A stretch of DNA of 64,000 nucleotides from positions 3,808,001 to 3,872,000 of the forward strand of contig OZ223209.1 of the NCBI GenBank assembly GCA_965140415.1, read 5' to 3'. The first letter of the stretch is position 1, and every line of letters starts with the position of its first letter. This DNA is from Myxococcota bacterium. Lineage in GTDB: Bacteria; Myxococcota_A; SURF-8. Under the pieces are notes generated by a model that was not told where the DNA came from, made no database searches, and saw only the letters and a list, made by a program, of their open reading frames with translations. Positions 1 to 64,000 of the stretch are shown piece after piece. The translations under genes and the position numbers were made by a program.

Positions 1-114
1 CACTTTGATGAGGGCACGGGGGATGTAGTCCACGATTCTTCTCCCTATGAGAACCACGGAGAATTGACAGGCAGTGCTTCTTGGTCGGAGGATGTACCGG
101 GTGGTACGAGATGA
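1..114 (+). CDS. 3' end of a LamG/concanavalin-A-like domain protein (partial, starts before window)
   Basis: Frame 1 reads HFDEGTGDVVHDSSPYENHGELTGSASW...TR*, matching the W-x-FDEG-x-G...DSS...NHG motif of LamG-like domains. Confidence 0.65.
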   Translation, partial: HFDEGTGDVVHDSSPYENHGELTGSASWSEDVPGGTR

Positions 115-265
115 AATCAGATGCCGCCCTGTTAAAAATCAAAATCCTGAGTTGCGTACAATCCTTGGAACCCGCAACTCAGCTACCAAGTATCAGATAC
201 TTACATCCCCAGATCATGCCCATAGGCGTAGGATGAGTTGCGTCTTTCACATTCTTACTTGAAAT

Positions 266-883
266 CTAACAGGTGATGGACTGTACAGCAGTCAGAATGT
301 CATCGGTCGTAGGATGCGTATAGATCGCCGTTGTCGAGGGAGAGGAATGTCGAACAGCGCTTTGTACGAGGCGTAGGTCCCCCGTGTGACGCCAGAGGCT
401 GGTTGCGTAGGTGTGTCTGAGGGCATGGAAATTATGAATCCGGTCAAAACCACATCTCTTCTGCCATCTATGAAACATATGCTGAACTGTTCTCACCGAC
501 AATCGACCACCGGCTTGTTTTCTGCTATGACCACCACCTCTTGAAATGAATAGAGGGGCATTAGCTTCAAGACTCTCACCGATGGTTCTCTTGTAAGAAA
601 TAAATCGAGAAACTTTCCTTCGTAGTTTGTCTGGCAGGGCAATCACACCGCCCTTACATCCCTTAGTAGTTTCAGGCCTCAATTGCCAGATACCCCGGAC
701 GCCCTTCCCGTTAAGCACATCCCCTATGTTGAGACCTACGATCTCACTCACCCGTAATCCACAGCCAAGGGCAATCGAGATAATGATATGATCCCTCAGA
801 TCTCCCTCTGAGCGGCCTGTGGCCTGCAAGAGAGCCTTTACCTCAGCCTCAGTAAGCGTCTGTGGGGTTTGGGTATGTCTCAT
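266..883 (-). CDS. Tyrosine recombinase (XerC/phage integrase family), catalytic domain only, 205 aa
   Basis: GLRVSE (Arg), TTKG (Lys), HALRH (HxxR), RHSS (His), TTAIY (Tyr); no N-terminal core-binding domain. Confidence 0.92.
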   Translation of the reverse strand: MRHTQTPQTLTEAEVKALLQATGRSEGDLRDHIIISIALGCGLRVSEIVGLNIGDVLNGKGVRGIWQLRPETTKGCKGGVIALPDKLRRKVSRFISYKRTIGESLEANAPLFISRGGGHSRKQAGGRLSVRTVQHMFHRWQKRCGFDRIHNFHALRHTYATSLWRHTGDLRLVQSAVRHSSPSTTAIYTHPTTDDILTAVQSITC

Positions 884-1051
884 GCTTGGAACCTTTCATA
901 TAATACCTCTATATATAGTTACACCAATGGGCTCACAGTTTAAAGTATTAATTTGAAGTCATTTCTTCTCAAATCCAGGAAACCGCAAGCTTAACCCAAC
1001 GGGCAGGGACCCGGTACCGTGAGATGGATATTGAAAACGCAAGAAAACTGG

Positions 1052-1119
1052 CAGCCTCGATTTTAAAAAGGTCCTCACCATCGGTAGGATGTTTATCAAA
1101 ACTCCTTAATAGGAGGTGA
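1052..1119 (+). promoter_or_regulatory. Promoter/RBS region duplicated at 2221-2291
   Basis: cagcctc...caccatcggtaggatg...aggaggtg aligns colinearly with cagcctc...cacaatcggtagaatg...aggaggta; -10-like TAGGAT/TAGAAT and AGGAGG RBS. Confidence 0.65.
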
Positions 1120-1443
1120 ATGATGTCAGAATACCGCAGCATAAAGAGTCAGGATAAATTGGACAGGATCATGAAAGATCTGTTTGGATTCATTCGGGAG
1201 GAACCCGATGAGGAATTCCGCCAGAATCTCGTATCGTGGATTATTCGGAAATTAGCATTTGCATTTGGAATAGAACTTAAATTTCAGCCGGAATTGGATA
1301 TCGATAAATTAAACAACCACCTTCGATTTGCGTACTGGAAATTTAGGGAACTCAAGGACGATCCCAAATACAGGGACAGGGCATTCTATTTATTGAATGA
1401 ATTTCTCGACGATCTACTTAAATTCCCTTCGAAAACCAAATGA
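1120..1443 (+). CDS. Small helical hypothetical protein, paralog 1
   Basis: AGGAGG RBS; full-length similarity to 2292-2609 (KLD..LF.FI..EPD, VSW.I..AF.FG, PELD.DK...HLR.A.W.F.EL, AF.L..EFL.DLL). Confidence 0.85.
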   Translation: MMSEYRSIKSQDKLDRIMKDLFGFIREEPDEEFRQNLVSWIIRKLAFAFGIELKFQPELDIDKLNNHLRFAYWKFRELKDDPKYRDRAFYLLNEFLDDLLKFPSKTK

Positions 1444-1477
1444 ATAACCTCCATACTCGCCCTGTGGGCCTCGATAA

Positions 1478-1616
1478 GATCCTTATAGGTGCCTTTCACT
1501 GTCCATCCTCTCTGTTTTGCCACCTGTTCCAATTCCGTAACCTGCATTGATACGTCTTGATGGCCGGTACTGACACGGGCGTAGAGGGCAATTTTTTTAG
1601 GGGCACCAGTTTTCAT
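1478..1616 (-). pseudogene. Truncated serine recombinase/resolvase (N-terminal ~46 aa)
   Basis: ALYARVSTGHQD...Q..ELEQVAKQRGWTV...YKD with AGGAGG RBS; similarity lost before the SG/RP and DRL motifs. Confidence 0.8.
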
Positions 1617-1708
1617 TGTTTTATCCTCCTGAAATTAACTCCTATTATGTCTACACAGGATTTGGGATAGTTAAAAAGATGGCGACCCCTGGATTTGGCT
1701 CTATACTT

Positions 1709-2040
1709 ATCTCCTGGCTTTTATTAGGACTGGATTTCAACGACATGATGACGGCGAAAGTCGAATCATATTCTCCTGGCACTTATCAGGAGGGGATTAC
1801 AACGATGTGGAGGGTGTAAAGCGTCACCATGAGTTCTACCGGGATGTCAGGAGTGGATTACAACGAAATAGAAAAAGCCGTTTCAAGCGGATAAGTCAAT
1901 TACCACGACTTGGATTATGTTCAATTGCCCGCTCACCGGCATTCTCCTGGCACCCGGTAGAACTGGAATTCTGCCACAAAATATTTCTTCCTGTAGCAGC
2001 TACTTTACTCCTGCGTCATTGCAGGAGGGGATTACAACGA
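1709..2040 (+). ncRNA. Candidate structured repeat RNA: degenerate CTCCTG-loop-CAGGAG stems followed by GGATTACAACGA, ~62-nt spacing
   Basis: Motif copies end at 1743, 1805, 1866 and 2040, with degenerate units near 1893-1918 and 1942-1970; G-U pairs favour the + strand; TATACT at 1702-1707; terminator at 2077-2111. Confidence 0.65.
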
Positions 2041-2076
2041 GTTAGATATGAAAACTTTAACGGCCAGAAAATCATA

Positions 2077-2111
2077 GAAAGCCCGGATGAATACTCCGGG
2101 CTTTCGCTTTT
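2077..2111 (+). terminator. Rho-independent terminator
   Basis: GAAAGCCCGGA-tgaatac-TCCGGGCTTTC perfect 11-bp stem followed by GCTTTT. Confidence 0.85.
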
Positions 2112-2291
2112 AAGAGGGTGCTAGATTGAGGTTCGATCAGGGGCACCAAAACCGATTGAAAGACTTTTCGGGCGGGGAACCTTGTCGAAAATTCCCCTGT
2201 CCGGTCTCCACCAATTTTTTCAGCCTCAAATCCGAAACGGTCTTCACAATCGGTAGAATGGCTATCAGAACACCTTGTTAGGAGGTAAGAT

Positions 2292-2609
2292 ATGCCTATA
2301 CACCGCAGCCATGAGGAGCAAGCCAAGCTAGACAGTATCCTAGCAGAGCTTTTCCAATTTATTATGAGCGAGCCAGATAAAAGCCGCTATAGTTTTGTGT
2401 CTTGGTTAATCAAAGAGATCGCGTTCCAGTTCGGATTGGATGTGAAAGTCCTTCCGGAGCTTGATTCGGACAAAGTGTATACCCACCTCCGCTATGCCTT
2501 ATGGGGATTCGAGGAACTTTGCAAAGATTCGGCTCAGCAGGTCAAAGCATTCGAGCTAATCCATGAGTTCCTGCATGACCTCCTATGGCATTTAGCAAAG
2601 AATCGGTAA
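2292..2609 (+). CDS. Small helical hypothetical protein, paralog 2
   Basis: AGGAGG RBS; paralog of 1120-1443. Confidence 0.85.
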   Translation: MPIHRSHEEQAKLDSILAELFQFIMSEPDKSRYSFVSWLIKEIAFQFGLDVKVLPELDSDKVYTHLRYALWGFEELCKDSAQQVKAFELIHEFLHDLLWHLAKNR

Positions 2610-2840
2610 AATGCGGTTTCCATACTTTCGTTTTGCGGATTCGATCTGATATTAATACTTTTTTCCATAATGGTTAACTCTATCCTAGCCAACCAGTATC
2701 CATTTCCCCCAATGTTTCCCTTCACTTCTTCATCTTTAAACGGTATAGGGCTCATCGATTACCTAAATGCTCTTTCTTGAAATAGGGTATTAATAATGAA
2801 TAGAAGCACTGCCCATCTGGCAGTTTTTGAAAACATTAAT

Positions 2841-3041
2841 GAGGTGTCATCACCGAGCCTGTCCTTGAATGCCCGGTCATTGCATAGATCGGGAAGGCCT
2901 TACGTGGGCCGAGCCTCGCTCAGGACCAAGCCCGATAATCCTGAGCGGGGTGACCAGCTCCTTATAAGCGGTGAACAGGCTGACAACCTCCTACTGGATC
3001 GGAATGGCCTGCTATGGCGATCCCGGTCGTGGGAGTCTGTC
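2841..3041 (+). promoter_or_regulatory. Highly structured 5' leader / candidate cis-regulatory RNA of the recombinase operon
   Basis: Outer stems 2841-2849/2981-2990 and 2856-2862/2975-2981 enclose three hairpins; a further stem 2988-3001/3018-3035 covers the GGGAG RBS. Confidence 0.55.
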
Positions 3042-3227
3042 ATGGCGAAAATAGTTTATCAAAAGCAAGCCGAATCTGAGAAAGAGTTTGAGGTTGAGTG
3101 GTTTGAAAGCGTTGCTGAGGATCTAGCTCCGATTGAGTGCCTATCTGATCTTCCCTTTCATCCTGAAATTATCAAGTTTCTAGCCTCCATGGTTGCCGAA
3201 GGCCTTGATTCGAGAGATTCACGATGA
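3042..3227 (+). CDS. Small acidic protein (61 aa) translationally coupled to the large serine recombinase
   Basis: GGGAG RBS before ATG 3042; stop overlaps the recombinase start (ATGA). The ORF-track start at 2796 runs through the structured leader. Confidence 0.6.
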   Translation: MAKIVYQKQAESEKEFEVEWFESVAEDLAPIECLSDLPFHPEIIKFLASMVAEGLDSRDSR

Positions 3228-5308
3228 CAGGGACTTCCGCAAAATATACCGCCTTTTACGCTCGAAGAACCCGTGAGGATCCGGAGAATGAATCCTCTTC
3301 AGTGGAAAATCAGTGTTCACGTTTCAAGGAATTACAGGCAAAGCAAGGATGGGCAGGACGGATATTTGCAGAAAAGGGCCGCCATCGAAGTGGTGAATGG
3401 TCAACCGATAAGCGTCCCGCTTTAAAAGACCTTCTTGATGAAATTAAGAAAGGAAACGTTGAGCGGCTTGTGGTGCGTGATCTTGATCGGCTCGGGCGTG
3501 GACCTATCTTAATGCTAATCTGCGAAGATCTAGCAAAAGCAAATGTAGAACTATGGGATTTCTCAGGCAATGTAGAATACCGGACAGCCGCCGGTGAATT
3601 AGGATTGGCCGTACAAGCATCGGTAGGCCGTTTTGAAGTCCGCAGAACCGGTGAACGTATCAGGGAATCCAAACGGGCTTATTGGAAAAAAGGAATCCAT
3701 ATTGGTCCCGCTCCATTTGGATACACATCTCAGTCCCGCATATACCGGGAACTTGTTGAGCAGGGTGTCAATAAAGCTGAGGCCAAAGCCAAAGCTCACC
3801 AAGAGATGCCTGAGGCTCCCGGCATTCGTATAGAACCAGACGAGGCAAGGGTCGTTCGAATGATCTTCGAAATGTATGTCAACGAGGAACTGGGTACAAA
3901 ACGGGTAGCTCAGAACCTGAATTCACGAGGTTTACTGAAACGGGGCCGAAACTGGACCCAGCAAGCTGTCCGGAAAATCTTGGTTGACCCGAAGATGGCT
4001 GGCTGGGCTACGTTCGATGATGAGTCCTATCAGGCCAGGCAACGGAATTGTCAGAAACCGATCCATAAACAACAGCGTCTGGATGCAGCCCATGAGGCAA
4101 TCGTTGACCGGAACATATGGCAAAGGGCTCAAAGAACTTTGGAGGACCGAGGTAAGCAGGTTCACGCCAACAGGTCCAAAGGTCGGATATATCCCCTGAC
4201 CGGTGCTATCCAATGCATCAACGGACACAGAATGAAAGGAAAAGCCTCTGGCAGCGGCAAATTGGCGTACTATACCTGCCACAAGCGGTCAGATGTCGGT
4301 TCCGATCCCGATTCCGGCGGCTGCAACGCTCATAGAATCAATGTCAACAGGGCTGAGTCAGCCGTTCTGGAAGTGCTGGACCAGATCTTATCGTCACCCG
4401 AAAAGGTGGTTGAGGTCTACGAGGCCACCAAAAGAAGGATGCAGAAAGAAGCCCCCGTCAGGAAACGTGAATTGGCTGCACTGGACCGGAAAGTTGCGCG
4501 ACTTGAAAAAGAACGGGAAGGAGTGTTCCAGGCTTTTCGTAATCCCGACCTGTCTCCTGATCAACACACGGTCATTGCTGATAGGGTGGCCGAGTTGAAC
4601 CTGAAGATACGGGATATGCAGGATAAGCGGACACAATTGGAATCCAAGGTTGTCCTGATCAGGGTTCCGAAAATGAATTATCATGATGTGGCCGCTTATA
4701 TGAACGCCATCAAAAAAGAGTTGGAAGCCAGCCCGAGGCGTTTTAAGAAGTTGATCACGTTACTGCGACATCACCACGATCTGAAGATCACCGTTCTCGA
4801 TTCATACAGAGTAAGGGTTTCCATGAATTTCTCACCTGAAGGTATGGATGCCAAAACCATCACCGCTAAAGTCCAGCCTTCGTTTCCATTCACCATCGAA
4901 GAGGAAGGTGGGGCAAGGCCGCTGACGAATGAGGAATGGGCTGCTCGGGAGAACGAAAAGGGCCATTATTGCCAGTGTGGATGTGGACAAAAAATTACGG
5001 TTTTACCGAGGCATAGAGCTTCAACTGTTGGGATTCCGAAATTCATCCGCGGCAGCGGACATTGGAAATGTGACATGACCGGTTTTGTGGAACAACTGAA
5101 CCGGGAAGGCTATTTGACCATCGGCCAAGTAGCAAAAGAACTGGGTATCGGGGAAACCACTCTCAGAAGGTATGAGAAACGGGGGGTGATCATGCCTGAA
5201 TACCGAGAATGGGGGAAACGTTGGCCTATGAGGGTGTACGGAAAAGAGGACTTGGGCAAGCTGAAAAAGGCAATGGAGAAGGCGGGGTTCAGGTATTCAA
5301 CACCCTGA
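3224..5308 (+). CDS. Large serine recombinase (resolvase + recombinase + Zn-ribbon + coiled coil) with C-terminal CxCGCG motif and MerR-like HTH
   Basis: YARRT, SG...KRPAL, VVRDLDRLGR, GPAPFGY, HEAIVD..IW, LTGAIQC..GHRM, YYTC; tail CQCGCG...FIRGSGH and LTIGQVAKELGIGETTLRRYEKRG. Confidence 0.92.
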   Translation: MTGTSAKYTAFYARRTREDPENESSSVENQCSRFKELQAKQGWAGRIFAEKGRHRSGEWSTDKRPALKDLLDEIKKGNVERLVVRDLDRLGRGPILMLICEDLAKANVELWDFSGNVEYRTAAGELGLAVQASVGRFEVRRTGERIRESKRAYWKKGIHIGPAPFGYTSQSRIYRELVEQGVNKAEAKAKAHQEMPEAPGIRIEPDEARVVRMIFEMYVNEELGTKRVAQNLNSRGLLKRGRNWTQQAVRKILVDPKMAGWATFDDESYQARQRNCQKPIHKQQRLDAAHEAIVDRNIWQRAQRTLEDRGKQVHANRSKGRIYPLTGAIQCINGHRMKGKASGSGKLAYYTCHKRSDVGSDPDSGGCNAHRINVNRAESAVLEVLDQILSSPEKVVEVYEATKRRMQKEAPVRKRELAALDRKVARLEKEREGVFQAFRNPDLSPDQHTVIADRVAELNLKIRDMQDKRTQLESKVVLIRVPKMNYHDVAAYMNAIKKELEASPRRFKKLITLLRHHHDLKITVLDSYRVRVSMNFSPEGMDAKTITAKVQPSFPFTIEEEGGARPLTNEEWAARENEKGHYCQCGCGQKITVLPRHRASTVGIPKFIRGSGHWKCDMTGFVEQLNREGYLTIGQVAKELGIGETTLRRYEKRGVIMPEYREWGKRWPMRVYGKEDLGKLKKAMEKAGFRYSTP

Positions 5309-5310
5309 TA

Positions 5311-5784
5311 TCACAACGCGAGATTCATATCTATAGGTATTCCCGCAGCTTTAATTTCTCTTGCCAATTGAAGTTTCCATGCCCCGCTATTATCCAACTG
5401 AATATATAAAACCCCACTATAGTCAGAGGGGATTTCAACATTTTCCTCATATAGGGCACAAACTCGTTTTCTTCCCAACCTACCGATAAAATATCCGAGT
5501 TCGAATGTTACGTTTTGTCTTGCGCTAGAAGAAATAGAATCATCATCTGCACTTACTGGTTTACCAATATCATCTGCTGTAAGAAGCACCACTGCAAATC
5601 CAAACGCCTTTTCGAGATAGTTCTTTGTGAGTAAATCCCACTGTGAAATATCATCGCTATCTATCGGTCTACTTCGAAGTAGGGCATTTCCTTTGTCAAT
5701 TTGTTGTCTAATCAGCTCGATACCTTTTTCTGGTGGAACTTGTGGAGAACCCGTTACCAAAGGAGCCTTACTTTTCTTTGTCAT
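5311..5784 (-). pseudogene. TIR-like nucleotide-binding protein (PF10137/CAP12-type) with in-frame internal deletion
   Basis: GFAVVLLTADD, ARQNVTFELGYFIGRLGRKRV and EIPSDYSGVLYI present; the VFIVHG...TIIEK first half of the domain is absent. Confidence 0.75.
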
Positions 5785-5959
5785 TGTTAATCCTCAACTG
5801 TTTGTTGGGTCTTAAACTCAGCCCACACCGGGTAATGATCAGACACTTTAGCCGGAGCGCAATCCATTTCAAACCCACTACTGAAATTCAGCATCCTAGT
5901 GCATCATGAAAAATAATAAGGGGTGTCCGCCAAACATAGGCAGGATCAGACCAATGCCA

Positions 5960-8335
5960 TTACCACCTTACACAACGGACCAGGGTAGAGCTGTAAATAT
6001 TGAATGTATTGATATAGCCATTACGGTAGTATGAGCACCATGCTAAATCATCATCGTCAGCAATTAAACTCGACGACCAATAATATCCACAAGAACCTAG
6101 TAGACTACTTGGCCAATAACAACCATGGGCAGGACCATCATCTAACGAACAACCATCACATGAACTACTCCTACACTGCGGTTCCCTACAGAATTCTGGA
6201 AATTGGTAAATGTTGCAATCACCTCCAGACTCTGTTGCAGAACACCCACGTATCAAAGAACGCAATTCTGAAATAGAGGGCAGATACCAATCATCATATC
6301 CATCTAACGTCAAGCTTCTACAATATTTATCAGCTTCTTCCCAATACATTGGGATTGACGAGGGTGGGTCCTCCCAATACAAACCTGTATTTGAATCATA
6401 CCATGATCCATTGCTAGACAGACATTCATCACCGCTACACTCATCACTTCCACATTCTTCGTCTTTGTGATTAGGGTTCCCACAGTTGTCGTAGCACCAG
6501 ACATCGCTATTATAACAATCCTTGCTGGCACAGTCGTCCGTCACTCGGCACTCATTACATTCTTCTCCGCTACACCCATCACTTCCACATTCTTCGTCTA
6601 TGTAAGTAAGGTTACCGCAATTGTCATAGCAGTAGACATCGCCAATCACACATTTCCTGCTGGCACAGCTGTTGGTTACCTGACATCCGGTACATTCATC
6701 CACGCTACAACTATAAATTCCACATTCTTTGTCTTTGTGATTAGGGTTCCCACAGTTGTCGTAGCACCAGACATCGCCATCGGAACATTCCCTGCTGGCA
6801 CAATAATCACTTACCATACAGTAGGCACATACTCCTTCCCGGCACTCCCATCCATAATTACAGTGACTATCTTCACAACATTCATGGCAAAAATGATCGT
6901 AGTCAATACAACATTGCTGGCCATTTACACAATCGTAATCACTCTGGCAGACTTCATCTGGCTGTAAACTGGATAATGGCACATCTATTTCGTCCAAGAT
7001 TGAAGTTGTAGCCACATCGTATGCTCCTGCAAATTGGTCAAATATCAGTGGTAAAATTTCCACGATGTTTTTGAATTTTGACAAGACTTCACACATGCCT
7101 ACCGTGGCACCATCGCAAACCAAAGTTGTAGCACATAAAAACATATCGAGGGAGAGATCCAAACCATCATCAGCCACTGATTTAAACTTTTCAGCTATAT
7201 ATGGATCTGTTTTGTAAATTAAATCCATTTTGTCCAACAGAACAGATGATCGCTGAACGAATGTCGCCTTCACTGCGAGTTCCACACATTCATGAATAGT
7301 GCCTGTCAATGAAACCATTATAGTGCCCATCAACTCTAACGTATCGGCAAGCATGAGCCTTGAATAAATTTCGGGAGAAATATGATATGCAGAGAATATG
7401 TCTTGTATTTTTGTATAGTAAGCAATTCCACCTATCGGACCAAGAAAAGCCAACTTAAAGTACGATCCCTCAAAAATTAGCTTATCACTTTCGAAATAAG
7501 GTAATGTTATTGTCTCGCTGTAAGGCGGTGTGATATTACTAATATCCCAAACAGTTTGATTGTCTGAAAACATCTCAACCCAATTCACCCAGGAAAGAAC
7601 AGATTCTCGTGGTGCAAGTATCACTACCTTCTGTTGATCCTGAAACAGGCATGCCGCATAACGATATTTCTTGTTAGAGAATTCGTAACGAATTGTGTTT
7701 GCATCCCTTGTTTCGGTAACATCCACTCCGATTGAAGATGAATATCCATTATTACTCTTCATATATACATTTTGGGTATCCAGTTCTCTACGCTCTTCTG
7801 TAAGAGCTAAATAGACACTTAGACTATCTGTAAAGTCATCGAGATATTGCGCACCCCCAGTAGCAGCCATTATGCGTTCAGCATTAACATAGAGCAAATT
7901 GGTTTTATCAACCTCTCCATTGCTGCTTCTGTGAAATAATCCAACAAGTTGATTTGACGGAGCCGATAGGTCGGCACTTAGTCTATGTTCTTCTCCTTTT
8001 GATAATATGTACCATCCTTCGCCGCATTCGAGTCCATTCTGTGAAAAGTAACAATTGCCATTGTTTTCATTCATGGGGGAAATGCATACGCCATTTTTGC
8101 AAACTTTGTTAGAATCAGCACAGTCGCGTAGAAATCCCCACTCATCATTTTGGCATAATAGTATTTCTGTTCCACTGCACTGCCGATCATATTCCTTGCA
8201 GGCAGGATGAATGTAGATTGGTGGCTCATCATTGCTTTCCGAAATTTCTCCACCGCAAGATGAAATCAGAAGGGAAAGGAAAGAAAAAAAGATGCAAAAA
8301 AGAACAATAGAGAAATGTTTGGAATAGGTCGTCAT
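5960..8335 (-). CDS. Cys-rich lipoprotein with three 45-aa repeats and C-terminal DUF1566 (Lcl) domain
   Basis: Lipobox LISSC; 135-bp repeats at ~6450/6585/6720; TGLYWE...WEEA..YC..L.L.GY.DW.LPSISEL...YWSSS...VRCVR. Confidence 0.85.
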   Translation of the reverse strand: MTTYSKHFSIVLFCIFFSFLSLLISSCGGEISESNDEPPIYIHPACKEYDRQCSGTEILLCQNDEWGFLRDCADSNKVCKNGVCISPMNENNGNCYFSQNGLECGEGWYILSKGEEHRLSADLSAPSNQLVGLFHRSSNGEVDKTNLLYVNAERIMAATGGAQYLDDFTDSLSVYLALTEERRELDTQNVYMKSNNGYSSSIGVDVTETRDANTIRYEFSNKKYRYAACLFQDQQKVVILAPRESVLSWVNWVEMFSDNQTVWDISNITPPYSETITLPYFESDKLIFEGSYFKLAFLGPIGGIAYYTKIQDIFSAYHISPEIYSRLMLADTLELMGTIMVSLTGTIHECVELAVKATFVQRSSVLLDKMDLIYKTDPYIAEKFKSVADDGLDLSLDMFLCATTLVCDGATVGMCEVLSKFKNIVEILPLIFDQFAGAYDVATTSILDEIDVPLSSLQPDEVCQSDYDCVNGQQCCIDYDHFCHECCEDSHCNYGWECREGVCAYCMVSDYCASRECSDGDVWCYDNCGNPNHKDKECGIYSCSVDECTGCQVTNSCASRKCVIGDVYCYDNCGNLTYIDEECGSDGCSGEECNECRVTDDCASKDCYNSDVWCYDNCGNPNHKDEECGSDECSGDECLSSNGSWYDSNTGLYWEDPPSSIPMYWEEADKYCRSLTLDGYDDWYLPSISELRSLIRGCSATESGGDCNIYQFPEFCREPQCRSSSCDGCSLDDGPAHGCYWPSSLLGSCGYYWSSSLIADDDDLAWCSYYRNGYINTFNIYSSTLVRCVRW

Positions 8336-8384
8336 TTTCTTTTCCTCCATTGGACCAGCCTGTAAACATTCCATGCCAATGCAG

Positions 8385-8990
8385 TGCTCCCCGTTGTGTG
8401 GACTACTTGAAGAGTTAGAATCCGGGTTGAGAATGAGCCATGCGGCTCGACCGTTTCAATCGTAGCACAAATCACCTTTCCAATCATCTTTTTCGTGATA
8501 CACTTACCTCATCCGCCCGGAAGATAGGGCTTCGCTGGAGAGCGACCCGAGCGCCGGACGGGTGGACGACGGAGGGACAGACGATCAGGGTCTGTCCTTT
8601 CTTTTTTTCAGTCCCTTCGGAGTCCGTTAACGCGCCAAACTCCGGGGGTTCGGGGGCAGAGCCCCTGAGAAGAAACGCTGCCGTTCCTCTTGCGGCGTTC
8701 GATATTCAAGGCTGCTGTGCGGACGATGCGTGTTGTATTTCCTGCGCCACATCTCCGTCTTCACCTGCGCCTCGCGCAAAGTCAGGAATATCTCCATGTT
8801 CAAACGCTCGTCGCGCACCTTCGAATTGAAACTCTCGATGAAACCGTTCTGCCAGGGACTGCCCGCGTCGATATGCAGCGTGTCCGTGCCGCGCTTATGG
8901 AGCCAGTTTTCCAGCTTCTCCGCGATGAATTCCGGGCCATTGTCCGAGCGGATAAAGGCCGGATTTCCGTATTGATTGAACAGATCGTCG
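8385..8990 (-). mobile_element. IS3-family remnant: 3' part of orfB and right end
   Basis: Minus strand reads FIRSDNGPEF...SPWQNGFIESFNSKVRDE...WRRKYNTHRPHSSL; IR-like end tgctccccgttgtgtggactac at 8385. Confidence 0.85.
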
Positions 8991-9132
8991 TGACCCCCTA
9001 ACGAGAATCCAGTAATGATGTTAGACTTCAGCTAGAATTCCAAGATAGGAGGCAAGGTTATGGCGAAGCGAACGAGTATCGAAAATATCATCCGGCAGTT
9101 GCGCAAAGCGGAAGTACTGCAATCCCAAGGTC
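8991..9132 (+). mobile_element. IS3-family remnant: left end and start of orfA
   Basis: TGACCCCCTAACGAGAATCCAG end, AGGAGG RBS, MAKRTSIENIIRQLRKAEVLQSQG (IS3 orfA-like), then abrupt loss of similarity. Confidence 0.7.
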
Positions 9133-9142
9133 ATCCGCCTGC

Positions 9143-9316
9143 ACTACGCTCAACATATCCCTTGCCCACCGCTGGATGAAATTGCTTGAAACCGGCCAGA
9201 TCAAATCGGTGGTCGACCTTGCCGATCTGCTGGACAGAGACATCTCCAAGCTACGACATATCTTGAAGCTCGCTGATCTCGATCCGGTTGAGGTTGAGAA
9301 GGTGATGCAAAGCTAA
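9143..9316 (+). pseudogene. 3' remnant of a recombinase-associated HTH protein
   Basis: LAHRWMKLLETGQIKSVVDLADLLDRDISKLRHILKLADLDPVEVEKVM* resembles the AHRW..LL..G...S..ELA...R.LRLA.L.P HTH seen beside island serine recombinases; 5' end replaced by IS3 debris. Confidence 0.55.
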
Positions 9317-9347
9317 GTCAAAACGTCACAATAAAGAACACAATACT

Positions 9348-9524
9348 TTCCGCAGACCTATCTTCTCCTCCGAAAGAGGTGCTAACTTTGCGACATGGAG
9401 TTATAAAACTGTCGCTTTGCCAATAGCTTAAATTATAGGGTGTTAACAAAATGTCACGTGATATTTGGGTTGACCTTTCTTTTCAGTAGAGCAAGTGGAG
9501 AAACAAAGAAAAATGAGGTGATTT
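9348..9524 (+). repeat. 177-bp direct repeat, copy 1
   Basis: Gapless alignment with 16615-16791, ~32 mismatches by hand count (~82% identity). Confidence 0.9.
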
Positions 9525-9554
9525 ATGGAAAATGCCTTTTTAAATTTTACTTAC

Positions 9555-10772
9555 TCACTCATGTCGCAAGGCATCTATGGGATTGAGGTTGGCGGCTTTA
9601 TGTGCAGGGTAAAATCCGAAGAAGACCCCGACGCCGCCTGAAAACACGAACGCCAGTAATACGATCTGAGGATCGACGACAACGCTGGAACCGGTCGCCG
9701 AACCAAGGACATACGCAATCCCCAGCCCGGCTAAGATGCCTATGATTCCCCCGATTACACTCAGGATCGTGGCTTCTATTAGAAATTGAAGCATCACGTC
9801 ACTGGGGTGTGCCCCAACGGCTAGGCGAAGTCCGATTTCACGGGTTCTTTCCGTAACCGTCACAAGCATGATGTTCATGATGCCGATCCCACCGACTAGG
9901 AGAGAGACTCCGGCAATGGCGCTTAACAGAAGCGTTATCGTGCCGGTAATGGATGTGGCACGCTCTTTGATTTCCGTTTGATCGAGTATTTCGAAATCGC
10001 TGTCCTGGCTGTCACTCAGCCGGTGGGATTTTCTTAGCAGGGTTTCAATCTGAATTTTGGCAAGTGCCATTTTCGAGTCGGAGACCGCACTGGCAATGAT
10101 GTCATGAACGGTTTCGCCATCGCCGAGCCGGTACATGACGGTCATGGAAGGGGCCAGTACGATATCGTCCTGATCCTGTCCTCGGCTGTCCGTGCCTTTC
10201 TCACCCAATACGCCGATCACTTTGAAAGGAACATTTCGAATGCGGATCGACGAACCGACCGGATCGTTGCCGTTAAACAATTCATCGACAATGGTTTTTC
10301 CTACCACGGCGACTTTCTTGCGCCCTTTCACGTCCTTGGCAGTAATGAATCGACCGGAGGGTATTTTGTAGCTTTTGATCTCTTTGTATTCGGGATCCAC
10401 TCCGTAGATCGATGTGTTCCAATTCATTCCCCCGGCAATAACTTGGTCGTTCTCTCTTATTTGAGGGGAAACATATTTCAGGGCCGTGGCATTCTTTCGC
10501 AGATAGTCGATGTCTTTGAGTTTCAGAGATGGCTTGCTGCCCCTACCACCACGAACACCTCCCCTGTCGGAACTACCGGGTCGAACCATGATCAGGTTGG
10601 TTCCCAAAGACGCCACTTCGTTTTCAATATCGGCCTGTGAGCCTTTTCCCAAAGACATCAAGGACACCACGGACGCAACACCAATGATGATTCCCAGAAT
10701 CGTCAAAAAGCCGCGCATTTTGTTGCGCAAGGTGCTTTTCATTGCCGCGACGGTAAACTTCCTCAGTTTCAT
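9555..10772 (-). CDS. MacB/FtsX-family ABC transporter permease
   Basis: LTILGIIIGVASVV, LLVGGIGIMNIMLVTVTERTREIGLR, FGFYPA.KAANLNPIDALR. Confidence 0.95.
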   Translation of the reverse strand: MKLRKFTVAAMKSTLRNKMRGFLTILGIIIGVASVVSLMSLGKGSQADIENEVASLGTNLIMVRPGSSDRGGVRGGRGSKPSLKLKDIDYLRKNATALKYVSPQIRENDQVIAGGMNWNTSIYGVDPEYKEIKSYKIPSGRFITAKDVKGRKKVAVVGKTIVDELFNGNDPVGSSIRIRNVPFKVIGVLGEKGTDSRGQDQDDIVLAPSMTVMYRLGDGETVHDIIASAVSDSKMALAKIQIETLLRKSHRLSDSQDSDFEILDQTEIKERATSITGTITLLLSAIAGVSLLVGGIGIMNIMLVTVTERTREIGLRLAVGAHPSDVMLQFLIEATILSVIGGIIGILAGLGIAYVLGSATGSSVVVDPQIVLLAFVFSGGVGVFFGFYPAHKAANLNPIDALRHE

Positions 10773-10776
10773 TGCC

Positions 10777-11571
10777 CTACACCCTCGCCTCGTCGCTATT
10801 GACAGAATGGTTATCGGAAATTCCTACTTTCAACACGTTTAAATCATTTGCAGCAGACCGTGGATGGCTTACCCCTTTGTCCTCAACGACCTTGCCGTCC
10901 CTTAGTTCTACAACGCGACGTGTATATCGGGCGACATCATCTTCATGAGTGACCAACACGATGGTGTTGCCCTGTTCGTTCAGTTGTTGAAACAACGCCA
11001 TCACCTCAATGGTTGTTCGGCTGTCCAGATTTCCGGTCGGTTCATCGGCAAGGATGATGGATGGATGGTTGACCAAAGCGCGGGCAATGGCCACACGCTG
11101 CTGCTGGCCCCCGGACAACTGACTAGGTGTGTGGTCAAGCCGGTCACCCAACCCAACCTTTTCCAATGCCTGTTGTGCCTGTTGGTTCACATCAATCGTT
11201 TTTCCGCTACGGTCATACAACAAGGGCAATTGGACGTTTTCCAGGGCCGTTGTACGCGCAAGGAGATTGAATCCCTGGAATACGAAGCCGATTCTCTGAT
11301 TTCGAATGTCGGCCAATTGCTTTTTGGGTATTTCATTGACGTTCACACCGTCCAGAATGTAGTCGCCCTTCGTGGCCAGATCCAAACAGCCGATCAGGTT
11401 CATCAGCGTCGATTTCCCCGAACCGGACGATCCCATGATCGCAATGAAATCACCGGACTTGATGGACAGCGAGACACTGTTGAGGGCACGTACCTCGACA
11501 TCTCCCATATGAAACACTTTATGGATCTCATTCAATGTGATGACAGTCGTGTTCTCTTCTCGCTTCATCAT
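10777..11571 (-). CDS. MacB/LolD-type ABC transporter ATP-binding protein
   Basis: [35 protein letters not shown]. Confidence 0.95.
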
Positions 11572-12773
11572 CGTCCCCCTCCGCCGGGCCTAGGCCCTCG
11601 ACCGGGGCCGCGAGTACGTGGCATCAGCCTCGAAAACAACCCACGCTTCTTTTCGATGGCTTCCGAATTGACTGAGGTAATGACGAGTATACCTTCTCTA
11701 AGCTCTTCACCGCTCACAACCGTGTTACTATCATCGGAGAGTCCCTTTGTGACCGCAACTCTTCTGGGCGGTCCTTCATTATCGAGAACGTAAATCACCC
11801 CATGATCCTTTGGATTGTCGTCTTGTTGACGATCCGGGCCACCAAGAGAAACCATCAGTGCAGAGTCAGGCACGAATAGGGCATTTTCTTCCCGATTCAC
11901 GATGAAATCGACGGTAGCGGTCATACCCGGAAGGAGAACCCCGCCTTTGTTTTCCGACTCCACAACCACGGTATAGGTCACCACGTTCGATACGGTCTGG
12001 GGTTGCAGGCGAATCTGTTCCACAGTGCCGGTAAACATCCGGTCCGGGTAAGCTGCAACTTCAAACTCGCAAGCCTGCCCGGCCTTGACTTGCCCGATGT
12101 CGCTTTCGTCCACAGCCACCTCGATCTGCATCTGAGACAAATCTTCAGCAATGATGAACAGAGTGGGCGTGCTAAGCGAAGCGGCGACGGTTTGTCCTTC
12201 TTCGATGGAACGCTCGATGACGGTCCCATCGATGGGTGAGCGAATGACCGTATAGTCAAGATTGGTTTGGGAGCGAGAAAGCGATGCTTGCGCCAAGGCC
12301 AAATCTGCCTTTGCCGTACTAAGGTTGGTTTGATATACGAGGAATTCCTCGTCGGATAGAAAGCTCTTCGCATTCAAAGGAGCATTGCGGTCGTATTCGG
12401 CTTGAGCCTGTTTCAATCTCGCCCTGGCACTGGTGACCGAAGCCTTCGCACCAAGCAACTCAGCCCTAAACAGATTTTGGTTCAAGGTGGCGAGAACCTG
12501 TCCTTTTCTGACCTGGTCGTTGTAATCCACCGAAATGGTATCGATGGTGCCCGAGACTTGTGTTCCGACATCGACCGTTCCCTTGGCTGCCAGACTTCCC
12601 GTGCTGGAAATGGTAATCGTCAGATCCCCCCGTTGAATAGTAGCGGTTTCAAAAGGTGAGTCTTCCTGCGAGGCGGAAACAGAATCGGTGTATTGGAATA
12701 TCGCAAATCCCAGTAAACATAGGCCGATAATGCCAAATAAGACCTTTTTGCGGTTTATGTTGAAAACATTCAT
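11568..12773 (-). CDS. macA: MacA-like efflux periplasmic adaptor subunit
   Basis: VDVGTQVSG.I, IRSPIDG.VI, GQTVAASLSTPTLF, VDESDIG, LPGMTA. Confidence 0.9.
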   Translation of the reverse strand: MNVFNINRKKVLFGIIGLCLLGFAIFQYTDSVSASQEDSPFETATIQRGDLTITISSTGSLAAKGTVDVGTQVSGTIDTISVDYNDQVRKGQVLATLNQNLFRAELLGAKASVTSARARLKQAQAEYDRNAPLNAKSFLSDEEFLVYQTNLSTAKADLALAQASLSRSQTNLDYTVIRSPIDGTVIERSIEEGQTVAASLSTPTLFIIAEDLSQMQIEVAVDESDIGQVKAGQACEFEVAAYPDRMFTGTVEQIRLQPQTVSNVVTYTVVVESENKGGVLLPGMTATVDFIVNREENALFVPDSALMVSLGGPDRQQDDNPKDHGVIYVLDNEGPPRRVAVTKGLSDDSNTVVSGEELREGILVITSVNSEAIEKKRGLFSRLMPRTRGPGRGPRPGGGGR

Positions 12774-14164
12774 TGGTTTGCCCCTTTGTAAAGCGTATCC
12801 AAGGTGTCCATAAGATTTCCTTTTTGATAGGCAACGCTGAGCCGTTTTTCGGTTCGTGTATAAATAGCATCGATGTTTTCGTAGCGTGCTTCAAAATAGG
12901 CGGTTCGAGCGGAAGTAAGCTCTAATAGCGTGGAGGCATGTACATTGTAGCGTTCTACCATCGCTTCCAATGCCAAGCTGGTTGCTTCGACAAGCGACTT
13001 TGCCACTTCCACTTGCGCGACGGCTGTTTTGTAATCCTCGATAGCCTGCAACAACTCCACGGACGCCTGCTGCTCCAACTCAATACGTTCCAATTCTGCA
13101 ATTTGGCGTTGCGCTTTTGCCTTAGTGGTGGCGGTGTATGTATCCAACCCATCGAAAATCGGAATGGATAGCATTACACCAAAAACTCCGACCACCTTAT
13201 CCTCGGTGAACTGGTCCGAATAGGAGGGCTCACCATCCATTGAGCTGAAACCCGTACCGATGCTCGCAAACAGGTCGATTGTTGGCCAATATCCAGAATA
13301 GGACTTGGTGACATCCTGAGCACGTGCCTTTAGGGTCAGGTTTTGAGACACCAAGTCGGCCCGATTGGCAATCGCCATGCTATAGGCATCTTCATACGAA
13401 TCAGGTGACGATAAGAATGAGTTGGAGGCTTTTTCCGGTTGCACGACGGAAAGGGAGGTCGATTCGGGTAAGCCCAATACCTGCACGAGTAACAGTCGAT
13501 TGATGTTTAATGCATTTTCAGCTTCCAGCAACTGTTTCTTTGCCTGGCTCATCTCGGCCTTTTGCTGGTACAAGTCGGTGACGGAAACTTTTCCAGCCTG
13601 ATAGAAGTTCTCAATCTTTTCTAGCTGCAATCGATTTTGTTCGAGCTGTTTCCGTTCCAAGGCAACCCATTCACGACTTCTGAGAACCTGGAAGTATCGG
13701 GTGGCGACTTCAAGAGCAAGTGACTGCTCCGTCCAGGATTTAGTTGCAGTCGCGGCATCCCGTTCCAGTCTGGCTCCCTTCAAAGACGCCACGTTGGAGA
13801 GACCATCGAAAATCGTGATGTTGGTTGTCGCGGTGATATCCATGCCACCGAAATCGCGGCTGAACAAACCGGGTGAGGAATTGCTTTGGGTTGTTTGACC
13901 GGCGGCTTGTTGTCCGCTGTCGTATTGCTGGTAACCTCTCAGGCTCGCCGACAAGGTGGGAAGGAAGTCGCCCACTGCACCAGTAACGTCTGCTTGTTTC
14001 ACCGTGACCGCTTCCGTCGCCTGCAAAGCCGTAGGATTGTTTTGCAGGGCAAGTTGAACCGCCTGCTCCAAGGTGACTATCAACTCTTCCTCGGCTATTG
14101 CAGGTAGGCTGCAAGTGAACGTGGTAATGATCGCTAGGAGGAATATCGTTGTGGGTCGCGTCAT
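12770..14164 (-). CDS. TolC-family outer membrane channel
   Basis: Signal peptide, TLEQAVQLALQNNP, two OEP-like repeats, LSIPIFDG; probable start MTRPTT. Confidence 0.9.
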   Translation of the reverse strand: MTRPTTIFLLAIITTFTCSLPAIAEEELIVTLEQAVQLALQNNPTALQATEAVTVKQADVTGAVGDFLPTLSASLRGYQQYDSGQQAAGQTTQSNSSPGLFSRDFGGMDITATTNITIFDGLSNVASLKGARLERDAATATKSWTEQSLALEVATRYFQVLRSREWVALERKQLEQNRLQLEKIENFYQAGKVSVTDLYQQKAEMSQAKKQLLEAENALNINRLLLVQVLGLPESTSLSVVQPEKASNSFLSSPDSYEDAYSMAIANRADLVSQNLTLKARAQDVTKSYSGYWPTIDLFASIGTGFSSMDGEPSYSDQFTEDKVVGVFGVMLSIPIFDGLDTYTATTKAKAQRQIAELERIELEQQASVELLQAIEDYKTAVAQVEVAKSLVEATSLALEAMVERYNVHASTLLELTSARTAYFEARYENIDAIYTRTEKRLSVAYQKGNLMDTLDTLYKGANQ

Positions 14165-14365
14165 GTCTTTATCTTTCTGCCAGTCGATTTTCAACAACCA
14201 AACACTTGCAGTATGAAGCAACACACATTGCTTTTCAGCAGCGTTTTGGAATTGGTTTGTATCAATCAGCATCAAGAGAAAATGACACCACCGCCTAGTC
14301 TCGAACACACCAAGAGTCAGGGAGAATGATTGTTATGCTTAGGTTTGAGGGTGTGAGACTTGAAT

Positions 14366-15658
14366 TTACTGAGGTGACAGCCAACTTGTTACCATTCTGC
14401 ATCCCCGATTGCTATCGGCAACGCTTATGGAACCGCCATGAGCTTGCATAATTCGACGAACGATGGCCAAGCCGAGCCCTGCACCGCCGGATTTCCGATT
14501 GCGGCTTTCATCGACGCGGTAGAAGGGCTCGAATAAGTGTTCACGTTTATCGGAAGGGATGCCGGGGCCGTCGTCCGCTACCTCGACCAGAACATGGTTG
14601 TTGATTTTCTGATATCGAATAACGACCTCTGTCTCGGCATACCGAACCGCATTGCCGATCAGGTTTCCGATGGCGCGATTGAAATATTTGAGATTAGCCT
14701 CCACATCGATATCCTGCTCCGAATCGGATTGAAGCTTGATATTGATTTCAGGACGTTCTCTTTCAAACATCTCCGCCAGTTCGTCAAGAGCCTCGGCCAC
14801 TGTGAAGATTTCCTTTTTCAAAGGACTAGCAGTAGAATCGAAACGCATATACAGAAACAATTCGTCAACCAAGTCGTTCAACTCGTCGAGTCCGTCTTTG
14901 ATTTCAGCGGCCTTTTCCGAACGTGTGCTTTTATCTTCGGAGCTTTCCAGCAGTTCCAGGTCGAATCGGATCCGGGCGATAGGGGTGCGCAGTTCGTGGG
15001 AGACAGCCTGAATGAGATGGCGTTGGTTCTTTAACAACTTTTCGATCTTGTCCGCCATGTCATTGAAACGATTGGACAGGCCGCCAATCGCATCGTTCGA
15101 CTTGATATCGGAGCGAGCGGAAAGATCGCCTTGCCCCAAACGTTCCGTCGCCTCATCCAGGATGCGCAATCGCTTTGCCACCGGGAAGGTCAGGATGTAA
15201 CCGACCAAGCCCACAATCGGTATCATGATGAAAATGACAATAAGAAGGTGGCTCCACTGGAATGGGAATGGGGGTTTTGTCGGTCCGAAAATGGCAACGT
15301 ACTTCCCATTGTGGACAGTAAAATAATCGATCTTGCCTTGTTCTGTGTATTCATGACTTCGAGGACGATCCTTCAAATTCTCTGAGATTCCAGGAGGGAT
15401 GAAGGTTGAACCAGAGAGAACCAGTTTGAAAGTGGTCAGAGTCGATTCGTGCAACTTTGCCACTTCGTTTTCCAGCTCGGACTCCGGCACAGCGTCCAGA
15501 CGCTCTTTGATGATCTCGATCTGACCACGATGGCGCGATTCGATCCGTTCCCGCATGTGCTGATCGAATGAATACCGAAGCACCTGACTTGCAATACCGG
15601 ATGCGACAATCAGTGCAAGGAGGATGCCCAGCGAAATGGACAAGTACAGCCGTTTCAT
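14366..15658 (-). CDS. HAMP sensor histidine kinase (RstB/CpxA-like)
   Basis: Two TM helices, HAMP, VSHELRTP, NLIGNAVRY, DDGPGI, GAGLGLAI. Confidence 0.95.
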   Translation of the reverse strand: MKRLYLSISLGILLALIVASGIASQVLRYSFDQHMRERIESRHRGQIEIIKERLDAVPESELENEVAKLHESTLTTFKLVLSGSTFIPPGISENLKDRPRSHEYTEQGKIDYFTVHNGKYVAIFGPTKPPFPFQWSHLLIVIFIMIPIVGLVGYILTFPVAKRLRILDEATERLGQGDLSARSDIKSNDAIGGLSNRFNDMADKIEKLLKNQRHLIQAVSHELRTPIARIRFDLELLESSEDKSTRSEKAAEIKDGLDELNDLVDELFLYMRFDSTASPLKKEIFTVAEALDELAEMFERERPEINIKLQSDSEQDIDVEANLKYFNRAIGNLIGNAVRYAETEVVIRYQKINNHVLVEVADDGPGIPSDKREHLFEPFYRVDESRNRKSGGAGLGLAIVRRIMQAHGGSISVADSNRGCRMVTSWLSPQ

Positions 15659-16383
15659 TGGTCCTCCGCAAACAGATAGCCTGTACCGCGAATGGCCTTG
15701 ATTCGGCGAGACTGTTTTGTGTCATCCCCAAGCTTTTTACGAAGTCTGGCTATACGAAGATCGATGGAGCGGTCGATACCATCGTATTCGAATCCCCTCA
15801 CTGCCGGGTAAATCTGATCTCTCGTTAAAACCTCTCCCGGATGCTGGGCCAGATAATACAGAAGATCGAATTCGGCGGTGGTCAGATCGATGGATTGATA
15901 GTTAAGCCAAACCATGCGATTAGCCGCATCGATGGTCAATGATCCGATAACAATCTTTTTCGACGATGAAACAGGTTCTTCAACCGTGTTCTTGTTGTTT
16001 TGGCTTTCCCGATCGGTGCGGCGCAGTTGGACATGAATCCTCGTAAGCAAGCGGCGAGGGCTGACGGGTTTTGTCAGATAATCATCTGCGCCGACTTCCA
16101 AACCGACCAGTTCGTCGGTTTCCTCATCCAGGGCAGTGAGCATGATGATCGGACCGGAAAACTCGGGACGCACTTCACGGCAGACAGCAAGCCCGTCTTT
16201 TCCCGGCAGCATGATATCCAGGATGACAAGGTCCGGTTTTTCCGTCAGAATCCTTTCCTGGGCCGTATCCCCTCGTTCCTCGACGATTACCCGGTAATGA
16301 TTGGACTCCAGGTAGTTTTTGATCGACCTGGCCAGTTTTGGATCATCTTCTACGATGAGTATGGTCGGGTTCAAAGTTTCCAT
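15655..16383 (-). CDS. OmpR-family response regulator (RstA-like)
   Basis: ILIVEDD, LDIMLPGKDG, GADDYLTKP, DRSIDLRIARLRKKL, IRGTGY. Confidence 0.95.
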   Translation of the reverse strand: METLNPTILIVEDDPKLARSIKNYLESNHYRVIVEERGDTAQERILTEKPDLVILDIMLPGKDGLAVCREVRPEFSGPIIMLTALDEETDELVGLEVGADDYLTKPVSPRRLLTRIHVQLRRTDRESQNNKNTVEEPVSSSKKIVIGSLTIDAANRMVWLNYQSIDLTTAEFDLLYYLAQHPGEVLTRDQIYPAVRGFEYDGIDRSIDLRIARLRKKLGDDTKQSRRIKAIRGTGYLFAEDQ

Positions 16384-16614
16384 TCGTTCTGCCACCTTTA
16401 ACTCACTGAACACAAAGCACTTATTCCGAAATGGAATCATAATGCCTGTAAGTCAGTATAATACGAAAAAGATGGCGATTCAGCAACGGTTTAGCATCGG
16501 TCGGTATCGAATTGTATCGACAGTTTCTACATAAATTTACGATTTATTCTATTTAAACAGCCTGTTCAAAAACTCAGGATTTGTGGAATTTTGCGGCACA
16601 GCCAATGCAACCAC

Positions 16615-16791
16615 TTCCGCAGACCTCTCCGCTCCTCCGAAAGAGGATCGAACTTTGCGACATGGAATTACCAACGTGTCGCTTTCCAAGTGGCTGAATT
16701 TATAGGGTGTTGACTAAATGTCATGTGACATTTGGTTTGATCTTGCATATCAGTGGAGCAAACGGAGAAACAGAGAAAAATGGGGCGATTT
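16615..16791 (+). repeat. 177-bp direct repeat, copy 2
   Basis: Aligns gaplessly with 9348-9524. Confidence 0.9.
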
Positions 16792-16898
16792 TCGCCGAAA
16801 TGACGAGATTTCAAGAAAGCCATGAAAAATCAAAAAGCCACTCGGAAAATGTAGCGAATGGAAAATCATTAGATATTAAGCAGTTATAGCGACCACAT

Positions 16899-16986
16899 AA
16901 AGCACAAAACCCGATACTCGCTTAATGGAGAATCGGGTTCGTGTTTTTAACAATGGTGGAGGGATAAAGGGTCGAACTGCTGACCT
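16899..16986 (-). other. Degenerate tRNA 3'-end-like sequence followed by a terminator-like hairpin (possible eroded att)
   Basis: Minus strand 16986-16954 reads aggtcagcaGTTCGAccctttatccctccaCCA; hairpin AACCCGAT..ATCGGGTT at ~16899-16949. Confidence 0.4.
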
Positions 16987-17115
16987 TTATTGAATTTTCT
17001 AATTTCTTTATAGAAATCTAATGATTTGCGTGAACTTCCCATTCGCATGTAATCACACAACATTATACACATTGCGGGCCCTGGCGGTCATAACACACAA
17101 CCCCTAAGCCCTGTA

Positions 17116-17137
17116 CACGGTCTGCGGGAAGACCATG
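17116..17137. other. Hybrid att site of a serine integrase in comM
   Basis: CACGGTCT-gcggga-AGACCATG inverted repeat (7/8) centred on GG 17126-17127, within the Gly codon of the Walker A GKT. Confidence 0.75.
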
Positions 17138-17998
17138 CTGGCCAGACGCTTGCCCACGATCCTTCCCGATCTGCAATTCGACGAAGCCCTGGACACCACA
17201 AAGGTGTATAGCGTAGCCGGGCTGCTCAAGCATAGCGACAGCCTGATTGTGGAGCGTCCCTTCCGCGCGCCTCATCACACCATCTCCGACGTCGGTCTGA
17301 TCGGCGGCGGCAGCTATCCACGGCCTGGGGAAATCAGCCTGGCGCATAACGGCGTGCTTTTTCTCGATGAGTTGCCCGAATTCAAGAAGAACGTGCTGGA
17401 GGTGCTGCGCCAGCCGCTGGAGGACAGCAGCGTCACGATCACGCGCTCGATGCTGTCGATCACCTACCCGGCTCAGATCATGCTGATGGCGGCCATGAAC
17501 CCCTGTCCCTGCGGCTATCTGGGCGATCCGAAGCATAGCTGTAGCTGCACCATCGGAGACATTCAACGTTACCGGGCGCGGCTCTCCGGGCCGCTGCTGG
17601 ATCGGATCGACTTGCACGTGGAGGTGCCTGCCGTGCGCTACAAGGAACTTTCCGATGTCCGCTCGGGAGAGAGTTCCAAGGTGGTTCGGGCGCGCGTGGA
17701 AGCGGCCAGAGAGGTGCAGCGCAGGCGTTTTAAAAAGCGTAGCAAGGAAAACGGCTCCGGCCCCTTGTGCAATGCGCGCATGACGCCCAGGGAGATGCAG
17801 TCGTATTGCAAGGTCGATGCCGAAGGAGCGCGCCTGTTGGAAATGGTGGTGGACCGCTTGGGCATGAGCGCCCGCGCCTACGACCGCATCTTAAAAGTTG
17901 CTCGCACCATTGCGGATCTGGACGGCAACGAGTCTATTCGCGCCGTGCACCTCTCCGAGGCGATACAATACCGCACGCTGGATCGGGGGGTGAAATGA
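17123..17998 (+). pseudogene. comM: 3' portion of comM (YifB Mg-chelatase-like AAA+ ATPase) interrupted by the island
   Basis: [74 protein letters not shown]-terminal part including GPPG is missing. Confidence 0.93.
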
Positions 17999-18381
17999 GG
18001 CTTCACGAAACACCGTTTCCGCTCGGCAGGCCCCAGCCGCCGTCTCCTCCTTCGCCCACAACCCCCAAACCGATTGCCTGCGGCGGCGGGGATGTGTCGG
18101 GGTAGGACATAAGAGTTCTGATGATGAGCGATTAAAAGCAAGACAACCAACCTTTTGTACAATATCGATTTCTTGTCTAGCTGTTAGCCCCGAAACCAGT
18201 AAACAGCCTTATCCACATACACTCTTCAAAATCTGAGAGAGAGGGGTTGCGGTTTAGTTTGCTGCCTGTTACTCTACAGATTGAAATCGCTGTTTCCACG
18301 TAGACTTACAGCTAGCTGTAGCGTCTATGAATCACGTTATGGCTCTTGGATAATCATCACCCAAACCAACGGAAAAAAATT

Positions 18382-21252
18382 ATGAAACGGAATGCTTTTT
18401 GCCTGCTATTCATCCTTGCCGCATTCGTAACTATACTGAATGGTTGTGAAGACTGCGAATCCGACGACTGTCTTCCCTGCACCGATGGAGACACGGAAAA
18501 CCTTGCAGATGGAGATGATGATATTCCAGACGGCGACAACTTGGATGGGGACGTATCGGATGGGGACGTATCCGATGGAGACGTATCCGATGGAGACATC
18601 ACCATCGATGGCGATATGGATGGTGATGTGGAAACGGAACTGGAACAGGAAGCCGAATACACCATCGATGGCGACACAACCGAAATCGACTCCGAAGAGG
18701 AAAGCGATTGGGAAGATGAAAGCACCGAACAGCCCCTGCTTCCACAGTGTGAGGACATCGACGAAGACGGCTATTTTGCCGGTCCCGATTGCGTTGGAGT
18801 CACCGACTGTAACGACCGAAACAAATTCGTAAATCCGGGGGTCGATGACCTCTGCAACTTCGAAGACGATGACTGCGACGGAAGATACGATGAAGACGGC
18901 ATCGACTGCACGGCTCCCTGCAAACCGAAAATGGATTGCAACCTGTTTTGCTACGGACAGGGTGGTACGAACTGCTGGAACGAATGCCAATCAACCCATG
19001 GCAACGAAGCATGCGATATCTGCTACGACCAAATCGTCAGTTGCGGATATATGCACAACTGTTTCCCTGGTGGGCAATGGGACGAGCAATGCATGAACAC
19101 CTACTGCGCAGAAGCAGTTTCTTCTTGTCTGGGTCCGGACAAGGAAGACGGCATCTGTGGAGAACAATACCTGCCATGTCTGGATACCTGCGCCCAAGAC
19201 GACGAATCCTGCCGCACCGAATGCTATTATTCAGCCAGTTTCGCCTGCCGAAGCTGCATGAACGAATACCAAACCTGTTTATACGATAACGACTGCGTGT
19301 CGAATCAGGGGAGCATTATTTCCGATTGCTTCTACGAACACTGTTTCGAGCCCTACGATTATTGTATTTTAGGGTTTACCGACCCGGTTTGCCAGGATTC
19401 AGATGAAGACGGCTTTGGACTCTACTGTCCTATGGGAGATGACTGCGACGATGGCAACCCCAATGTATATCCGCAGGCAGCGGAAATCTGCAACGGATAC
19501 GACGACGACTGCGACGGTCGCGTAGATGAGAAAACCGGGGAATCCTGTGACATCGAACGGGAATGGGCATTTCTCGTTTACTTTGCGGGTGACAATAATC
19601 TAAGCGACAGCGCCATTACGGAATTGGAAGCCTACGCCGCCATGGGTGGAACGACGGATGATGTTGTTACGGCCATCCAGATCGAACTGTCCGGAAGCTA
19701 CAGCTCCTATCGGCATGTGCTGGATCCGTCGGTTTTCGAACGCACCTGGCGCATGATCGTACCGCGAGATGGCAGCCCGGACTTGAACACCATGTTTTTA
19801 AAAGCACACAGCATCGGAGACGAAAACATCACCGATCCGGAAGCCTTGGCAAACTTTTTGGATTGGGCAACTAGTACGATACGTGCCAAAAACTACGTGT
19901 TGACCCTTTGGGATCACGGCGGAGGATGGACCGGCGCCCTGGTTGACGAGGGAAGCATGGAATTCATGAGTATGCCGCTGATGCGCGAAGGCCTGGAACT
20001 TTCCGGTTTCATTCCAGATGTCCTGCTTTTCTCGGCGTGCGATATGGGTGCTTACGAAGTACTGGTGGAACTGGAAGGTCTGGCGGATTACGTCGTAGGC
20101 AGTCAGGAAGTCAGCTACGGCATTCCGGGCGAAGAAATCCTTGCTCACCTGCATGAAAATCCACAAATGACACCTTCCGAGCTGGCCATCGATGCCGTTG
20201 ACGTTGCCGGTGACTACGCGGCTGAGTATGAAGCCAGCCATACCTGGGCAGCCTGGAATACACAGGGAACCGCAGCGCTGTCGGAAGCCGTACATGCTTT
20301 GGCAGGGATGTTGATTGACAATCTGGAAACCTTGCGCCCCAGATTAAATGAAATCATGCCTGGCGTTCAGAAAATGGCCGTTGCTTCCGTTATCGATCTG
20401 GTTCACTTCTGTCAACAGATGCGGCCAAGTGGAATCACGGCGGTTGATGAGCAACTGGAACTCGTTGAAACCCTGGCTTTGCAATCCGATTTCCTGCTGC
20501 ACACACGAATCGCAACCGGTAATCCGGCCCCGGTATGGAATCCCAGCCTTGAAAACGCATATGGTTTATCCATTCTGCTCCCGACCCCGGTTCACATTAC
20601 GGAACACGAACTGGAAGACTATGCCACGCTGGCCGTCAGTACGGAGGACGGCAACGGCTGGGATGAATTCATCAATTTCTGGCTGGGAGAGGTCGAACTG
20701 GCTCGAACGCAGGGGAATTTCCGCGTCGATCTGACTTGGACAACAGACGAAGGTGATGCAAGCGATGTCGATCTTGATTTGTATCTCTATGAACCGGGAG
20801 CAGGCTTGTTTACTCCCTTCATGGGTGAAACCACGGCCAATGGCAGTATGAGCGTAGACAGTCTCGACTCCGCTCTTGCCGAGGAGTGGTACCTTGCGGG
20901 TAATGAAGTATCTGCCGGAAGTTACTATGTATTCGTTGCCTATCAGCATACGGGGGCATTGAGTCCGACGGCGACAGCAATAGTTGAATTCACCGATCAG
21001 CGCTTTGCAGACAACGACACCACGGTTCAGCGCGACATGCACCTTGGCCGTTTATGCGATTTGTCCGAGAGTATTCTGGGAGCGGATGTCCAGGCCGGAA
21101 GCTGCACGGATTTCTGGCTGGTGGGTAAGCTCGTGCGCGATGACCAGAAACATGGACTTGTTTCCGGCATCTACGACGACTTCCGCCGCGAATCCGGCAA
21201 CACCGACTCCTGGCGCCTGATTCCTGGTTCGTTGATGAGTATTGAAGACTAA
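18382..21252 (+). CDS. Lipoprotein with DGD linker, MopE-like Cys motifs and clostripain (C11) peptidase domain
   Basis: Lipobox LNGC; DCDG..DE motifs; LVYFAGDNNL, LWDHGGGW (His), FSACDMG (Cys), GSQEV. Confidence 0.88.
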   Translation: MKRNAFCLLFILAAFVTILNGCEDCESDDCLPCTDGDTENLADGDDDIPDGDNLDGDVSDGDVSDGDVSDGDITIDGDMDGDVETELEQEAEYTIDGDTTEIDSEEESDWEDESTEQPLLPQCEDIDEDGYFAGPDCVGVTDCNDRNKFVNPGVDDLCNFEDDDCDGRYDEDGIDCTAPCKPKMDCNLFCYGQGGTNCWNECQSTHGNEACDICYDQIVSCGYMHNCFPGGQWDEQCMNTYCAEAVSSCLGPDKEDGICGEQYLPCLDTCAQDDESCRTECYYSASFACRSCMNEYQTCLYDNDCVSNQGSIISDCFYEHCFEPYDYCILGFTDPVCQDSDEDGFGLYCPMGDDCDDGNPNVYPQAAEICNGYDDDCDGRVDEKTGESCDIEREWAFLVYFAGDNNLSDSAITELEAYAAMGGTTDDVVTAIQIELSGSYSSYRHVLDPSVFERTWRMIVPRDGSPDLNTMFLKAHSIGDENITDPEALANFLDWATSTIRAKNYVLTLWDHGGGWTGALVDEGSMEFMSMPLMREGLELSGFIPDVLLFSACDMGAYEVLVELEGLADYVVGSQEVSYGIPGEEILAHLHENPQMTPSELAIDAVDVAGDYAAEYEASHTWAAWNTQGTAALSEAVHALAGMLIDNLETLRPRLNEIMPGVQKMAVASVIDLVHFCQQMRPSGITAVDEQLELVETLALQSDFLLHTRIATGNPAPVWNPSLENAYGLSILLPTPVHITEHELEDYATLAVSTEDGNGWDEFINFWLGEVELARTQGNFRVDLTWTTDEGDASDVDLDLYLYEPGAGLFTPFMGETTANGSMSVDSLDSALAEEWYLAGNEVSAGSYYVFVAYQHTGALSPTATAIVEFTDQRFADNDTTVQRDMHLGRLCDLSESILGADVQAGSCTDFWLVGKLVRDDQKHGLVSGIYDDFRRESGNTDSWRLIPGSLMSIED

Positions 21253-21367
21253 TTGTTATCATCAACGCTCAAGACGTGAAAGTGTGATGGGCGGTTTTCC
21301 TCTTTGTTGTTGCGGTAAAAAGGAACAACCGCTACCCAATTTTTGACGGCAAGCCAGAAAACCAGCA

Positions 21368-21431
21368 GTAGGATGGGCATTTGTCATGCCCATCTTTTCA
21401 GAGTGATGGGCAAAGCAATTGCCCATCCTAC
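21368..21431 (+). repeat. GTAG-type REP doublet (REPIN-like), copy A
   Basis: GTAGGATGGGCAtttgtcaTGCCCATC...GATGGGCAaagcaatTGCCCATCCTAC; near-identical copy at 22719-22782. Confidence 0.8.
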
Positions 21432-21446
21432 CATGCTGTTATTGTC

Positions 21447-22604
21447 CTAGTCCTTCTTTCTCATACATCTTGGTCTTAATGTATCTCCCACTACATCAGA
21501 ATAACTACCAATTCCACCGTTTTCAAAGTTGATGAAGAATTGTGCTTCAAACGTGGGATTGTTGAAACTATGATCTATTGTCGATGACCAGTAAAAATAG
21601 CATGTGCCCTCAAGATTATTGTCCCAGTAGCAACCAGAATCAGGTCCTTCATGGGAATTACAACTTCCATAGCAAGTATCATGATCATTGGTGCATTCAT
21701 CAGGAGTGCAGTCGTTTGTTATTGGACATTCTCCACCTGTGATAGTGGGATTGCACCCTCTTGTGAGTGTTCGCAGTTCATCAATTGTGGGTAAGCGCCA
21801 ATCACTATGATTGTCAAGACGCAAGTCATCGCAGTACCTATTTGCCGGTTTCCACATCATTGTACTTGCTAAAGGAGGGTTTTCCCAAATGATTTTGGTA
21901 TTTGGATCAAGCCAAGTACCTGGGGTAACACCGTTACTTACACAACGGACATACTGTAATTCTGCTTTGTCAGCAGGTCTAACTAATGCCTCTGGGAAAG
22001 ATACACTCCATCGCCCCCAACCAAGTTCAACTACTTGTGATGATGACCAATGATTGCCACACTTGCCTTGCATGTCTTCAGACCAATAGCATCCATCTGC
22101 TGGACCTGATTCATATTCACAACGGTTATAATCTGTGTCCAAACAGGGAGGATCAGCAGACAAGCATTCATCGGTCACCCTGCAGATTCCATCTGTCTCC
22201 GTATAGGGGCAACCCCGGATCAAGCTCCGCAGTTCACTGATCGTTGGCAAACGCCAGTCGCTGTAGCCGTCCAAGCTCAGATTAATGCAGTAATCCTTGG
22301 CATCTTCCCAGTCCATTAAGCTACCGGCAGGCGGGTTCTGCCAGATCAGGTTGCTTTCATCCGCCTCACTGGAATCCCCGTCCGTATCATTGTCTCCATC
22401 TGCCGTGTTGGTATCACCATCCGTAGTGTTGTCCCCATCTGCCGTGTTGGTATCACCATCCGTAGTGTTGTCCCCATCCTCTGTATTGGAATCCCCGTCA
22501 GCGGTATCCCCATCGGCACCGCCATCGCCCTCGTTGCAGGCAGAAAAGGCTACAGTCATGCTCAGGACAAAAATTATCGTAAGGAAAAGGTGCAGGGACT
22601 TCAT
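21447..22604 (-). CDS. Lipoprotein with DGD-repeat linker and two DUF1566 (Lcl) domains
   Basis: Lipobox FSAC; tandem DGD repeats; two W..A..YC..L.LD...DWRLPTI.EL...WSS...RC domains. Confidence 0.88.
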   Translation of the reverse strand: MKSLHLFLTIIFVLSMTVAFSACNEGDGGADGDTADGDSNTEDGDNTTDGDTNTADGDNTTDGDTNTADGDNDTDGDSSEADESNLIWQNPPAGSLMDWEDAKDYCINLSLDGYSDWRLPTISELRSLIRGCPYTETDGICRVTDECLSADPPCLDTDYNRCEYESGPADGCYWSEDMQGKCGNHWSSSQVVELGWGRWSVSFPEALVRPADKAELQYVRCVSNGVTPGTWLDPNTKIIWENPPLASTMMWKPANRYCDDLRLDNHSDWRLPTIDELRTLTRGCNPTITGGECPITNDCTPDECTNDHDTCYGSCNSHEGPDSGCYWDNNLEGTCYFYWSSTIDHSFNNPTFEAQFFINFENGGIGSYSDVVGDTLRPRCMRKKD

Positions 22605-22718
22605 GATATCCTCCACGGGTTCAATCTCGGTTCAATTTCAAATTTGAGTGAAATTACCATTAATGCCGGATTGCAAGCAAAGAAAAACGTTTCCACGAAA
22701 TACCGACAAGGCCAGTCA

Positions 22719-22782
22719 GTAGGATGGGCATTTGTCATGCCCATCTTTTCAGAGTGAGGGGCAAAGCATTTGCCCTACCTCA
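22719..22782 (+). repeat. GTAG-type REP doublet, copy B
   Basis: Direct repeat of 21368-21431 with a degenerate second palindrome. Confidence 0.8.
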
Positions 22783-22982
22783 CTGTCACCTAACCACCTG
22801 ATATCAATAGACATATCTCCCGGATCGACTGCCACTCCGGCGTTAGTTTAAGGTGCCGAAAACATGCCCTAATCCGCAAGAAAAACCTTGTTGCAGCAAT
22901 CCCTATCTAAATCTATTGCAAGTTGTGACGCATTGCGCTATAAAAGAGCGGCATGTTGGTGTGGCGGCACGAGGAGGTATGG

Positions 22983-24284
22983 ATGCAGCCTGACCGGAAG
23001 CGGATGAACGTTCTGTTGTATCTTTCAAGTGGCTCGAACCGGGTAGGGACCGAAGCAAAACTGATCAGCACCGTCGCTGATATTCGAAAGTCATTCGGGG
23101 ATTCTTTAGGTGAAATCACCGTACTGACCAAAAATAAACTCAACCAGAAACGCTCGCTGGACGATCCGACCGTTAAACTGATCGAGATCGGCGCGACAGG
23201 TTTATTGAATCCGCGCATCTGGCTGCGGCGCATCGATGTGGTGTTTCTCGCTTTCGATGCCGCCTGGTGGGAAGCTCGTCGCGAGCGGGAGATGCTGACC
23301 TATCTATCTTTGATCCGCACGGCGGCCCTGCTTCGCAAGCGGGTGGTGGTCTATTCCAGCGATTGCGTGGAACTGGATCGCAATGGGCAGGCGGAGTTGC
23401 GCAATGCGATGAAGCATGTGGATCTGACCCTGATTTCCAATCGCGCCTGTACGCAACGCATCAAGGCCTACGGTGTCCGAAACGAAGTGTACACGACCGC
23501 CGATAACACCCTGCTCTTCCCTGCAACCAGCGATGCAGCTCGCGATCGATTGTTGGATTCCTTGCGACTGGATCCCAGCCGCAACGACATTCTGGTGGTG
23601 ACGCCGCGTGAATTCTTCTGCGTTCAGCATACGCCGGGCTCTCGTAGCGGCTTTCGTCGCTTGCCGATTCTCAGGCGAGATGACAGCGCCTGTCAGGTGG
23701 CGGCGGAAAGCCGGGAGCGCTATATCCGGCAGGTGGCGGCGTATTGCGACAGGATGGTGGCCGAATACGATATGCATGTCGCATTGATTGCCATGGAACC
23801 CTCCGAAGAGCCGATCTGCCTACGGATTCACGAGCAGATGCTCTCTCGTCATCGCGTGCGGCGTTTGAGTTGCACCGACTACACGGTTCGCGATATCGGT
23901 TCGCTGTTATCCGTTGCAAATATGCTGGTGGCTTCGCATTACTATGCGGCATTACTGGCCAGCGCCTACGGCGTGCCGATGCTGGGAATCTGCGGCGAAC
24001 CGAACCTGGAAATGATCATGCGCGAACTGGGTCAGGCCGAGCACGTGTTGGACTACGTCACCCGACCGAACAACACTCCCAATACGTATAAGTTGGACGA
24101 TCAACTCTTTCAGCGTAGCGAGTCGCTGTTACAGCAGGCGGAGTCGATTCGCGACATGATTCTGAAAGCCAACGGAACCTTGCGCAGCCGGGCGGAGAAA
24201 AGCCATCGTTTAGCGCAAACCTGGATTGAACGGACCTTTTTCCAGGGAGAATCGTTCTCCGACGATGCCACGGCAACAGCCTGA
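22983..24284 (+). CDS. Polysaccharide pyruvyl transferase family protein (CsaB/WcaK-like, divergent)
   Basis: N.G.EA, TTAD..L, LVASHYYAALLASAYGVPMLGI pattern typical of the family; GAGGAGG RBS. Confidence 0.7.
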   Translation: MQPDRKRMNVLLYLSSGSNRVGTEAKLISTVADIRKSFGDSLGEITVLTKNKLNQKRSLDDPTVKLIEIGATGLLNPRIWLRRIDVVFLAFDAAWWEARREREMLTYLSLIRTAALLRKRVVVYSSDCVELDRNGQAELRNAMKHVDLTLISNRACTQRIKAYGVRNEVYTTADNTLLFPATSDAARDRLLDSLRLDPSRNDILVVTPREFFCVQHTPGSRSGFRRLPILRRDDSACQVAAESRERYIRQVAAYCDRMVAEYDMHVALIAMEPSEEPICLRIHEQMLSRHRVRRLSCTDYTVRDIGSLLSVANMLVASHYYAALLASAYGVPMLGICGEPNLEMIMRELGQAEHVLDYVTRPNNTPNTYKLDDQLFQRSESLLQQAESIRDMILKANGTLRSRAEKSHRLAQTWIERTFFQGESFSDDATATA

Positions 24285-24474
24285 CGATGAGGCCGGAACG
24301 CTTCTCTTTTCTTTGACTTAGCTGCCACCCTTTGCTATTCTTAGCGCGCTTTGAACGAAGACTAAAGCAACGAACGGAAACAGATGCGAGCCGAATCGAT
24401 TCTTTTCTTTTCGGTTATAGAGTTTAGTGGATTTGCACGATGCGTCTCACTTATTTCATTTTGCGGTGATATTC

Positions 24475-25257
24475 ATGACCACGCCTTCCGGTTCCAATTT
24501 GCAATACATTTTTGGCGGTTTTACGCACGTCGGGATGCGTCGGGATCATAACGAGGATGCCTTCAGCATCGAGTCGGATATGAAACTGGCAATCGTTGCC
24601 GACGGTATGGGCGGGCACAATTCCGGCGAAATCGCCAGCAAAATGACAACGGAGACCATTAACAATTTCTTTACCGCCACCGATTCCGACGACGAAATCA
24701 CCTGGCCTTACCGTTATGACAAGCGCTTGAGCGAGGCGGAGAACCGGTTGAAAGTCGCCATTCGATTGGCGAACAGCCGTGTTTGGGAAACCTCGCGCAG
24801 AAACGATCTCTATCATGGCATGGGAACCACGGTGGTTGCGATCTACTGCCGGGACGGCATGGTGTACATTGCCAATGTCGGCGACAGCCGCTGCTATTTG
24901 TTGCGCGACGGCGACTTCCGGCAGGTTTCCGAAGACCACAGCCTGTTAAACGATTACCTCCGAAACAACCAGTTGACCCCCGATCAGGTGCAGAATTTCC
25001 CGCACAAAAATGTGATCATGCGCGCACTGGGAATCAAGGAGTTCGTTGAAGTCGATCTGTTCAAGGAAACGCCCCGGCGCGGCGACGTCTACCTGCTTTG
25101 CTCGGATGGCTTAAGCGACATGGTGGACGACGAACAGATCGGAGATATCCTGTTAACGACACCGGATGTAAAAATGGCCGCGAAACTGTTGGTGCGAGAA
25201 GCCAATCAGCGCGGCGGAAACGACAACATAACCGCCGTGCTCTTGCAAGTGAAATAA
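24475..25257 (+). CDS. PP2C-family Ser/Thr protein phosphatase (Stp1/PrpC-like)
   Basis: G..R..NEDA, VADGMGGH, GMGTT, NVGDSRCY, LLCSDGL, GGNDNIT. Confidence 0.95.
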   Translation: MTTPSGSNLQYIFGGFTHVGMRRDHNEDAFSIESDMKLAIVADGMGGHNSGEIASKMTTETINNFFTATDSDDEITWPYRYDKRLSEAENRLKVAIRLANSRVWETSRRNDLYHGMGTTVVAIYCRDGMVYIANVGDSRCYLLRDGDFRQVSEDHSLLNDYLRNNQLTPDQVQNFPHKNVIMRALGIKEFVEVDLFKETPRRGDVYLLCSDGLSDMVDDEQIGDILLTTPDVKMAAKLLVREANQRGGNDNITAVLLQVK

Positions 25258-25339
25258 GCACGGATTCTATTTGACAATCTACCGTTTGGACTTCCCGCGC
25301 TTATGTTAAAGCGTCGGGATGCACTCTAAGGAGACGACC

Positions 25340-26605
25340 ATGACGATGACCAATCGAAGCTGGCTGCCGCCCTACTGCAACCCCGATGCCTATCTGCCCA
25401 AGATTCAGGAAACCCGATCCCTGTTCAAGTATCGACCCTATCTTTTTGCGGACTTCGCCGGTCGCGCCCTGGCGTTTCTGCGCAGCGACACCGCGCAGAA
25501 AATGGGTTTCGAGTACGACGAACCCAACACGCTACCCTGTAAGTGGAAATGCGCCGACGAATCCGTGTTCGGCGTGGATCTGGCGATCTATGCCTATACC
25601 GGCGTCTATCCCTTCGACAAAGGCGCAATCGGCGGCTATTTCAACCAGGGGTCGTTAGGCGCGGCGGTGCATCACGGTCGCATCAATATCGATTTCGGCG
25701 GTTCGCATGTCGGCTACCTGCCGGACGAGCACGACGGTACCTTCGGCGAAATCTGGCGACCGTTGCAGAAGGATTATTCAACCGACTGCGGCCACCTGTG
25801 CGCGGTCATGGCTCCTTTCATGCAGATGTACAGCGATGCCTGCGAGAATATTCTGATCGTAAAGAAAACCGGCGATCAGGCGCTGTTGTCCATACCCAAC
25901 GAATTCATTCAGCCCAACTGGAACAACTCGCCCATCAAGTTCCTTGTCGACACCGAAACACTGACAATGGGTGATGTGCCCTACCGCGAAGAACATTCCT
26001 ACACGCATACGCCGATCGGCAGAACCTTGTTTTATCTGCATCCGAGTTTCTTGGATTCCGTTCCGGAAGAGGCGGCGCGAGAATTCCTTTCCGGAAAGCA
26101 GGTACCTATTGGAAAACACCTGCATCATCGTTATTTCAACATTTACGATGCAGCAGCAGAACTGGACGCCAACGGCGTTCCCGTGCAGAAATTGAATCTG
26201 TACATGAAATACATCCTCGCCGCCAAGCATTCTCCCTATCAACTCAAAGCAGCCATCGTCAATACCAGTTTGGAATACAACCGCCTAACCGATGCCGTGC
26301 GCACCAAGGAATTCCAACCGTACAGCTTCGCCAGTTTCACCGGCGTATTCATCGACATGTTCGATGAGATGCGCAACAACTATGTAAACCTGTTCCAACC
26401 GCTGGGATTGAGTATCAAACCGGCAGGCGTGACCCACGATGTCGAATTGACGCCGGAAGAGATCCACACCCTGTTCAAGGACATCCAACCGATAGAACCG
26501 GTGGCGCTACAGGAATACATCGCCTCCTATGGTAACCCGGAAGCGACAAGTTCGCGCTTCGTCTACCGACCGAAGAAATTCAAAAGCAAGCCGGATCAAA
26601 CCTGA
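25340..26605 (+). CDS. Hypothetical protein with LCIB-like beta-carbonic anhydrase motifs
   Basis: NTL...CADES, GVYPF..G, GSHVG...G.FG.I.RP, STDCG match the order of the Cys/His/Cys Zn ligands of the LCIB family. Confidence 0.55.
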   Translation: MTMTNRSWLPPYCNPDAYLPKIQETRSLFKYRPYLFADFAGRALAFLRSDTAQKMGFEYDEPNTLPCKWKCADESVFGVDLAIYAYTGVYPFDKGAIGGYFNQGSLGAAVHHGRINIDFGGSHVGYLPDEHDGTFGEIWRPLQKDYSTDCGHLCAVMAPFMQMYSDACENILIVKKTGDQALLSIPNEFIQPNWNNSPIKFLVDTETLTMGDVPYREEHSYTHTPIGRTLFYLHPSFLDSVPEEAAREFLSGKQVPIGKHLHHRYFNIYDAAAELDANGVPVQKLNLYMKYILAAKHSPYQLKAAIVNTSLEYNRLTDAVRTKEFQPYSFASFTGVFIDMFDEMRNNYVNLFQPLGLSIKPAGVTHDVELTPEEIHTLFKDIQPIEPVALQEYIASYGNPEATSSRFVYRPKKFKSKPDQT

Positions 26606-26627
26606 TCGGTTTCTTTTTTTAGAACGC

Positions 26628-28130
26628 TTAGGAATGGGAATGAAACGGGATTTCGTGATCGTGGCAGAATAGCTGCACGGCATGGCGTCCCGAAAGCAGG
26701 CTGGGCGGAATACCACCACCCGGCATAACCCATTGTCCCGCCATGTAAAAGTCCTTCAGGCCGGGAAGCGTTCGTTCGACCACTTTGAAAATGTTTTCAG
26801 GATTTGGAAGAAAACCTTCGTAGGCTCCGCGATAGTTGGACGTGTAGCGCACAAAGGTCTCCGGGCTGGAAGTATCGGTAACTTCCAAGGATTCCGTTAG
26901 ACCGGGCAGGTAGTTTTCCAGCTTTTGCAGAATCGCATCAGACAGTTCCTGCTTGGCTTTGCGGTAGGCATCGCGGTCGTTTTTCCGCAAGTCGCGCCAG
27001 AATTCATAGTCGGTTTCGATAGAAGCAACGATACTCGTTTTCCCCGCCACGGCAAAATGCGGGCTGTAGTTGAATACCCGAAAATAGAAGCCGGAAACCC
27101 GCTTCGTCCCCACCTGCAACGGTTCCGCCAGTTGTACAAGACCTAACGATGGAGCTTCTTTGAACTCCCTGGCCGCACCGTAACACAGCGTCATGATAGG
27201 ACAGGTCAATTCCCATTCGTCGAAACGTCGGGAAACGGAATCGGGCACGTAACGAGAATCCATCAGATTCAAACAAGTGCTGTGACCGTCGGCAGCGGAG
27301 ATGACTCCGTCTGCGTGAATCTCTTCACCATCAGCTAAACATACACCCACCGCCCGGTCTTGTTCTACAAGCACCTTTTCAACTTTCGCTCGATAACGGA
27401 TTTCACCGCCCAATTCCGTGTAACGTGTTTCAAGATCGCGAGCAAAGGCCAAAGAGCCTTGCTGAAAACTTGCCAACTGACCGTCGGCCAATAATCCCAA
27501 CAGATTCAAACTGAACCACACCGGCACATCGGGTAAAAACAGGTAGTCGAAAACAAAGCGTACAAAGGCATCGTTCAGGCGCGAACTGAACTCTCCCATG
27601 CGTTTACCGTAGGCTCCTACAAAATAAGGTAGGACTTTGTACATTCCCGAAAAAGAAGATAGCTTTTTCCATATTCCGGCTAAGCCAGGCGCATCGGCTA
27701 AGCCGCGCATGCTATCGACTCCCCGAAAACGTTTTGCGCTACGAATAAAACCATCGATTGTTTTTTTGTCCACAGGTGACAAGTGGGCTAGATCCTGTGC
27801 GAAGCGGTCCAGATCTTTCGTCAAATCGACATACTTCCCGCTGGCCTCATCATAATAGCGTCCACTGAAACTCATTTCCGCAAGATCTGTCTGAGCAATG
27901 ATACCCAATTCCCGATAGAGATCGTGGGTAAATTGTCCCTCTCTATATCCCATCAGGAAGTGTACGCCGCCATCGAAAAGATAGTCGCCGCGTTTCCAGG
28001 CCGTGCAAACACCACCTGGCTTGTCGTGCTGTTCGAGAAGAATGCTGCGACAGCCGCTTAATTGACAGTAGATGCCAGCCGCGAGACCGGCTAACCCGGC
28101 ACCGATTACAAGAAGTTGTTTCTGCTGCAT
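26628..28130 (-). CDS. Phytoene desaturase-family FAD-dependent oxidoreductase
   Basis: VIGAGLAGL, PGGVCTAWKRGDYLFDGG, FYMAGQWVMPGGG. Confidence 0.9.
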   Translation of the reverse strand: MQQKQLLVIGAGLAGLAAGIYCQLSGCRSILLEQHDKPGGVCTAWKRGDYLFDGGVHFLMGYREGQFTHDLYRELGIIAQTDLAEMSFSGRYYDEASGKYVDLTKDLDRFAQDLAHLSPVDKKTIDGFIRSAKRFRGVDSMRGLADAPGLAGIWKKLSSFSGMYKVLPYFVGAYGKRMGEFSSRLNDAFVRFVFDYLFLPDVPVWFSLNLLGLLADGQLASFQQGSLAFARDLETRYTELGGEIRYRAKVEKVLVEQDRAVGVCLADGEEIHADGVISAADGHSTCLNLMDSRYVPDSVSRRFDEWELTCPIMTLCYGAAREFKEAPSLGLVQLAEPLQVGTKRVSGFYFRVFNYSPHFAVAGKTSIVASIETDYEFWRDLRKNDRDAYRKAKQELSDAILQKLENYLPGLTESLEVTDTSSPETFVRYTSNYRGAYEGFLPNPENIFKVVERTLPGLKDFYMAGQWVMPGGGIPPSLLSGRHAVQLFCHDHEIPFHSHS

Positions 28131-28205
28131 CCCGTTTCCCTGTTAAGGCAATTCATTTCGCTAAGTATAGCCTGTCCGGCGATAAAATCAATGGGTTCAA
28201 AAGCA

Positions 28206-28235
28206 AAAACCCCGTCGGAGAACCCGACGGGGTAT
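28206..28235 (-). terminator. Rho-independent terminator after the giant lipoprotein gene
   Basis: ACCCCGTCGG-agaac-CCGACGGGGT with adjacent A-run (U-tract on the minus strand). Confidence 0.8.
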
Positions 28236-28254
28236 AGGGTGAATCAAAGGAGGA

Positions 28255-31200
28255 TCAGCGGGCGTTGGATGCAGTCAGCGTATAGCTGTCGCAGATCGGC
28301 TGAGCAATATCATCCCGGTATTTAACCATGACCCAGTAGGATGCGGAATCATCCAGGCAGTAGCGGAAAGGCCAGTGTGGAATGGTTTCCGATGTGCCTT
28401 CCTGCGGTTCCAGTTCGGCTGGACGGCAGGGACATTCACCGGCGGAGTCCACCGTGAATTCCTCATCCGAGAAATTCGTGTAATCCCGGAAATCATACCA
28501 GTTCTCACAGACCCGTTGCGTACCCTGGCAGCCTCCCTTGTACACATCGAAGCGGAAGGCATTGTCCGGATTGAAGGTAAAGAAGACTTTGACGTCGAAG
28601 AGGTCGCAGGTGGCGTCTGTCAGATCTTCCGCGTCGAAGCGGTACCAAGCCACGGATTCCAGCGTGGCCAGTTGTCCTTCTACACTTCCGATGGTCCCGC
28701 CCTGGCGGTCGTCAAGCGGATTGTTGGGGAAGTATTGCGCTTCTCCACAGGTATCGGCAGGAATGCTTTCCAGTTCGCATTCGCAGCCATCATTCTGGTC
28801 TCCGTTCATGTTGGCATAACCGGATTCACAGGTTGAAAATTCACACTCGCTGTTCACGCAGACCGCGTAGGCATGCGCGAATTCACAACGATTGTCACAA
28901 GCACCGCAGTGGTCCGGGTGGTTGTAGTCGCCGGTTCCGCCTTCGCGGAAGTCCTCATCGGTCTGACCGTCGCAGTCGTTATCGAGCAGATCGCAGGATT
29001 CCGGCTGGCCGCGATAATCGGAGCCGTTTAGATCGGTAGAGCAGATGGTTGCGCTACTGTCGCCGGGATCGCATTCTCGCAGACCCGCGCCGCACTGGCC
29101 AACGCCAATACAGCCGGTGCCCAATCCGAAGCCTTCATCGGTCTGACCATCGCAGTCGTTATCCAGATTGTCGCAAACTTCGGTTTGAGCGCCGCCCCAG
29201 GCGGTACAGGTCAACCCGTCTTGTTGCTCGTTGCAGATCCATTCGCCGGTACCGCATTCGCCACCGGAACAGGCGCTTCCCAACAACGACCAGTTTTCAT
29301 CGGTCTGACCATCGCAGTCGTTATCCAGCCCATCGCAGAGTTCTCCGCTGCCGTCGTAGACCGAACCGCCAAGGTCTGTTGAACAGATGGCGTGATACAA
29401 GCTCGCGCATTCTCGCTGGCCCTGGCCACATTCGCCGATGCCTTCACAGCTCTGGCCGAGGTAGAAGGTTTCGTCGGTCTGCCCGTCGCAGTCGTTATCG
29501 GCGTTGTCGCACAATTCCGCGCTGGCCAGGCTGTTGGAACCACCCGGCATCGTGGAACAGATGGTCGAATCGGTCCCCTGGCATTGCCACACACCCGGTT
29601 GGCTGGCGCATTGACCGATACCGGTGCAGCTTTGACCCAGGTTAAAGCCTTCGTCGGTTTCGCCGTCGCAATCGTTGTCAATGTTATCGCACAATTCCGC
29701 CACCGGATTGTACTGGCTGCCCACACCGCGCCCATCGTTATAGCTAAGCGTCGAGCAACGAGTGTGGATGCCGTCATCCGCACATTCCCAAACGCCCTCT
29801 CCACAAGCGCCGGTGCCTTGGCAAGGCGTTCCAACACGTCCGCCGCAATCCGCACCGGAGCAATAGGGCCAGGGTTCGCCCAGCGATGGAGTAAACAGGC
29901 TGTAGTCTTCATCGACCTGGCCATCGCAATCGTTATCGAGGCTGTCGCAGTATTCTTCTTCGCCGCTGTATTCGCTGCCACCGGGTGCCGTGGAGCAGAT
30001 CGAGGCGAGTTCGTTTTCCGTATCGCATTCGATGACACCGACGTCGCAATTGTCACTGGGCTGACAGCTTGCACCGAGATTGAAAACCTCATCGGTTTGA
30101 CCGTCGCAGTCGTTGTCCAAAGTATCGCATAATTCAACGTTAGCCAGCGAGTAGGAACCACCAGGCATGGTGGAACAGACCACACTGTTGGGACCAGCAC
30201 ATTCGTAGAAGCCCGGTTCATTGCCACATTCGCCAACACCCAAACAGGATTCTCCGGTTGCGAAATCCTCGTCGTATTGACCGTCGCAGTCGTTATCCAG
30301 TCCGTCGCACAATTCAGGCGAATCTTGCGGATCGGAGCCGTTGAGATCGGTAGAGCAGCGCGTGGTCGTAGGCGTGTCGCATTCAATCACACCTTGGCCA
30401 CATTGACCCACGCCGTCGCAGCTCTGCCCAATGAAGAAGCCCTCATCTGTCTGACCGTCGCAGTCGTTATCGACGTTATCGCAAAGCTCGGTGGTGCCTC
30501 CGAATTGAGATCCACCGGGTGCGGTGGAGCAACGGGTTTCATAGTCATCGGCGCACTCGATTACACCGGCGGAACAGGCTCCATCTGGGAAACAGGTTTC
30601 ACCGATATCGAAGAATTCATCGGTGTAGCCGTCGCAGTCGTTGTCCAATCCGTCGCAGATTTCCTGGATCGTCGGCCAACCGGGGTATTCGGAACCACCC
30701 AGATCGGTGGAGCAACGGGTACCTCCCGTGTCGTTACATTCCAGCGTACCGACGCCACATTCGCCAACGCCATCGCAGGGACCGCCAAGGTCGAAGGTTT
30801 CATCGGTCTGACCGTCGCAGTTGTTGTCCTTTCCGTCGCAGAGTTCGGCAGAGGGTTCATACTGCGAGCCGCCGAAGTCGGTCGAGCAGATGACGTCGTT
30901 GTCGCCGTGGCATTCGATCACGCCATTCAAATTGGAGCAGGTTCCGCTACCGACGCACTCCTGACCAAGGGTCGGCCAGCTTTCATCGGTGAAGCCGTCG
31001 CAGTCGTTGTCCTGGTTATCGCATATTTCATCGGAACCCGCGAATTGCGAACCGCCCAGATCGGTGGAGCAGATGGTCTGGTATACATGGTTGGGATCGC
31101 ATTCCACCACCCCTTCACCGCAGGCACCTTGACCCTGACAGGGGGCACCCAGGCCATAGCCTTCGTCGGTTACGCCGTCGCAGTCGTTATCCAGACCATC

Positions 31201-34200
31201 GCAACCTTCCGGACCACCATCGTAGAAATCGCCACCCGGATCGCGGTTACAAATGACCTCGTATTCGTTTTTACATTGCATGTACCCACTGCCACATTCT
31301 CCAACGCCATCGCAGGCAATGGGATTACCCGTTTCCGGGTCGTACAGGCCGATGCCTTCATCGGTCAATCCATCGCAGTCATCGTCGAAGCTGTTACACA
31401 GTTCTGGTTGCCCCCCATATTGACTGCCGCCGATGTCGGTGGAGCAACGCACCGAGTTGGTCGTCTCGCACTCGTATTGACCCATGCCGCACTGGCCATC
31501 GCCCATGCAGCTATTGCCGATTTGATAGCCTTCGTCCGTCGATCCATCGCAGTCGTTATCCAGGCTGTCGCAGATTTCCGACGTTCCCTGGTAGTTGCTG
31601 CCGCCGACATCCGTGGAGCAGCGGTAGGTATAGAGCGAAGCGCATTCATACACACCCGCGCCACATTCGCCGATGCCTTCGCAGTCTTCGCCGCGCATGA
31701 AGTCTTCATCGGTCTGGCCGTCGCAGTCGTTGTCCTGACCGTCACAGGTTTCGTTCTGACCTTCATACTCGCTGCCATTGATATCCGTCGAGCAGATGGT
31801 TTGCGCGTAGCCGTAGCGGCATTCGGTCACGCCCGCGCCGCAAGCTCCCACACCATCGCAAACGACGCCCAACGCAAAGTCCTCGTCGGTCAACCCATCG
31901 CAGTCGTTATCACGATGATCGCAAACTTCTTCTCCGCCGGTGTGATCCGAACCACCCAGATCGGTGGAACAGCGATAACCGCCGTTGTCGTCGCATTCGT
32001 ACACACCTTCGCCGCAATCGCCATTACCCTGGCAGCTCTGGCCGATGGGGTAACCTTCGTCGGCACTACCGTCGCAGTCGTTGTCCTGACCGTCGCAAAT
32101 CTCAGTTCCGGATTGATCCTGGCTACCGCCGGCTTCGGTGGAGCAGACCACCTCTCCCGACGGGGTGCATTCCCACAGACCTGCACCGCAGATGCCCTCG
32201 CCCTGGCAGGCTTCACCTACGCCGAGATTTTCATCGGTCTGGCCGTCGCAGTTGTCATCCAAGGCATTACAGAGTTCGGCCACGAATTGATAATCCGTAC
32301 CGCCGGGGTTGCTGGAACAGATGGCGGTGTAGATGTTGATGCACTCGTACTGCCCCGTACCGCATTCTCCGGTTCCGTTACAGACCTGACCGATATTGAA
32401 GTCTTCATCGGTTTGGCCGTCGCAGTCGTTATCTAGGTTGTCGCAGAGTTCGGGATTGGGTTGGTAGTCGCTGCCACCATAACTGGTCGAGCAGCGCGCA
32501 CTGCTGGGAGAGGCGCATTCCCACATTCCCGCACCGCATTCGCCGACGCCGGTACAGGCCTGGCCAACCTGGAAATCTTCATCGGTTTCCCCATCGCAGT
32601 CATTATCCAGATCGTCGCAGCGTTCCGCTTCGCTTCGATCTTCGCTGGCGCCGGGATTGCTGCTACATACCAGATCGCCAACCGGGGAACATTCGATACG
32701 ACCGCTGCCGCAAGCACCCACGCCGATACAGATCTGTCCGACGCCCATACCTTCATCGGTCTGGCCGTCGCAGTCATCATCCTTACCGTTGCAGGATTCG
32801 GACCGAACCTGAGACGCGCTTCCGCCGGGACCGGTGGAGCAACGAGAACTGGTAGAGGTGGCGCATTCATACATGCCGATGCCGCATTCTCCAGTGGGAT
32901 CACAACTGTCGCCGATACTGAAGTCTTCATCCGTGGAGTTGTCGCAGTCGTTATCCAGGTCATCGCAGAGTTCCGACGTACCCAGGTAGCTCGATCCTCC
33001 CGGTCCTGTGGAGCAGACCAGCGAGAAGTCGTCTCCACATTCAGTCAGACCCTCGACATGTCTGCATTCGCCGGGAGCGAAGCAGACGGCACCTGTGGCA
33101 AATCCTTCATCGGTCAGCCCGTCGCAGTCGTCGTCTTTGTGGTTACACAGTTCGGGAATGCCGTCGTATTGCGAGCCGCCTGGATCGGTGGAACATTGAT
33201 AGCCGCCATCGGCAGCGCATTCGTAGAAACCGATACGGCAGGCACCGACACCATCGCAGGTGTCACCCAGCGGGAAGCCTTCGTCGGTCAGGCCATCGCA
33301 GTCGTTGTCCAGTCCGTCACAGCTTTCGACAACAGCAACGTAATCATCGCCACCGATATCGGTAGAGCACATCATTCCGCTGGGGTTGGACGGATCGCAT
33401 TGAATAACACCGGCTCCGCATTCCCCTTCGCCATCGCAGGCTTCGCCGGTAAGGAAGTCTTCATCGGTCAAGCCGTCGCAGTCGTTGTCCAGGTGATCGC
33501 AGAGTTCCGGCTGGTAGCTATATTCACTTCCGTTGATATCGGTGCTGCAAATAGCGGAAAGCAGGGAACTGTCGCACTCATATACGCCGATCCCGCAAGC
33601 GCCGACGCCATCACAGGATTGCCCCAGCTCCGGCCAGTCTTCGTCGATCTCCGTGTCGCAGTCGTCGTCCAGGTAGTTACAGAGTTCCTCGCTCGGATCG
33701 TATTGCGAACCACCCGGATCGGTGGAACAGCCGGACTGTGAACTGGTGTAGCATTCCATATACCCCGCACCACAGCCGCCGGAGCCCTGGCAAACGATGC
33801 GCTCGCCGGAACCGTCGTAAATACCGAAGCCTTCGTCAACCTGGCCATCGCAGTCGTCATCGAGATAGTTGCAGGTTTCCACCAGGCTGGGATTCCAGTC
33901 CGTGCCTCCGAAATCAACCGAACAGCGAATACCGCCGCTGCCATCACACTCATACACGCCGCTGCCGCATTCGCCGACACTCGTACAGGGATCGCCGATC
34001 CCCAGATCCTCATCGGTCAATCCGTCGCAGTCGTTATCCAATTCGTCGCATATTTCTTCCGTGCTGGCGTCTTGCGAACCGCCGATATCGGTGGAACAGA
34101 TTGCCCGACTGCTGTCGTTGGGGTCACACTCACGAGTTCCGGCTCCGCATTCGCCCACGCCGTTACAGGACAATCCCAGCGAGAAGCCTTCGTCGGTCTG

Positions 34201-37200
34201 GCCGTCGCAATCGTTGTCCAGTTCGTCGCAGATTTCATCCGTTCCGGCATAGGCGCTACCGCCGATATCCACCGAACAGCGGGTGGTGTAGAGCGAGGAA
34301 CATTCGATGAGTCCTTGGCCGCATTCGCCGACACCCGTACAACTATTACCAACACCGAATTCCGAATCGGTTTCGCCGTTGCAGTCGTCGTCGATTCCGT
34401 TACAGACTTCCTCGTTATTGCCGTATTGCGTCCCGCCCTCTTCCTTGGAACAGATGACCTGCTCGCAGTAGTAACGGTAGTTCGGGTCCGACTCGTTGCT
34501 GCAAGCACTGTTACTCAGATCCAGGTTCTGATTGCATTCCAGGAAGCCGTTTCCGCAAGCGCCGCCGGCGTCGCAGGTGTCGCCCAGTGTGGTAAAGTCC
34601 TCGTCGGTTTCGCCATCGCAGTCGTTATCCTGGTTGTCACAGATCTCTTCGCCAGCACTACTTGGATAGGCCGGGTTCGCCACGCAACCGGGTTCCGCCG
34701 GATCGCAGGCGCGGCATTGGCCCGGATTGGTCCAGATGTCGCAGTCGTCGTAGATGTAAGGCAGGTTGACCGAACAGATGCGATCGCTGGTTCCGTTGCA
34801 CCACCAGGAGCCGAAAGCGCTGCTGCAATCGCCGGTTCCGAAGCAACCCGAGTTGATGTTCCAGTCTTCATCGGTCTGGCCGTCGCAGTCGTCGTCCAAA
34901 TGGTTACAGCTTTCATCCGCCCCGCCGAAATCGGGATGCTCCGGCCATTCAGCCGAACAGATGATTGTGTTCTCGTCCAGGCAGACGTAAGTGCCGGTGC
35001 CGCATTCACCCGACGCCGTGCAAGTATAACCCAACGGACCGAAATCATCGTCGGGCGTGCCGTCGCAGTCATTATCCAGACCGTCGCAGATTTCCTGCGC
35101 CTGCTGATCTTCGGACTGGAAGGGATCGGTGGAGCAGGCACGCGCATAGATGCTGTCGAACTTGCATTCCCATACACCCTGACCGCATTCACCAACGCCG
35201 TCACAGAGTTGCCCGATCTGGAAATCTTCATCGGTCTGGCTGTCGCAGTCGTTGTCTTTATCGTCGCATTTTTCGCTCTGTCCGGCCCAGTCGCTACCGC
35301 CGTAGTTGACCGAACAGACGACCTGTTGATTGGTGCCACACTGGTATACGCCGGTTTCCGAACTGCATTCGCCGGTACCGGTGCATTCCACGCCCAGGTT
35401 CAAGCCATCATCGACATGACCGTTACAGTCGTCGTCTAACCCGTTGCAAAGTTCTTCCGGCGCCGGGTCCGGATATTCGGAACCGCCGATGTCGGTAGAG
35501 CAGAGCAGACCGCCGTCTGTGGCGCATTCGTACACGCCCAAACCACATTCGCCGATGCCGTCGCATTGCGCGCCAAGATCGTAATCTTCATCGGTCATGC
35601 CATCGCAGTCGTTGTCCAACTCGTCGCAAAGCTCGTCGTTCCCCGCGTATTCGCTGCCACCGATATCCACCGAGCAGCGAGCGGAGTTGATGTCCGCGCA
35701 TTCGTACAGACCCAGACCGCATTCGCCCACACCTTCGCAGGTTTCACCGATCAAGAAATCTTCATCGCTGTAACCGTCGCAGTCGTTATCCAACTCGTCG
35801 CAGGTTTCCTGAACGTCCTGGCGCTGCGAACCAAGCGGGTCGGTGGAGCATACGACTCCGCCTGGTGCCTGGCTGTTACATTCGTAGGTTCCCAATCCAC
35901 ATTCGCCGGTGCCGTCGCAAACCACGCCGATGCTGAAATCCTCATCCGTCAAACCGTCGCAGTCGTTGTCCTGGTTGTCACAGGTTTCCGGAGAACCTTC
36001 GTAATCGGGATGACCGGGCAAAGCGGAGGAGCAAATGTAGGTGGTATCCGTCTGGCAGACGTACACGCCCATTCCGCAGGGACCGGGACCATCGCACAAT
36101 TCGCCGATGTGGAAGTCTTCATCGGTCAAACCGTCGCAGTCGTCATCCAGGTTGTTGCAGATCTCTTCGCTGCCCGCCCAGTGATCGCCACCATAACTGG
36201 TGGAACACATACGGTCGGTTGGGCCGTCACATTGCCAGACGCCGTCCGGACATTCCCCCACGCCCGGACAGGTTTGTCCAAGCTCGAAATCCTCATCCGT
36301 ACTTCCATCGCAATCGTTGTCTCTGTCATCGCAAAGTTCATCACTGCCATCGTATTCACTGCCATCGGGATTGGTGGAGCAAGCGGTGCTATCTTCAGTA
36401 AGGCATTCGATAAGACCATAGCCGCATTCGCCGATACCGTCGCAGTTCACCCCGACGTTGAAGTCCTCGTCGGTATAGCCGTCGCAATCGTCGTCGAGAT
36501 TATTGCAGGTTTCCTGTGAGCCATCGTAAAAACTCCCGCCGATATCGGTGGAGCAGCGCGCGGTATTGGGTCCGTTGCATTCATACACTCCCTGACCGCA
36601 TTCGCCGACGCCTTCGCAATTTACGCCGATGCTGTAGTCTTCGTCCTTCTGTCCGTCGCAGTCGTTGTCGATGTTGTCGCACAGTTCATAGCTGCCATCG
36701 TATTCACTGCCGCCGATGTCGGTGGAGCAGATGGAACGATAGCCGTTGTTCGGGTCGCACTCGCGCAGGCCCTCGCCGCATGCACCGACACCGCTACAGG
36801 GTTGACCGACATTGAAGCCTTCGTCGGTCTGGCCGTCGCAGTCGTTGTCCAACTCGTCGCAGATTTCGGATACGGGCACGTAATCCGAACCACCGGGATT
36901 TGTGGAACAGCCGGTGATGTAATAGTTGAAACATTCCGTATGGCCCTGTCCGCATTCGCCGATACCGTCACAGCTCTGTCCAACAGAGAAGTCCTCATCG
37001 GTCTGACCGTCGCAGTCGTCGTCTATCTGGTTGCAGATTTCGTTCATCGCCTGGCTGTTACTGCCGTTTGGATCGGTGGAACAGATGGTGGCATGGAAGT
37101 CATTGGGATCGCATTCGATCACGCCCGTACCGCAACTACCCACACCATCGCAACCTGCACCGGTATCGAAGCCTTCGTCGATTTCATCGTTACAGTTGTT

Positions 37201-40200
37201 GTCGATGCCGTCACAGACTTCAGTGGGTGAAGGATAGTCACTGCCGCCCGGATCGGTGGAACAGCGATAGCTGGTGTCCCCGGCGCATTCGTAGCGGCCA
37301 TTGGGACAGTCCGCCGAACCGGTACAGGCATCGCCGATGGGCCAGTCTTCGTCGGTTTGGCCATCGCAGTCGTTGTCCAGTCCGTCGCAGATTTCCGCCT
37401 GGTTGGGGTAGTTGCTGCCGCCGATGTCGGTGGAGCAGATCGTGGCATTGACGTTGTTCGGGTCGCACTCGCGGTTTCCGATTCCGCATTCTCCGACACC
37501 CTCGCAGACTTGCGCAATCGGATAGCCTTCATCCGTATGCCCGTCGCAGTCGTTATCCTGCATGTCGCAGCGTTCCGGGAAATTGGGATAGGCGCTGCCG
37601 CCGATATCGGTGGAGCAGATCGTCTGGCTCGGGTTGTTCGAGTCGCATTCGACGACGCCAGAGCCGCAAGCCCCGATACCTTCGCAGGTTCCGCCCAGCG
37701 TGAAGGTTTCGTCGGTCTGTCCATCGCAGTCGTTATCCAGATCGTCGCAGACTTCCGTGCTGCCGCCGTATTCGCTGCCCCCCGGACCGGTGGAGCAACG
37801 GGTGGCGACTTCGCCATCGCATTCGATGACACCCGCACCGCATTCGCCCGGCGGTGTGCAGGGCGTACCCAGATTCAGACCATTATCCGTGTTGCCGTCG
37901 CAATCGTCGTCTAATCCGTTGCAGAGTTCGGCCTGATTCGGGTACTCGCTACCGCCGATGTCGGTGGAGCAGAGAATGGCGTTGTCGTTATTGGGATCGC
38001 ACTCGTAAATTCCCCCACCGCATTCGCCGACGCCTTCACAGGCATCGTTGACCGGGAAACCTTCGTCGGTGTATCCGTTGCAATCATCATCCAGGTTGTT
38101 GCAGCGTTCGGGATACATGATGTACTCACTGCCGCCGATATCGGTGGAACAACCGGAGCTCGTCGTGTCGAAACATTCAATCAAGCCTGCGCCGCATGCA
38201 CCGACTCCGTCACATACCTGTCCGATGTCGAAGCCTTCGTCGGTTTCGCCATCGCAGTCGTTGTCCATGTCATCGCAGATTTCTTCACTGCCGTCGTAGT
38301 TCGTTCCCTGCGGATCGGTAGAGCAAACGTAAAGAGACGGGTTGGTCGGATGGCACTGGAACACGCCAATGCTGCATGCCCCGATGCCGTCGCATTCATC
38401 ATCGATGGGATAGTCTTCGTCGGTCTGGCCGTCGCAGTCGTTGTCTTCATTGTCGCACTGTTCCACACCGTTGTTGCTATATTCACAGTAGTACTCGCAG
38501 TCGGCAGGATTGTCGTCGAGATCGTGGTAGTTTTCCGGGCAATCCTGACCGCGTCCCGTCAGCGTGATCGTCGCCACGGGAGTGTCGAAGTCGTTGGAGT
38601 AAATCTGCACTCTGCCAGAGTAGTCGGTAATCTCCGATGGCAAAAAGGACACACCGAAAGACAAAAACGTCTGGCTGGTGTCGTTGTCGATGTCGTAGGG
38701 CAGGCTGCCGCCGACTTCGGTAATAAAGAATTCCGTACCTTCACCGTTATCCATTTCGATTTCGATCTGGCTAACTCGCAGTGCGCCTTGTCCGGTGTTG
38801 CTGATAAAGAATTCCATCGGACCGACGGTGACCCCGACATTGGGACTGCCGAAATCGTAGGTGGTAAAGGGTAGTATCTGGATGTTCGGATTGATACCCA
38901 CGCCGGACAGGTTCAGTTGTGTTTCCCGCGCCAGTGGATCGTTGGAGGTAATCGTCAAATCAACGCTGTCCACGCCCGGAGGCAACTGCGGCTCGTAAAT
39001 AAGCGTCAGGGTTTCGGTCGCCATTGGTTCGACCGCCGGAAAGGGATCGGGCGAGAAAGAAAACGCCGTCTGGGTGTCGGGCGCGAAGTCGAACGGCTCC
39101 AATATCAGCGGCACTTCACCTTCATTGGAAACCAGTAGCTGGATCTGGTTTTGCCCGCCGATCACGACCGTGTCGAAATAAAGCGAATCTTCCAGCGTTT
39201 CACCATCGGCGCGCGCAAGATCCAGAGTCGGCGCTGCGCCCTGACCGGACAAACTGATATCCAGTGACGGCACCACCGGATCGCCGGTAACGATTTCCAG
39301 ATTGGCCGCTTTGGCGGCGCGTTCCGTCGGAGTGTATTGAACGCGCACAATCGCCTGGTTGCCTACGCCGAGTGTCGGCATAAAGGCCAGGTCGTCGGGG
39401 TGGATGCTGAATTCGGCATCGCCGGTTAAGTTGTATTCCAGCACTTCCAGCAGGGTGGTGGAGGTGTTGGTGATCGTCAAATTCATGGTTTTCGTGGTGA
39501 AAACCGGCACGGAGTCGAATTGCAACGTACTGGTGGAAATAGTCCAGGTCGGGTTGACCCCTTCACCGGTACAGATAATGTCGATATTCTGCTGCGGGTA
39601 GAAATTTCCCCGCAGCCCCAAGGTGATTTCATCGATGCCGACGTTGGTGGGCTGATAGCTCACCTTTAAGTGAATGCTTTGCTCGTTTCCAAAAGGTATA
39701 CCGATTGCACCATTGGAGTCATAGGAGAATTCGCCGTCCGTATCTCCCGCAATGACCACCTCATCCAGCACGGCATCCGCTTCGCCGTGATTCGTAATGA
39801 TCAAGGTCTTTTCGGTGCTGCTGTCTAGGATTTTGCGTCCGAAGGCAAGTTCCGTTTCGGACAACTCGATCTGGGCGGCGACACCCTTTCCCAGAATATC
39901 CACGGTTCCCTGCGCGTCAAGCGAGGAAGACTCGAACAGCAGGCGATCGGAGAAATCGTCCAGACTCTGCGGATCGAACACGATGACAACCTGGAATTCC
40001 TGGCCGGGTTGCAGCATGTGGGTTGCGCTTGGATCGAAACCGGATTCGAAGCTGAACGGACCCTGGCCGTCTTGCAACGAGAAGGGACCGAGTTGGATTA
40101 CGGCGTTGGAACCGGGCAGAGTGAAATTGGTAAAGCGAATTCCGGCGGAAAGTGCGGCAGGCTCCAGAATGTCTTTGCCGCCGAAGTCGAGTTGGCGCGG

Positions 40201-40884
40201 CACGATTTCCAGGCTCGGCGTACCTTGATAGGTCGTGCGGATCGTCACGTTCACCGTGTTGGCGTCCGGGTCATTGCTGGTGATGATCAACTGGCATTCA
40301 TCCACGCCGGGATCGAGCATGGTGTAGTTTAAAATCAGGTTCTGGGTATTGCCGGGATTGATGACCATGCCACTGGTCAAGTCCGTTACCACGCCCAGTT
40401 CTTCGGTACAGTTGGCGTCGTAAACGGCGGAGAGAATCACCAGCGGCGCTTCACCCAGGTTGCGAATGGGCAGAGCGGCGGTGATAGACTGGTTCAACTG
40501 CGTCATCTCAAAGGTCAGCAGCGCGGGAACATCGATCTGCGGGTACGTATTGGGAGGCCAGTCGTCATCGCCATCGATCACGTTGTCGCCATCGCCATCC
40601 ACCGGCGTATCGCCATCAATGGGCTTGTCGCCATCGATGACAACGTCATCCTGATCGCCAGCCGGTTCCAGATCGAGATCGGTGAGCGTATCGTCATCTC
40701 CATCGACAGGAGGAGTATCGTCGCCGTCATAGGGTGGCCATACAATGCCGTTGTCGCCATCTACCTGGTTCCGATCCTGATCCGCAGGCAGCAAAGGATC
40801 GTCCGATTCGAAGCAACTCGAAATCGTCAGCATGGCAAAAAAGAGCATTCCCAGCAGGGGAAGCAAATGTTTCAAACGTGGCAT
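28255..40884 (-). CDS. Giant (~4200 aa) lipoprotein: DGD linker, ~6 Ig-like (choice-of-anchor D/ASH-like) domains, ~53 Cys-rich MopE-like repeats
   Basis: GGAGG RBS, lipobox ISSC; I.N.G..PL...SNDP domains; 53 counted E.C..D.DC.G..DE units of ~58 aa. Confidence 0.9.
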   Translation of the reverse strand: MPRLKHLLPLLGMLFFAMLTISSCFESDDPLLPADQDRNQVDGDNGIVWPPYDGDDTPPVDGDDDTLTDLDLEPAGDQDDVVIDGDKPIDGDTPVDGDGDNVIDGDDDWPPNTYPQIDVPALLTFEMTQLNQSITAALPIRNLGEAPLVILSAVYDANCTEELGVVTDLTSGMVINPGNTQNLILNYTMLDPGVDECQLIITSNDPDANTVNVTIRTTYQGTPSLEIVPRQLDFGGKDILEPAALSAGIRFTNFTLPGSNAVIQLGPFSLQDGQGPFSFESGFDPSATHMLQPGQEFQVVIVFDPQSLDDFSDRLLFESSSLDAQGTVDILGKGVAAQIELSETELAFGRKILDSSTEKTLIITNHGEADAVLDEVVIAGDTDGEFSYDSNGAIGIPFGNEQSIHLKVSYQPTNVGIDEITLGLRGNFYPQQNIDIICTGEGVNPTWTISTSTLQFDSVPVFTTKTMNLTITNTSTTLLEVLEYNLTGDAEFSIHPDDLAFMPTLGVGNQAIVRVQYTPTERAAKAANLEIVTGDPVVPSLDISLSGQGAAPTLDLARADGETLEDSLYFDTVVIGGQNQIQLLVSNEGEVPLILEPFDFAPDTQTAFSFSPDPFPAVEPMATETLTLIYEPQLPPGVDSVDLTITSNDPLARETQLNLSGVGINPNIQILPFTTYDFGSPNVGVTVGPMEFFISNTGQGALRVSQIEIEMDNGEGTEFFITEVGGSLPYDIDNDTSQTFLSFGVSFLPSEITDYSGRVQIYSNDFDTPVATITLTGRGQDCPENYHDLDDNPADCEYYCEYSNNGVEQCDNEDNDCDGQTDEDYPIDDECDGIGACSIGVFQCHPTNPSLYVCSTDPQGTNYDGSEEICDDMDNDCDGETDEGFDIGQVCDGVGACGAGLIECFDTTSSGCSTDIGGSEYIMYPERCNNLDDDCNGYTDEGFPVNDACEGVGECGGGIYECDPNNDNAILCSTDIGGSEYPNQAELCNGLDDDCDGNTDNGLNLGTPCTPPGECGAGVIECDGEVATRCSTGPGGSEYGGSTEVCDDLDNDCDGQTDETFTLGGTCEGIGACGSGVVECDSNNPSQTICSTDIGGSAYPNFPERCDMQDNDCDGHTDEGYPIAQVCEGVGECGIGNRECDPNNVNATICSTDIGGSNYPNQAEICDGLDNDCDGQTDEDWPIGDACTGSADCPNGRYECAGDTSYRCSTDPGGSDYPSPTEVCDGIDNNCNDEIDEGFDTGAGCDGVGSCGTGVIECDPNDFHATICSTDPNGSNSQAMNEICNQIDDDCDGQTDEDFSVGQSCDGIGECGQGHTECFNYYITGCSTNPGGSDYVPVSEICDELDNDCDGQTDEGFNVGQPCSGVGACGEGLRECDPNNGYRSICSTDIGGSEYDGSYELCDNIDNDCDGQKDEDYSIGVNCEGVGECGQGVYECNGPNTARCSTDIGGSFYDGSQETCNNLDDDCDGYTDEDFNVGVNCDGIGECGYGLIECLTEDSTACSTNPDGSEYDGSDELCDDRDNDCDGSTDEDFELGQTCPGVGECPDGVWQCDGPTDRMCSTSYGGDHWAGSEEICNNLDDDCDGLTDEDFHIGELCDGPGPCGMGVYVCQTDTTYICSSALPGHPDYEGSPETCDNQDNDCDGLTDEDFSIGVVCDGTGECGLGTYECNSQAPGGVVCSTDPLGSQRQDVQETCDELDNDCDGYSDEDFLIGETCEGVGECGLGLYECADINSARCSVDIGGSEYAGNDELCDELDNDCDGMTDEDYDLGAQCDGIGECGLGVYECATDGGLLCSTDIGGSEYPDPAPEELCNGLDDDCNGHVDDGLNLGVECTGTGECSSETGVYQCGTNQQVVCSVNYGGSDWAGQSEKCDDKDNDCDSQTDEDFQIGQLCDGVGECGQGVWECKFDSIYARACSTDPFQSEDQQAQEICDGLDNDCDGTPDDDFGPLGYTCTASGECGTGTYVCLDENTIICSAEWPEHPDFGGADESCNHLDDDCDGQTDEDWNINSGCFGTGDCSSAFGSWWCNGTSDRICSVNLPYIYDDCDIWTNPGQCRACDPAEPGCVANPAYPSSAGEEICDNQDNDCDGETDEDFTTLGDTCDAGGACGNGFLECNQNLDLSNSACSNESDPNYRYYCEQVICSKEEGGTQYGNNEEVCNGIDDDCNGETDSEFGVGNSCTGVGECGQGLIECSSLYTTRCSVDIGGSAYAGTDEICDELDNDCDGQTDEGFSLGLSCNGVGECGAGTRECDPNDSSRAICSTDIGGSQDASTEEICDELDNDCDGLTDEDLGIGDPCTSVGECGSGVYECDGSGGIRCSVDFGGTDWNPSLVETCNYLDDDCDGQVDEGFGIYDGSGERIVCQGSGGCGAGYMECYTSSQSGCSTDPGGSQYDPSEELCNYLDDDCDTEIDEDWPELGQSCDGVGACGIGVYECDSSLLSAICSTDINGSEYSYQPELCDHLDNDCDGLTDEDFLTGEACDGEGECGAGVIQCDPSNPSGMMCSTDIGGDDYVAVVESCDGLDNDCDGLTDEGFPLGDTCDGVGACRIGFYECAADGGYQCSTDPGGSQYDGIPELCNHKDDDCDGLTDEGFATGAVCFAPGECRHVEGLTECGDDFSLVCSTGPGGSSYLGTSELCDDLDNDCDNSTDEDFSIGDSCDPTGECGIGMYECATSTSSRCSTGPGGSASQVRSESCNGKDDDCDGQTDEGMGVGQICIGVGACGSGRIECSPVGDLVCSSNPGASEDRSEAERCDDLDNDCDGETDEDFQVGQACTGVGECGAGMWECASPSSARCSTSYGGSDYQPNPELCDNLDNDCDGQTDEDFNIGQVCNGTGECGTGQYECINIYTAICSSNPGGTDYQFVAELCNALDDNCDGQTDENLGVGEACQGEGICGAGLWECTPSGEVVCSTEAGGSQDQSGTEICDGQDNDCDGSADEGYPIGQSCQGNGDCGEGVYECDDNGGYRCSTDLGGSDHTGGEEVCDHRDNDCDGLTDEDFALGVVCDGVGACGAGVTECRYGYAQTICSTDINGSEYEGQNETCDGQDNDCDGQTDEDFMRGEDCEGIGECGAGVYECASLYTYRCSTDVGGSNYQGTSEICDSLDNDCDGSTDEGYQIGNSCMGDGQCGMGQYECETTNSVRCSTDIGGSQYGGQPELCNSFDDDCDGLTDEGIGLYDPETGNPIACDGVGECGSGYMQCKNEYEVICNRDPGGDFYDGGPEGCDGLDNDCDGVTDEGYGLGAPCQGQGACGEGVVECDPNHVYQTICSTDLGGSQFAGSDEICDNQDNDCDGFTDESWPTLGQECVGSGTCSNLNGVIECHGDNDVICSTDFGGSQYEPSAELCDGKDNNCDGQTDETFDLGGPCDGVGECGVGTLECNDTGGTRCSTDLGGSEYPGWPTIQEICDGLDNDCDGYTDEFFDIGETCFPDGACSAGVIECADDYETRCSTAPGGSQFGGTTELCDNVDNDCDGQTDEGFFIGQSCDGVGQCGQGVIECDTPTTTRCSTDLNGSDPQDSPELCDGLDNDCDGQYDEDFATGESCLGVGECGNEPGFYECAGPNSVVCSTMPGGSYSLANVELCDTLDNDCDGQTDEVFNLGASCQPSDNCDVGVIECDTENELASICSTAPGGSEYSGEEEYCDSLDNDCDGQVDEDYSLFTPSLGEPWPYCSGADCGGRVGTPCQGTGACGEGVWECADDGIHTRCSTLSYNDGRGVGSQYNPVAELCDNIDNDCDGETDEGFNLGQSCTGIGQCASQPGVWQCQGTDSTICSTMPGGSNSLASAELCDNADNDCDGQTDETFYLGQSCEGIGECGQGQRECASLYHAICSTDLGGSVYDGSGELCDGLDNDCDGQTDENWSLLGSACSGGECGTGEWICNEQQDGLTCTAWGGAQTEVCDNLDNDCDGQTDEGFGLGTGCIGVGQCGAGLRECDPGDSSATICSTDLNGSDYRGQPESCDLLDNDCDGQTDEDFREGGTGDYNHPDHCGACDNRCEFAHAYAVCVNSECEFSTCESGYANMNGDQNDGCECELESIPADTCGEAQYFPNNPLDDRQGGTIGSVEGQLATLESVAWYRFDAEDLTDATCDLFDVKVFFTFNPDNAFRFDVYKGGCQGTQRVCENWYDFRDYTNFSDEEFTVDSAGECPCRPAELEPQEGTSETIPHWPFRYCLDDSASYWVMVKYRDDIAQPICDSYTLTASNAR

Positions 40885-41176
40885 GGTCGAATCCTCCAGT
40901 CGGCCTGTCGGCGCAAAGCGGCCCGGAAAAGGAACGTGAGATCGTTGCATCATTTGTCGGTTCTCATCTGTAGGGTCGTTTTCGCTTGGCGCTCATAAAC
41001 CATGTATTAAACGTGACACCTGCCCAAGCGAGTCCCTATCGAAGCGAACGGGTTTTCTAGTGTCTTAAAATCCTATTGTGATTGTAAAGGTTTAGGGGAA
41101 AGGTGTCAAGGTAGCCGGAGAGAGAAAAATCTCGGTTTACAGGCACGTCAGAAATCTCGGATGTGGGTTAACAAAA

Positions 41177-41208
41177 CAAGGGAGACAGCCAATGCCATCT
41201 CCCTTGTG
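41177..41208 (-). terminator. Probable terminator
   Basis: ACAAGGGAGA...TCTCCCTTGT stem downstream of the stop at 41235. Confidence 0.6.
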
Positions 41209-41234
41209 TGCCTTAACGTAACCGTATGATAATA

Positions 41235-44200
41235 CTAGTATAGATCCTGCACACAGCGGAACCCGACGTTGGTGAAGCGGTTTTCGGGGAAATTCCAGCC
41301 CAGGTTGCTTACGCGCAATTCCGGCGATTCTTCGAACCAGCTACCGCCCCGCATCAGGCGATACTCGCAACCGGCGCTGGTGGGGGCGCAGTCGCTCACC
41401 CATTCCCAAACGTTGCCCAGCATGTCGTAGAGTCCCCAGAGATTCGAATCCAGTTGCGCGACCGGATGCGTACGGTGGCGGTCGTAGCCGGTATTTGAGT
41501 TGGCATCGTACCAGGCGATATCCGCCAGGCAGCTTTCGTTGGGGCCGCAGATATAGCGCGAGAGCGTCGTCGCCCGTGCGGCATATTCCCATTCCGCGCT
41601 TGAGGGCAGGCGTGCGTCGACTTGAGCACAGAAGTCGTTTGCTTCCTGCCAGGTAACCTGCTCCACCGGGCAGGTGGGGCAATTCGAGAAATAGCTGGGA
41701 TTGAATCCCATGACCGCTTCAAATTGCGCTTGCGTGATTTCCGTTGGCGTGACGAAGAAATCCTGATTGAAGGTGGTTGTGCCGCCGGTTTCGTATTCGG
41801 TGCATAGGTCATCATCCTGCGAGCAACCCATATCGAAGGAACCTGCACAGACATAAGCAAAATGCACGTCGGTTTCATCTTCATCACCATCGACTACAGG
41901 CTCGTCGCCATCAACGACCGGCTCATCACCATCGACAACAGGCTCATCACCATCAACGACCGGCTCGTCACCATCGACGACGGGTTCATCGCCATCGACC
42001 ACAGGTTCATCGCCATCCACGACAGGCTCATCGCCATCGACAACAGGCTCATCACCATCAACGACCGGCTCGTCACCATCGACGACGGGTTCATCACCAT
42101 CGACCAAAGGCTCGTCACCATCAACCACCGGCTCATCGCCATCCACGATGGGCTCGTCACCATCGACAACAGGCTCGTCACCATCGACAACAGGCTCATC
42201 GCCATCGACAACAGGCTCATCGCCATCGACGACCGGCTCATCACCATCGACTACAGGCTCATCACCATCGACCACCGGCTCGTCACCATCTACCACCGGC
42301 TCGTCACCATCGACCACTGGCTCGTCGCCATCTACTACAGGGTCATCACCATCGACGACCGGCTCATCACCATCGACGACCGGCTCATCACCATCGACGA
42401 CCGGCTCGTCACCATCGACGACAGGTTCATCACCATCGACGACTGGTTCATCGCCGTCGACAACTGGCTCGTCGCCGTCTACAGCGGGTTCATCACCGTC
42501 TACAATTTCTACATCGCGGGCACAGCGAATTCCAACGCCGAAATCGTAAAGCTCTCCCACGCTGCCTGCCGCTCGGGCGCTGGCGCGCATGGTTTGCGTC
42601 GAGCAGATCCAGCAACCACCGCGCAGCACACGCAGGGAGCAGTTGCCACCCTCCCAGACCGAGCCGTCTGTTGGCGCGTCTGTATAGTTGGGATGCGAGC
42701 AATCCGCCACCCACTCCCAGACATTGCCCAGCATTTCGTGCAAACCGAAATTATTGGCTTGTTTTTCACCCACTTCGTGTGCGGGGCCGGAAAGCCAGGC
42801 GATCTCGTCCAGGCAACTCAGTGTTTCGCCGCAGTAGTATTTCGTGCTGACACCTCCCCGCGCAGCGTATTCCCATTCCGCTTCGCTGGGCAGACGACCA
42901 CCAACCGCCTCGCAAAAATCTTCCGCGTTTTCGAAACTGATGTTTTCGACCGGGCAATCCGGGCAATCCTCGCTCAGCGTTGGATCGAAGCCCATGACTC
43001 TAACGAATTGATCGCGCGTGATTTCCGTGCGCGTCATTTCAAAAGCGGGCACCGAAACTTCGTGGCGCGGCTCTTCCGTTCCGGCTTCATAGCATTGCGT
43101 ATCGCCTACGGAACAGCCCATCTGGAATGTACCGGAAGGAATCGGCATCCAGATCAAATCCGGGTCATCCGGTTCCACATCGCCGTCTACGTCGCCATCG
43201 ATATCGCCATCCACGCCATCGCAGACACCATCTTCGTCGGTGCGCCCATCGCAATTGTTGTCGTGCCCATCGCAGATTTCAACCGCTCCGGGATGACTCT
43301 CCGCGCGGGTGTCGTCGCAGTCAACGTAGCCGGGGCAATCGCCGAAACCGTCGTCATCCAGATCGTTGCGGTCATAGGTGATGCCGTCGCAGTCCCAATC
43401 CTGATCGTCGCATTGCTCCGCTGTGGGCATCGTACCGCCAATGCAAGCCACGCGCACCGCACAACTGACTACCGACTGATCGCAGGCATAGACTCCACTC
43501 TGCTGCAAACAGCGACCAAAAGGCTTCTGGTAGCATTCCTGGCTCTGCTCCACTTTCCAGTAATCAGGAAGCATTTCACAGAGATAGGTTACGGAGTGTT
43601 CATCCTGTTCACCATCGCAGTCGGTGTCCAGCCCATCGGCGCAACCCGGATCGCTGAACGAGCCGCCTCCGCAATGCTCGTTTTCAACGGCGCATTCGTT
43701 TTCTTCATAATTTTCCGGAAAATCGCAGATCCAGTTTCCTTCTACACAGCGATTGACCGCGCCGCCATTGGCGCAAATGCCGAGTGTAGGGCATAGCGCC
43801 TCGGCTGGGATATCGGAAAAAGCGATATCTTCATCGGTCTGGCCGTCGCAGTCGTTATCCAGCAGATCGCAGGTTTCCTCGCTTGGAACGACTTGGCCTA
43901 GGCATCCGCTCCACTGACCGGCGGAGCAGATGCTCACGCCCTGCTTGCAAGCACCTTCATCGGAGCCGCAAGAAACTTGCAGGTCTTCATCGGTCTGGCC
44001 ATCGCAGTCGTTGTCTTTGTTGTCGCATAGTTCAGGTGCGGGGCCGATCAGATCGCCGACACAGTCGCTCCAGCGGCCATTCTCGCAGCTTTGCACGCCA
44101 GCCTGACATTCTCCCACATCCGTGCCGCCGCAGGCTCGCTCTTCGCCCAGCGCACAGTCGAAACCTTCATCGATGCGGCCATCGCAGTTATCGTCGCGGC

Positions 44201-45812
44201 CATTAAAGACTTCCTCGACCGATACGCAGGATTGTTCCTGGCAGACGCCGCAGGAGCAGTCGCTGTCGCTTTCGCAGGTACGGGCCACAACGTCGGGAAT
44301 GACCATGCCGCCGTATCCATAATACTGGATAAAGTCGTAGGTGAATTTTCCATAGCCGCCATCACCCCAGTATTCACTCCAGGAGTTCAGGAAGGTGAAT
44401 TCGCGCGTGCCGCGATCGTAACCGACGATGAGAATGGCGTGACCACCCTGGAAAGCAGCGCCGTTAGTGGGAACGTCGATGAGTATGGGTTTGCCCCATT
44501 TGTACCAGGTACTGCCGTATACCGGAACGCCGTAAATCACGTTATGTCCCGATGCCAGCGCTTTCTCGATGGCATACGTATTGTAGGCGTAGACAGAATA
44601 AGGAGACAAGCCGCGAACCAGTCCATCCGTGTCGGCATTCATGGAACTTGGAGCTTCCACCAGCCAGCCATAGCAGGAATTGTTGCCGCCATAGCCGTTG
44701 CAATCGTAGGTCCAGATATCATCCGGAACGACCGACATCGAGCCGGTTATCGCCGATACCACGCGAGGAATGCTGGTACCATTCGTACACGAAAGCGATA
44801 GTCCCGCCATTTTCCAAACGTGCGACTGCGACAAGTCGGTATTTACGACGGATCGCGAGGCGATGCTGCTTTCCAATGAATGCGTGCTTGCAAAGGCGAC
44901 GCAAGTACCGCATTGGCCCTGATCGTCGATCTGGCTCAGATAATCATTTAGATATTCGCTGCGATGATCGACTTTGTCCGGCAGTTCGCCATTATCCGAA
45001 ATCGCGGAAGCCAGATTCGGGAAGTAATATTCATTCATATTCCCCATAGGATTGCCTTGCGGCAGGCAAACTTCGACGTCATTCCCGATGTCGCGCATTT
45101 CGCAGCCGCCCGGATCTTGGATTGGAAGGCAATGCAAATTGAGATCGAACATATTTTGTGGGCAATTACAGGCAATTCGCTCTTCTCCAAGGCCGTCGGT
45201 TTCAACGACGCATTGCCCGCCGCTTCCGCAATCGACGCCTTCACAAGGACTTTGTAAATCGTTGGGAATACAGCTTAAACCTTCTTCGTGATAGCCCGGC
45301 AAGCAAAGGCAGCGCGGCTGCATATCGATGGCGATACAACGCCCGCTACCGGAGCAATAAATGCCGTCGCAGAGTTGGTCGCGAGGATCCCTTTCCGGAG
45401 TGATATCAACAGGTTCGTCTCCATCAACGATAGGCGTTTCGAAGTCGTCACCATCGATTATCGGCTCGTCGCCATCGATTGGAACGACCTCGTCGCCATC
45501 CGGGGAAAAGTCGTCATCGCCGTCCGGATTAGGCAGATCGCCGGGGTCCATCTGGCCGGGATCTTCGATGCAGGATTCGCTTAAATCGTCCCAAAGTTGC
45601 CCGGATGGACAATCGCCCGGATCGGGGATTTCAGGGCCATTGGATGCATCGTCGTTGGAGCCGCCACAACCTTGTAATATCAATAACATAAAGGCTGCAA
45701 AGGCCAGCGCCCACAGCGCAGCGAAATTCACAACGCCCCTGTTTTCGATGACGATGCAGGCACTTGGCTGTTGCTGCTTTTTCGATGCGGAATTGATTGT
45801 GAAACCGTGCAT
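41235..45812 (-). CDS. Multidomain lipoprotein: EGF-like, papain-family (C1) peptidase, MopE-like repeats, two FGE-sulfatase (SUMF1) domains
   Basis: LQGC lipobox; DQGQCGTCVAFA, GGHAILIVGYD, NSW; two RLPS.AEWEYAAR...MLGNVWEW...RGG.W...G.RC domains. Confidence 0.9.
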   Translation of the reverse strand: MHGFTINSASKKQQQPSACIVIENRGVVNFAALWALAFAAFMLLILQGCGGSNDDASNGPEIPDPGDCPSGQLWDDLSESCIEDPGQMDPGDLPNPDGDDDFSPDGDEVVPIDGDEPIIDGDDFETPIVDGDEPVDITPERDPRDQLCDGIYCSGSGRCIAIDMQPRCLCLPGYHEEGLSCIPNDLQSPCEGVDCGSGGQCVVETDGLGEERIACNCPQNMFDLNLHCLPIQDPGGCEMRDIGNDVEVCLPQGNPMGNMNEYYFPNLASAISDNGELPDKVDHRSEYLNDYLSQIDDQGQCGTCVAFASTHSLESSIASRSVVNTDLSQSHVWKMAGLSLSCTNGTSIPRVVSAITGSMSVVPDDIWTYDCNGYGGNNSCYGWLVEAPSSMNADTDGLVRGLSPYSVYAYNTYAIEKALASGHNVIYGVPVYGSTWYKWGKPILIDVPTNGAAFQGGHAILIVGYDRGTREFTFLNSWSEYWGDGGYGKFTYDFIQYYGYGGMVIPDVVARTCESDSDCSCGVCQEQSCVSVEEVFNGRDDNCDGRIDEGFDCALGEERACGGTDVGECQAGVQSCENGRWSDCVGDLIGPAPELCDNKDNDCDGQTDEDLQVSCGSDEGACKQGVSICSAGQWSGCLGQVVPSEETCDLLDNDCDGQTDEDIAFSDIPAEALCPTLGICANGGAVNRCVEGNWICDFPENYEENECAVENEHCGGGSFSDPGCADGLDTDCDGEQDEHSVTYLCEMLPDYWKVEQSQECYQKPFGRCLQQSGVYACDQSVVSCAVRVACIGGTMPTAEQCDDQDWDCDGITYDRNDLDDDGFGDCPGYVDCDDTRAESHPGAVEICDGHDNNCDGRTDEDGVCDGVDGDIDGDVDGDVEPDDPDLIWMPIPSGTFQMGCSVGDTQCYEAGTEEPRHEVSVPAFEMTRTEITRDQFVRVMGFDPTLSEDCPDCPVENISFENAEDFCEAVGGRLPSEAEWEYAARGGVSTKYYCGETLSCLDEIAWLSGPAHEVGEKQANNFGLHEMLGNVWEWVADCSHPNYTDAPTDGSVWEGGNCSLRVLRGGCWICSTQTMRASARAAGSVGELYDFGVGIRCARDVEIVDGDEPAVDGDEPVVDGDEPVVDGDEPVVDGDEPVVDGDEPVVDGDEPVVDGDDPVVDGDEPVVDGDEPVVDGDEPVVDGDEPVVDGDEPVVDGDEPVVDGDEPVVDGDEPVVDGDEPIVDGDEPVVDGDEPLVDGDEPVVDGDEPVVDGDEPVVDGDEPVVDGDEPVVDGDEPVVDGDEPVVDGDEPVVDGDEPVVDGDEPVVDGDEDETDVHFAYVCAGSFDMGCSQDDDLCTEYETGGTTTFNQDFFVTPTEITQAQFEAVMGFNPSYFSNCPTCPVEQVTWQEANDFCAQVDARLPSSAEWEYAARATTLSRYICGPNESCLADIAWYDANSNTGYDRHRTHPVAQLDSNLWGLYDMLGNVWEWVSDCAPTSAGCEYRLMRGGSWFEESPELRVSNLGWNFPENRFTNVGFRCVQDLY
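41880..42503 (-). repeat. Coding 21-bp tandem repeat, 30 units of VDGDEPV
   Basis: 609 bp between equivalent positions of first and last unit = 29 x 21. Confidence 0.95.
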
Positions 45813-46405
45813 CCTGGTCTCCCCTTGAAATCCTGGTTTCTGTCAGCCTTCGATCCGAGTGAATCGAAAGAGCGAGACGTACAGGCTCGGGACACGAATC
45901 CCGACCTTTTTACTATATCGGCACAACTCCTCCATTGCAAGAGGAAAGTTAATATTATTTACATTTTGTTATTCCATGCTGTAACTATTTTTTCTTTTCT
46001 TCCACGTTCTGTGTCCTATTTATTATTTCTTCTTGATTGTTTTTCGTGGCATCTTGGCATTTATACATAACGGCAATTACACCAAAACACACCACAAACG
46101 AGCACTAAAAAACCCCTAAATGACCGAAGATCGACAGTGCTTCCTGGTGCAGCATGAAACAGCGCACCGCAGCAAGGGGAAGCATCTAGCTGCATCGGGC
46201 AACATGCGTGAGTGGACCACTGGTAATTTACGGTCTTTTAGCGGTTATGTACTGTTCGTTTAGCGGTCGTCTAGCGTCCAATATAGCCGTTTGCCGCCGG
46301 CTTCGGCGCTATGGAGATGATTTTATGAGATTGCGATCTGCTTTTTTAACGATCTTCTCTCGCTAATCGTGAGCAGACCAAGTGAGATACTTGCAAGATT
46401 TTCGT

Positions 46406-46543
46406 GTAGTCGGATTCTGTGAATCCGACATTTCTGAATCAATGTCGGGCAAGACATTTGCCCGACCTACTATATATACTAATAATTCATAAATAGTACA
46501 TGTTTGAAAATTCAATTTCGGACAAGAATTTTGTCCGACATAC
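46406..46543. repeat. Cluster of GTAG-type REP-like palindromes
   Basis: GTAGTCGGATTCtgtGAATCCGAC; TGTCGGGCAAgacatTTGCCCGACCTAC; TCGGACAAgaattTTGTCCGACATAC. Confidence 0.7.
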
Positions 46544-46619
46544 ATATGATACAATAGCTACAATACTACACCACTACTAACATTCTCAATTCCTGTGATC
46601 GACAGACGCTGCTTCCTCA

Positions 46620-48116
46620 TCAGGGGTCCAGCGGATCGCTCGGGTCAGCGTACAAGCTGGTTGGATCGATCAACAGACAAGTATCGGTCATGCCCAGGCT
46701 CAAGACCTGGCGATACGGCAGATAGCCAAGTTCTTCCTCGCAGCGCCCGGCGATCATGCTGGAAATATAAATGCTCTGCCCCATGTCCGTCGTGACGAGC
46801 ACCGGCTTTTCCGGTGGAATGCCATAACGCAGCACCAGCCGCGCGAGATTGCGCAGGTTGGTAGTGGTATGACGCGCGTGCGGGTCTACCAACAGCTTGC
46901 TTTCAGGAACATCGTAGGTGTTCATAAGGTATTTTTTCATTTCGATGGCTTCGCAATACGGGGTGCGATCCGGGTGAACGTGGCCCCCGGAAGTTAGAAT
47001 AAACGGCGCAAGCCCGCCCCATAAGCGCTGTACGGCCAGATCGCAGCGGAATGCACCCGCCTGATCGAGCGGCTCCTCGTAATTGTCCGGTCCCATTCCC
47101 GGCACGAGAATCAGGCTGTAAGGGTAGCTGTCCCAATCGATCTCCGCCATCGCCTGTAACGCCGCCGCGTTTTCGCCCTCTTCCATCGGTTCGTAGCGCC
47201 CGGCTTCATCGCGCTGCTGCTGGGTCAACACCGCAGCCGTTGCAAAGTATAAAGGTTCGTAGAACAGCAGATCTCCCTGATGCGCCTGGGAAAGCGTTTG
47301 AACGAGTTGGTTCAACTCCGCCGCGCTCAAGCCACCTACATTGGAATGATAGGCTTCGTTCAATCCGGCCACGGTATCACAAAATGCCGTTTCGAATAAC
47401 TCATCATCCGGCAAGCTCCGATGAAGTTGGAACATGCCCGAAGGCCGCAGGTGCTCGCTAACCACATCCGTACTCCCCTTCTCGACTAGCTCTCCAAGCG
47501 CCGCCGCGATTTCGCTGCAATCCGCTTCGGTGATCGTCAGTTTACCGGTATGACAGGCAACATCCTCCCCGCAGGCCGTTTCCGCCTCACGCAGCATTTG
47601 CGTGCGCGTTTGAGAAATGGCAGACAGGGTTGCATCGCCAACCAGCAATCCATGCAGATCCGTAAGCTCTTCGAACAGGGTCAACAGGTAGTAATTTTTA
47701 TCGAGCGTGTAATCGCCGCAACTCAAGCGCTGATAGCCGACTTCGAAGCCCCCTAGATCCGGCGGCTCACTTCCCACGCAATCGGTAGACCACAGTTCGG
47801 CCAGTTCCGGGTCGATGTCCCACTCCGATGCATCGGAACGCTCCGCATCGAGATCACCGTCAACAGAGGAATCATCATCCGCATCCCGATCCGCCGGGGC
47901 GCTTTCCGATTCGGAAAAGTCGCCGTCCGTCGTATCGTTCCCGGAATCGGAGCAGGAACAAAGTACAAGCAGTAGAATCAAAAGCAGCAGTGTGGATATT
48001 GCGTACAGACTACTCCCGTTTTTCCGTTGCGAAAGACAAGCAAGGTAACCGTGGTTTTTCACTTGTTTGAACATGTGCGCCATTCCCCGTAATTTTTCGA
48101 TAAGTGACAGGTTCAC
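46620..48116 (-). CDS. YdcF/DUF218-family lipoprotein (start uncertain)
   Basis: ILVPG, ILTSGGHVHP, EAIEMKKYL, DPHARHTTTNLRN; hydrophobic stretch ending LCSC. Confidence 0.8.
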   Translation of the reverse strand: MNLSLIEKLRGMAHMFKQVKNHGYLACLSQRKNGSSLYAISTLLLLILLLVLCSCSDSGNDTTDGDFSESESAPADRDADDDSSVDGDLDAERSDASEWDIDPELAELWSTDCVGSEPPDLGGFEVGYQRLSCGDYTLDKNYYLLTLFEELTDLHGLLVGDATLSAISQTRTQMLREAETACGEDVACHTGKLTITEADCSEIAAALGELVEKGSTDVVSEHLRPSGMFQLHRSLPDDELFETAFCDTVAGLNEAYHSNVGGLSAAELNQLVQTLSQAHQGDLLFYEPLYFATAAVLTQQQRDEAGRYEPMEEGENAAALQAMAEIDWDSYPYSLILVPGMGPDNYEEPLDQAGAFRCDLAVQRLWGGLAPFILTSGGHVHPDRTPYCEAIEMKKYLMNTYDVPESKLLVDPHARHTTTNLRNLARLVLRYGIPPEKPVLVTTDMGQSIYISSMIAGRCEEELGYLPYRQVLSLGMTDTCLLIDPTSLYADPSDPLDP

Positions 48117-48229
48117 ATCGATGATGCAGATCGATTATGCCAAAAGCGGATTGGAAACGAAAGGGTAATAATCTCAGCGGATGGTTGTCAACCATTTTCG
48201 GGGTAAAACGGACCACCTTAACGAAGAAC

Positions 48230-49411
48230 TCATCTGCTCTGTTTCGGCGGGCTCTGCCAGGTCAACCCGGAAGCGGAATCGAACCAGGCATTTTCGGTGT
48301 TCATCTCGTCACCATCGACTCTGTTGATGTAATAACCATCGCCATCCACGATCAGTTCTTCTCGCACGCAGCGGACGCTTTTAGGAGTAAACCAGTCCAC
48401 CGCCTCGATCGCACCGGTATTGAAGTCGATGCTCCAGCTATCCGTGCTTTCCTCGACGACCGTGGAGTAGGACCAATAGCTCCGACAGTTTCCCGAAATT
48501 GCGTCTGGCCAGTAGCAGCCATCGTTGGGACCGCCTGCGGCGTTGCATTTCGTACAGGCTTCATTCTCAAGGCATGTCGCCAGGCGGCAGTCCTCCGTCA
48601 CCGTACAGCTACCATCCGATTGGGTTGACGGACAGCCGCGAAGCAGGCTGCGCAGTTCGTCGATGCTGGGTAAGCGCCAGTCCGCCTGCTCGTCCAGTAC
48701 CAAATTCTCACAGTAATCGATGGCCATCGGATAACTAAGCAAAACGTCTTCGCCGTCTCCATCGACACGATCTCCATCCGAGGTATCCAAATCGGAGTCT
48801 TCATCCTCTCTCACACAACGCGCCCGTGCCTGCTTGGAAACCAACGCCATATTGAATGTGGCGTGGTTGAAGTAGATCTGCCATGCGAATCTCTTGTCAT
48901 CATCGGCTCTGGAGGAAGACCAATAGGCGTCGCAAATGCCCTGCAATGAATCCGACCAGTAGCAACCCGCCGCAGGACCGTTCTGGTACGAACAGTTAAA
49001 GCAAATCTCCAAATCTCGACACTCGTAAGTCAAACAGAGATCCGTAACGCCGCACAAGCCGTCCGTCTCCGAATCAGTGCATCCGCGAACCAGCGACCGC
49101 AACTCTCCGATGGTCGGCAAGCGCCAATCCCGATGCCCCTTTACAGACAACTCCTCACAGTAGCTAATTGCCTGCTGCCAAGTCATCACCTCACCACTGG
49201 CCAATTCCTGCCAGATCAGCATGGAATAATCGCTCGATGAGGAAGGCTGCGCCTCGTTCACACAGACGAAATCCACACAAACCGTTTCCGGGCTGCAATC
49301 CGCCGTTCTCGTACACGCCTCCCCTTCTTTGCTTAAACTACTGCTCTTACAGCCACAGCAGAATAAAAGAAGGAACATCCCGACTACGAGTAACGGCTTA
49401 CGATACGTCAT
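48230..49411 (-). CDS. Lipoprotein with DUF1566 domains; ends in the first residues of a third domain
   Basis: Two DWRLP..ELRSL.RGC domains; C-terminus NAWFDSASGLTWQSPPKQSR*. Confidence 0.8.
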   Translation of the reverse strand: MTYRKPLLVVGMFLLLFCCGCKSSSLSKEGEACTRTADCSPETVCVDFVCVNEAQPSSSSDYSMLIWQELASGEVMTWQQAISYCEELSVKGHRDWRLPTIGELRSLVRGCTDSETDGLCGVTDLCLTYECRDLEICFNCSYQNGPAAGCYWSDSLQGICDAYWSSSRADDDKRFAWQIYFNHATFNMALVSKQARARCVREDEDSDLDTSDGDRVDGDGEDVLLSYPMAIDYCENLVLDEQADWRLPSIDELRSLLRGCPSTQSDGSCTVTEDCRLATCLENEACTKCNAAGGPNDGCYWPDAISGNCRSYWSYSTVVEESTDSWSIDFNTGAIEAVDWFTPKSVRCVREELIVDGDGYYINRVDGDEMNTENAWFDSASGLTWQSPPKQSR

Positions 49412-49469
49412 GGCTTCTATCCAATCTTGGAAACTGGGTGATACACGGGTCGAATCTGCTTATCATGTG

Positions 49470-51200
49470 CTACCTGGCGACATCTCTGACACAACGGATT
49501 CCCGCAGCTCCACTTCCATAACCGGTACTTTTGGACCGACGCTCCGATACTCGTCTATTTTCCTGCCCATCAGGAACGGGCACATCACGTATGGGTCTGC
49601 TTTCACAAGTTCCACTATCCCACACTTCAGACGTACTCGGCGCGCCACGATAACTCATGTGCCAGCAATCTTCCACCCACTCGGAAGCGTTTCCCAGCAT
49701 ATCGTACAGACCAAACGCATTGGGCTCTCCCTGTTTGACGTAGTATTCAGCATAGGGATCCCAGCGAATGCTCTCCAGACAACTCTGGTCGCTGCCGCAG
49801 TAATTGGGCGTGGTATCCCCGGCGCGGGCGGCGTATTCCCATTCCGCTTCCGTAGGCAATCGCCCTTTGATCTTCTTGCAATAATATTGTGCCTCTTCGA
49901 ATGTCGTTCTAAAAACCGAACAGGTATCGCAGATAGAATAGAATTCGTCGTTGTTTGGCACTATGAGCTCGTATTGACCCTTGGTGATTTCGGTTTCCGT
50001 CATTTCAAAAGCCGCGACGCTTACGCTGTGCCGTGGCTTTTCATTGTCGCTACAGTATTCATCGCCGGGCGAGCAGCCCATCTCGAAGGTTCCAGCGGGA
50101 ATGGGTATCCAGTTGATCTGGATCAGATCGGCGTATTCCCGATTCGGGATGTCGTCGCAGGTTTTGACTTCTTCCAGCGTTTGGGCGACATCGCTTTGAA
50201 TGTCGCGCGCACAACGAAAACCGGTGCCGGAATTTGGGCAAGAATTGTCATCGGCCATTTCCGTGGCTCGATTCGACGAGCGCGACAGGCCGCGTATCAT
50301 GCGGGTATGGAAGTAATCGGCGAGCCAGGCCTCGCCGTTCGTAGGTGCTCCGGTATAATCTTCATGGTAGCAGTCCTGGGTCCATTCGTAAGCATTGCCC
50401 AGCATGTCGTATAAACCGAAGGGATTGGGCTCCATCTGCCCGACCGGCATATAATAGTAGTACCCGCTATTGGGTTGATAATGACAGTACGAGTAGTTCA
50501 GGCACTCCTCGGTGACCAGACACGCCGGATCCTCCCCGCAGTAATACGTACTCGTAGTACCGGCGCGAGCGGCGTATTCCATTTCCGCCTCGGAGGGCAG
50601 CCGCCCCCCTGCCCATTCACAAAAGGCACTCGCCACCTCCCAGGTAACTTCCTTTGCCGGGTAGCGTTCCTCTCCCGGATTGGGCGAGTAGACGCCATCG
50701 GCCTCGCGCAGCTTGGCCGTTTTCCGATCGATCAACCAGTATCCCGAGCAAGGATATTCCAGATCTTTGGCCGCTTCGGTATTGACAAACGCGGCCAGTT
50801 GCTCGTTGGTGACTTCCGTAGCGTTCAACTCGAATGCGTTCACCGTCACGCAGTGAATGGGAAATTCGCGTTTTTCGCAATGAGTATCGGTGGGCGAGCA
50901 ACCCATTTCAAAATTGCCGGGAGGAATCGGCACCCATTGCAAACCGATTTCATTAGGATCGATTGTCAAATATACGCGGTGCTCGTCGCTGTCGTTGTCG
51001 CTGTCTCCATCCGGGTCATCCGGGGCATCCGGGTCGATTTCGCAGCGGCTCTCCACACACATCAAGCCCCTGCCGCAGTCGGAATCCTGCAAGCAGCTTT
51101 CCCCAAGGGAACTCGTTCGATCCGAGCCGGAATCTCCGCATGCGACTCCCAGCATTAAAACGATCGGAACGACAAATAACTGCAACCATGATTTTCCCAT
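49470..51200 (-). CDS. Lipoprotein with two FGE-sulfatase (SUMF1) domains
   Basis: GVAC lipobox; two IP.G.FEMGCSP...RLP.EAE.EYAARAG...GLYDMLGNA.EW domains. Confidence 0.9.
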   Translation of the reverse strand: MGKSWLQLFVVPIVLMLGVACGDSGSDRTSSLGESCLQDSDCGRGLMCVESRCEIDPDAPDDPDGDSDNDSDEHRVYLTIDPNEIGLQWVPIPPGNFEMGCSPTDTHCEKREFPIHCVTVNAFELNATEVTNEQLAAFVNTEAAKDLEYPCSGYWLIDRKTAKLREADGVYSPNPGEERYPAKEVTWEVASAFCEWAGGRLPSEAEMEYAARAGTTSTYYCGEDPACLVTEECLNYSYCHYQPNSGYYYYMPVGQMEPNPFGLYDMLGNAYEWTQDCYHEDYTGAPTNGEAWLADYFHTRMIRGLSRSSNRATEMADDNSCPNSGTGFRCARDIQSDVAQTLEEVKTCDDIPNREYADLIQINWIPIPAGTFEMGCSPGDEYCSDNEKPRHSVSVAAFEMTETEITKGQYELIVPNNDEFYSICDTCSVFRTTFEEAQYYCKKIKGRLPTEAEWEYAARAGDTTPNYCGSDQSCLESIRWDPYAEYYVKQGEPNAFGLYDMLGNASEWVEDCWHMSYRGAPSTSEVWDSGTCESRPIRDVPVPDGQENRRVSERRSKSTGYGSGAAGIRCVRDVAR

Positions 51201-51547
51201 CGGGTACCCCTTACATTTCCACGACAACACAGCTTGGTTGGATAGCAATAGCAGACGTTACAACTGCAATTGAAGTGCCAACTTGAACAAGTTATACAGC
51301 CAAGAGAATTGCCAGTCAATACGATCATTTATGATATATCCCCAAAACATCTGAAACCGGAGTGACCCCAAAGCTACGACAGGATTGTCACATCTGACAA
51401 GCAAGCCGCCTTTGATTTCGCACATTTCCAACGCTGGCTTCCATCGTGAATTCATGTCTGACATCAGTTGACATCTCCCCCTGTCTCGGGTAGAGATGAG
51501 CCAGGATCTTGTCTCTGGAGATCATCCGAGAATCAAAGGAGTGTGCG

Positions 51548-54277
51548 ATGATGAAGCGAACGAGAATGACGGTTCTGGTTTTCTGTTTTGCTCTTCTGCT
51601 TAGCTGTAGCCCGGATACGGTGACGCCCCCGGCGGAGTTGACCCAGGTCAAAACGGAACAGATGAACTTTCGCGACGCCTACGGCAGATACGTCTTTCTA
51701 AACGGCGTCAATGCCAGCGGAACGGCCAAAGTCCCGGTGAGCGTGGACCCGGTCAGTTATGTCGGACGTCCTTTTAAAGAGGAAGAAGCCGACGAATGGT
51801 TCGCCAAGCTCTCACGCGACGGGTTCAACTCGATTCGCTATATCGCCACCTGGGATGCCGTCAATCACGAAGCACCGGGCGTGTACGACACCGAGTATCT
51901 GGATTATCTGGAGAACATGGTGCAGGCCGCTAACCGTCACGGGATTTACGTTCTGGTCAATTTCCATGAAAACCTCTTCAGCCGCCATTTTTACTCCGTC
52001 TTCAACGACAAACCGGAACTCGGCGAGCCGGGAAGCCTGGAATCCATGCTGGGTAGCCTCTTCCCTGCCGAAGATCCAGAAACCGGGGAACTGTATTACG
52101 ATTCCCGCGTCGAAGGCGATGGCGCGCCCCGCTGGGCTGTGGAAGCCTGCGCCCCGGAAAAGAATCTGGATCATCAATCCTACGGGATGCTGCGGCTGCT
52201 TGGCTCGCTGGCCAAGCCGGGCAACCTGAACAAAATCATCGAAGCCATGACGGTATTACTGGGCGGTGGCGACATGGGCGACAGTTCCGAGCTGATCTCC
52301 TTTTTCACCGACCAGATTCTGACACTGAGCACCAAGGATTACATTCCCTTCAACATCGATGAAACCAACGACATGTTTCCCTTTACCCTCTGGGCAATGA
52401 ATTCCTTCTTCTCGGTGGATGTTGAAAAATGCTACGCCGCGTTCTTCGCCGGGGATGTCGCCTTCCCGGATCGTTACATCGACGGCAAGCAGATCAAGGA
52501 TTACCTGCAAGAAGGCCACATGAACGCCTGGCTACAGGTCGTCAAGCGGTTGAAGAACTACCCCAACGTCATCGGCTACGACATGATGAACGAACCGACC
52601 GGCATCTTTATTATTCTCTCCGTACTGTCGGCCTACGTTTCAGCGGGCTTCGATAACACCGCCGCATTCACGGCAGTAAGCGAGTTACTGGGAGAAGATA
52701 CCGGCAACGCCGTCTACAACCTGATCGACGGCCTGGAGATTCTGCCGTCTCTGCCCATCCAACTTGAGCAGGAGCACATAACGGAGCAGGCGACCGAACC
52801 GTTGCTGCGCCTGGCCCGAAACGCCGCCGAAGCGGAACTGATGCTGCTTCTAAGCCAATTACCGACGGACATCGATGACAATGCATTCGTGGCTGAACAG
52901 ACGGCGGCTATCCAGCGGGCGCAGGCTTCCATCGATTCGGGTTTGACTTCTCTATTCGAATCGCTTGCAAAAGGCAGTGCGTACTACACGGAAGCAATTC
53001 AAACTGAGTTGCAGGAAATGGCGAATAAGGCGATTGAAGATTACATGACCGGCACCATCGAAACCGCCAATGCGGATCTGCAAAACCTGCCGGTGGGATT
53101 CGACGCCGAAGCGGGAACGCTGATCAAAGTACGCGCTATGGAAAAAGAGTGGGAAAGCGTTTCCGGCGCGGCAAATGACTCGATGAGTTCCACGCGCATG
53201 GAAATGATCGCCGCCTACTGGAACGAGATCAAGGCCGATTGGGGTCTGGCCGATTTCGACGTCCTGGCTGGACTCGGCCTGAACATGAACTTCGACCGCA
53301 ACTACGTCCTGCGCTATTTCACGCGCCTGGGCAGCGCCATTCAAAAGGAAGACCCCAACGCCATCGTCTGGGTGGGGGATTCGCTGGGACTGGGCGTCAT
53401 TACCGGCGGGGACGGCATCCCCATGACCAACAGTTCCATGTACAAACCCGACGAACTGGGGCAGCTCGTTTCGGCGTATCACACCTATCCGGGCAGCATT
53501 TATCCGCTGGGGCTCTGGCAGGTTCCGCCGCAATCCTACGAACCGCAGGAATGGGCGCGGCGCGATTATTCCGGGGAAATCGAGAAGAAAATCAACCGCA
53601 CATTAAACAGCTACGGCGATGTGCCGGTGGTATTCACCGAGTTCGGCACCTACTTCAATTTCAACTGGAATCTGAAAGACAAAGATCAGATTCTTGAAAC
53701 ACTTGAAAAAGACGGCTACGAGGTTTCCGCCACGATCCTGAACATGGAATACGAAGCCATGGATACGCACTTCGCCCATCGCATGGTCTGGTGCATGAGC
53801 CCCGAGAACGACTACCAACTGGGCGACCTGTGGAATCACGAGGATTTCTCGGTGTATGGTCCCGACCGCGAACCGCGCGCGGCAGAAGCCTGGATTCGAC
53901 CCGTGCCTCGATTCGTGGCGGGGGAACCGATTGCCATGCACTTTCATTCGGACTATCACTGGTTCGACCCGGACAAAGGGCAGCCGGAGGACTGGGAAAA
54001 GGGAGAATTCTACCTTTCCTACGAATCCAAGGAAAGCGAGATGCCCAGCGAGATTTACGTGCCGGAGTTGCAATACCCGGAAGGATTTTACGTCTGGTTC
54101 TCCGATGGCTGGGGCCTATACGACAAGGAGGCGCAGACGCTGTACCACTATCCCGACGCGGACGACCCGGAGGATATCCACGAGATCACCATCCGGCGAC
54201 CGCTTGAAGGGCGGGAGATGGAAGGCTGGAGTTTGTATTTCGACGGCGAACGCCTGATCACGGCCACACGGAATTAA
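51548..54277 (+). CDS. GH5 endoglycoceramidase-like glycoside hydrolase lipoprotein with large helical insertion
   Basis: RDAYGR...NGVN, GFNSIR, GIYVLVNFHE.LFSR, GDGAPRWA, IGYDMMNEP (acid/base), FTEFG (nucleophile), RPVPR.VAG.P. Confidence 0.85.
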   Translation: MMKRTRMTVLVFCFALLLSCSPDTVTPPAELTQVKTEQMNFRDAYGRYVFLNGVNASGTAKVPVSVDPVSYVGRPFKEEEADEWFAKLSRDGFNSIRYIATWDAVNHEAPGVYDTEYLDYLENMVQAANRHGIYVLVNFHENLFSRHFYSVFNDKPELGEPGSLESMLGSLFPAEDPETGELYYDSRVEGDGAPRWAVEACAPEKNLDHQSYGMLRLLGSLAKPGNLNKIIEAMTVLLGGGDMGDSSELISFFTDQILTLSTKDYIPFNIDETNDMFPFTLWAMNSFFSVDVEKCYAAFFAGDVAFPDRYIDGKQIKDYLQEGHMNAWLQVVKRLKNYPNVIGYDMMNEPTGIFIILSVLSAYVSAGFDNTAAFTAVSELLGEDTGNAVYNLIDGLEILPSLPIQLEQEHITEQATEPLLRLARNAAEAELMLLLSQLPTDIDDNAFVAEQTAAIQRAQASIDSGLTSLFESLAKGSAYYTEAIQTELQEMANKAIEDYMTGTIETANADLQNLPVGFDAEAGTLIKVRAMEKEWESVSGAANDSMSSTRMEMIAAYWNEIKADWGLADFDVLAGLGLNMNFDRNYVLRYFTRLGSAIQKEDPNAIVWVGDSLGLGVITGGDGIPMTNSSMYKPDELGQLVSAYHTYPGSIYPLGLWQVPPQSYEPQEWARRDYSGEIEKKINRTLNSYGDVPVVFTEFGTYFNFNWNLKDKDQILETLEKDGYEVSATILNMEYEAMDTHFAHRMVWCMSPENDYQLGDLWNHEDFSVYGPDREPRAAEAWIRPVPRFVAGEPIAMHFHSDYHWFDPDKGQPEDWEKGEFYLSYESKESEMPSEIYVPELQYPEGFYVWFSDGWGLYDKEAQTLYHYPDADDPEDIHEITIRRPLEGREMEGWSLYFDGERLITATRN

Positions 54278-54293
54278 AGAAAGGAGAAGGGAC

Positions 54294-55697
54294 ATGAAAA
54301 CGCTTACGAATTGCCTGTGTCTGATTCTTCTTTCCGCCGCCATCGCGATGTTACCTATGACAGCCTTGGCCGAAGAGAAACAACCAGCCGAGCAAACCAA
54401 TAACCAAGTCGAACCGAAAAAGGTAGAGCAGAACTCCTGGCAGGATCACGTTTCGCTCGGCTTCGAATTTTTGACGCTGTTCGTGTATCGCAACGATGCG
54501 GACTTCGACCGGACGGACGCCAATTACGAATATGGACAGGATGTGGGATTGATCGGCACCTATTTAAAACCTGCTATCGACGTGCAGGTCGTCGAACAGT
54601 TACGCCTGCACTGGGATATGGAAGTGGGCCTGGACCTTTGGAGTCGCAACGACCCGGAGGTGGGACTGGGCCAGTCCGACGGCAGCCATGGTGCGTCGCT
54701 CAGCCTCAAGCAGCGCGAGTTGTACGCAGATATCTGCTACGAAGGCTTCTTCGCACGCCTCGGCTACCAGCATCTACAGGATGTCAGCGGGTTGTTCATC
54801 AACCACTGGATCGGCGCGGCGGATCTGGGCTTCCGCTTCGACGGCGGACACTCGATCCGGGCGTTTGTCGGCCAGCTTCCAGATCAGACCTACGAAGGCT
54901 GGCGCATCGAGGATAACAACTTTAAAAACGACGTGTTTGTGTATGGTGCCGACGGCGTCTATACCTTCAGCGAAATCGGGTCTTTCAAGCTTGGCGCGTA
55001 CGGACTGCACGACGGCTCGGTGCGCGGCAAGGATCGCGACATCGGCGCACTGGCAGCCGCCGTCGCACTGGGAAAGGATTCCTGGGACGCCACGCTGTCA
55101 TTGATCGGCCAATACGGACAACTCGAAAAGGGCGCGGCGGACGGCACCGACGCTACGCTGTTAGCTTATGGCTTGAGTGTAGACGGCGGCTATCGCATCG
55201 AGTGGTTTTCCTTCCGCCTGTCGGGCGCGGTACTCAGCGCGGATGATGACGAACTGGGCAACGACAGCCTGGCCTTCGTCTGGTCGGGCAAACGCCCCGG
55301 CGTCAGCATCCTGTTAAGCGAAAACGAACTGCGCGATTTAGGCGACAACCTAGATGAACGCGCCAGCGTGTACGACGGCTTCTTCCACAACACCCTGGCC
55401 GGTTTGGGCGGCGCAGATCTCGGCTTGTACTTCCACCCGCTCGACTCGCTCACGCTGGGGATCGTCAGCGCCGGTTTGTGGACCTTGAACTCCGAACGTG
55501 CGTTAGGCGGCGAACTGATCGCATTGGAAGAGGAACTGAGCCTGGTCTACACGGCGTTCAATGAAAAACTCGAACTGCAACTTACCGGCGGCCTGCTGAT
55601 TCCCGGCAAAGCCGGAGCAGCTTTCGTAAACGCCATCGATAAGACGGAAACAGAGATCGTCGGTTTCGTGCAGGTGGGCGTGTTGTTGAGGTTTTAA
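54294..55697 (+). CDS. Outer-membrane beta-barrel protein
   Basis: Signal peptide, alternating amphipathic strands, terminal VGVLLRF; follows the GH5 gene closely. Confidence 0.75.
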   Translation: MKTLTNCLCLILLSAAIAMLPMTALAEEKQPAEQTNNQVEPKKVEQNSWQDHVSLGFEFLTLFVYRNDADFDRTDANYEYGQDVGLIGTYLKPAIDVQVVEQLRLHWDMEVGLDLWSRNDPEVGLGQSDGSHGASLSLKQRELYADICYEGFFARLGYQHLQDVSGLFINHWIGAADLGFRFDGGHSIRAFVGQLPDQTYEGWRIEDNNFKNDVFVYGADGVYTFSEIGSFKLGAYGLHDGSVRGKDRDIGALAAAVALGKDSWDATLSLIGQYGQLEKGAADGTDATLLAYGLSVDGGYRIEWFSFRLSGAVLSADDDELGNDSLAFVWSGKRPGVSILLSENELRDLGDNLDERASVYDGFFHNTLAGLGGADLGLYFHPLDSLTLGIVSAGLWTLNSERALGGELIALEEELSLVYTAFNEKLELQLTGGLLIPGKAGAAFVNAIDKTETEIVGFVQVGVLLRF

Positions 55698-55704
55698 GGA
55701 TTTT

Positions 55705-55732
55705 TGTCGGTCAGAAAATCTGACGGATCTAC
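55705..55732 (-). repeat. GTAG-type REP, copy A
   Basis: TGTCGGTCAGaaaatCTGACGGATCTAC; direct repeat at 57072-57099. Confidence 0.75.
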
Positions 55733-55944
55733 GCTGTTGAATTATTATAGTTGGAGCGGGGCTCCCGTCCCGCTCCAGGTTTGTTTTCATGAAAAACCGA
55801 TTGACTACGAATGAATATTGAGGTATCTTGCTTAATGTAGTGCTTATCCTCGCCACGGATCGCCTGCCGTCTGCTTCGCAGTTGCGGAAAATAAAACTGT
55901 TTTATACGACCATCTGAATTCACCATACAATAAAAGAGGGGACC

Positions 55945-56886
55945 ATGAAATCCCAGCCATTGATTCAGCTAATATTACTCGCTTTCGGGCTTTGCCTTCT
56001 CTCCGCCTGCTCGAATGATGATCCCGTGATTACGGATGGAGATACAGAGGTTACTGAAACGGATGTAGAAACCCCTATCCCAGATGGTGACAGCGACCCG
56101 GACCTAGATGAAGAAGTAGAATTAAGCGAAAACGTTGAAAGTGCAGAAGAGGTTGAGAATTTTGAAATCACGGAAAGTGACAATGCGGAATCGGTAGAAG
56201 AGGATATAGTAGAACATGATGCAGAATTGGAGACCGTGAAAGTGGAAGTGAGGTTAATTGTATCATCATTGTCTCCAGCAACGCTTAGATACGATAATAA
56301 GGAACATATAGTTCCAAAAGTAGAGCCTGTTAATCCAGGGGATATCCCATATCCAGTAATTGAGGTGCCAAAAAACAGTTCGTTTGAATTTGTTCTAGAT
56401 TCTCAAGCCTGGATAACCAATGTTATCCCGGGACTAACAGAAAACGATGATTTCTCCTTTGATCCTCCAAATGTAGTTAACTATATCCCTAGTGATCTTG
56501 CACAGGAGCTTGGATTCGAAGCAGATACTCAAAAGGGAATGATCAAAATTGGATTTTCTTACATTTCCCAAGGTTCTGCTTGTGCTATTGGATGTAGTGC
56601 CAGTGTAGACGTGTCTTATGGCGCTTGCTATGCAACTCGGGATGGCCAAACCCAGTTAGGTTGTTATATAACACCTAGAAATTCGTACATTGAATTTGCC
56701 AATGTCGAACCGGGGCCGGTAAATGTAACCGTTGAGACATGGGCAGGTGCCGGGATGCAATGTCGCCTACGGGCCGGGGGCGAATACCGTGAGAACCCCG
56801 TAATCCCGGTAATGGTTTACCCCGGTTCCGCTACCGTACTGGACATGGATTGTATTGGTTGTACAGAAGTAGACGGGGATGAATAG
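55945..56886 (+). CDS. Hypothetical lipoprotein with acidic DGD linker
   Basis: LSAC lipobox, GAGGGG RBS, AT-rich core. Confidence 0.8.
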   Translation: MKSQPLIQLILLAFGLCLLSACSNDDPVITDGDTEVTETDVETPIPDGDSDPDLDEEVELSENVESAEEVENFEITESDNAESVEEDIVEHDAELETVKVEVRLIVSSLSPATLRYDNKEHIVPKVEPVNPGDIPYPVIEVPKNSSFEFVLDSQAWITNVIPGLTENDDFSFDPPNVVNYIPSDLAQELGFEADTQKGMIKIGFSYISQGSACAIGCSASVDVSYGACYATRDGQTQLGCYITPRNSYIEFANVEPGPVNVTVETWAGAGMQCRLRAGGEYRENPVIPVMVYPGSATVLDMDCIGCTEVDGDE

Positions 56887-57071
56887 CTACAGTGTCGGGT
56901 CAGATGACACGACCAAAACATGTGGAGCATGGCAGGAGCCATGCACCAACGGAGGGTGTTTGTCTTCATGGTCGGGACAGGAGCCCCGACCGGAAACCGA
57001 TGGTTCAAGACAGGAGCCTTGAACCATCCAAGAGGCAAGCCTGCGGCTTAGCCCGCGCCACCCAGAATTCT

Positions 57072-57099
57072 TGTCGGTCAGAAAATCTGACCGACCTAC
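57072..57099 (-). repeat. GTAG-type REP, copy B
   Basis: TGTCGGTCAGaaaatCTGACCGACCTAC. Confidence 0.8.
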
Positions 57100-57149
57100 A
57101 GCCTACAGCCCCCCTACCCCGTTTTAGCGAATAAACCGACTCCGCGCTT

Positions 57150-58091
57150 CTAGAAATCCGCGCCGATGTTGAAGCTGTAATTGTAGACGTTCGCGCTGGT
57201 TACAATGACTTCCGGCGCGAGGTATACATACGTGGCGATCAGGCGCAGGCCGAAGAAGCCGCGATGAATGATGGGTTCCTGCTGGTCCAGTTTAAGCAGG
57301 ATGCCGTTGTTGTTCGAATCGAAACTGGGGTTTAACACGCGCGGCGCGGCGATGGCGTAAACCAGGCTGTAACCGGCATAGGGAGCCAGCTTGATGAAGC
57401 CGCCCAATCCCCAATTGTAGGAGATGTGCAGATCCCAACTGAACAGGTCCATCTCCATGTCGTTACTGCCGAATAAATGGCTGTAGTTCATTTGAATCGC
57501 CATGTCCGGCACGTAGGGGTGAATGTTCTCGACAAAGGCGAACTTGCCTTCGATGCCCAGCAGATACATTTCGGTGTTGATGATGTAGGTGCCGATGAAG
57601 CCGATTTCAAAGGACATCGGCAGGCCCTTGCGCACGTGCAGTTGCACGGTATCCAGATGGCCGGGCGCATCGGTGGCCTTGGAACGCTTGCCGTTACGCA
57701 CCGGGTTCAAATCGAGGTTGTGTTCCACACCGCTCAGGGCATCGTCCCAGTAATGACAGGCTTTGGGGTTGGTGGCGCTGCCGCAGTTGTTGTCGTCGGG
57801 AATGTCGTTGTAGCTGTATTCCATGCTCACGTTCCAGCCCGACCAGCCCAGGGTGTCGGCAGTGGCGTGGTATTTGGGTGAGAGCACGGCGGCCAGTTGC
57901 TCGGCGAATTTGTCGAACTTGGCGTTATCCGGAATGGCTGTGAGGCCATCGGAGGAAGCCAGGCAGGTTCCGTTAGCCGCCCGGTCGCAAAAACGCCACA
58001 GCGACAAATCGTATTTTGCAGCGTGGACGGGCGCGGCAAACAGCAGCAGCGCGATCACAGCCAACAGAATCGGAAAAGACATCTTGCGCAT
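57150..58091 (-). CDS. Probable outer-membrane beta-barrel protein (myxobacterial-type, VRKGLP motif)
   Basis: Signal peptide, HVRKGLPMSFEIG, LAPYAGY, terminal FNIGADF. Confidence 0.7.
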   Translation of the reverse strand: MRKMSFPILLAVIALLLFAAPVHAAKYDLSLWRFCDRAANGTCLASSDGLTAIPDNAKFDKFAEQLAAVLSPKYHATADTLGWSGWNVSMEYSYNDIPDDNNCGSATNPKACHYWDDALSGVEHNLDLNPVRNGKRSKATDAPGHLDTVQLHVRKGLPMSFEIGFIGTYIINTEMYLLGIEGKFAFVENIHPYVPDMAIQMNYSHLFGSNDMEMDLFSWDLHISYNWGLGGFIKLAPYAGYSLVYAIAAPRVLNPSFDSNNNGILLKLDQQEPIIHRGFFGLRLIATYVYLAPEVIVTSANVYNYSFNIGADF

Positions 58092-58237
58092 AGGAACCCC
58101 TTTTGTCCCAGACTGTGGGTGCATGTGGTAACTTAGGCGTAACCTATCAAAAACATTGCATTTTGTCAAGTCACACGATGGAAGCCGCAACAGCGGACGC
58201 CCATGCAAATACCGCGAATTTCTTTCATACCAGGGGC

Positions 58238-60175
58238 TTAGTTCCCTGAAATCGCGTCCTTCGACAGAATCTTGAATTCAACCCGGTTGTTTTCCTCGCG
58301 TCCCTTGCGAGTGCGATTGCTGGCGATCGGCTGCTCACTGCCAATACCAACCGCCTTGACCGTGCCCTCTGCCAATCCATGATTGACCAGATAGGCCTTT
58401 ACCATCTGCGCACGCGCCAGCGACAATTCCTTTTGAATCTTCTCGCTTACACCTGCGTCCGTGTGGCTTTCGACGATCAACAGACCATAAGAACCGTGCG
58501 CCTTGATCGTTTGTACGATCTGGTCCAGCAGCGAGAAACTGCTGCGCTTGAGCAGAGCGGCGGCTGGCTCGAATTCGACCTTGGCCTTCAGTTCCAGTCG
58601 GTCGCCCTTGTCGATGACCACGACTTCGCCCTCATCCGGGCAGCCGTCGGCGTCTTCATTTCCGTTGATGGTTTCCGGCTGCACCGGGCAGCGGTCGTCG
58701 GCATCGAGTACGCCGTCGCGGTCGTTATCCGGTTCGGGACAGCCATCCTCATCCTGGAAGAAGTCCTTGTCTTCGACTTCGTTGGGGCATTGATCGCTCG
58801 TATCCAGAATACCGTCCTTATCGTTGTCCGGATCGGGACAGCCATCCTCGTCTTCAAAGCCGTCTTTGTCTTCGGCCTGCAACATGCACTGATCCTGGAT
58901 GTCCTCGATGCCGTCCTCATCCGTATCCAAATCCGGGCAACCGTCTTTATCGCGGTCGCCGTCCTTATCTTCGGCGGCCATCGGGCACTGATCCTGAATA
59001 TCCGGGATGCCGTCCATATCGTTGTCGGTGTCCGGGCAACCATCCGAATCGCGATAGTCGTCTTTGTCTTCGGCTTCATCCGGGCATTGATCGACCGCAT
59101 CCAGCAGGCCGTCTTCGTCGTTATCCGGGTCGGGACAGCCGTCTTCGTCTTTAAAGCCGTCCACATCCTCCGGTTGATCGATGCACTGGTCCACTTCGTC
59201 GATCGAGCCGTCTTTATCCTGATCGGGTTTATCCCAATTCCATCCGAGGTTCACGAAGAATCCCGCCGGACCAACACCGTAACCGCTGTTCAACCCGACT
59301 TCCACCGCCGCCGATACGCTGATGCCATACTGCTCCACGAGGTAGCGCGCTCCCAGATCCAGGAACAAGGGATTGTTGAAGCGTTGGTTGAAAGGTTCCT
59401 CTGCCAGCGTCGAACCACGGAATTCCAGCAGTGCGGATAAATTCTCGATTGGCGTGAAATATTGCGCACCTATCGCAAAGAGCAGTTCATCATCGATCTG
59501 CTGAGAGAACTTGCTGCCGCCATTCGGGGTGATGATTTCATAAACCTTCACTTCATCGCGGATGCGATAACCCACATTCGCCGCGAGCAGCACCGGGCCC
59601 ACCTGACCATCCACAACCAGAACGAATTCCGCACCCACACCGTGATTGCCGAAATAGCTGCCTTCGTCGCCACTTGGGAAAACCAGGGTCGTGACCAAAG
59701 CCAGACCGACCGGCCATTTTTCGCGATCCAACGCACGGAATTTCTGATGCAAGCGGAAATCGCCGAAGGCCGATGTGCTGATGCCACGGTCGGCCTCGAA
59801 ACCATCGCCGTTCTGATAAAGCAGCACCGGCAGATCGAAACCGGCTTCGTAGTAATCGCAAAACGCCATGGCGAAAGTCAGATCCATTTTCAGGCGGTCG
59901 CCGATCAACTCCTTGGTTTCACGGCTTGTACGATCACCGGCAAGCTGAGTCATTACCAGCGGTTGGTTCATGTAGTGCAAGTACAGACCGGCGCCAAGCC
60001 GGTATTGAGGATACATCTGGCTGCTGTGCATGGTGAGCAGGCCGTAATTATCCATCGGCGGGTTGAATGCGTTGGCATCGAACTCCTGGCTTTGCGCCAG
60101 CACCGGCGTCGACAAAGACAACAGCGCCAACGACGCCAGAAAGGCTATCACATACCATGAACCCCGAAACTGCAT
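58238..60175 (-). CDS. OmpA-family protein with N-terminal beta-barrel and thrombospondin type 3 repeats (TraB-like architecture)
   Basis: Six D.D.DG..D..DQCP...ED.DG..D.DGCP units; HTD, LS.ARA..V..YL, G.G...PIASN, NNRVEF. Confidence 0.9.
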   Translation of the reverse strand: MQFRGSWYVIAFLASLALLSLSTPVLAQSQEFDANAFNPPMDNYGLLTMHSSQMYPQYRLGAGLYLHYMNQPLVMTQLAGDRTSRETKELIGDRLKMDLTFAMAFCDYYEAGFDLPVLLYQNGDGFEADRGISTSAFGDFRLHQKFRALDREKWPVGLALVTTLVFPSGDEGSYFGNHGVGAEFVLVVDGQVGPVLLAANVGYRIRDEVKVYEIITPNGGSKFSQQIDDELLFAIGAQYFTPIENLSALLEFRGSTLAEEPFNQRFNNPLFLDLGARYLVEQYGISVSAAVEVGLNSGYGVGPAGFFVNLGWNWDKPDQDKDGSIDEVDQCIDQPEDVDGFKDEDGCPDPDNDEDGLLDAVDQCPDEAEDKDDYRDSDGCPDTDNDMDGIPDIQDQCPMAAEDKDGDRDKDGCPDLDTDEDGIEDIQDQCMLQAEDKDGFEDEDGCPDPDNDKDGILDTSDQCPNEVEDKDFFQDEDGCPEPDNDRDGVLDADDRCPVQPETINGNEDADGCPDEGEVVVIDKGDRLELKAKVEFEPAAALLKRSSFSLLDQIVQTIKAHGSYGLLIVESHTDAGVSEKIQKELSLARAQMVKAYLVNHGLAEGTVKAVGIGSEQPIASNRTRKGREENNRVEFKILSKDAISGN

Positions 60176-60317
60176 GGTTCCTCCGCTTTGGTCTATTGCA
60201 CGCATAAAAAAGCACTTTATCATTACATCAGGCACTTGAATTTGTAAAGAAATTAGCGGTCTGCGCCAGAAGTTGAATCGCGATGAGGCAGAATTTTGCA
60301 ATCTTTTTACATAAAAC

Positions 60318-61901
60318 CTATCGGCTTCGCCGCGCCCGACGACGCAGCATGGAGGTCAATTCCCCAAACTCCTGACACCTGAATAACCGTGTCAACCCGG
60401 CGTATAGCGCGGCGCATAGTAACACGATGGGGAGCAGACCACCAATGAGTTGCAGGCGCGAGCAGGATGCATTCAGATCCAGCCAGCCCACCAGATAGTA
60501 CGCAAGCGCTCCCATCACGGCGCAGGCAAGCAAAATGCGTCCCAACGACGCAAAAACCTGCCCCCAAGCCAGCCCACCGACTCGCACTGAGAAATAGGCA
60601 ATCAACACGATAACTTGCGCAAACACCGATACGCTATTGGCTAAAGCGATGCCGCCCTGATCCAGGTGAATCGCAAATACCAGACTGCATGCAATATTGA
60701 CAAGTGTCGCCACAACGGCGGCTTTGACCGGGGTAATCATGTCTTTCATCGAATAGAACACCGGCACCAGAATGCGACTGGCCCCGATAAAGTACAAGCC
60801 TGCCGCGTGGAACAGAAACGCATGGGCGGTCATTTGAATGGAGACGGCATCGAAGCGACCCGTTCGGAACAGCAGCGCGATCAGCGGTTCGCGGATCATG
60901 ATCAGACCGATGGCCGCCGGAATGGTTATATAAGCCACCAGTCGCAAGGCAAATTCCAAGGTGTCCCGAAACTCCTGCATTTTTCCGTCGCGCACGAAAA
61001 TCGCGAAGGTCGGCAGCACCGCCGTGCTGATGGCAATTACGAACACGCCCAGCGTGAATTCCTCCAAACGCGACGAATACTGCAAGGCACTCACAGCCCC
61101 GTCGGAAAGGTAGGTGGCAATCATCTGAGAAATCACAACGTTGATCTGGTAGACGCCTGCTCCCAGAATACCGGGAGCCATCAAGGAAAGAATGCGCCGG
61201 ACGGCCTTGTCTCCGAAACGGAAACTGGGGCGCAATGTCAACCCGGCTTTTTTAAGGTATGGAAGCTGAAAGAACAACTGCAAACTGCCACCCAGCATCA
61301 CACCCAACGCGAAAGCGTAGACAGGCTTTTCAAAAGCCCAGCCTAACAGCAACGCACATAAGATCACGCTGATATTCAACAGAATGGGAGTAAAGGCGCT
61401 TGGACCGAAGACCTTGAAACTGTTTAAAACAGCCTGCACGACGGCAGCCAACCCGATAAACAACAGGTAGAAAAACATGTACTGAGTCAATTCGACGGTC
61501 AGTGCCAGTTTTTCCGGGTTGGAGGCGAATCCGCGCGCAAACAGTTCCCGCACCAGGGGATCCGCAAACACAACGAACAACAGACACAACACGGTTAGCA
61601 GAAATGTGAAAAGCGTGAAAAAGGCGTTGACGACTTCGTTCAATCTTGCCGTGCCACCCGCCTTATGCTCGTCTAAAAACACCGGCACGGCGGCGGCGGA
61701 CATCGACCCCTCCCCCACCAGGCGGCGAAAGAGATTCGGGATCATGAACGCCATGGTAAAGGCATCGGCCATCAGACTGGTACCCAGGAAATGAGCGCGT
61801 ACGATTTCACGCACCAACCCCAGCACGCGGCTGAACATCGTGAACAATCCCATGATGGAGGCGGCCTTGACCAGCCCTTTCTGCGTGGCTTGCTTATCCA
61901 A
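60318..61901 (-). CDS. murJ: Lipid II flippase MurJ (MviN)
   Basis: SRVLGLVRE, ADAF..AF.IPNLFRRLVGEG, GG.LQL..QLP, multiple TM helices. Confidence 0.95.
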   Translation of the reverse strand: MDKQATQKGLVKAASIMGLFTMFSRVLGLVREIVRAHFLGTSLMADAFTMAFMIPNLFRRLVGEGSMSAAAVPVFLDEHKAGGTARLNEVVNAFFTLFTFLLTVLCLLFVVFADPLVRELFARGFASNPEKLALTVELTQYMFFYLLFIGLAAVVQAVLNSFKVFGPSAFTPILLNISVILCALLLGWAFEKPVYAFALGVMLGGSLQLFFQLPYLKKAGLTLRPSFRFGDKAVRRILSLMAPGILGAGVYQINVVISQMIATYLSDGAVSALQYSSRLEEFTLGVFVIAISTAVLPTFAIFVRDGKMQEFRDTLEFALRLVAYITIPAAIGLIMIREPLIALLFRTGRFDAVSIQMTAHAFLFHAAGLYFIGASRILVPVFYSMKDMITPVKAAVVATLVNIACSLVFAIHLDQGGIALANSVSVFAQVIVLIAYFSVRVGGLAWGQVFASLGRILLACAVMGALAYYLVGWLDLNASCSRLQLIGGLLPIVLLCAALYAGLTRLFRCQEFGELTSMLRRRARRSR

Positions 61902-62116
61902 TACGGTTTCCTGTATGATGCATCGATTGGTTATCGATATAATGAATAGATTGGTAGCAAAGCTTTCCGATCAAGTCAAGACCGGAATTTTTGACAGCCA
62001 TCAGCCGAACGCCTATGATAATCGAAGATCGTAGGAGCCGATCCCGAAAGGGTGGACCGAATAGGACGTTCGAAAGGCGAGCCGCACAAGGCTCGACGGG
62101 AGTGAAAGGAACGCGA

Positions 62117-63553
62117 ATGAAGCGCAGGGCATTGGTTATCCTGTTGTTATTGGTGCTACTGGTTGCCTGTGACCGCCCGGAACGCGAAACAGGAAAGCGA
62201 AAACCATTGGAAAAATCGCTTGCGGCGGCGGCGGAATCCGTTCCCAAGGTCAAACCGGTCGAACGCACCTCCAAACCAAAACCGTTGCGCTTTAACCTGG
62301 AGGTCCGGGTTATTCGCAGTGAAGCTTTTTTCATGCCGGACACGCAGGCGGTGAAGAAACCTCAAGATCAACAACCAGAATCGCCATCTGCCGCCGTACA
62401 AGACAGCAATCGCGATCAAGCGGCGGAAAAGGGTTCTTCGAAGACTTCCGGAAAGAAACATCGTTTTCAATTGGGAGATCCGGTTCAGATCGTCGGACGC
62501 CAAGGAGAGCGCCTGCTGATCGACTCACGCGTTCTCGGCAAAGGGAGCATCGCTTTTTGCGATACGGACTATGCCTTGACGCTGGGCGCGATGAAAGGAC
62601 GTTCGGGTGCGATCCCGCCTTCGGAACGACAAACCGCCAAAGAACTTTATCTCGACTGCTGGCGTCAATGGAGCCGAGACGATTCGCTGGGAGTGGTGAT
62701 CGCACGAGACAAGCAACTGGCCAAACAACCATCCGATATCGGAAAAAAGGAAAACGGCGCAGATCTGAAACTCTGGTGGGTACTGGATATCCTTGAACAG
62801 GCCAAAACGGCGGACGGCGTCGGGGCATATCTTGTCCGTTTGCGAGATAAACAGAAAGGCTGGATCTCGGCTCGCTATCTGATGAAAGGCGGTGCGGAAG
62901 GCTGGCATTTCACACAACGCCGCACCACGATTCAGTTATTCAATCCGCTACCGGGTGAAAGTCGTTTACAAGACATCTGGGAAACGGATCAAGCCTATAG
63001 CGAACCCAAAGCGCTGAGCCTTGGGCAATCATCCGATCAGCAGGGCATTGCCGTAGATCAACTCTACGCGGCCCGCACGCGCAACCAGCTTCCCTGGGTA
63101 GCTCCAATCGAACTGCGCACCATGACGATCAAGCAGGTATTGGAATATGTTGAAGGCACCTGGTACCCGGCAAATTACCGATACCCGGAAATGCTGCCGT
63201 TGACCTGCCAACAACTGCCCTCATCCTTGAAGCTGACCCGCAAAGGCAAGATGACCTTGCAGGTGGGTCAGGAACATGTGGAATTGGACTCTAGCGGCCA
63301 GGAGATCGTAGCCGAAGGACTGAGCCGCTGGTTGATGATCGATCCCGTCACGAAGCAGAGCACTCGCATGATGGATCTGAGTTGGATCGTCTGGCAGGAA
63401 AATCAAATCTCCACCCAATGGGGATTCGATGAGTACATGCAGGCTGAACCTCCAGGCTTATGGGTTCGCATGAATGAAGATGAACGCCTGCTCACGGAAA
63501 CGAGGCTACGAAAAGAACTCGGCTGCCCGGAATCGGATCAGGAACAGGACTAA
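62117..63553 (+). CDS. Hypothetical lipoprotein
   Basis: AAAGGA RBS, MKRRAL...LVAC lipobox; possible SH3-like segment (YLVRL...KGWISARYL). Confidence 0.75.
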   Translation: MKRRALVILLLLVLLVACDRPERETGKRKPLEKSLAAAAESVPKVKPVERTSKPKPLRFNLEVRVIRSEAFFMPDTQAVKKPQDQQPESPSAAVQDSNRDQAAEKGSSKTSGKKHRFQLGDPVQIVGRQGERLLIDSRVLGKGSIAFCDTDYALTLGAMKGRSGAIPPSERQTAKELYLDCWRQWSRDDSLGVVIARDKQLAKQPSDIGKKENGADLKLWWVLDILEQAKTADGVGAYLVRLRDKQKGWISARYLMKGGAEGWHFTQRRTTIQLFNPLPGESRLQDIWETDQAYSEPKALSLGQSSDQQGIAVDQLYAARTRNQLPWVAPIELRTMTIKQVLEYVEGTWYPANYRYPEMLPLTCQQLPSSLKLTRKGKMTLQVGQEHVELDSSGQEIVAEGLSRWLMIDPVTKQSTRMMDLSWIVWQENQISTQWGFDEYMQAEPPGLWVRMNEDERLLTETRLRKELGCPESDQEQD

Positions 63554-63650
63554 GCGTCCATTCAAGTCAAAGTATGGCCTTTTTGCTGGGTTTGGGCTAT
63601 GATTTCACATCGGCCCCAACCGGGTGGGGAATAGGATCAGGAGAGAAATC

Positions 63651-64000
63651 ATGGCGGCAATCGACCCTTATCTTAAAGTAATGCTGGAACGTGGCGCATC
63701 GAAACTGGTTTTAGTGCCGGGTCGCAAACCGACTCTTTCAGTAAACGGCGCTCCTTCCGAACTGGGGCAGTCGATTCCCGGCGGTCAAATCAAAGCCGTG
63801 GTCTTGCAGATCATGCCACCGGGAGTTCAAGGCGTTTTTCGTCGAGGCGACAAGGTGACATTCGATTATAGCTCCGAGGGAGTTCTCTTTTCGGTTGTGA
63901 CGCAGACCGTTGGAGAAGGTGCACAAGTCGCTTTCCAATGTAGGCAAAACACACCAGCCGTAGAATCCGTACCGCTTTCGGAGCCGACGCCCCAACCGGC
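63651..64000 (+). CDS. 5' end of a PilT/PilU-like ATPase (partial, runs off window)
   Basis: AGGAG RBS; MAAIDPYLKVMLERGASKLVLVPGRKPTLSVNG resembles the PilT N-terminal domain; not in the ORF track. Confidence 0.55.
   Translation, partial: MAAIDPYLKVMLERGASKLVLVPGRKPTLSVNGAPSELGQSIPGGQIKAVVLQIMPPGVQGVFRRGDKVTFDYSSEGVLFSVVTQTVGEGAQVAFQCRQNTPAVESVPLSEPTPQP

Follow-up and report, generated by a model that had tools for sequence, protein, structure and literature searches.

In the 64-kb stretch of DNA analyzed here (the window), positions 1706 to 2040 harbor what we consider, with moderate confidence, to be the remnant of a CRISPR array that lacks cas genes and is partly decayed. Judged from its sequence, the repeat appears to belong to the hairpin plus 11-nt-tail class that is processed by Cas5d-type nucleases (type I-C and variants), and its closest relatives found come from type I-C-variant loci located on viral and metagenome contigs. 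The locus combines interspaced repeats of a defined geometry and a match to cas-adjacent repeats with the absence of both cognate cas genes and homologous loci. Within a mobile-element and defense island, it is flanked on either side by a copy of a tandemly duplicated small-gene module, and the 5' stump of a resolvase gene abuts it.

Repeat units of the array

The repeat units and the segments between them are arranged as follows.

1706 to 1743, + strand: U1, degenerate unit with the weak stem CTCCTGG/TTAGGAC and the tail GGATTTCAACGA
1744 to 1767, + strand: spacer-like segment 1, a unique sequence containing its own small hairpin
1768 to 1805, + strand: U2, intact unit with a 5-nt flank, stem CTCCTGG/TCAGGAG, loop CACTTA and tail G-GGATTACAAC, then GA
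1806 to 1832, + strand: spacer-like segment 2, unique
1833 to 1866, + strand: U3, with 3' stem arm and tail intact (TCAGGAG-TGGATTACAACGA)
1867 to 1942, + strand: irregular stretch of 76 nt, containing the "unit 4" of the initial annotation (about 1891 to 1924)
1943 to 1976, + strand: U5, broken unit with the 5' arm TCTCCTGGCAC kept and the 3' arm and tail decayed
1977 to 2002, + strand: spacer-like segment 5, unique and A+T-rich
2003 to 2040, + strand: U6, the best unit, with stem CTCCTGC/GCAGGAG, loop GTCATT and tail G-GGATTACAAC, then GA
1832 to 1854 and 1943 to 1964: inverted repeat U3/U5, 12 nt perfect

Four copies of the motif GGATT(A/T)CAACGA lie on the + strand in a span of 310 nt, with the ends at 1743, 1805, 1866, and 2040 that the initial annotation, made from the sequence alone, had listed. 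At up to one mismatch, five matches were found in the window, where 0.36 is expected, and none of 100 shuffles reached this count, which argues against a chance pattern. The fifth match (12517 to 12528, - strand) apparently lies in an open frame, as judged by eye. A search of the whole 5.98-Mb genome with the 19-nt arm and tail at up to three mismatches returned three matches, all of them in the array. Spacing is regular at both ends, with tail-to-tail distances of 62 and 61 nt (tails ending at 1743, 1805, and 1866) and 64 nt between the starts of U5 and U6, and irregular in the middle (1867 to 1942). The segments between the units are unique, as had been noted before, and comprise 27 to 30 nt.

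Four units are recognizable (U1, U2, U3, and U6), in addition to the broken U5, and share 58 to 76% identity over 38 nt, a level that is low for a generic CRISPR array, which is expected to have at least three nearly identical direct repeats of about 23 to 55 nt. U5 is 61% identical to U1 and U2; a repeat-family comparison gave 68%. By eye, U2 and U6 differ at seven of the first 15 positions and at none of the last 19, and the G-U to C-G change reported in the initial annotation is indeed present between their stems (CTCCTGG/TCAGGAG versus CTCCTGC/GCAGGAG). GA directly follows the tail in all four units. The proposed unit 4 does hold AAGTC/GACTT followed by GGATTA but, placed in register, shares only 18 to 26% identity with the remaining units, no more than expected by chance, and does not fit the spacing.

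The initial annotation had missed that U5 lacks its 3' arm and tail and that U3 and U5 carry inverted copies of each other: in U3, the 5' arm has given way to an inverted copy of a U5 segment, with about 20 of 22 nt matching and one indel (by eye). An origin of this arrangement by inversion between palindromic stems was worked through by hand and rejected, since it did not reproduce what is observed.

The G+C content is 44.8% in the array stretch versus 52.7% in the window. The array in the assembled contigs of the DNA runs X1 and X2 is identical to that in the window; nothing from the array was found in a third DNA run, X3. Tandem Repeats Finder gave no report over the array.

Two of the units share their geometry with type I-C-variant CRISPR repeats

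Viral and metagenome contigs were scanned by exact pattern for two GGATTACAAC motifs 45 to 58 nt apart. This yielded nine viral and at least 117 metagenome stretches, including true CRISPR arrays with 36-nt repeats in which the motif is always found at the 3' end of the repeat. One subfamily (L137 with L135/L141, L154, L201, L205, L233, and L239) has a 6- to 7-bp stem (CTC...GAG) with a 6-nt loop, followed by one nucleotide and then GGATTACAAC. U2 and U6 show the same geometry, with a 7-bp stem, a 6-nt loop, and the 11-nt tail G-GGATTACAAC, as well as the same strand logic. In all five subfamily loci with readable upstream DNA (L137, L154, L201, L205, and L233), genes for Cas_Cas5d, Cas_Csd1, Cas_Cas7, and Cas3 are located directly upstream of the array. 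No adaptation genes were seen in the examined DNA of the I-C-variant loci; type I-C variants of phages in which Cas1 and Cas2 are missing have been published by Al-Shayeb et al. (2020, PMC7162821).

Because the tail itself was the query, its sharing is given by construction; independent evidence comes only from where the tail sits within the repeat, from the geometry of stem and loop, and from the neighboring cas genes. The same tail also occurs in an array beside a Cas12f-like gene (L134), so the assignment to type I-C is not exclusive. A search for arm and tail occurring twice, 38 to 62 nt apart, gave no stretches in viral or metagenome contigs, and a search for the same stem occurring twice gave none in viral contigs. 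The 17-nt arm and tail was found in at least 120 stretches of genome contigs with a single match each, which is chance level. Thus, no array sharing the stem, or the arm together with the tail, turned up in the collections scanned, which counts against the preferred explanation.

We built a covariance model (R1) from six repeats of this subfamily, none of them from the array under study, and searched both strands of the 64-kb window with filters off. The top three of 14 window matches were U3, U6, and U2, all on the + strand. The matches to U6 (21.1 bits, E = 0.002) and U2 (17.3 bits, E = 0.024) extend over the full length with all seven pairs formed; the match to U3 (21.2 bits, E = 0.0018) is local only and skips the stem. 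U1 reached 10.9 bits (E = 1.5), and the window search gave no match to U5 or to the unit 4 stretch. The repeats of cas-adjacent arrays mostly score 28 to 55 bits with R1, versus 17 to 21 bits for U2, U3, and U6, and five degenerate repeats of such arrays score 18 to 24 bits, as low as the units described here. Within a single cas-adjacent array the repeats diverge, some of them almost like the units here, and their stems covary: six of the seven stem pairs are changed on both sides, and none of 500 shuffles reached the covariation score. A set of divergent units showing a single compensatory change is therefore in keeping with the subfamily.

Cas5d is reported to recognize the stem base together with the 3' overhang, leaving an 11-nt 5' tag (PMC5965381). 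A stem-loop with an 11-nt 3' overhang, as in I-C and I-C-variant repeats, is present in U2 and U6, weak in U1, and reduced to the 3' arm and tail in U3. The likeness to type I-C repeats proposed in the initial annotation was thus borne out, both by the arrays of the same geometry next to cas5d-csd1-cas7-cas3 and by the ranking of U3, U6, and U2 in the R1 search. The array nevertheless differs from the I-C-variant loci in having no cas genes, broken middle units, and lower R1 scores, in the loss of the 5' GGTGT flank, in its period (61 to 64 nt versus 66 nt), and in the additional GA after the tail, which is conserved in the units here but not in the repeat family. The lower scores, the period, and the GA count against the preferred explanation.

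The sole CRISPR-Cas system of the genome is of type I-E, with an unrelated repeat

The sole CRISPR-Cas locus of the genome is of type I-E and spans 3.776 to 3.783 Mb. All matches to Cas1, Cas5, Cas6e, and Cse1 lie at 3.777 to 3.783 Mb, 25 to 31 kb before the start of the window, so the window itself contains no cas gene, in agreement with the initial annotation; the only Cas5 match in the genome belongs to this locus. Neither a type I-C Cas7 or Csd1 nor a Cas12f-like gene was found in the genome: searches with PF05107 and PF07282 gave no matches, nor did PF09709, for which the controls were equally silent. No match was obtained by tblastn at an E value of 1e-3 with 13 Cas proteins of I-C-variant loci against the genome, and tblastn for remnants of Cas proteins near the array gave chance matches only.

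The comparison with the host's CRISPR repeats suggested in the initial annotation revealed no relationship, since the 29-nt type I-E repeat (3775852 to 3776830) is unrelated to the array repeat in either orientation. A likeness of GGGGATTAC to GGGGAATAC of the host repeat was rejected because the host cas genes are on the - strand and the string is probably on the untranscribed strand, presuming the canonical orientation of type I-E repeats. The 15 spacers of the host type I-E system, searched against the genome, gave no match in the island.

Homologs and spacer targets

An Rfam search over positions 900 to 2900 at E values up to 10 gave no match in the array (1700 to 2050), CRISPR-DR families included; a CRISPR-DR13 match at 2616 to 2656 on the - strand (21.3 bits, E = 3) was judged to be due to chance. 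The DNA from 1617 to 2290, compared with 401 genomes of the phylum, matched itself and one 30-nt stretch (E = 7.9e-4), and no homologous locus was found. At up to two mismatches, the motif occurred in 61 relatives as one two-mismatch match each in nine other genomes, with no arrays, and none of the 400 other phylum genomes searched had an array with this tail. A search of 150 relatives with R1 revealed no repeat of this type besides one false positive (27.8 bits), a single unit with a 2-nt loop inside a Kelch-repeat-like gene.

Positions 1617 to 2112 had no match among phages and plasmids (blastn, distant mode). The search with the unique segments that the initial annotation had recommended was equally negative: the spacer-like segments matched neither the genome itself nor phages or plasmids, and no protospacer was found. 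Against 129 viral and metagenome loci, they gave only chance 12- to 14-mers, as did segment 5 against the I-C-variant loci.

Local folding, promoter, and terminator

U2 and U6 fold locally, as had been claimed, with -10.3 kcal/mol (2.8% of 500 shuffles are as good) and -13.8 kcal/mol (1.4% of 500 shuffles), respectively. The claim does not hold for U1, whose hairpin (-4.2 kcal/mol) is no better than shuffles, 39.8% of which fold as well. The TATACT box described as preceding the array is present at 1702 to 1707, 3 nt before U1, but has no -35 partner and was not flagged by the promoter scan, which predicted no + strand promoter between 1400 and 1710. Similarly, the hairpin downstream of the array is perfect over 11 bp, but its role as a terminator of a + strand transcript is questionable: only four T follow on that strand (GCTTTTAAG), and the terminator scan flagged the hairpin on the - strand only. 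With no promoter predicted and no cognate Cas nuclease in the genome, the proposal of an expressed and processed RNA was not supported.

Genes flanking the array

The array and its hairpin are surrounded by the following features.

266 to 883, - strand: short tyrosine recombinase (Pfam Phage_integrase, E = 1e-31)
1120 to 1443, + strand: p1, paralog of a 105-aa family (no Pfam family)
1386 to 1616, - strand: serine resolvase stump (Pfam Resolvase N-terminal, profile positions 1 to 43 of 145)
2077 to 2105: perfect 11-bp hairpin, possible two-way terminator
2292 to 2609, + strand: p2, paralog of the 105-aa family (no Pfam family)
3224 to 5308, + strand: large serine recombinase (Pfam Resolvase, Recombinase, and Zn_ribbon_recom)

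The island also carries an IS3 transposase, a reverse transcriptase, a methylase, and a TIR protein. Homology of the resolvase stump is restricted to the first ~46 residues, and matches to relatives of 230 to 650 aa end at residues 41 to 46, most of them at 46. The tyrosine recombinase segment is duplicated at 2.134 to 2.136 Mb with 88% DNA identity, and a third paralog of the 105-aa family (p3) is located at 2.136 Mb, where repeats are absent nearby. A profile search for this family (HMMER, 1.84 billion representatives) gave five matches, four of them strong, and three are, by their length, apparently the genome's own paralogs. No member was found in 60 relatives, and a word search returned the query only; the family is thus nearly confined to the source genome. 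AlphaFold2 predicted a four-helix model for p2 at low confidence (pLDDT 56.7). The suggested partnership of the array with the 105-aa paralogs or the recombinases finds no support in a paralog without repeats, a nearly genome-private family, and a truncated resolvase.

A relic array as the preferred explanation

We favor a scenario in which the array would be of foreign origin and its cas genes would have been lost by recombination. In the present host, it would most likely be inert, because nothing in the genome could cut or load such an RNA and only a type I-E system with an unrelated repeat is available. Transcription, if any, may occur by read-through from p1, which precedes the array in the same orientation and is separated from it by no predicted terminator, and would end at the hairpin at 2077 to 2105. 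Signs of a relic are the missing 5' arm of U3, the missing 3' arm and tail of U5, the irregular middle, the truncated resolvase, the low G+C content, and the lack of a predicted promoter. Orphan CRISPR arrays of bacterial chromosomes likewise consist of interspaced direct repeats and unique spacers, lack cas genes next to them, and have a repeat that does not correspond to the genome's own CRISPR-Cas type. The array described here differs from them in having only four recognizable units and no evident leader or promoter and in being embedded between recombinase genes and gene stumps.

Two further observations fit a relic less well. The identity of U2 and U6 on the tail side resembles selection more than neutral decay, although it may predate the loss of the cas genes, and a hairpin right after the last unit is more expected of a purpose-built transcription unit.

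Alternative explanations

The main alternative, less likely than a relic, is that the array still works as a cas-less element of the island, either as a Racr-like decoy or Cracr-like regulator that would sequester or re-aim I-C-variant Cas proteins or as a mini-array that borrows such a system in trans from a phage, a plasmid, or another host. Its location in a mobile-element and defense island without cas genes would suit this function, as would U2 and U6, which keep the stem, with a compensatory change, and a perfect tail while loop and flanks differ, and the hairpin after the last unit. Cognate variant systems do occur on viral contigs. The position of p1, a small orphan gene that precedes the array in the same orientation, recalls the acrIC5-racrIC1 operon, in which RacrIC1, a cas-less repeat mimic on a mobile element with an I-C-like hairpin and overhang, is reported to follow acrIC5 (Camara-Wilpert et al. 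2023, PMC10651486). Unlike that solitary repeat, however, the array comprises several interspaced units, does not copy the host repeat, has no promoter directly upstream, and has no known acr or aca gene nearby, as p1 and p2 were not recognized as known Acr or Aca proteins in the Pfam check of the flanking genes and p3 has no repeats close by.

Cracr arrays, the viral crRNA-like regulatory RNAs described by Liu et al. (bioRxiv 10.1101/2024.10.29.618823), resemble the array in being multiplexed and free of cas genes, in their degenerate repeats, and in spacer-like parts of reduced length, and they include type I-C examples. Where these are characterized by a spacer-like match to a cas or toxin promoter with at least 9 PAM-proximal bp, the segments studied here showed nothing beyond the chance 12- to 14-mers in the 129 viral and metagenome loci. 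Viral mini-arrays, which PMC11656645 describes as serving in conflicts among viruses, are also short arrays on mobile elements that would need Cas proteins in trans. According to that description, Racrs and viral mini-arrays copy the host's own repeat, and the spacers of the latter are directed against related viruses; here, the host system is of type I-E, the repeat is foreign to it, and no protospacer was found. The broken middle units, the lack of a predicted promoter, and the absence of arrays with this tail and of any related locus from the phylum genomes searched, which leaves no sign of conservation, also argue against a working array.

Within this range of functions, it is unlikely that an RNA from the island decoys or re-aims the Cas5d or Cascade of phage-borne I-C variants and thereby protects the element or the host. 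If phages were the target, the unusually divergent, covarying repeats of this family would then characterize arrays whose evolution does not involve the uptake of new spacers.

We regard it as improbable that the region encodes a structured noncoding RNA unrelated to CRISPR, such as a sponge or regulator that exposes single-stranded GGAUUACAACGA motifs between hairpins and the long-range U3/U5 helix. The fold of the whole region is far below shuffles on the + strand (z = -4.65), a 22-nt U3/U5 helix is predicted, and segment 1 has its own small hairpin. The - strand, however, folds even better (z = -5.76), with the same long-range helix, and the structure signal therefore comes from the DNA palindromes. 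Nothing in Rfam matched up to an E value of 10, no homolog in the collections searched offers covariation for testing, and the match to CRISPR repeats explains the motif more simply. CsrB-type sponges present their GGA motifs in loops, whereas those found here are in stems and tails. In ToxI-like antitoxins of type III toxin-antitoxin systems, tandem repeats follow one another head to tail with no spacers, and the gene for an endoribonuclease toxin comes immediately after them; here, 27 to 30 unique nt separate the units, and the downstream gene has paralogs without repeats. Neither of these analogies, raised in the initial annotation, was supported.

Still less probable is a role of the units as double-stranded DNA sites for proteins, be it as res-like or accessory sites that the truncated resolvase would use, as iterons, or as a partition site of the centromere-like kind, with a dimer bound to each CTCCTG-N8-CAGGAG palindrome. 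In U1, U2, and U6, the two palindrome arms are always separated by 8 nt, the first unit begins 94 bp upstream of where the resolvase stump starts, and folding is equally strong on both strands. However, the best-kept part is the asymmetric 12-nt tail, which points in the same direction in all copies, and res sites and iterons are unlike a 61- to 62-bp period over 330 bp. Moreover, no such units were found upstream of nine related full-length resolvase genes, no second, inverted set is present elsewhere in the genome, and the detailed match to cas-adjacent repeats would have to be a coincidence. An R1 match at a related resolvase (16.4 bits) lies inside the coding region, at G-I-T-T codons, and was dismissed as chance.

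A decayed coding sequence or a chance pattern is very improbable: open reading frames of 67, 105, and 42 aa cross the array, and the tail reads G-I-T-T in one frame, as does GGGATTACAAC in the resolvase of a relative, but the 61- to 62-nt period is not a multiple of 3, which places the units in different reading frames, the open reading frames at 1616 to 1819 and 1807 to 2124 have no Pfam family above noise, and three other resolvase relatives with a motif at this position have G-I-D-T or G-L-D-S, encoded by different codons.

Implications

What had appeared as a mysterious structured repeat RNA proved resolvable by a spaced-pair search of viral and metagenome collections with its most conserved motif. 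This search linked the units to one class of CRISPR repeats; the cas genes belonging to that class are missing from this genome and did not turn up in the relatives examined. CRISPR-like arrays that lack cas genes and reside on mobile elements are already known from published examples (PMC10651486, PMC11656645, and bioRxiv 10.1101/2024.10.29.618823), so that under either reading the principle has been described before and the value of the locus is that of an example. If the preferred reading as a relic is correct, the array would record the past entry of a foreign CRISPR locus, or of a mobile element that carried one, into this lineage and its break-up in a recombinase-rich island. If the array is active instead, a repeat mimic unlike the resident CRISPR type would point to conflict with incoming CRISPR systems borne by phages or plasmids.

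Repeat units of the array

The motif GGATT(A/T)CAACGA ends at 1743, 1805, 1866, and 2040 of the window sequence, on the + strand throughout, as the initial annotation had described. With up to one mismatch, five matches were found in the 64-kb window, far above the mean of 0.36 in shuffled sequences (0/100 shuffles reached five); the fifth (12517-12528, - strand) lies, judged by eye, within an open frame. Across the whole genome, a single contig of 5,975,757 bases in which the window spans 3,808,001-3,872,000, all three matches to the 19-nt arm plus tail (up to three mismatches) fell at the array. A repeat finder placed 34-nt units at 1710, 1772, 1943, and 2007, along with units of 25 nt surrounding the tails. 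The units are as follows:

1706-1743, + strand: U1, stem weak, tail with one mismatch
1768-1805, + strand: U2, intact
1829-1866, + strand: U3, only 3' arm and tail
1939-1976, + strand: U5, only 5' arm
2003-2040, + strand: U6, intact

U2 reads ATATT-CTCCTGG-CACTTA-TCAGGAG-G-GGATTACAAC, and U6 is laid out alike; the two differ at seven of positions 1 to 15 and at none of the last 19. The tail-to-tail spacing is 62 and 61 nt, U6 starts 64 nt after the start of U5, and the gap of 76 nt between U3 and U5 is irregular. The proposed "unit 4" shares 18 to 26% identity with the other units, which is chance level. The G+C content of the array region is 44.8%, versus 52.7% for the window.

According to the repeat finder, the 5' half of U3 and U5 are mutually inverted copies, perfect over 12 nt. 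The inverted pair (1832-1854 and 1943-1964) is alike at about 20 of 22 positions with one indel, U3 lacking a 5' arm and U5 a 3' arm of its own. A simple inversion between repeat stems was rejected as the origin of this pair, as it leaves the arrangement unexplained.

CRISPR arrays with the same repeat tail

Scanning for two copies of GGATTACAAC 45 to 58 nt apart returned nine stretches from the viral collection, four of which contained 3 to 12 pattern matches, and at least 117 from metagenome contigs. These are ordinary CRISPR arrays, with a repeat of 36 nt, a period of mostly 66 nt, and the motif always forming the final 10 nt of the repeat among the matches listed. One subfamily, comprising two viral contigs (L137 and L135/L141) and the stretches L154, L201, L205, L233, and L239, has repeats built from 5 nt, a 6- to 7-bp stem (CTC...GAG), a 6-nt loop, one nucleotide, and GGATTACAAC. 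In 5/5 subfamily loci with upstream DNA (L137, L154, L201, L205, and L233, the count leaving L239 and L135/L141 aside), the array lies behind Cas_Cas5d, Cas_Csd1, Cas_Cas7, and Cas3 genes, and the examined stretches showed no Cas1, Cas2, or Cas4. The loci with cas5d-csd1-cas7-cas3 are a type I-C variant; phage-borne variants of type I-C devoid of Cas1 and Cas2 have already been published (PMC7162821). Type I-C Cas5d is described as recognizing the stem base and 3' overhang and leaving an 11-nt 5' tag (PMC5965381), which the 11-nt tail after the stem in the U2/U6 layout fits.

This repeat tail is not confined to type I-C, since it serves a type V-like locus too: in the viral contig L134 (5068-7082), a GGATTACAAC-tailed array directly precedes a 503-aa Cas12f/TnpB-like gene, with an intein-split ribonucleotide reductase flanking the array.

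Directly behind cas5d-csd1-cas7-cas3 in L201:916-3256, L154:3632-5289, and L233:6588-7611, the repeats of a single array are unusually heterogeneous, with compensating stem changes (e.g., CTCCCC/GGGGAG, CTCCTA/TAGGAG, and CTTTCA/TGAGAG) and a period that stays at 64 to 69 nt. Such mixing may be typical of arrays past spacer acquisition. In the cas-linked arrays, six of seven stem pairs changed on both sides and 0/500 shuffles reached the covariation score, on an alignment fitted to the model, which favors such an outcome. Given the mixed repeats and covarying stems, units that diverge from one another and carry a single compensating change are normal for this family.

Comparison with a covariance model

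To build the covariance model R1, six cas-linked arrays contributed one repeat each and the window none; both strands of the entire window were then searched with filtering disabled. The 14 matches up to E 10 were led by U3 (21.2 bits, E 0.0018), U6 (21.1 bits, E 0.002), and U2 (17.3 bits, E 0.024), with U1 in seventh place (10.9 bits, E 1.5); U2 and U6 aligned end to end with seven of seven pairs formed. Because the family was found via a tail search, the tail match is present by construction; the stem-loop geometry, the tail position in the repeat, and the cas neighborhood are independent of that search. The array units score below most members of real arrays (28 to 55 bits) and about as high as those arrays' degenerate repeats, five of which lie at 18 to 24 bits.

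Genomic surroundings

The array is surrounded by the following features (p1, p2, and p3 denote 105-aa paralogs):

genome 3794001-3808300 (L267): IS3-type transposase, reverse transcriptase, HTH protein, D12 methylase, and beta-propeller protein, in this order
266-883, - strand: short tyrosine recombinase
1120-1443: p1
1386-1616, - strand: resolvase gene stump, homology to full-length relatives ending at residue 46
2292-2609: p2, right of the array and hairpin
between p2 and the large serine recombinase: 143-aa ORF
3224-5308: large serine recombinase
5311-5784: TIR-domain protein, CAP12/Pycsar-type

The neighborhood (L267 plus window 5311-5784) is a defense and mobile-element island. The reverse transcriptase, of 780 aa, lies beside a winged-helix protein, and D12 is an adenine methylase.

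The tyrosine recombinase and the p1 start lie in a segment with an 88% identical counterpart at 2.134-2.136 Mb, where p3 is present and the repeats are absent. The 105-aa family hardly occurs outside this genome, very few relatives being found in 1.84 billion representative proteins, and matches no Pfam family; its structure is modeled, with low confidence, as a four-helix bundle. CAC(C/A)ATCGGTA...AGGAGGT is conserved ahead of all three paralogs (window 1076-1122 and 2246-2294; ~6286-6340 of the own-genome stretch L263). By eye, p1, p2, and p3 have similar upstream regions; on this ground, the ~640 bp that reach from the resolvase stump to the hairpin appear to be a foreign fragment trapped between two p modules in tandem.

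In one contig of the DNA sequencing run X2, 255 letters without a fit to the window lead into the array at 1764, immediately ahead of U2. The printed start of this stretch corresponds to 3215073-3215102 (3.215 Mb, - strand) of the same genome, and its far end has a short shared CATAT by hand count; the contig may be chimeric or stem from a rearranged variant in the sample. Elsewhere, segments of 143 to 605 nt from window 8385-9133 recur with 88 to 99% identity at 3.32, 2.17, 5.43, and 3.796 Mb and look like a small repeated element.

Host CRISPR-Cas content and search for a donor

A k-mer scan of the genome revealed one true CRISPR array (3,775,852-3,776,830; 29-nt repeat, period 61 nt), adjoined on the - strand by Cas1, Cas6e, Cas5, and Cse1, which identifies the host system as type I-E. 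The units in the window bear no relation to the repeat of this array, whose 15 spacers gave no match to the island. Neither type I-C Cas7 (PF05107) nor a Cas12f-like domain was found in the genome, nor was Csd1, a weak result as control genomes gave no match for that family either. When 13 Cas proteins from the variant loci were used as tblastn queries, the genome had no match at E 1e-3 and the window only chance matches.

Among 400 other genomes of the phylum, neither a homologue of region 1617-2290 nor paired GGATTACAAC tails were found. No array sharing the arm plus tail turned up in the viral or metagenome collections, nor one sharing the stem in the viral collection, and phage and plasmid records did not match the array region. 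The sole R1 match among 150 relatives, a lone unit inside a gene, was set aside. R1 also matched the full-length resolvase of a same-order relative (genome G006, L273:1301-1341), which has GGGATTACAAC at its G-I-T-T codons; this was judged coincidence, as the other three relatives with a motif there have G-I-D-T or G-L-D-S in different codons.

Interpretation of the array

The main rival to the favored reading, itself rather unlikely, is that a mobile element carries a functional array without cas genes. Described forms are Racr decoys (RNA anti-CRISPRs; PMC10651486), Cracr arrays encoding crRNA-like regulators, which are multiplexed, their repeats degenerate and their spacer-like parts short (bioRxiv 10.1101/2024.10.29.618823), and borrowed mini-arrays (PMC11656645). 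The uneven change between U2 and U6 speaks for such an array, as does the hairpin after U6 (2077-2105), which is perfect over 11 bp and was flagged as a terminator on the - strand only. However, the units do not match the host CRISPR type, no cognate arrays exist among the kin searched, the middle units are broken, the spacer-like parts lack a target match, and a promoter is missing, the supposed -10-like TATACT box having no -35 partner and no flag in the promoter scan. With neither a copy of the host repeat nor a promoter, the array falls outside a strict definition of Racr, and the name Cracr needs a target, which the array lacks. The boldest reading, a decoy or guide array aimed at phage-carried CRISPR systems, is improbable.

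A structured RNA unrelated to CRISPR is slightly less probable still. Rfam gave no match within the array up to E 10, and of the local folds proposed for U1, U2, and U6, those of U2 (-10.3 kcal/mol, 2.8% of 500 shuffles as good) and U6 (-13.8 kcal/mol, 1.4%) held up, whereas U1 does not beat nearly all shuffles. The array region folds far below shuffles on both strands (z -4.65 and -5.76), so this signal stems from DNA palindromes and names no strand; DNA sites for a recombinase or partition protein are, by a shade, less probable again. Chance or a decayed coding sequence, set beside the shuffle counts for the motif, is barely credible.

Most likely, the array descends from a type I-C-class CRISPR array and works like one. 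It has no cognate cas genes and agrees in part with the generic definition of a CRISPR array. We lean toward a relic, an orphan array left over from a type I-C variant and inert in this cell, since no protein here can cut or load its RNA. Any transcription would come by read-through from p1, as the scan predicted no + strand terminator on the way from p1 to the array. The array would thus be known in kind, because cas-less CRISPR-like arrays in mobile contexts have already been described.
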